Of a stretch of 28,436 nucleotides of DNA, positions 1 through 28,436 are shown piece by piece. Source of the stretch: Eledone cirrhosa (taxonomy: Eukaryota); contig CAXHJY010001557.1 of assembly GCA_964016885.1 (NCBI GenBank), positions 1 to 28,436 on the forward strand, in the 5' to 3' direction. Below the pieces are notes generated by a model, which made no database searches, was not told the origin of the DNA, and saw nothing but the letters and a program-made list of their open reading frames with translations. The first letter of the stretch is position 1; each line of letters opens with the position of its first letter. The translations under genes and the position numbers were made by a program.

Positions 1-57
1 AAAAGCATATAGCGATATGTGCTTTTACGATTCTCTAGAGAAGCCGGAAGATAGGTA

Positions 58-102
58 AATATTGCTGATGAGTTGTAACAACAACGAAACTAGTTCAATA
101 TT
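58..102 (+). ncRNA. Type I hammerhead ribozyme, first of 19 copies (one per unit)
   Basis: Stem I AATATTG(58-64)/CAATATT(96-102); core CTGATGA 65-71; stem II GTTGT/ACAAC with AACA loop 72-85; GAAA 86-89; palindromic stem III AACTAGTT; GUU triplet 93-95, predicted cut after 95. Stem I extends imperfectly to 30-125. Confidence 0.92.
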
Positions 103-3100
103 CCTTGTCTGGCTTTCTGGAGAATAGAGGAAAGGTGTTTCCTCAAAAACCAGTATGACTCTAAAAACCGGTTTGTCTGTGTGTTTACATACAGAATAGC
201 TGGCCACTCACAGTAAAGTGATCAGTGAAAAAAAACTTGGTACATCTACATATGTATACGTGTGTGTATTCATATACATACTAGTATTTCAGTATACATA
301 TATGGATGTACATCTTTGACTTAATTGTTTGAGCGTCAGTCATACAAAAGTGAGTTACAAACGAAACGAAATTTAATTTCGTTTCGTTATTTGTTTTTAT
401 CGTCTCCGTTGAACCGGTACTTACTCACACTCTATGCAAGTTGGTCTGCCCACTACTAATTTTCATAGAAAAAGCATATAGCGATATGTGCTTTTACGAT
501 TCTCTAGAGAAGCCGGAAGATAGGTAAATATTGCTGATGAGTTGTAACAACAACGAAACTAGTTCAATATTCCTTGTCTGGCTTTCTGGAGAATAGAGGA
601 AAGGTGTTTCCTCAAAAACCAGTATGACTCTAAAAACCGGTTTGTCTGTGTGTTTACATACAGAATAGCTGGCCACTCACAGTAAAGTGATCAGTGAAAA
701 AAAACTTGGTACATCTACATATGTATACGTGTGTGTATTCATATACATACTAGTATTTCAGTATACATATATGGATGTACATCTTTGACTTAATTGTTTG
801 AGCGTCAGTCATACAAAAGTGAGTTACAAACGAAACGAAATTTAATTTCGTTTCGTTATTTGTTTTTATCGTCTCCGTTGAACCGGTACTTACTCACACT
901 CTATGCAAGTTGGTCTGCCCACTACTAATTTTCATAGAAAAAGCATATAGCGATATGTGCTTTTACGATTCTCTAGAGAAGCCGGAAGATAGGTAAATAT
1001 TGCTGATGAGTTGTAACAACAACGAAACTAGTTCAATATTCCTTGTCTGGCTTTCTGGAGAATAGAGGAAAGGTGTTTCCTCAAAAACCAGTATGACTCT
1101 AAAAACCGGTTTGTCTGTGTGTTTACATACAGAATAGCTGGCCACTCACAGTAAAGTGATCAGTGAAAAAAAACTTGGTACATCTACATATGTATACGTG
1201 TGTGTATTCATATACATACTAGTATTTCAGTATACATATATGGATGTACATCTTTGACTTAATTGTTTGAGCGTCAGTCATACAAAAGTGAGTTACAAAC
1301 GAAACGAAATTTAATTTCGTTTCGTTATTTGTTTTTATCGTCTCCGTTGAACCGGTACTTACTCACACTCTATGCAAGTTGGTCTGCCCACTACTAATTT
1401 TCATAGAAAAAGCATATAGCGATATGTGCTTTTACGATTCTCTAGAGAAGCCGGAAGATAGGTAAATATTGCTGATGAGTTGTAACAACAACGAAACTAG
1501 TTCAATATTCCTTGTCTGGCTTTCTGGAGAATAGAGGAAAGGTGTTTCCTCAAAAACCAGTATGACTCTAAAAACCGGTTTGTCTGTGTGTTTACATACA
1601 GAATAGCTGGCCACTCACAGTAAAGTGATCAGTGAAAAAAAAACTTGGTACATCTACATATGTATACGTGTGTGTATTCATATACATACTAGTATTTCAG
1701 TATACATATATGGATGTACATCTTTGACTTAATTGTTTGAGCGTCAGTCATACAAAAGTGAGTTACAAACGAAACGAAATTTAATTTCGTTTCGTTATTT
1801 GTTTTTATCGTCTCCGTTGAACCGGTACTTACTCACACTCTATGCAAGTTGGTCTGCCCACTACTAATTTTCATAGAAAAAGCATATAGCGATATGTGCT
1901 TTTACGATTCTCTAGAGAAGCCGGAAGATAGGTAAATATTGCTGATGAGTTGTAACAACAACGAAACTAGTTCAATATTCCTTGTCTGGCTTTCTGGAGA
2001 ATAGAGGAAAGGTGTTTCCTCAAAAACCAGTATGACTCTAAAAACCGGTTTGTCTGTGTGTTTACATACAGAATAGCTGGCCACTCACAGTAAAGTGATC
2101 AGTGAAAAAAAACTTGGTACATCTACATATGTATACGTGTGTGTATTCATATACATACTAGTATTTCAGTATACATATATGGATGTACATCTTTGACTTA
2201 ATTGTTTGAGCGTCAGTCATACAAAAGTGAGTTACAAACGAAACGAAATTTAATTTCGTTTCGTTATTTGTTTTTATCGTCTCCGTTGAACCGGTACTTA
2301 CTCACACTCTATGCAAGTTGGTCTGCCCACTACTAATTTTCATAGAAAAAGCATATAGCGATATGTGCTTTTACGATTCTCTAGAGAAGCGGAAGATAGG
2401 TAAATATTGCTGATGAGTTGTAACAACAACGAAACTAGTTCAATATTCCTTGTCTGGCTTTCTGGAGAATAGAGGAAAGGTGTTTCCTCAAAAACCAGTA
2501 TGACTCTAAAAACCGGTTTGTCTGTGTGTTTACATACAGAATAGCTGGCCACTCACAGTAAAGTGATCAGTGAAAAAAAACTTGGTACATCTACATATGT
2601 ATACGTGTGTGTATTCATATACATACTAGTATTTCAGTATACATATATGGATGTACATCTTTGACTTAATTGTTTGAGCGTCAGTCATACAAAAGTGAGT
2701 TACAAACGAAACGAAATTTAATTTCGTTTCGTTATTTGTTTTTATCGTCTCCGTTGAACCGGTACTTACTCACACTCTATGCAAGTTGGTCTGCCCACTA
2801 CTAATTTTCATAGAAAAAGCATATAGCGATATGTGCTTTTACGATTCTCTAGAGAAGCCGGAAGATAGGTAAATATTGCTGATGAGTTGTAACAACAACG
2901 AAACTAGTTCAATATTCCTTGTCTGGCTTTCTGGAGAATAGAGGAAAGGTGTTTCCTCAAAAACCAGTATGACTCTAAAAACCGGTTTGTCTGTGTGTTT
3001 ACATACAGAATAGCTGGCCACTCACAGTAAAGTGATCAGTGAAAAAAAACTTGGTACATCTACATATGTATACGTGTGTGTATTCATATACATACTAGTA

Positions 3101-6100
3101 TTTCAGTATACATATATGGATGTACATCTTTGACTTAATTGTTTGAGCGTCAGTCATACAAAAGTGAGTTACAAACGAAACGAAATTTAATTTCGTTTCG
3201 TTATTTGTTTTTATCGTCTCCGTTGAACCGGTACTTACTCACACTCTATGCAAGTTGGTCTGCCCACTACTAATTTTCATAGAAAAAGCATATAGCGATA
3301 TGTGCTTTTACGATTCTCTAGAGAAGCCGGAAGATAGGTAAATATTGCTGATGAGTTGTAACAACAACGAAACTAGTTCAATATTCCTTGTCTGGCTTTC
3401 TGGAGAATAGAGGAAAGGTGTTTCCTCAAAAACCAGTATGACTCTAAAAACCGGTTTGTCTGTGTGTTTACATACAGAATAGCTGGCCACTCACAGTAAA
3501 GTGATCAGTGAAAAAAAACTTGGTACATCTACATATGTATACGTGTGTGTATTCATATACATACTAGTATTTCAGTATACATATATGGATGTACATCTTT
3601 GACTTAATTGTTTGAGCGTCAGTCATACAAAAGTGAGTTACAAACGAAACGAAATTTAATTTCGTTTCGTTATTTGTTTTTATCGTCTCCGTTGAACCGG
3701 TACTTACTCACACTCTATGCAAGTTGGTCTGCCCACTACTAATTTTCATAGAAAAAGCATATAGCGATATGTGCTTTTACGATTCTCTAGAGAAGCCGGA
3801 AGATAGGTAAATATTGCTGATGAGTTGTAACAACAACGAAACTAGTTCAATATTCCTTGTCTGGCTTTCTGGAGAATAGAGGAAAGGTGTTTCCTCAAAA
3901 ACCAGTATGACTCTAAAAACCGGTTTGTCTGTGTGTTTACATACAGAATAGCTGGCCACTCACAGTAAAGTGATCAGTGAAAAAAAACTTGGTACATCTA
4001 CATATGTATACGTGTGTGTATTCATATACATACTAGTATTTCAGTATACATATATGGATGTACATCTTTGACTTAATTGTTTGAGCGTCAGTCATACAAA
4101 AGTGAGTTACAAACGAAACGAAATTTAATTTCGTTTCGTTATTTGTTTTTATCGTCTCCGTTGAACCGGTACTTACTCACACTCTATGCAAGTTGGTCTG
4201 CCCACTACTAATTTTCATAGAAAAAGCATATAGCGATATGTGCTTTTACGATTCTCTAGAGAAGCCGGAAGATAGGTAAATATTGCTGATGAGTTGTAAC
4301 AACAACGAAACTAGTTCAATATTCCTTGTCTGGCTTTCTGGAGAATAGAGGAAAGGTGTTTCCTCAAAAACCAGTATGACTCTAAAAACCGGTTTGTCTG
4401 TGTGTTTACATACAGAATAGCTGGCCACTCACAGTAAAGTGATCAGTGAAAAAAAACTTGGTACATCTACATATGTATACGTGTGTGTATTCATATACAT
4501 ACTAGTATTTCAGTATACATATATGGATGTACATCTTTGACTTAATTGTTTGAGCGTCAGTCATACAAAAGTGAGTTACAAACGAAACGAAATTTAATTT
4601 CGTTTCGTTATTTGTTTTTATCGTCTCCGTTGAACCGGTACTTACTCACACTCTATGCAAGTTGGTCTGCCCACTACTAATTTTCATAGAAAAAGCATAT
4701 AGCGATATGTGCTTTTACGATTCTCTAGAGAAGCCGGAAGATAGGTAAATATTGCTGATGAGTTGTAACAACAACGAAACTAGTTCAATATTCCTTGTCT
4801 GGCTTTCTGGAGAATAGAGGAAAGGTGTTTCCTCAAAAACCAGTATGACTCTAAAAACCGGTTTGTCTGTGTGTTTACATACAGAATAGCTGGCCACTCA
4901 CAGTAAAGTGATCAGTGAAAAAAAACTTGGTACATCTACATATGTATACGTGTGTGTATTCATATACATACTAGTATTTCAGTATACATATATGGATGTA
5001 CATCTTTGACTTAATTGTTTGAGCGTCAGTCATACAAAAGTGAGTTACAAACGAAACGAAATTTAATTTCGTTTCGTTATTTGTTTTTATCGTCTCCGTT
5101 GAACCGGTACTTACTCACACTCTATGCAAGTTGGTCTGCCCACTACTAATTTTCATAGAAAAAGCATATAGCGATATGTGCTTTTACGATTCTCTAGAGA
5201 AGCCGGAAGATAGGTAAATATTGCTGATGAGTTGTAACAACAACGAAACTAGTTCAATATTCCTTGTCTGGCTTTCTGGAGAATAGAGGAAAGGTGTTTC
5301 CTCAAAAACCAGTATGACTCTAAAAACCGGTTTGTCTGTGTGTTTACATACAGAATAGCTGGCCACTCACAGTAAAGTGATCAGTGAAAAAAAACTTGGT
5401 ACATCTACATATGTATACGTGTGTGTATTCATATACATACTAGTATTTCAGTATACATATATGGATGTACATCTTTGACTTAATTGTTTGAGCGTCAGTC
5501 ATACAAAAGTGAGTTACAAACGAAACGAAATTTAATTTCGTTTCGTTATTTGTTTTTATCGTCTCCGTTGAACCGGTACTTACTCACACTCTATGCAAGT
5601 TGGTCTGCCCACTACTAATTTTCATAGAAAAAGCATATAGCGATATGTGCTTTTACGATTCTCTAGAGAAGCCGGAAGATAGGTAAATATTGCTGATGAG
5701 TTGTAACAACAACGAAACTAGTTCAATATTCCTTGTCTGGCTTTCTGGAGAATAGAGGAAAGGTGTTTCCTCAAAACCAGTATGACTCTAAAAACCGGTT
5801 TGTCTGTGTGTTTACATACAGAATAGCTGGCCACTCACAGTAAAGTGATCAGTGAAAAAAAACTTGGTACATCTACATATGTATACGTGTGTGTATTCAT
5901 ATACATACTAGTATTTCAGTATACATATATGGATGTACATCTTTGACTTAATTGTTTGAGCGTCAGTCATACAAAAGTGAGTTACAAACGAAACGAAATT
6001 TAATTTCGTTTCGTTATTTGTTTTTATCGTCTCCGTTGAACCGGTACTTACTCACACTCTATGCAAGTTGGTCTGCCCACTACTAATTTTCATAGAAAAA

Positions 6101-8498
6101 GCATATAGCGATATGTGCTTTTACGATTCTCTAGAGAAGCCGGAAGATAGGTAAATATTGCTGATGAGTTGTAACAACAACGAAACTAGTTCAATATTCC
6201 TTGTCTGGCTTTCTGGAGAATAGAGGAAAGGTGTTTCCTCAAAAACCAGTATGACTCTAAAAACCGGTTTGTCTGTGTGTTTACATACAGAATAGCTGGC
6301 CACTCACAGTAAAGTGATCAGTGAAAAAAAACTTGGTACATCTACATATGTATACGTGTGTGTATTCATATACATACTAGTATTTCAGTATACATATATG
6401 GATGTACATCTTTGACTTAATTGTTTGAGCGTCAGTCATACAAAAGTGAGTTACAAACGAAACGAAATTTAATTTCGTTTCGTTATTTGTTTTTATCGTC
6501 TCCGTTGAACCGGTACTTACTCACACTCTATGCAAGTTGGTCTGCCCACTACTAATTTTCATAGAAAAAGCATATAGCGATATGTGCTTTTACGATTCTC
6601 TAGAGAAGCCGGAAGATAGGTAAATATTGCTGATGAGTTGTAACAACAACGAAACTAGTTCAATATTCCTTGTCTGGCTTTCTGGAGAATAGAGGAAAGG
6701 TGTTTCCTCAAAAACCAGTATGACTCTAAAAACCGGTTTGTCTGTGTGTTTACATACAGAATAGCTGGCCACTCACAGTAAAGTGATCAGTGAAAAAAAA
6801 CTTGGTACATCTACATATGTATACGTGTGTGTATTCATATACATACTAGTATTTCAGTATACATATATGGATGTACATCTTTGACTTAATTGTTTGAGCG
6901 TCAGTCATACAAAAGTGAGTTACAAACGAAACGAAATTTAATTTCGTTTCGTTATTTGTTTTTATCGTCTCCGTTGAACCGGTACTTACTCACACTCTAT
7001 GCAAGTTGGTCTGCCCACTACTAATTTTCATAGAAAAAGCATATAGCGATATGTGCTTTTACGATTCTCTAGAGAAGCCGGAAGATAGGTAAATATTGCT
7101 GATGAGTTGTAACAACAACGAAACTAGTTCAATATTCCTTGTCTGGCTTTCTGGAGAATAGAGGAAAGGTGTTTCCTCAAAAACCAGTATGACTCTAAAA
7201 ACCGGTTTGTCTGTGTGTTTACATACAGAATAGCTGGCCACTCACAGTAAAGTGATCAGTGAAAAAAAACTTGGTACATCTACATATGTATACGTGTGTG
7301 TATTCATATACATACTAGTATTTCAGTATACATATATGGATGTACATCTTTGACTTAATTGTTTGAGCGTCAGTCATACAAAAGTGAGTTACAAACGAAA
7401 CGAAATTTAATTTCGTTTCGTTATTTGTTTTTATCGTCTCCGTTGAACCGGTACTTACTCACACTCTATGCAAGTTGGTCTGCCCACTACTAATTTTCAT
7501 AGAAAAAGCATATAGCGATATGTGCTTTTACGATTCTCTAGAGAAGCCGGAAGATAGGTAAATATTGCTGATGAGTTGTAACAACAACGAAACTAGTTCA
7601 ATATTCCTTGTCTGGCTTTCTGGAGAATAGAGGAAAGGTGTTTCCTCAAAAACCAGTATGACTCTAAAAACCGGTTTGTCTGTGTGTTTACATACAGAAT
7701 AGCTGGCCACTCACAGTAAAGTGATCAGTGAAAAAAAACTTGGTACATCTACATATGTATACGTGTGTGTATTCATATACATACTAGTATTTCAGTATAC
7801 ATATATGGATGTACATCTTTGACTTAATTGTTTGAGCGTCAGTCATACAAAAGTGAGTTACAAACGAAACGAAATTTAATTTCGTTTCGTTATTTGTTTT
7901 TATCGTCTCCGTTGAACCGGTACTTACTCACACTCTATGCAAGTTGGTCTGCCCACTACTAATTTTCATAGAAAAAGCATATAGCGATATGTGCTTTTAC
8001 GATTCTCTAGAGAAGCCGGAAGATAGGTAAATATTGCTGATGAGTTGTAACAACAACGAAACTAGTTCAATATTCCTTGTCTGGCTTTCTGGAGAATAGA
8101 GGAAAGGTGTTTCCTCAAAAACCAGTATGACTCTAAAAACCGGTTTGTCTGTGTGTTTACATACAGAATAGCTGGCCACTCACAGTAAAGTGATCAGTGA
8201 AAAAAAACTTGGTACATCTACATATGTATACGTGTGTGTATTCATATACATACTAGTATTTCAGTATACATATATGGATGTACATCTTTGACTTAATTGT
8301 TTGAGCGTCAGTCATACAAAAGTGAGTTACAAACGAAACGAAATTTAATTTCGTTTCGTTATTTGTTTTTATCGTCTCCGTTGAACCGGTACTTACTCAC
8401 ACTCTATGCAAGTTGGTCTGCCCACTACTAATTTTCATAGAAAAAGCATATAGCGATATGTGCTTTTACGATTCTCTAGAGAAGCCGGAAGATAGGTA

Positions 8499-8543
8499 AA
8501 TATTGCTGATGAGTTGTAACAACAACGAAACTAGTTCAATATT
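8499..8543 (+). ncRNA. Type I hammerhead ribozyme, last (19th) copy of the array
   Basis: Identical to 58-102; followed by 234 nt of unit sequence after the cut site, then the TA tract. Confidence 0.9.
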
Positions 8544-8779
8544 CCTTGTCTGGCTTTCTGGAGAATAGAGGAAAGGTGTTTCCTCAAAAACCAGTATGAC
8601 TCTAAAAACCGGTTTGTCTGTGTGTTTACATACAGAATAGCTGGCCACTCACAGTAAAGTGATCAGTGAAAAAAAACTTGGTACATCTACATATGTATAC
8701 GTGTGTGTATTCATATACATACTAGTATTTCAGTATACATATATGGATGTACATCTTTGACTTAATTGTTATATATATA

Positions 8780-8841
<62 letters not shown>

Positions 8842-8859
8842 TATATATATATATATATA

Positions 8860-8981
8860 TAGGAACCAGTAAGACCCCAGTAAGGGGCCTTACTGGTTCC
8901 TATTACCCACTCTACTACCCCAAGTATTGAGTACTTTGGTGCGTTATGGTCCACCTGGTTCCTTACCACATTTCCTTCGTT
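8860..8981 (+). mobile_element. Short PLE/retrozyme-like element (family A), 3' tail with a 5' fold-back hairpin
   Basis: Inverted repeat 8860-8878/8884-8902. Body is homologous to the reverse complement of 15571-15667. Flanked by TA tracts that each contain TATAAGGTTATA. Confidence 0.6.
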
Positions 8982-9187
8982 ATATATATATAAGGTTATA
9001 CCAACATATATACCTGTCTGGGTGTGCATATATATATTATTAGGTTAACATTTTTCAAGCGTAAAATGAAGTAAATATTGTGAATGGTTTTAAAAACAAA
9101 ACATGAACGAGGAGTTTTATACGTGAATAAAACAGCAGACTATTTTGTATGTAACATGATGTATTAGATTGCATCATTTTTCATTTC

Positions 9188-9466
9188 ATATATATGTGTG
9201 TATGTGTGTGTATATATGTATATATATGTGTGTGTGGGTATATACATATGTATATATCTATATATATGTATATATATATATATATAGCTATATATATCTG
9301 TGTATATATATGTGTATATATATATATGTCTGTATATATATGTATATATGTATATCTCTCTATATATATATACATATGTATATACATATGTATATATATA
9401 TGTATATATATGTGCATGTATATATATCTGTATATATCTATATACATATATGTATATATCTGTATA

Positions 9467-9517
<51 letters not shown>

Positions 9518-9569
9518 ACATATATATATATATATGTATATATATGTATATATATATATGTATATAAAC

Positions 9570-9638
<69 letters not shown>

Positions 9639-9642
9639 AACA

Positions 9643-9712
<70 letters not shown>

Positions 9713-9717
9713 AACAC

Positions 9718-9808
<91 letters not shown>
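9188..9808. repeat. Complex (TA)n/(TG)n microsatellite
   Basis: Direct inspection. Confidence 0.95.
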
Positions 9809-9810
<2 letters not shown>

Positions 9811-9987
9811 AAAGGAAGGACGAATAAAATCGATAAAATAATTTTTTTTTAGTTCCAAATATTTCCAGATGAATCCGTATGAAATTTCAAAAAATATATA
9901 TATCTTCTAATGTATGTCGTGTTTTCAATATCGCCATTCTTAACGCTAATAAACATATACACCATCTCTCTCACGTGCACACGTATA

Positions 9988-10063
9988 CAGGGTGTCCCCT
10001 AAAAATGTATACACAGTTCAATAGCATTCTAGTAAATGTGTATATACATGTTTTGGGACACTG
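9988..10063. mobile_element. Tiny Tc1/mariner-type MITE
   Basis: Imperfect TIRs CAGGGTGTCCCCTAAAAATGTATACACA / TGTGTATATACATGTTTTGGGACACTG, with TA on both sides (9986-87, 10064-65). Confidence 0.65.
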
Positions 10064-10095
10064 TACCGATTGTGTTGTTATTTCTATTTACCTTT

Positions 10096-10686
<591 letters not shown>

Positions 10687-10821
10687 TTTTTAAGAGAGAG
10701 AGAGGAGATACAATCCTGAACTAGGCGACATTATTAGTGGTCTCTTCGGCCTCGGCACCACAAACTCCCCCCCCCCCTCTCTCTCTCTCTCTCCCTCTCT
10801 CTCTCTCTCTCTATCTATCTA

Positions 10822-10858
<37 letters not shown>

Positions 10859-11117
10859 GTTTATGGTGGAAAAATATTTGCTGTAAATAAGAAAAAAAAT
10901 CATTTGATAAGGAATTGAAAAGCAATGGAGAAAAACCGTGTAAAATAGAATTGATGTGATAAAACCTGGAAAATATCTAGTAAATATATCCATCTTATCA
11001 TAGGTGTATATATATATATTTGTGTATATATATATATATTTGTGTATATATATAGATATATTTGTGTATATATAGATAGATAGATACACATATATATGTG
11101 TGTGTGTTTGTTTTATT

Positions 11118-11170
<53 letters not shown>

Positions 11171-11225
11171 GTGTTTATTTTATTCTTATATATATGTATA
11201 TATATATGTATATATATATATAAAT

Positions 11226-11398
11226 TTAATATAGAAAAGCTTCAGTAGAAATCATCAGAAAGGTTTTCCCGATGATGTCTTCTACCGAATGAAACAGTTC
11301 TAGTCCTGTAGAAGCCTTTCTATATTAAATATTTACTCTTTGCCATGTATTGAGTACCTTATTTACTGTGGTTACCCCCGATTCAACGCGGGTTAAAC
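11226..11398 (+). mobile_element. Short HHR-bearing element (family B) with a partly deleted inverted arm; degenerate HHR at 11258-11320
   Basis: Stem I GAAAGGTTTTC/GAAGCCTTTC, core CCGATGA, GAAA-CAG-ttctagtc-CTG-TA. Upstream AGTAGAAATCATCAG is an inverted copy with a CTGATGA core. Homologous to 20765-20952. Confidence 0.65.
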
Positions 11399-11409
11399 TT
11401 ATATATATA

Positions 11410-11735
11410 TAGGAGAGTATTGAAGTTTGCTTGAAGCATTGTGGAACAATAAGTAAATATCTTTAAGTCGTTTGGAAGCCTCGACAATGCAAATGGGTAA
11501 ATCTCCGGGTAACAAGGTCCGGTGGTGGAGAGAGAGATGTAAGTGGGTGTACGTTGAGATGCGTGGTGTGTATAAGATGTGCGAGATGTGTAGAATGAAG
11601 GGAAGAGTATAAAGGATAAAATAAAAATAAAAATAACAACACAAGAGAGAGTTACCTTGGGAGAGATTTAATAGTCCCTATATATTTCGGATTCACATCC
11701 ATCAACTGGGCTTTTTTTCCGGGGTGGGGGAAAAA
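11410..11735 (-). mobile_element. Short element (family C) with an HHR-like motif at 11676-11710
   Basis: Minus strand reads CC-CAGTTGA-T-GGAT gtga ATCC-GAAA-tata-TA-GGG. Shares terminal ACAATGCTTCAAGCAAACTT with 17250-17270 and a similar end with 22590-22610. Confidence 0.55.
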
Positions 11736-11914
11736 AGATATATATATATATATATAAGCAAAAGAGATATTTAATTTGTTGGTAACTCAACAAATATATA
11801 TGTTTATAACTGATTCGAAGCACTCGACAAGTTTTCTGGAGTATACAATTAAGGAAAATTTGAACTGTTAATATCTTCTTCCTGGATATGTCAATATTTA
11901 TGAAACAAACTTTG

Positions 11915-11975
11915 TATTTTATCTGATGAGAGCGTACAAAAGTTTTGGCACCCTTGAAATATATATAATAGAATA
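11915..11975 (+). ncRNA. Type I hammerhead ribozyme (family D), stem II partly decayed
   Basis: TATTTTAT-CTGATGA-gagcgtacaaaagttttggcaccctt-GAAA-TATATA-TA-ATAGAATA; 8-bp stem I and palindromic stem III. Confidence 0.75.
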
Positions 11976-12010
11976 AATATAGTTTTATAAATATAGTTTC
12001 CATTTAATAT

Positions 12011-12086
<76 letters not shown>

Positions 12087-12099
12087 GGTGTACAAAAAT

Positions 12100-12288
12100 G
12101 TTTTAAATCAACATAACATGATATGTTGATTTAAAACTGCACTATTCACAAGTGTTTTTTAACCTTCATATCATGTCTCACTATTTTATCTGACAAAAAC
12201 GCAAATGTCATCTCATGATGATATTTGATTTTGAAATGCGCATAATAAAATACATGGAACTCTTTTAACCGTCTTTTGATCTTATATT
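12100..12288 (+). mobile_element. Family D element with a 5' fold-back (12100-12137) and a core-mutated HHR at 12182-12252
   Basis: TATTTTAT-CTGACAA-long stem II-GAAA-TGCGCA-TA-ATAAAATA. Dispersed copy of 16390-16555. Confidence 0.75.
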
Positions 12289-12303
12289 ATTTATGTATAT
12301 ATC

Positions 12304-12336
<33 letters not shown>

Positions 12337-12337
12337 T

Positions 12338-12368
<31 letters not shown>

Positions 12369-12574
12369 GTTCCGATGTTTTCATATATATATATGTGTAT
12401 GTATAGAGAGAGAGACGTGTACATATACCAGCGATCTTCGTTAATTTTATATAATATATATATAGGTGTGTGTGTGTTATTTGTGACGTCATTGCCTCAA
12501 CTGTATCCTACGAAAATCTTAAATCCTACCGGAATGATTTCTTTCATCCAATGGCGGCCATCCTGTTTCCTTTG

Positions 12575-12612
12575 ATATATATATATATATAATATACATA
12601 TATATATATCTA

Positions 12613-12660
<48 letters not shown>

Positions 12661-12669
12661 TACGTGTAT

Positions 12670-12700
<31 letters not shown>

Positions 12701-12758
12701 CACGTATATATGTATATGTATGTATATATATATATATATACACGTATATATGTATATG

Positions 12759-12795
<37 letters not shown>

Positions 12796-12947
12796 GTATA
12801 TATGTATATGTATGTATATATATATATATATAAATATATATATATATACGTATATATGTATATCTATTATGTATGTATATGTATGTATTTATGTATGTAC
12901 GTATAAATGTGTGTGTGTCTATATATATATATATATATGTGTATATG

Positions 12948-13016
<69 letters not shown>

Positions 13017-13257
13017 ATATGTATGTATATATATATATACGTATATATGTATATATGTATGTACGTATTTATGTATATATGTATGTACGTATAAATATAT
13101 ATGTGTGTGTATATATATGATATATATATATATGTATATATACGTATAAATATGTGAGTGTATATATATGATATATATATATGTATATATACGTATAAAT
13201 ATATATATGTATATATATATATATATATACATACATATACATATATACGTGTGTATA

Positions 13258-13289
<32 letters not shown>

Positions 13290-13317
13290 CATACATACAT
13301 ACATACATACATACGTG

Positions 13318-13358
<41 letters not shown>
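12575..13358. repeat. Complex (TA)n/(TATG)n microsatellite
   Basis: Direct inspection. Confidence 0.95.
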
Positions 13359-13361
<3 letters not shown>

Positions 13362-13812
13362 AGAGTGTGTGCGTGTGTGTTAGCATGAGTCAGTGTAAAC
13401 GCTAACGATAAAATATATGTTGGCCTCGTGTTGTGTTGCCGTTAACCATTTCAATATGGAGGATGGAGATAGCATTGGAAGAGAGAGAGGAAGGCGAGGC
13501 GGTGGTGGTGTTGGTAACAGCAATGGAGGTGAAGGTGGCGGCGGTGATGAGTACAGGGTGTTTTAATGTTTTTCCTAGAAAAGAACTTATCTTTCTGATT
13601 GCAGCCAATCGTAGCTAGCAGAAGGCTTTTTGATTCCATCTTTGAAAGAACACATAAGCTCGGGTTTATGTCCGTGAATGGCCTTTAATCAGTGGCAGAA
13701 AGAACGCCAGTCAAAGACATTTCTCCTGCTTTGCTTTCCCAGATTCAAGGTTTGTACCATGTCTTTCAAGAAGCTAAAACTATGCTGAACGTGAAATCAG
13801 TGATAGATCTTG

Positions 13813-14756
<944 letters not shown>

Positions 14757-14858
14757 AGTATTTAAATTTCCGTTGGAAACAGAAAAGGTCATAGAAATGA
14801 AGAGTGCTCTATGTAAGTATCAGAGAAAAATTTAATGTATAAAAATCAATACAATATA

Positions 14859-14936
14859 ATTACCTCATTACCAGAGATTTCCCGAATGAGGCGAATACGA
14901 AATAAACGACTTCATTCGTTCGTCAGACGAGGCAAT
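14859..14936 (-). ncRNA. Type I hammerhead ribozyme
   Basis: Minus strand: ATTGCCTCGT-CTGACGA-a CGAATGA...TCATTCG g-GAAA-TC tct GG-TA-ATGAGGTAAT. 10-bp stem I (2 G-U), 7-bp stem II, GUA triplet. Confidence 0.85.
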
Positions 14937-15046
14937 ATAAAACATGGGTAAATACTTAGAAAAACTCATCAAGAAAATCAAAAAAAATATAGACAAATGA
15001 AATAGAAATTGAAATATATAAAAATCTATCAAGAAATATAGTTAGG

Positions 15047-15570
<524 letters not shown>

Positions 15571-15756
15571 ATGAAGGAATTGTGGTAAGGAACCACATGG
15601 ACCATAACGCACCAGAGTACTCAATACTTAGGGTAGTAGAGTGGGTAATAGGAAAAAGTATGACCCCGACGGCAGAGCTCAAGCCGTTTCGACGGCTATT
15701 TCAGAAATAGCCGGCGAAGCGGCTTGAGCTCTGCCGTCGGGGGTCATACTTTTTCC

Positions 15757-15759
<3 letters not shown>
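15571..15759 (-). mobile_element. Family A element with a fold-back palindrome (15648-15759) containing the 3' half of an HHR
   Basis: Palindrome axis at 15703. Minus strand reads hairpin-GAAA-CGGC ttgagctct GCCG-TC-GGGGTCA (stem III + GUC); the CUGANGA half is absent. Tail is homologous to 8884-8981. Confidence 0.65.
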
Positions 15760-15795
<36 letters not shown>

Positions 15796-15865
15796 ATGTT
15801 TAAATATATATATGTATATATATATATGTGTACGTTTATATATATATATATGTATATATATATGT

Positions 15866-16182
15866 TAGCGTGGCCCTTATTTTTCAGCTTTCTTAAAGTT
15901 CAGCTCCCCTCTATCTTGTTCCAATTAACAAAAGAACAATCTCTGCAAAATTTTAGCTCAAGCGGACAACTCCAAGGCAACCCACATAGACCGCGAAAGT
16001 ATGAAGTTTTCGCCCGGAAAGTCATTTTTTTAGATAAACATTTTTTTATCTCTTATATAATATAATGGGGAAAGCAACTTGCAAAGCTGGGGACAGAGTG
16101 TAGATATAGGCATACACCTATTTTTCGCTGTGGGAGCTGCAATATTTTAACTTTCGGAAAATTACCTATTGCTAAGGGCAAC

Positions 16183-16186
<4 letters not shown>
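15866..16186. mobile_element. Non-autonomous DNA transposon (MITE) with hAT(m)-like TIRs
   Basis: TAGCGTGGCCCTTA ... TAAGGGCAACTCTA. Same TIR type as 20684-20698. Subterminal GCAAAATTTTAGCT resembles the reverse complement of AGCTGAAATTTTGC near 20585. Confidence 0.6.
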
Positions 16187-16222
<36 letters not shown>

Positions 16223-16450
16223 ATGTGGTTGACAGCTGAAAGAAATGAGTACTTGGTATTGAGTAATATATATTTATATATATGTAGGAGGTGAGTTTTA
16301 TTGTAGTACAATAAAGCAATGCAAATATCGGATAAGTAGCACTCTACAGTTTGTAGGACTGGAGTATAAATAATATAATATAAGATAATATATGTTGATT
16401 TAAAACTTCACTATTCACAAGTGTTTTTTAACCTTCATATCATGTATCCC

Positions 16451-16521
16451 TATTTTATCTGATGAAAAGGCAGATATCATCTCATGATGATATTTGTTTT
16501 TGAAATGCGCATAATAAAATA
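16451..16521 (+). ncRNA. Type I hammerhead ribozyme (family D), intact, inside a dispersed repeat at 16390-16555
   Basis: Perfect stem I TATTTTAT/ATAAAATA; CTGATGA; 16-bp stem II (3 G-U) with TCAT loop; GAAA; palindromic ATGCGCAT stem III; AUA triplet. Confidence 0.9.
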
Positions 16522-16707
16522 CTTGGAACTCTTTTAACCATCTTTTGATCTTATCTTATATTATATATATATATATATATATATTTCGTTTCTGAATTTG
16601 TTTAGCAAGATTCTTTATCTGAAAACGTGTGTTGAAACCGATATTGTTATACTTTGGGAGGGTCATGTTGCCAATAAGAAACACACGCACCAGTTGCTTT
16701 CACTTCA

Positions 16708-17860
<1,153 letters not shown>

Positions 17861-18031
17861 AGAATTAATATCTAGTAACATAATATATACATACAGATGC
17901 ATATCAATGCTAGCAAATATATAGGTTTTGTCTTAGTAACTTTGTGGTTCAATGCAAGGGGTTGCAGAACAATAATATGAGAGACGTAAAATAAGGAAAA
18001 TTATTAAATTAACTTACTTACTAAAATATCA

Positions 18032-18111
18032 CTTCCAACTAATTAGTTTCTGGAATGGAATAAATATATTTTCCAAAGAAAACATATAGAATCATTCCGT
18101 CGTCAGGGAAG
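18032..18111 (-). ncRNA. Type I hammerhead ribozyme with extended stem II
   Basis: Minus strand: CTTCC-CTGACGA-c GGAATG..ATATGTTTTC tttg GAAAATATAT..CATTCC a-GAAA-CTAATTAG-TT-GGAAG. Palindromic stem III, GUU triplet. Confidence 0.85.
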
Positions 18112-18375
18112 ACTTTCATATATATATATATATATATATTATATACTCTCATATATATATATATATATATATATGTAGATAAATCTACCAAAATATACGG
18201 TAGTGTCCAATCCGTATGAAGAACTCAATGTAATCCAAATATCATGAAAAGAGAAGATGCATTCAAACATTTTCGATGAAAATCATAGGAAAACAGATTA
18301 TATTAAATTTTATTTAATATAATATTAATTTATTATATTAAATCTTTGTTGGTTTTTTTTCAATAAACAAATCAA

Positions 18376-18508
18376 ATCATTTCTGAAGACAGCATATATA
18401 TGTGAAGGTATGTATATTTCCTCTGATAGTTTGTCATATTTTTTACATAGATCTATATGATATACATACCAACACACATATACATCCTAGAAACGATCGT
18501 AAAATGAT
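18376..18508 (+). ncRNA. Type I hammerhead ribozyme with a ~100-nt stem II domain
   Basis: ATCATTT-CTGAAGA-(contains GGTATGTATAT/ATATACATACC helix)-GAAA-CGATCG-TA-AAATGAT. Palindromic ACGATCGT stem III, GUA triplet. Confidence 0.75.
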
Positions 18509-18677
18509 GAATTTTTTAATATAAGGAACTTGTTCTTTGTTTTTATTCATTGTTTTTATTAATTTATATATATATATATATAATGTATATATATAGTTTC
18601 CTTACTATCCTTGCTTTCATATTTCTCCTTGCTCCCCTTTTCTCATTGTATTTGTATATAAACAAGTACATATATAC

Positions 18678-19284
18678 AAGGAGAAAGGAGGAGAGTAAGG
18701 AGAAAAGGAGAGCAATGAGACAAGGAGGGCAAAGAGAAAAGGAGAGCAAGGAGGGCAATGAGAAAAGGAGAGGAAGAAGAGCAATGGGAAAAGGAGAGGC
18801 AATGAGAAGAGGAGAGCAAGAAGAGCAATGAGAAAGGAGAGCAAGAAGCGCAATGAAAAAGGAGAGCAAGGAGGGCAATGGGAAAGGAGAGCAAGAAGAG
18901 CAATGAGAAAGGAGGGCAATGAGAAAGGAGAGCAAGGAGGGCAATGAGAAAGGAGAGCAAGAAGAGCAATGATAAAAGGAGAGCAAGAAGAGCAATGAGA
19001 AAGGAGGGCAATGAGAAAGGAGAGCAAGGGGGGCAATGAGAAAAGGAGAGCAAGAAGAGCAATGAGAAAGGAGGGCAATGAGAAAGGAGAGCAAGGGGGG
19101 CAATGAGAAAGGAGAGCAAGAAGAGCAATGAGAAAAGGAGAGCAAGAAGAGCAATGAGAAAGGCAGAGCAAGGAGAACAATGAGAAAGGAGAGCAAGGAG
19201 AGCAATGAGAAAGGAGAGCAAGGAGGGCAATGAAAAAAGGAGAGTAGTGAGAACATGAGAGCAATGAGAAAAGGAGGGCAAGGA
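18678..19284. repeat. Purine-rich minisatellite, ~25-bp unit GCAATGAGAAAGGAGAGCAAGRAGR with ~16-bp short variants
   Basis: Direct inspection. Confidence 0.9.
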
Positions 19285-19875
19285 GAGGTTAAGGCAAATA
19301 TTGTTCAAGTTATACTGGAAGCAGACAAAAGGGAAGAAGTGAAGAATAAAAAAAATCAACTGAAGAGGTACATTCTGCACTAAAATGACTTTTCTTCCTT
19401 TACAAATATCTCCTGGTACAAAAACTTTCTTCACGAGATTTTCTATCAGCACTAATTTCCTCGACAAAGACCCTTCAGCATGGAAGGATGATCCTGGTTA
19501 CAAAAGTGGACTCGAAAAACTTGAGAAGGCAGTTGTTGTGAATGATGTTGCAGAAAGAGGTGTCAAACTCATTCAGGATTACAATAACTGTTTCTACTTT
19601 AGGCACAAGGCCAGCAATTATGCAGTGCATTACTGGTACTTTATTTTATCGACCCCGTAAGGATGAAAGGCAAAGTCAACCTCGGCAGGATTTGAACTCA
19701 GACCGTAAAGGGACGTAACTATGCTGGAAAGCATGGCGTCCGACCCTCTACCGATACTGCCTACAATAACATTCTCGCAAAAGATGAAACTAAGAAACAA
19801 TTTGTTTTACATACCGCTACCGAAAACTGTAAAACATACTCAACTGCCACTAAATCCTCTCTTATGCCAAAATGA
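19285..19875 (+). pseudogene. C-terminal fragment of a hAT-superfamily (hATm-like) transposase, disrupted and split by a SINE
   Basis: ...FFTRFSISTNFLDKDPSAWKDDPGY...VVVNDVAERGVKLIQDYNN resumes after the SINE as ILAKDETKKQFVLHTATENCKTYSTATKSSLMPK*. An upstream stop and frameshift lie near 19380-19410. The NDxAERGV motif is recognised from memory. Confidence 0.8.
19589..19761 (-). mobile_element. tRNA-derived SINE, copy 1, with 9-bp TSD TACAATAAC
   Basis: Minus-strand A box GGCAGTATCGG and B box GAGTTCAAATCC. TSD at 19580-19588 and 19762-19770. Confidence 0.9.
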
Positions 19876-20017
19876 TTGTTTCTACTTTTGGCACAAGGCC
19901 AGCAACTACCCAGTTACCACTGGGTAATTGCTGGCCTTGTGCCAAACTGGTACTTTATTTTATCGATCCCGTAAGGATAAAAGGCAGAGTTAACCTCGGC
20001 GGGATTTGAACTCAGAC
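19876..20017 (-). mobile_element. SINE copy 2, head-truncated, with an internal fold-back at 19887-19946
   Basis: Same family sequence as copy 1; 28-bp inverted arms around TACC. Confidence 0.85.
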
Positions 20018-20033
20018 CGTATTCGAAAATAAT

Positions 20034-20217
20034 TGTTTCTACTTTAGGCACAAGGCCAGCAATTACCCAGTGCATTACTGGTACTTTATTTTATCGACCC
20101 CGTAAGGATGAAAGGCAAAGTTAACCTCGGCGGGATTTGAACTCAGACCGCAAAGGGACGTAACTATGCTGGAAAGCATGGCGTCCGACCCTCTACCGAT
20201 ACTGCCAATCCACCGCC
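20034..20217 (-). mobile_element. SINE copy 3, apparently full length
   Basis: Begins GGCGGTGGATTGGCAGTATCGG on minus strand with A and B boxes. Flanking imperfect 16-bp duplication CGTATTCGAAAATAAT/CGTATTCCCAAATAAT. Confidence 0.9.
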
Positions 20218-20695
20218 CGTATTCCCAAATAATGTTCAACATTCAGTATTGTGTTCACAATATGTTTTTGATTCTATAGAACTTATTGTTGTAAATAAAA
20301 ATGCGTTTCTCCTATAGAAGTTAGGTTTTAAGAAAACATAATATTTCATAAGCTTTTCATGTCATTTCAGGAAATTTTCAAATTAACCATTGGTAATTTG
20401 ATTCAGTACGTTTTAAAACATTTGCTGGGGTTGCCTAGATGTGTCCACATAAATTTCTCTAAGAAGAAAAAAAGAAAAAGGTTGAGATAGGGAACAGTAT
20501 ACCGCTTTTGAACAGAATTAATCGTTGCGTATACTATGTTCCAACTCCAAGGAGTTTGAGGTTCGCCTAACAGTTATTCGTTTCAGCTGAAATTTTGCAC
20601 ATCCCGTGTTTTTCTTGATTGGAACATGTTTACTGGGTGGGAGCATCTAAACTGCTTGTAACTGTCGGAACATTACATATTGATAAGGGCCACCC

Positions 20696-20764
<69 letters not shown>

Positions 20765-20766
<2 letters not shown>

Positions 20767-20945
20767 GTTATTCCGGGTTGAATCGTAGGTAACCACAGTA
20801 AGTAAGGTACTCAATACATAGCAGAGTATAACAGTTTTAATATAGATGAGATTCTACAGGACTAGAACTGTTTCATTCATTAGAAATCATCAAGATTCTT
20901 GATGATTTCTAATGAATGAAACAGTTCTAGTCCTGTAGAATCTCA

Positions 20946-20952
<7 letters not shown>
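20765..20952 (-). mobile_element. Family B element with a perfect fold-back palindrome (20840-20952) and an HHR-like motif at 20893-20943
   Basis: Axis at 20896. AGATTC-TTGATGA-t TTC taat GAA t-GAAA-CAG ttctagtc CTG-TA-GAATCT. Embedded between pure TA tracts. Confidence 0.7.
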
Positions 20953-21013
<61 letters not shown>

Positions 21014-21051
21014 TATATATATAAATATATATATATAAATATATATATATA

Positions 21052-21160
<109 letters not shown>

Positions 21161-21572
21161 TTATTTATATATATTCATATATAAATAGATATACAAATAT
21201 ATATATATATACATATATACACACATTGCACACTCACAGTAATAAGGAGAGTCACTATAAAACATGCAAGCACACAAACACATATTCAAACATGCAAACA
21301 CATACGCAAACACACATATACATACACACTCACTTATGAACTCAGTACACATCTCACACACAAACTCTGCTACATATACGCACTCACACACACACACACA
21401 CACACACACTTTAAACAATGTGACTATGAAGTAGAAGTAGAGTGGAAGATAAAGGAACGACTGAAGTCTCTTAAAACTGCTCTGACAGTCAAACAGGAGT
21501 TGTGGAATATATTGGAATATATGGAAAGAATAGATATTGACAATTAAGAGAACTGACAGAAAGTACAGTTAT

Positions 21573-21629
<57 letters not shown>

Positions 21630-21766
21630 TATATATGTAAAAGTTCTATTTAAATTGTTGGGATACAACAAGCAAATATTTTTATAACTGATATAAAGCA
21701 CTCGACAAGTATTTGGAGTAGATATACGATATTAACAAATGGAAACTATATTTATAAAACCATATT

Positions 21767-21831
21767 TATTTCATTATACATATTTCAGGAACATCAAGTT
21801 AAATTATGGTGTGCTTTCATCAGATAAAATA
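21767..21831 (-). ncRNA. Type I hammerhead ribozyme (family D), stem II partly decayed, inside an element at ~21640-21868
   Basis: Minus strand: TATTTTAT-CTGATGA-aagcacacca...tgatgttcct-GAAA-TATGTA-TA-ATGAAATA. Flanks are homologous to 11760-12005. Confidence 0.75.
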
Positions 21832-21929
21832 TAATATAGATCAGTTTTATAAATAAATATTGACATACCCTTAAAAAATGCAACCATTACTGTTGGGAGC
21901 TCCCGGATAGTCTATATACATATATATAT

Positions 21930-21990
<61 letters not shown>

Positions 21991-22015
21991 CACACACATA
22001 TATATATACATACAT

Positions 22016-22071
<56 letters not shown>

Positions 22072-22130
22072 GTTAGTGTATCCCAAGCAACTCCCCATCC
22101 TACATCTCCAGCTTCATCTAAATTAATAAT

Positions 22131-22310
22131 TGTTTCTACTTTAGGCACAAGGCCATAAATTACCCAGTGCATTACTGGTACTTTATTTTATCGACCCCGT
22201 AAGGATGAAAGGCAAAGTCAACCTCGGCGGGATTTGTACTCAGGCCGTAAAGGGACGTAACTATGCTGGAAAGCATGGCGTCCGACCCTCTACCGATACT
22301 GCCAATCCAC
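22131..22310 (-). mobile_element. SINE copy 4
   Basis: Same family; AATAAT on both sides (possible TSD). Confidence 0.9.
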
Positions 22311-22445
22311 AATAATAGAACAGAAAACCTTTCTCTCGGTCATAGTCTATCATATTTCTAGCTTCTCACTCTCAGCTCCCTGTAGCTTACTCTTCGAACA
22401 CCTACTGCAACATCCTGCAGAATCCACCCCACACACTTCCACCCT

Positions 22446-22490
<45 letters not shown>

Positions 22491-22491
22491 G

Positions 22492-22566
<75 letters not shown>

Positions 22567-22578
22567 GTATATATATAT

Positions 22579-22774
22579 GGAGGAGGTTATAGTTCACTTG
22601 AAGCATTGTGTAATGAGGTATAAACGTTTGTATATGTATAATAAAGCCAAAACAATGCAGGTATGGACATAGAATAAAGAATGCAAATGCAAAAGATATT
22701 GTTGACAATTAGCCTTTTACCTTAGATTTATTTAAATGTCCTTAAATTTCGAGATAATATCTCTTCTTCGGAGG
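22579..22774 (-). mobile_element. Family C element with an HHR-like motif at 22740-22774
   Basis: Minus strand: CCT-CCGAAGA-A-GAGAT att ATCTC-GAAA-TT-TA-AGG. Tail shares CTGCAT..TTGGCTTTATTA and CACAATGCTTCAAG with 17207-17262. Confidence 0.6.
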
Positions 22775-22795
22775 GAATATATTGCATATATATTA

Positions 22796-23009
22796 TAGAT
22801 TTGCAAGCATTACTTAATATTGGAAACATGGGAAATGTTGAAGTCAATATATCTAATAGAATATATTGCAACACACGAACACACACACACTCACACACAC
22901 ACACATATATATATATATGTGTGTGTTTGTGTGTTGCAATATATTCTATTAGACTTATTGACTTCAACATTCTCCATGTTTCCAATATTAAGTAATGCTT
23001 GCAAATCTA
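22796..23009. repeat. Inverted repeat (~80-bp unique arms) around a (CA)n(TA)n(TG)n centre
   Basis: TAGATTTGCAAGCATTACTTAATATTGGAAACATGG... / ...CCATGTTTCCAATATTAAGTAATGCTTGCAAATCTA. Confidence 0.85.
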
Positions 23010-23202
23010 ATTTCGTCTCCTAGCTTAATATATAACGTACTTTATATAGCGTAGCTTATACTTCGTAAAATAATTCTTATTAAAGAAAACAGATGAAGAG
23101 ACAAGTGCGGAGACAAAGACTGCAAAGTACTGGAATAATTTATTTTTAAACTTGCCAAGTCCTTGTTTTTATTGGCTGAAAAATGGTATATTCAGTTGCA
23201 TA

Positions 23203-23383
23203 TATCCGGTTTGGATAACAATTTGATAGGCTGACTATGTAGGAGTGATGCTAGAGCTGTGAAATTTTGCAGGAATTAAACTTCATCTTTTCTTATTAAA
23301 GACTATGTTGGAAAATATATCTCATTTGGTCATTCCATGAGAGTAGCTTGGTCAGTCTTTGAACTTGTTCAGTCTACCCTCGT
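23203..23383. mobile_element. Degenerate mariner-type MITE
   Basis: Homologous to 24341-24556 (GAGTGATGCTAG, CTCATTTGGTCATTCCATGAGAGTA). Ends in ACCCTCGTG; the end is locally duplicated at 23410-23425. Confidence 0.55.
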
Positions 23384-23429
23384 GTATATACTGTATATAT
23401 ATATATATACAGTCTACCCTCGTGTATAT

Positions 23430-23504
<75 letters not shown>

Positions 23505-23516
23505 TATGTATTATGT

Positions 23517-24122
23517 CAGGTCACTAGTTGGTGCTACTGGTAACATGTATCCCAGTACAACCTGTCTCATGGTCGGGTCGTTGGCGACTAAACTGGCAAC
23601 CCCACCAAGGTTTCTTGGTGAGGAGGCTGACTTTGGACATCCTGCAGGACTAAAAACAAAACCTGTCAAAGGGCAAAGGAGCTCTTAAGAGTCAATGGCC
23701 ATCCAAAATCACTGGGAGAGATGACCCCTTAGCCTTTGTCAAGGCAGAATTCTAGGAGAAGGAAAACTCTGATATAACACCTGCAACCCTGATGGTATCC
23801 AATGATGTTGACTTGTTCTTCTTTTTGGTAAATATCATCTTGGTTAAGAGAGTGGGACTGGCTTTGTGCAGTGCCTTTGCTCACTATAAAAGCTTCACGG
23901 CACAGGCATTGCTTTATATCTGGAGATCTCTCTGCACTTGTCGTCACATGGTACCATGGGTCCAGCACTGTGTGTCAATAATTGTCACAAGTGTAGTGTT
24001 TGTACCAGAGTTTTCAAGTCACTGGCTGGACTAAAAAGTCACACTCGTTCAGCGCATTGGTAGGGGTTCTCCTACATGGATATAAAGTAGTGGCCGTACT
24101 CGAAAACGAGTTGGCAGCCACC
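23517..24122 (+). mobile_element. Internally deleted RTE-like LINE remnant (5'-UTR-like part joined to the 3' end)
   Basis: GGAGAAGGAAAACTCTGA recalls RTE 5' UTRs. 23986-24063 encodes HKCSVCTRVFKSLAGLKSHTRSAHW* (C2H2 finger typical of RTE ORF ends), followed by a CTCG aaaa CGAG stem-loop and a TA tail. Confidence 0.6.
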
Positions 24123-24282
24123 ATATATATATATATATTTAAAATTAAAAATACGAGGAAATAATAGACAAAAATATACCTAGTTTTTCTTTAAAGTCCT
24201 GACTGCAGTTTCGCCGAATCCGCATGCACCAAATTTCTGCACTATAAAAATACATCGTCGCTGTTACGTTGACACACACACA

Positions 24283-24340
<58 letters not shown>

Positions 24341-24343
<3 letters not shown>

Positions 24344-24556
24344 GATGGTCAGCTAAAAGGTTCACAAGCTAACTATGAATGAGTGATGCTAGGGCAGTGA
24401 AATCTTGCATGCATTAAACTTCAACTCTTCTTATTAATAAATGCATTGTCCCTTTCGAGGGAAAAATGTTGAAAAATGAAAAAAAGGACACACCTCATTT
24501 GGTCATTCCATGAGAGTATCTTGGTCAGCCTATGATCTTTTGAGTTTACCCTCTTA
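24341..24556. mobile_element. Mariner-type MITE
   Basis: Degenerate TIRs CACGATGGTCAGCTAAAAGGTTCACAAGCTAAC / GTCAGCCTATGATCTTTTGAGTTTACCCTCTTA. Confidence 0.6.
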
Positions 24557-24718
24557 TATATCCAGGGAGACATTACTACAACAGAGGTCGGACGAGCTTT
24601 TGATTCCAGAGTCGGGCCAGGTCGATACAGATCGAACCTTGAGCTGATCAATCGCGAAACGCGCGTCACTAATCAATAAACGTCATGAAGTCTTAACAAA
24701 CCGTCCTTGTATTATTAT

Positions 24719-24761
24719 TATATATATACAATATATATATATATATATACAATATATATAT

Positions 24762-24814
<53 letters not shown>

Positions 24815-24822
24815 ATATATAT

Positions 24823-24888
<66 letters not shown>

Positions 24889-24990
24889 ATATAGGTAGAG
24901 GGTATATACAATAGATATATACAATATATATATATATATACAATATATATATACAATATATATATATATATATACAATATATATATACAA

Positions 24991-25030
<40 letters not shown>

Positions 25031-25113
25031 ATATATATACAATATATATATATATATATACAATATATATATACAATATATATATATATATATATATACA
25101 ATATATATATACA

Positions 25114-25155
<42 letters not shown>

Positions 25156-25176
25156 ATATATATACAATATATATAT

Positions 25177-25212
<36 letters not shown>

Positions 25213-25270
25213 ATATATATACAATATATATATACAATATATATATATATATATACAATATATATATACA

Positions 25271-25301
<31 letters not shown>

Positions 25302-25354
25302 ATATATATACAATATATATATTATATATATATATATATATACAATATATATAT

Positions 25355-25392
<38 letters not shown>

Positions 25393-25400
25393 ATATATAT

Positions 25401-25436
<36 letters not shown>

Positions 25437-25444
25437 ATATATAT

Positions 25445-25480
<36 letters not shown>

Positions 25481-25488
25481 ATATATAT

Positions 25489-25534
<46 letters not shown>

Positions 25535-25642
25535 ATATATATACAATATATATATATATATATATACAATATATATATACAATATATATATATATATATA
25601 CAATATATATATACAATATATATATATATACAATATATATAT

Positions 25643-25687
<45 letters not shown>

Positions 25688-25695
25688 ATATATAT

Positions 25696-25731
<36 letters not shown>

Positions 25732-25758
25732 ATATATATACAATATATATATATATAT
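24719..25758. repeat. (TA)n microsatellite with higher-order CAA punctuation
   Basis: Recurrent CAATATATATATA-CAA(TA)n pairs. Confidence 0.95.
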
Positions 25759-25989
25759 GAAGTGATAAGGGAGGTGGGATGAAGGGGAGTGTGGTAGTGG
25801 TGAGGGAGGGCGTGGTGAGAGATGAGGGAAGCTCATTTAATTAGATGACTAACACATTTAATATAGAGTCAGTGTTTAATTAAGTAGACACCTGATGAAA
25901 GGGAGGAGGGGTAAGAGATGGGGGAGGGGGGAGGAGGGGGGGGAGGAGGCATATTTCTGATAATAAGGATATAGTGTGTTTGTACGGTT

Positions 25990-26606
25990 CTGTGGTAATG
26001 TGTGTGTGTGTGTGTGTGGTTGTGTGTGGTAATGTGTGTTTGTGTGTGTGTGTGGTTGTGTGTGTTTGTGTGTGGTTGTGTGTGGTAGTGTGTGTTTGTG
26101 TGTGTGTGTGTGGTAGTGTGTGTGTGTGTGTGTGGTAGTGTGTTTGTGTGTGGTTGTGTGTGGTAGTGTGTGTTTGTGTGTGTGTGTGGTTGTGTGTGTT
26201 TGTGTGTGGTTGTGTGTGGTAGTGTGTGTTTGTGTGTGTGTGTGTGGTAGTGTGTGTGTGTGTGTGTGGTAGTGTGGTTGTGTGTGTGTGTGTGTGTGGT
26301 AGTGTGTGTGGTAGTGTGTGTGTGTGTGGTAGTGTGTGTGTGTGTGTGTGGTAGTGTGTGTTGTGTGTGTGTGTGTGGTAGTGTGTGTGTGGTTGTGTGT
26401 GGTAGTGTGTGTTTGTTTGTGTGTGTGTGTGGTAGTGTGTGTTTGTGTGTGGTTGTGTGTGTGTGTGTGGTTGTGTGTGTGTGTGTGTGTGGTTGTGTGT
26501 GGTAGTGTGTGTTTGTGTGTGTGTGTGTGTGGTTGTGTGTGTGTGTGTGGTTGTGTGTGGTAGTGTGTGTTTGTGTGTGGTAGTGTGTGTGTGTGGTTGT
26601 GTGTGG

Positions 26607-26642
<36 letters not shown>

Positions 26643-26649
26643 TAGTGTA

Positions 26650-26681
<32 letters not shown>

Positions 26682-26723
26682 GTAGTGTGTGTTTGTTTGT
26701 GTGTGTGTGTGTGTTTGTGTGGT
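25990..26723. repeat. Complex (GT)n microsatellite with GGTA/GGTT interruptions
   Basis: Direct inspection. Confidence 0.95.
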
Positions 26724-26740
26724 AATATTTGTATATGCGC

Positions 26741-26753
26741 CTCTCTTTCTCTC

Positions 26754-26790
<37 letters not shown>

Positions 26791-26857
26791 GTCTCTTTCT
26801 TTCTCTCTCTGACTCTCTCTGTCTCTGTCTCTTTCTCTCTCTCTCTCTTTGTCTCTT

Positions 26858-26889
<32 letters not shown>

Positions 26890-26949
26890 TGTCTCTATTT
26901 TCTTTCTCTATCTCTGTCTCTTTCTCTCTCTCTGTCTCACTCTCTGTCT

Positions 26950-27006
<57 letters not shown>

Positions 27007-27013
27007 CTCGTTC

Positions 27014-27063
<50 letters not shown>

Positions 27064-27070
27064 CCTCTCT
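26741..27070. repeat. (CT)n/(GTCT)n polypyrimidine microsatellite
   Basis: Direct inspection. Confidence 0.95.
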
Positions 27071-28081
27071 GTATTAGTATGTCAATGTGTCAGTACCAGT
27101 GTAGTTAAGTGTATACATTTGTTATGTGTATTTGTGTGTGTGTCCCTGTGTATGTATGTGTGTGTGTGTCTCTGTGTATGTGTGTATGTGTGTGTGTCTG
27201 TGTGTTGTGTCAGTGTAGTTAAGTGTATACCTTTGTTGTATGTGTGTGTGTGTGTGTCCCTGTGTATGTATGTATGTGTGTGTGTCCCTGTGTGTGTGTG
27301 TGTGTCTGTGTGTTGCTGTTGTTTAGCCCTAGATCAGGCTTGATCGAGATAAACTATGAACTAAAAGCATTCCAGTCGTGACAATTCCGCCATTTTGCAA
27401 ACCTCCTGTACCTTTGACTTCATTATGCATTGTGTCTTTTTTTTTTTTTAACACTGCTAGGGCATGATTCGAAACCGTGACCCACAGCCGAATGTTCCGC
27501 TGGAATATGGAGTCTCTAAATCATCTTTAGATAACCAAGATCTGATTTTAAGAAGATTTAGATTAAATGATTACCTAATTAACAGTTCCCCTGTCGCAGG
27601 TGTAGAACGAAGCAAATCTTATACGGTTGAAACCAATTTGATCAGTAATTTAAATACGATGGAGTGGGGGAGAGGGCGAGGGCGTTGGCTAATCAGGACA
27701 CGGAATTATATAGTTAACTTCTCATAATTCCCATTGAATTATTTTCTAATTAATCGCTAAAAGTTCTAATTAACAACCACGTGATGGACATTGATAATTA
27801 CATATTAGGTGCTTGACACGGCTCCCAGTTTCTTGAACTTTTTCACCTGATCCAGGGTAGTTCCCAATCACACGTGGAGTGCACTGTGCTGGTTTTCTTA
27901 AGAAGACGAGAGTCTCAGTCTTCGTAGCGCTGATTTTCAATCCCTCTTGCTTCTACTCAAATTTTCCCCTCCACTAAGACCCCCCCCCCCCCCCCCCCCC
28001 ATATTTTTGTATCACTACCCACCGTCAGGAAATCATATCTTGCTCACAGAAATTAACTAAAGAAGGTAACGAAACAAATCA

Positions 28082-28131
<50 letters not shown>

Positions 28132-28137
28132 TATATA

Positions 28138-28343
28138 TAGAAGTGGTTACACAACAGTTAGTTCACCATACCGAGAACAATTGTTTCACCTTCGCGGATC
28201 TTCAGCTCGGGATGCTGAAGATCGCTAAGGTGAAACAGTTGTTTCTCGGTATGGCGAACTAACTGTTGTGTAACCACTTCTACCTAACTCGTCCCTTGGA
28301 CTGAGTGCTCTACCACTACGAATATTACCTTCCAGTGTTCCAC

Positions 28344-28348
<5 letters not shown>
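28138..28348 (+). mobile_element. Fold-back element (arms 28138-28206/28214-28282) with an HHR core in both arms
   Basis: Plus strand: TCGGGA tg CTGAAGA tcgctaaggt GAAA CAGTTG TT TCTCGG. Minus strand: CTGAAGA tCC gcgaa GGt GAAA CAATTG TT CTCGG. Flanked by TA tracts. Confidence 0.7.
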
Positions 28349-28379
<31 letters not shown>

Positions 28380-28436
28380 ATAATAATAATAGTAATAATA
28401 AATGTGAAGACTAAAATCCGAAGAGGGCTCGATAAG

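What the first reader, a model, noticed from the sequence alone, without database searches (positions are those of the whole stretch)
1..8770. 469-bp tandem array in which every unit encodes a type I hammerhead ribozyme: candidate retrozyme/circRNA system
Seen: 19 copies of a complete HHR core (CTGATGA, GAAA, GUU cut site, paired stems I and II) spaced 469 nt apart, with no credible ORF. Known: metazoan non-LTR retrozymes (newt satellite 2, schistosome SM-alpha, cricket satellites) are tandem HHR repeats whose transcripts self-cleave to monomers, can circularise, and are thought to be mobilised by Penelope-like elements. Inference: + strand transcripts would be cut into 469-nt monomers beginning CAAUAUUCC and ending ...CUAGUU. 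I do not recognise this unit as a described family, and it is at the long end for such repeats.
Basis: partly seen in the sequence, partly recalled or inferred. Interest (0 to 1): 0.93.

Follow-up and report, generated by a model that had tools for sequence, protein, structure and literature searches.

The report
Ribozyme repeat hijacking Penelope-like retrotransposons
A 469-base non-coding repeat carrying a self-cutting ribozyme has spread to thousands of places in this animal genome, and its mirror-image insertions look as if a Penelope-like transposon enzyme copied a small RNA circle round and round from both ends of a DNA break, a long-proposed mechanism that can now be tested.

Summary
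Observation confirmed: 18.7 near-identical 469-bp units, 19 type I hammerhead cores, cut site 95/96. This is a new family of animal non-LTR retrozyme (a known class; the size is not unusual), with 9,224 exact ribozyme copies genome-wide.

The new information lies outside the window. Copies are dispersed insertions into (TA)n, mostly two outward-facing tandem arms. In 55 of 55 resolved two-armed loci, one arm ends at monomer position ~231 and the other at ~305: the Penelope-like 'tail' signature, shared by active Hydra-clade elements in this genome. Private variants are fixed across all units and both arms; the window's haplotype occurs nowhere else in the assembly. Arms cross the cut site without scars, and the fold and ribozyme are conserved with compensatory changes.

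Best reading: a cleaved, circularised monomer is reverse-transcribed by rolling circle from both ends of a staggered break by a Penelope-like enzyme (~0.7).

Not shown: transcription, cleavage, circles, or which helper family. Five of 29 long arrays are not single-haplotype. The scan earlier noted Penelope-type tandem insertions of a different, ribozyme-free unit in another genome.

The parts
1..8770 (+). One arm (A-type end) of a retrozyme insertion, at least 18.7 tandem 469-bp units; the left part is cut off by the contig end
58..102 (+). Type I hammerhead of the first unit, repeated every 469 bp; 1-bp stem III with palindromic CUAG loop; predicted cut GUU|C at 95/96
   Evidence: core invariant and stem II compensatory across subfamilies
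96..564 (+). Predicted monomer RNA from cut to cut, with a branched, strongly folded structure
240..313 (+). AU-rich hairpin just upstream of site A
   Evidence: fold; a similar hairpin in the sister family
326..330 (+). Site A (monomer 231-235): fixed outer end of one arm, inferred reverse-transcription start; used at 8770 in this locus
327..400 (+). 74-nt 'tail' between sites A and B, including the hairpin at 360-388; site B (monomer 305, window 400) is the fixed outer end of the other arm
42..42 (+). Variant base (monomer 416) carried by all 19 units; this haplotype occurs nowhere else in the assembly
8771..8861 (.). (TA)n target tract; a second copy of this flank (contig C825) has no retrozyme beside it

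Best explanation
A non-autonomous non-LTR retrozyme moved in trans by a Penelope-like element (PLE), probably of the Hydra clade. Steps: (1) arrays are transcribed (inferred). (2) Adjacent ribozymes pair through their ACUAGU palindromes and cut out 469-nt monomers (inferred; the motif and selection on it are shown). (3) Monomers are ligated into circles, probably by RtcB (inferred from PMC7229834). (4) The PLE protein nicks both strands of (TA)n about 8-12 bp apart (target and duplications shown). (5) Each free 3' end primes reverse transcription, one at site A and the other at site B, 74 nt apart (fixed ends shown; priming inferred from PMC11167929). (6) Both copies run round the circle for up to tens of turns, stop at random and are joined by microhomology, giving a palindromic two-armed insertion (anatomy shown; circle inferred). 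Some long arrays also expand afterwards by unequal exchange. Odds: about 0.9 that it is a retrozyme moved by PLE machinery, about 0.7 that the template is a circular monomer.
For: 55 of 55 two-armed loci with both ends resolved pair one A end with one B end; none are A+A or B+B. The same pairing appears in footprints of three PLE-type families, two of them tied to Hydra-type ORFs. Target duplications of 8-12 bp are readable at L017, L018, L026, L068 and L093. The window haplotype pattern occurs 18 times in 3.0 Gb, all in this array. In 10 of 34 young two-armed loci both arms share non-modal variants, against a shuffled mean of 1.17 and a maximum of 5 in 20,000 shuffles. 24 of 29 arrays with at least 4 full units have no recurrent partial variant, and 430 of 431 cut-site junctions have no indel. 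Only 1 of 108 inner arm ends lies at the cut site, 2.3 expected by chance. Substitutions avoid breaking the fold: 3 broken pairs against 15.5 expected for 47 changes. A sister family at 63% identity keeps the fold with 11 two-sided changes, including stems I and II. A Hydra-type family has many 100%-identical copies and 758-aa open frames.
Against: There is no RNA evidence of any kind. No helper shares sequence with the monomer in the untranslated regions compared. Five of 29 long arrays carry recurrent partial variants (L014, L022, L049, L076, L083). L083 switches between two subfamily haplotypes inside one arm; my 'young' filter excluded it from the 34-locus test. Four of the 34 loci have arm-specific variants only and 20 are uninformative. 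Shared haplotypes cannot separate one circle from several molecules made by one homogeneous source locus. In vitro, ribozyme cleavage was not needed for insertion by the anole Poseidon protein, and its start sites did not differ by strand. The young subfamily has a GUU triplet, recalled as weaker than GUC.
Confidence: 0.7

Rival explanations
1. Same PLE-driven two-site insertion, but the template is a long uncleaved linear (or multimeric circular) transcript of an existing array, and the ribozyme plays little part.
For: Arms cross the cut site without scars. Partial variants occur in both arms of L014 and L094. Uncleaved RNA was the main substrate for the anole protein in vitro.
Against: It does not explain private haplotypes fixed in up to 19 units with no source elsewhere in the assembly. 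It does not explain the invariant core and compensatory stems across families 37% apart.
Confidence: 0.13
2. Short PLE-type insertions that later grow into satellites by unequal crossing-over or slippage; homogeneity reflects concerted evolution at the DNA level. This is the model favoured in Li et al. 2026.
For: Periodic variants in L022, L049 and L076 point to block duplication after insertion.
Against: Private variants are shared between oppositely oriented arms (for example three variants in 14 of 14 units at L069). The window array has no substitutions among 18 units and is absent from the second copy of its flank.
Confidence: 0.1
3. The template is a cleaved linear monomer, and the enzyme jumps repeatedly from its 5' end to a 3' end.
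For: Template switches do occur (L083, L100).
Against: There is no excess of arm ends at the cut site (1 of 108), 430 of 431 junctions have no indel, and most arrays are single-haplotype although the family is diverse.
Confidence: 0.04
4. An exogenous viroid-like RNA replicon captured in the genome.
For: Size, strong fold and a hammerhead.
Against: No minus-strand ribozyme match; the fold is branched, not rod-like. Nested genomic subfamilies span 86-100% identity. The ribozyme pattern had 0 hits in viral and metagenome contigs.
Confidence: 0.02
5. Assembly artefact at a contig end.
For: The array starts at base 1 of a small contig and is nearly invariant.
Against: The same anatomy occurs inside chromosome-scale contigs. 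An independent public run shows (AT)n loose ends at both fixed sites (it may be the source sample). Only the exact copy number is in doubt.
Confidence: 0.01

Closest known systems
Animal non-LTR retrozymes (Cervera and de la Pena 2020, PMC7229834; Li et al. 2026, 10.64898/2026.07.22.740005), especially axolotl HHR_Amex1
   Same: Tandem non-coding units with a type I hammerhead, low GC, strong fold, a 1-bp stem III with palindromic tetraloop, target duplications longer than 4 bp, and co-occurrence with PLEs.
   Different: The family was not found in the texts read. Two-armed palindromic insertions with fixed A/B ends and single haplotypes are not described in the sections read. No homology to a helper's terminal repeat was found, unlike 24 of 57 Xenopus families that match known elements.
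Penelope-like elements, Hydra clade (Craig et al. 2021, PMC8557442)
   Same: Inverted 5'-truncated copy, a tail at one end only, (TA)n target, hammerhead.
   Different: No ORF. The tail is 74 nt, against 30-40 nt described for PLEs in general. Both arms hold many units, and the cut site lies 231 nt upstream of site A rather than about 30-40 nt.
Anole Poseidon element in vitro (Frangieh et al. 2024, PMC11167929)
   Same: Two internal start sites that define the tail, cleavage and extension of both strands, AT-rich target.
   Different: No strand difference in start site was seen in vitro, whereas here each insertion uses exactly one of each. Multi-turn products were not reported in the parts read.
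Non-autonomous Chlamys elements such as MRC1 (passage in PMC8557442)
   Same: Non-coding PLE parasites that often form multicopy head-to-tail insertions.
   Different: They generally resemble their helpers at the 3' end, and most Chlamys elements lack hammerheads.

Membership tests
Non-LTR retrozyme | Type I hammerhead in every tandem unit | tested here: met
   19 of 19 units; HH9 match E 9.6e-8, below gathering score
Non-LTR retrozyme | Unit of a few hundred bases, GC under 50%, no protein | tested here: met
   469 bp, GC about 0.36; longest frame 60 aa in 1-1500
Non-LTR retrozyme | Highly self-paired predicted RNA | tested here: met
   z -9.67; conserved under substitution
Non-LTR retrozyme | Target duplications longer than 4 bp, no LTRs | tested here: met
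   8-12 bp readable at 5 of 13 loci printed; the rest are ambiguous in (TA)n. Primer-binding site and polypurine tract were not searched.
Non-LTR retrozyme | Self-cleavage of the transcript | not testable with these tools
   Needs a bench assay
Non-LTR retrozyme | Expression as circular RNA | tested here: inconclusive
   No RNA holder listed; only contigs of runs of unknown kind
Non-LTR retrozyme | Sequence homology to the terminal repeat of an autonomous PLE (Li et al. 2026) | tested here: inconclusive
   None in two families compared by BLAST over about 1.4 kb or in others read by eye; most PLE families of the genome were not examined
PLE-type insertion | Inverted 5'-truncated copy and a tail at one end only | tested here: met
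   55 of 55 resolved two-armed loci; not visible in the window itself, whose left end is missing
PLE-type insertion | (TA)n or AT-rich target | tested here: met
   1,878 exact B-end/(TA)n junctions; flanks
Autonomous PLE | ORF with reverse transcriptase and GIY-YIG nuclease | tested here: not met
   No ORF in the unit; no Hydra ORF match in the window
Hydra clade (candidate helper, L138) | RWK, DKT, CxCx5C, CxxC and CxH motifs; C-terminal nuclease; hammerhead near the 3' end | tested here: met
   RWR (variant), DKT, YRDD, CxCx5C, CxxC, CxH; hammerhead; Pfam GIY-YIG only weak; Atlas neighbours carry HTH_animal, GIY-YIG or RVT_1 in part of their members; no tree was built
Viroid-like replicon | Ribozymes on both strands or a rod-like fold | tested here: not met

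The most novel reading that the evidence does not exclude
One PLE protein dimer grips a single circular RNA at two fixed sites and copies it round and round from both ends of the same staggered break ('twin rolling-circle' target-primed reverse transcription). This would explain, in one step, the tandem repeats, the inverted copy and the one-sided tail of PLEs in general, and give their hammerheads a role. The 469-nt family would be an ORF-free, helper-unrelated RNA that mimics the two-site signal by structure alone.
Probability: 0.45. Interest if true: 0.82.

Novelty: new variant of a known kind. Interest (0 to 1): 0.62.

Why it matters
Rolling-circle reverse transcription of retrozyme circles by Penelope-like enzymes was proposed in 2014 and 2020 (PMC4209133, PMC7229834). 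How PLEs make their tandem and inverted insertions is still called undefined (PMC8557442). This family supplies genomic evidence for both: strict one-of-each start sites, and single haplotypes across both arms. It also supplies a 469-nt substrate and intact candidate enzymes from the same genome for a direct in vitro test. With a sister family it accounts for more than 22,000 ribozyme copies in one genome. If expressed, it would be a natural circular RNA source.

Tried and rejected
Rfam at gathering score: nothing. MicroRNA and sRNA matches at low score are hairpin look-alikes.

Expression: no RNA holder listed. Laying four runs of unknown kind gave contigs only. X1 looks like genomic DNA. X4-X6, labelled as other organisms, hold the unit at depth about 10-50 and may be contamination. 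X4's single closed 503-nt contig cannot tell a circle from a tandem array. None of this is used as evidence on expression.

The active Hydra-type family and an old, broken PLE family of another type show no homology to the unit beyond simple repeats. L057 looked like a PLE-retrozyme fusion but is two insertions separated by (TA)n. No retrozyme-PLE chimera was seen in 19 flanks printed. PDB sequence search of the candidate helper gave nothing.

Three 'A+A' calls in one Hydra-type family were pattern errors and are A+B on inspection. My footprint scanner missed the retrozyme itself, so its tail list is incomplete.

The C825 left flank is itself a young PLE end with 1,487 candidate places, so the missing arm of the window locus could not be found. 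An octamer motif is present in some subfamilies but not the window's, so it is not a supported promoter. The bacterial promoter scan is irrelevant here. The co-fold of two ribozymes did not test the double hammerhead.

Papers: PMC5785218 was not held and the PMC7229834 supplement was unreadable.
Full report
OBSERVATION. The array is real: 1-8770, period 469, 18.7 copies, 19 hammerhead cores, and 15 of 18 complete monomers identical with three single-base indels and no substitutions. The window begins at base 1 of contig C1584 of a 3.0-Gb genome, so the array's left part is missing. Rfam finds nothing at gathering score but aligns Hammerhead_HH9 at E 9.6e-8, with no minus-strand ribozyme in 1-1000. 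The longest frame in 1-1500 is 60 aa. The monomer folds far better than shuffles (z -9.67). Stem III is one pair plus a palindromic CUAG loop, the form described as weak alone and active as a dimer (PMC7229834; PMC4209133).

A DISPERSED FAMILY. The monomer has 534 candidate places, 33 of them scored, with near-identical copies on many contigs. The ribozyme pattern occurs 9,224 times, control 0, including a run of 31 units on C1. I fetched 80 stretches: 20 from the best matches, 20 from the start of the list of 1,878 junctions at one end type, and 40 from the 105 partly overlapping hits at the other end type. Subfamilies range from 86 to 100% identity.

INSERTION ANATOMY. Most loci are two tandem arms facing outward, joined in the middle, set in (TA)n. 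Outer ends are fixed at site A (mostly monomer 231-235) or site B (mostly 305). Of 80 clusters scored, 55 had both outer ends resolved and all 55 are A+B. Three more have a partner arm of about 10 nt, again of the other type. Six run off the stretch or into a gap, 14 have one arm, and two have a short internal inversion. L046 was too short for that script and is A+B by eye. Sets chosen by one end only would have shown A+A or B+B. The window's end at 8770 is an A end. Target duplications of 8-12 bp are readable at 5 of 13 loci printed. Of 54 central junctions, 37 overlap, 9 are blunt and 8 carry inserts; BLAST extension inflates overlaps. Contig C825 holds a second copy of the window's flank without the retrozyme but with a different PLE there, so the insertion is recent.

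LINK TO PENELOPE-LIKE ELEMENTS. An inverted truncated copy and a tail at one end are PLE hallmarks (PMC8557442). In vitro the tail is the stretch between two internal start sites, and both DNA strands are cut and extended (PMC11167929). Three families with footprints in this window pair their ends the same way, with tails of about 70-80 nt: 9 of 9 (three are one insertion on duplicated contigs), 9 of 9, and 7 of 7 after three miscalls were inspected. Two of them are tied to ORFs of Hydra type. One has many 100%-identical copies and 758-aa open frames with Hydra motifs; Pfam support is weak, and Atlas neighbours fit a PLE. No family examined shares sequence with the monomer, so the helper is inferred, not identified.

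EVIDENCE FOR A MONOMER BOTTLENECK. All 19 window units carry a variant absent from the first 20 other loci. The exact pattern occurs 18 times in the assembly, all here; the 19th unit has a deletion within the pattern. In 10 of 34 young two-armed loci both arms share non-modal variants (shuffled mean 1.17, maximum 5 in 20,000); 4 have arm-specific variants only and 20 are uninformative. L021 and L088 also share variants that the script's end-trimming dropped. Of 29 arrays with at least 4 full units, 24 have no recurrent partial variant. Arms do not stop at the cut site (1 of 108 inner ends, 2.3 expected), and 430 of 431 cut-site junctions have no indel. The simplest reading is repeated copying of one circle.

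RESULTS AGAINST. L022, L049 and L076 show periodic variants that point to later block duplication. L014 and L094 show partial variants in both arms. L083 changes from an older to the young haplotype inside the tail region; it was excluded from the 34-locus test by my filter. Shared haplotypes cannot separate one circle from several molecules of one homogeneous source, including a source missing from this assembly. There is no RNA evidence.

SELECTION ON THE RNA. The catalytic core is constant across subfamilies, stem II swaps U-A for A-U, and older subfamilies have GUC where young ones have GUU. Fixed differences break fewer predicted pairs than random placement in all six loci tested, for example 3 against 15.5. 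A collinear 421-nt sister family (63% identity, 13,322 ribozyme-pattern copies counting its relatives) shares 59 independently predicted pairs, 11 changed on both sides, including stems I and II. This argues that cleavage matters for spread, against the uncleaved-template rival.

COMPARISON AND NOVELTY. It meets the sequence-level definition of a non-LTR retrozyme; cleavage and circular RNA are untested. The class, its PLE link and the circle model are in print as proposals. I found no description of two-armed retrozyme insertions with strict one-of-each ends or single haplotypes in searches. The library lacks most subscription papers, and repeat databases could not be checked. What I read: Li 2026, parts 1-3 of 5 (main text; supplements closed); PMC7229834, parts 2-4 of 6 (supplement unreadable; it may list related families); PMC11167929, parts 1-2 of 4; PMC8557442, passages and the Hydra section; PMC7761336 and PMC4209133, passages. 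That GUU cleaves more slowly than GUC is recalled, not from a call. The scan had no notes on this genome and one related note on another genome, which I did not test.

VERDICT. A new retrozyme family, ordinary as a class, whose insertions carry unusually clear evidence on an open mechanism. Interest 0.62.

Noticed in passing
window 28141-28346: Palindromic footprint of a PLE with a hammerhead in each arm and a tail of about 70 nt; longer copies carry a reverse transcriptase plus GIY-YIG-type ORF (L045); 1,752 candidate places.
   Followed up: yes
window 8862-8979 and 11224-11399: Two more short palindromic PLE-type footprints in (TA)n with tails of about 78 and 69 nt; the second resembles the end of the very active 758-aa Hydra-type family.
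   Followed up: partly
window 16795-17280: A 486-bp near-perfect palindrome in (TA)n with a 42-nt one-sided tail, probably another PLE footprint.
   Followed up: no
L138:1417-3690 and downstream (G000:C1164): The active Hydra-type family has a 2.2-3.2-kb 3' untranslated region made largely of TA/TG microsatellite, so it may itself spread the tracts it targets.
   Followed up: partly
L139, L147, L153: Sister retrozyme families with the same ACUAGU stem III and a GUA triplet; listed core spacings run from about 420 to 510 bp; 13,322 core-pattern copies.
   Followed up: partly
L083:6210-6658: Chimeric unit: the haplotype changes from an older to the young subfamily within the A-B tail, with a 22-nt deletion.
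   Followed up: yes
L091 near 507-600: An 11-nt B-end piece alternates several times with (TA)n, suggesting repeated abortive starts or later slippage.
   Followed up: no
G000:C825 about 34000-38000: A full-length but broken Hydra-type element with a tail of about 140 nt lies beside the site where the window has the retrozyme.
   Followed up: partly
run X4 laid on window 96-564: A run labelled as another organism holds only the rare young haplotype as one closed 503-nt contig at depth 10; contamination, transfer or RNA cannot be told apart.
   Followed up: no
window 434-441 (monomer 339-346): An octamer motif is present in several subfamilies and a sister family but is one base off in the window's unit; it may be structural.
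   Followed up: partly
window 18677-19287: Purine-rich minisatellite of 9/25/92-bp periods.
   Followed up: no

What the first reader, a model, noticed from the sequence alone, without database searches (positions are those of the whole stretch)
1..469. Almost the whole monomer folds into a chain of hairpins, like a viroid-type branched RNA
Seen: hairpins at 1-26 (11 bp, GCGA GNRA tetraloop), 30-125 (extended HHR stem I with a UA bulge that could dock loop II), 127-144, 168-203, 205-227, 240-311 (~20-bp arms), 317-342, 350-428 (containing a perfect 13-bp stem at 360-388) and 431-469. Many arm mismatches are G-U pairs on the + strand, which favours RNA-level rather than DNA-level selection and the same polarity as the HHR.
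Basis: partly seen in the sequence, partly recalled or inferred. Interest (0 to 1): 0.72.

Follow-up and report, generated by a model that had tools for sequence, protein, structure and literature searches.

The report
Ribozyme RNA circle with Penelope-style insertions
This 469-base repeat carries a hammerhead ribozyme motif and a predicted branched RNA fold kept across related families, and its thousands of genomic copies sit as inverted arrays ending at two fixed points, which likely records how a Penelope-type retrotransposon enzyme copies a small RNA circle into DNA.

Summary
The stretch is one unit of an 18.7-copy, 469-bp tandem repeat with a type I hammerhead motif: a non-LTR retrozyme. 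The hairpin chain is largely real. The + strand folds at z about -9 against shuffles, the - strand at -5, and the gap comes from G-U pairs. Eight of ten claimed hairpins are well supported, 205-227 is weak, 317-342 is wrong, and a long-range helix (153-160 with 337-344) was missed. The branched fold is kept, with compensatory changes, in diverged subfamilies and a sister family. Self-paired retrozyme RNAs are already known. The new part is the insertion pattern. The family has at least 2,015 insertions in (TA)n. In 23 of 23 complete inverted arrays one end lies at monomer position 321-330 and the other at 396-403, while inner ends are scattered. This matches the inverted copy plus one-sided 'tail' of Penelope-like elements (PLEs), whose reverse transcriptase starts at two internal RNA sites. 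Two other hammerhead repeat families show the same pattern. Likely mechanism: a PLE enzyme nicks both strands of (TA)n and primes twice on one RNA circle. Expression, cleavage, circularity and the partner PLE are not shown.

The parts
1..8770 (+). Tandem array, 18.7 copies of the 469-bp unit; left end cut by the contig start; right end at monomer position 329 (site 1)
1..469 (+).
1..26 (+). 11-bp hairpin; loop GCGA here but ACGA in most relatives
30..125 (+). Extended stem I carrying the hammerhead; unpaired U56-A57 within a GGUA kept in families A, B and B2 (docking to loop II inferred, untested)
58..102 (+). Type I hammerhead motif: stem I 58-64/96-102, core CUGAUGA 65-71, stem II 72-76/81-85, GAAA 86-89, palindromic loop-less stem III ACU/AGU 89-94, predicted cleavage after U95 (GUU; GUC in older subfamilies, GUA in family B)
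   Evidence: Rfam HH9, E 5.8e-8, 37.7 bits, below the gathering score 52
127..144 (+). 7-bp hairpin, two pairs with double-sided changes
153..160 (+). 5' strand of the long-range helix with 337-344 that closes the central multiloop; compensated in families B and B2
168..203 (+). G-U-rich hairpin with a UUUA loop kept in A, B and B2
205..227 (+). Weak hairpin; register differs among relatives
240..311 (+). Long AU-rich hairpin of TA/TG microsatellite-like sequence
320..333 (+). Site-1 hairpin; insertion ends fall at 326-330 in or beside its loop (inferred reverse-transcription start 1)
337..344 (+). 3' strand of the long-range helix
350..428 (+). Domain with the perfect 13-bp stem 360-388 and the U-rich strand 389-400; insertion ends fall at 400 (inferred reverse-transcription start 2)
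431..469 (+). 14-bp hairpin, kept in family B
8771..8861 (.). (TA)n target tract next to the array's site-1 end

Best explanation
This is a non-LTR retrozyme, a non-coding hammerhead tandem repeat, whose predicted branched RNA likely serves as a circular template that a Penelope-like (PLE) reverse transcriptase-endonuclease would copy into (TA)n DNA from two fixed start points. Steps: (1) inferred: an array is transcribed, adjacent hammerheads pair through the palindromic stem III and cut at U95/C96, and a host ligase closes the 469-nt circle. (2) inferred: a PLE protein supplied in trans binds the fold and nicks both strands of a (TA)n tract. (3) shown as a footprint, inferred as chemistry: one nick primes at 326-330 (loop of the small hairpin) and the other at 400 (U-rich strand after the perfect stem). 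(4) inferred: both cDNAs run round the circle for a variable number of turns and are joined at their growing ends, leaving a head-to-head inverted array with a 70-74-nt tail on one side.
For: Fold: z -8.9 circular; the same order of helices in A, B and B2 with z -9.3 and -6.7 for the latter; long-range helix pairs change together between families; on internal branches of the A tree 30 of 33 pair changes keep a canonical pair and none is a transversion-type break, against 23 of 55 on tips (p 2.5e-6; pairs derived from the same alignment). Footprint: 24 of 33 loci are inverted; 23 of 23 complete ones have one end at 321-330 and the other at 396-403; in 60 stretches chosen only by the 400 junction the far end is an inverted arm or stub at 323-330 in 41, unresolved in 4, other in 15; 2,015 exact 400/(AT)n and 1,066 exact 326/(AT)n junctions genome-wide, controls 0 and 3. 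Sense-5' ends are scattered, with no pile-up at the cleavage site (6 of 148 in 90-102, p 0.23). Locus-private variants are fixed across both arms in 12 cases (11 loci) and in one arm only in 2. Families B and C show the same two-site inversion. PLEs have an inverted 5'-truncated copy, a tail on one end and (TA)n bias (PMC8557442), and a PLE RT starts at two internal RNA sites that define the tail and extends both strands (PMC11167929). Three young intact PLE families with (TA)n ends exist in this genome.
Against: No autonomous PLE sharing sequence with families A or B was found (3 PLE families, 90 loci; 30 variant-hammerhead loci). Self-cleavage, expression and circularity are untested; in print, 8 of 9 predicted Xenopus retrozyme dimers did not cleave in vitro (10.64898/2026.07.22.740005) and PLE insertion in vitro did not need hammerhead cleavage (PMC11167929). 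The tail here (70-74 nt) is longer than the 30-40 bp described for PLEs. Pairs with double-sided changes within family A are few (3 vs 2.4 in shuffles, 212 of 500). The G-U versus A-C substitution test is inconclusive (16:2 vs 9:9). Array-wide private variants could also come from unsampled homogeneous source arrays (91 loci sampled of more than 2,000). 15 of 60 stretches lack the inverted site-1 end.
Confidence: 0.68

Rival explanations
1. A PLE enzyme mobilises the element from the same two sites, but the template is an uncut linear multimer transcript; the hammerhead is slow, protein-dependent or serves another purpose, and no circle is needed.
For: Stem III has no loop and the window's triplet is GUU; PLE hammerheads are slow even as dimers (PMC6765202); unprocessed RNA was the substrate for the anole PLE in vitro (PMC11167929); scattered 5' ends fit an uncut multimer as well as a circle.
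Against: The core is kept while stems I and II covary across A, B and B2; arrays of 18 or more identical copies persist in young insertions although a linear template would shorten at every round (inference); related retrozymes accumulate as circles in coral, mussel and axolotl (PMC7229834).
Confidence: 0.22
2. A LINE-type reverse transcriptase inserts the RNA by ordinary twin priming, which also gives 5' inversions.
For: The head-to-head arrangement and the short overlaps at inner junctions resemble L1 twin priming (recalled); LINE-like RT fragments occur near some loci.
Against: Both outer ends are fixed and always one of each, there is no poly(A) end, and neither start is at an RNA 3' end; the PLEs of this genome show two fixed ends in (TA)n themselves.
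Confidence: 0.05
3. The hairpins are DNA-level palindromes of an AT-rich satellite, and the arrays spread by DNA mechanisms such as unequal crossover or fold-back replication.
For: The - strand also folds well (z about -5); 240-311 is microsatellite-like; 312-469 has no strand asymmetry; the symmetric-pair substitution test gave 9:9.
Against: The energy gap depends on G-U pairs; 5 of 5 single mismatches between strand-symmetric pairs are G-U on +; a complete hammerhead motif lies on + only; thousands of dispersed insertions end at two fixed positions in (TA)n.
Confidence: 0.05

Closest known systems
Non-LTR retrozymes of animals (Cervera and de la Pena 2020, PMC7229834; Li, Clavereau and Pollet 2026, 10.64898/2026.07.22.740005)
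   Same: Tandem repeat of a few hundred bases, type I hammerhead in every unit, low GC, no ORF, highly self-paired predicted RNA, PLEs in the same genome.
   Different: Arrays are head-to-head inverted, target (TA)n and end at two fixed positions. The word 'inverted' does not occur in the main text of PMC7229834 and occurs only in a reference title of the 2026 preprint, where 'tail' is absent. Stem III is a loop-less palindrome, as in PLE and newt hammerheads.
Penelope-like elements (EN+ PLEs; PMC8557442, PMC11167929)
   Same: Inverted 5'-truncated copy, tail on one end only, two internal start sites, AT-rich or (TA)n target, hammerhead with palindromic short stem III.
   Different: No RT or GIY-YIG ORF; each arm is a multimer of one short unit; tail 70-74 nt in family A, about 56-59 nt in B, about 26-30 nt in C; no sequence likeness to the three PLE families checked.
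Hammerhead viroids and viroid-like satellite RNAs (Avsunviroidae type; recalled)
   Same: Size, branched multi-hairpin fold, hammerhead, presumed multimer-to-monomer processing.
   Different: Encoded in host DNA in thousands of copies, hammerhead on one strand only, ribozyme stems free in the predicted fold, no sign of RNA-to-RNA replication.
Newt satellite 2 and axolotl retrozymes (PMC7229834)
   Same: Weak palindromic helix III that is thought to need dimer cleavage.
   Different: Different sequence and length; insertion footprint not described in the passages read.

Membership tests
Non-LTR retrozyme | Type I hammerhead motif in each repeat unit | tested here: met
   Rfam HH9 E 5.8e-8, below gathering score; 19 near-identical unit starts in the window; stems I and II covary
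Non-LTR retrozyme | [quoted passage not shown] | tested here: met
   469 bp x 18.7, GC 35%; 6,503 exact read-through copies of a 22-mer genome-wide
Non-LTR retrozyme | No protein coding, no LTR structure | tested here: met
   Longest ATG ORF 19 aa (+) and 23 aa (-) in a multimer; arrays lack LTRs; PBS and PPT not searched separately
Non-LTR retrozyme | Highly self-paired RNA with the hammerhead stems free to form | tested here: met
   In silico only; stem III cannot form in a monomer
Non-LTR retrozyme | Self-cleavage of transcripts | not testable with these tools
   Needs in vitro transcription
Non-LTR retrozyme | Expression as linear and circular monomers | not testable with these tools
   No RNA run was offered for this sequence
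Non-LTR retrozyme | Target-site duplication | tested here: inconclusive
   Flanks are (TA)n on both sides, so a duplication cannot be read
Penelope-like element (autonomous) | ORF with RT and GIY-YIG endonuclease | tested here: not met
PLE-mobilised element | Inverted 5'-truncated arm plus one-sided tail between two fixed 3' ends | tested here: met
   23 of 23 complete inverted arrays; 41 of 60 stretches in a second sample
PLE-mobilised element | Insertion into AT-rich or (TA)n targets | tested here: met
PLE-mobilised element | Homology to the terminal repeat of an autonomous PLE | tested here: inconclusive
   None in 3 PLE families or 30 variant-hammerhead loci; other PLE families of the genome were not examined
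Viroid (Avsunviroidae type) | No DNA form in the host genome | tested here: not met
Viroid (Avsunviroidae type) | Hammerheads in both polarities | tested here: not met
   Hammerhead match on + only in a both-strand scan

The most novel reading that the evidence does not exclude
These arrays are frozen records of PLE-driven bidirectional rolling-circle reverse transcription of a ribozyme RNA circle: one enzyme dimer primes both nicked strands of (TA)n on the same circle at two structure-defined sites. That gives direct genomic evidence that PLEs mobilise animal retrozymes, explains the PLE inverted-copy-plus-tail structure, and reduces the PLE recognition signal to a conserved fold of about 280 nt (153-428) that could be grafted onto any RNA circle.
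Probability: 0.55. Interest if true: 0.78.

Novelty: new variant of a known kind. Interest (0 to 1): 0.62.

Why it matters
How animal retrozymes reach new loci is open: PLEs were proposed from co-occurrence (PMC7229834) and from terminal-repeat similarity in Xenopus (2026 preprint), which says that the mobilisation mechanism remains to be characterised. Here the insertion junctions carry the PLE footprint in three families and name the two start nucleotides, so the question can be tested with one 469-nt RNA, a (TA)n duplex and a host PLE protein. The same data bear on how PLEs form their inverted copies and tails, which PMC8557442 calls undefined. The hairpin chain by itself is expected for a retrozyme and would score low.

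Tried and rejected
Rfam at gathering thresholds found nothing in 1-3000; the miRNA and sraA matches at relaxed thresholds are low-complexity hairpin chance hits. Sequencing runs: no RNA holder listed, which is no evidence on expression; contigs of 4 of the 6 listed runs were laid and cannot show RNA ends. Search for the autonomous partner: 3 PLE families (30 loci each) share no sequence with families A or B apart from nested insertions in flanking (TA)n; a pattern for variant hammerheads gave 662 hits, of which the first 30 were all A- or B-like non-coding repeats. Pile-up of 5' ends at the cleavage site: not seen. G-U versus A-C direction of substitutions: 16:2 with RNAalifold pairs (biased toward G-U), 9:9 with pairs predicted without G-U on both strands, which include forced shifted registers; treated as inconclusive. 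RNAalifold on the mixed A+B sequence alignment recovered only part of the helices because of misalignment, so families were folded separately. The script did not resolve the ends of the 1217-aa PLE family. No earlier finding of this scan matched. The host organism was not identified.

Full report
What is there. Window 1-8770 is 18.7 copies of a 469-bp unit, 99% alike, ending against a (TA)n tract. The window starts at the first base of a contig in a 3.0-Gb genome, so the left end of this array is missing. The unit holds a type I hammerhead motif: stem I 58-64/96-102, core CUGAUGA, stem II 72-76/81-85, GAAA, and a loop-less palindromic stem III (ACU/AGU), with cleavage predicted after U95. Rfam HH9 matches it on the + strand only, at E 5.8e-8 and below the gathering score. 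There is no ORF of note. This is the anatomy of a non-LTR retrozyme (PMC7229834, passages read). Such a stem III is thought to work as a dimer (PMC6765202, passages).

Checking the fold. The + strand folds far below shuffles (z -9.9 linear, -8.9 circular; 0 of 150 shuffles), the - strand less so (z -5.1, -5.4). Eight of the ten claimed hairpins have mean pair probabilities of 0.80-0.99, 205-227 has 0.64 and 317-342 has 0.00. The fold uses instead a small hairpin around 320-333 and a long-range helix 153-160/337-344 that closes a multiloop over four hairpins. With G-U pairs forbidden the strands are equal (-113.2 vs -112.6), so the asymmetry is G-U-borne; about 7 of 31 kcal is compositional. 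All 5 single mismatches between strand-symmetric pairs are G-U on +. The half without the microsatellite-like hairpin still folds well (1-235: z -7.0 on +, -3.7 on -), whereas 312-469 is symmetric.

Covariation. No related genomes were available, so I used diverged copies in the same genome. Thirty-two monomers of family A (86-100% identical; one per locus, 32 of the 68 loci with a full monomer counting the window, leaving out most near-identical young copies) were aligned. RNAalifold gives 148 pairs, 5 with double-sided changes, including 73/84 in hammerhead stem II. On the window's structure 98.1% of cells pair (0 of 500 shuffles), but the number of pairs with double changes is not above shuffles (3 vs 2.4). 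On a tree, 30 of 33 pair changes on internal branches keep a canonical pair and none is a transversion-type break, against 23 of 55 on tips; these pairs came from the same alignment, which favours the result. A test of G-U against A-C direction gave 16:2 with those pairs and 9:9 with a strand-symmetric set and is inconclusive. The cleavage triplet is GUU, GUC or GUA in different lineages, and the GNRA loop is not kept. A sister family B (428-433 bp, about 70% identical to A over part of its length) and a B2 variant (454-468 bp) fold into the same order of helices (z -9.3 and -6.7), and the long-range helix, stems I and II, the UUUA-loop stem and the site-1 hairpin keep pairing through changed bases (the B copy used has one or two private mismatches per helix).

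The insertion footprint. I fetched the 32 other loci listed (33 of 601 candidate regions were scored). Of these 33 loci with the window, 24 are a - strand block followed by a + strand block, so the sense-5' ends meet in the middle; 9 run one way. One inverted locus has an assembly gap. In all 23 complete ones, one outer end lies at monomer position 321-330 and the other at 396-403, nearly always against (AT)n; the 9 one-way arrays end at 326-329 (6) or 400 (3). Genome-wide there are 2,015 exact junctions of position 400 with (AT)n, 1,066 of position 326, and 6,503 read-through copies; reversed-pattern controls gave 0, 3 and 0. In 60 stretches covering the first 61 listed 400-junctions, the far end is an inverted arm ending at 326-330 in 34, a short inverted stub starting at 323-330 in 7, beyond the fetched stretch in 4 and something else in 15; none had 400 at both ends; two stretches are duplicates. 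Over 91 loci, 140 of 146 sense-3' ends fall at 326-330 or 396-403 (the 400 class is inflated by selection), while 148 sense-5' ends are spread over the unit with no excess at the cleavage site. Contigs of run X1 also show loose ends into (AT)n at 326 and 400, though this run may be the assembled sample. Family B follows the rule at its homologous sites 301-304 and 354-361 in 8 of 11 inverted arrays among 30 loci (2 cut short, 1 complex). An unrelated 316-bp family C does so in 11 of 13 inverted arrays with both ends in view.

One template per insertion. Arrays are nearly uniform inside. Of locus-private variants, 26 are fixed in every copy of their array, 12 of them across both arms in 11 loci, against 2 limited to one arm. 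The window's A42 is in 19 of 19 copies while 249 of 268 aligned copies carry G. This fits a single monomer circle copied many times in both directions, but also a homogeneous source array that I did not sample.

Mechanism. PLE insertions often carry an inverted 5'-truncated copy and a 30-40-bp tail at one end, with (TA)n bias in some clades (PMC8557442, passages). A purified PLE nicks and extends both strands of AT-rich DNA, is predicted to be a dimer, and starts at two internal RNA sites whose spacing is the tail (PMC11167929, parts 1-2 of 4 read). The arrays here have those marks. Three young PLE-like families with intact frames (typically 777, 1217 and 821 aa; 89, 92 and 87 scored copies at 97-100% identity) are present and end in (TA)n, two of them clearly at two fixed sites; their clade names are not tested. 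None shares sequence with A or B, so the partner is unknown. I conclude that a PLE protein most likely primes twice on one retrozyme circle and rolls in both directions (0.68). The main rival is the same enzyme on an uncut linear multimer (0.22).

Novelty. Retrozymes, their self-paired predicted circles and the PLE hypothesis are known (PMC7229834; 10.64898/2026.07.22.740005, parts 1-3 of 5 read). Five literature searches and word look-ups in the two retrozyme papers showed no report of inverted retrozyme arrays with two fixed ends. The library lacks most subscription papers; I did not open the supplements of PMC7229834, those of the preprint are closed, and they may bear on this claim. The hairpin chain alone is an expected feature; the conserved fold tied to two start sites and the PLE footprint is what lifts the score to 0.62.

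Noticed in passing
L167 1270-1700; L295 997-1450: Sister retrozyme families B (428-433 bp, 2,550 candidate regions) and B2 (454-468 bp) with the same fold; B has the same two-site inverted insertions.
   Followed up: yes
L076 435-2422; L070, L077-L082, L085, L092: Unrelated 316-bp tandem family with a hammerhead-like motif that has U and A at the core positions usually C3 and G8 (numbering recalled), and the same inverted two-site footprint with a tail of about 26-30 nt. Some arrays are interrupted at one fixed position by another insert.
   Followed up: partly
alignment A1, above all L139 528-992: Singleton changes are A>G 20 vs T>C 4 on the RNA strand (p 0.0008; 12 vs 2 without L139), with C>T 5 vs G>A 6; single-copy changes within arrays show no such bias (17 vs 21). 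This may be A-to-I editing of the template RNA before reverse transcription.
   Followed up: partly
L112 1955-4297; L105 2-1495; L137 4064-5536: Three very young PLE-like families with many intact frames, often in inverted pairs, ending in (TA)n; two have hammerhead-like cores in the 3' region.
   Followed up: partly
window 8862-8990: Short repeat with a strong hairpin, flanked by TA tracts, matched by 30-34 fetched loci; probably the end of another TA-targeting element.
   Followed up: no
window 11269, 11923, 16459 (+); 14926, 18106, 21823, 22771 (-); 28205/28215: Further hammerhead-core-like motifs in dispersed repeats; 16459 and 12150-12280 resemble the 3' end of the 821-aa PLE family.
   Followed up: no
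runs X4, X5, X6 on window 1-469: Runs labelled as three other organisms hold near-identical sequence at low depth (about 10-90, against more than 100,000 in X1); their kind is not on record, so relatedness, contamination or mixed samples cannot be told apart.
   Followed up: no
L130 and L131: Two stretches 17.7 kb apart carry the same insertion and flanks: a segmental or assembly duplicate.
   Followed up: no
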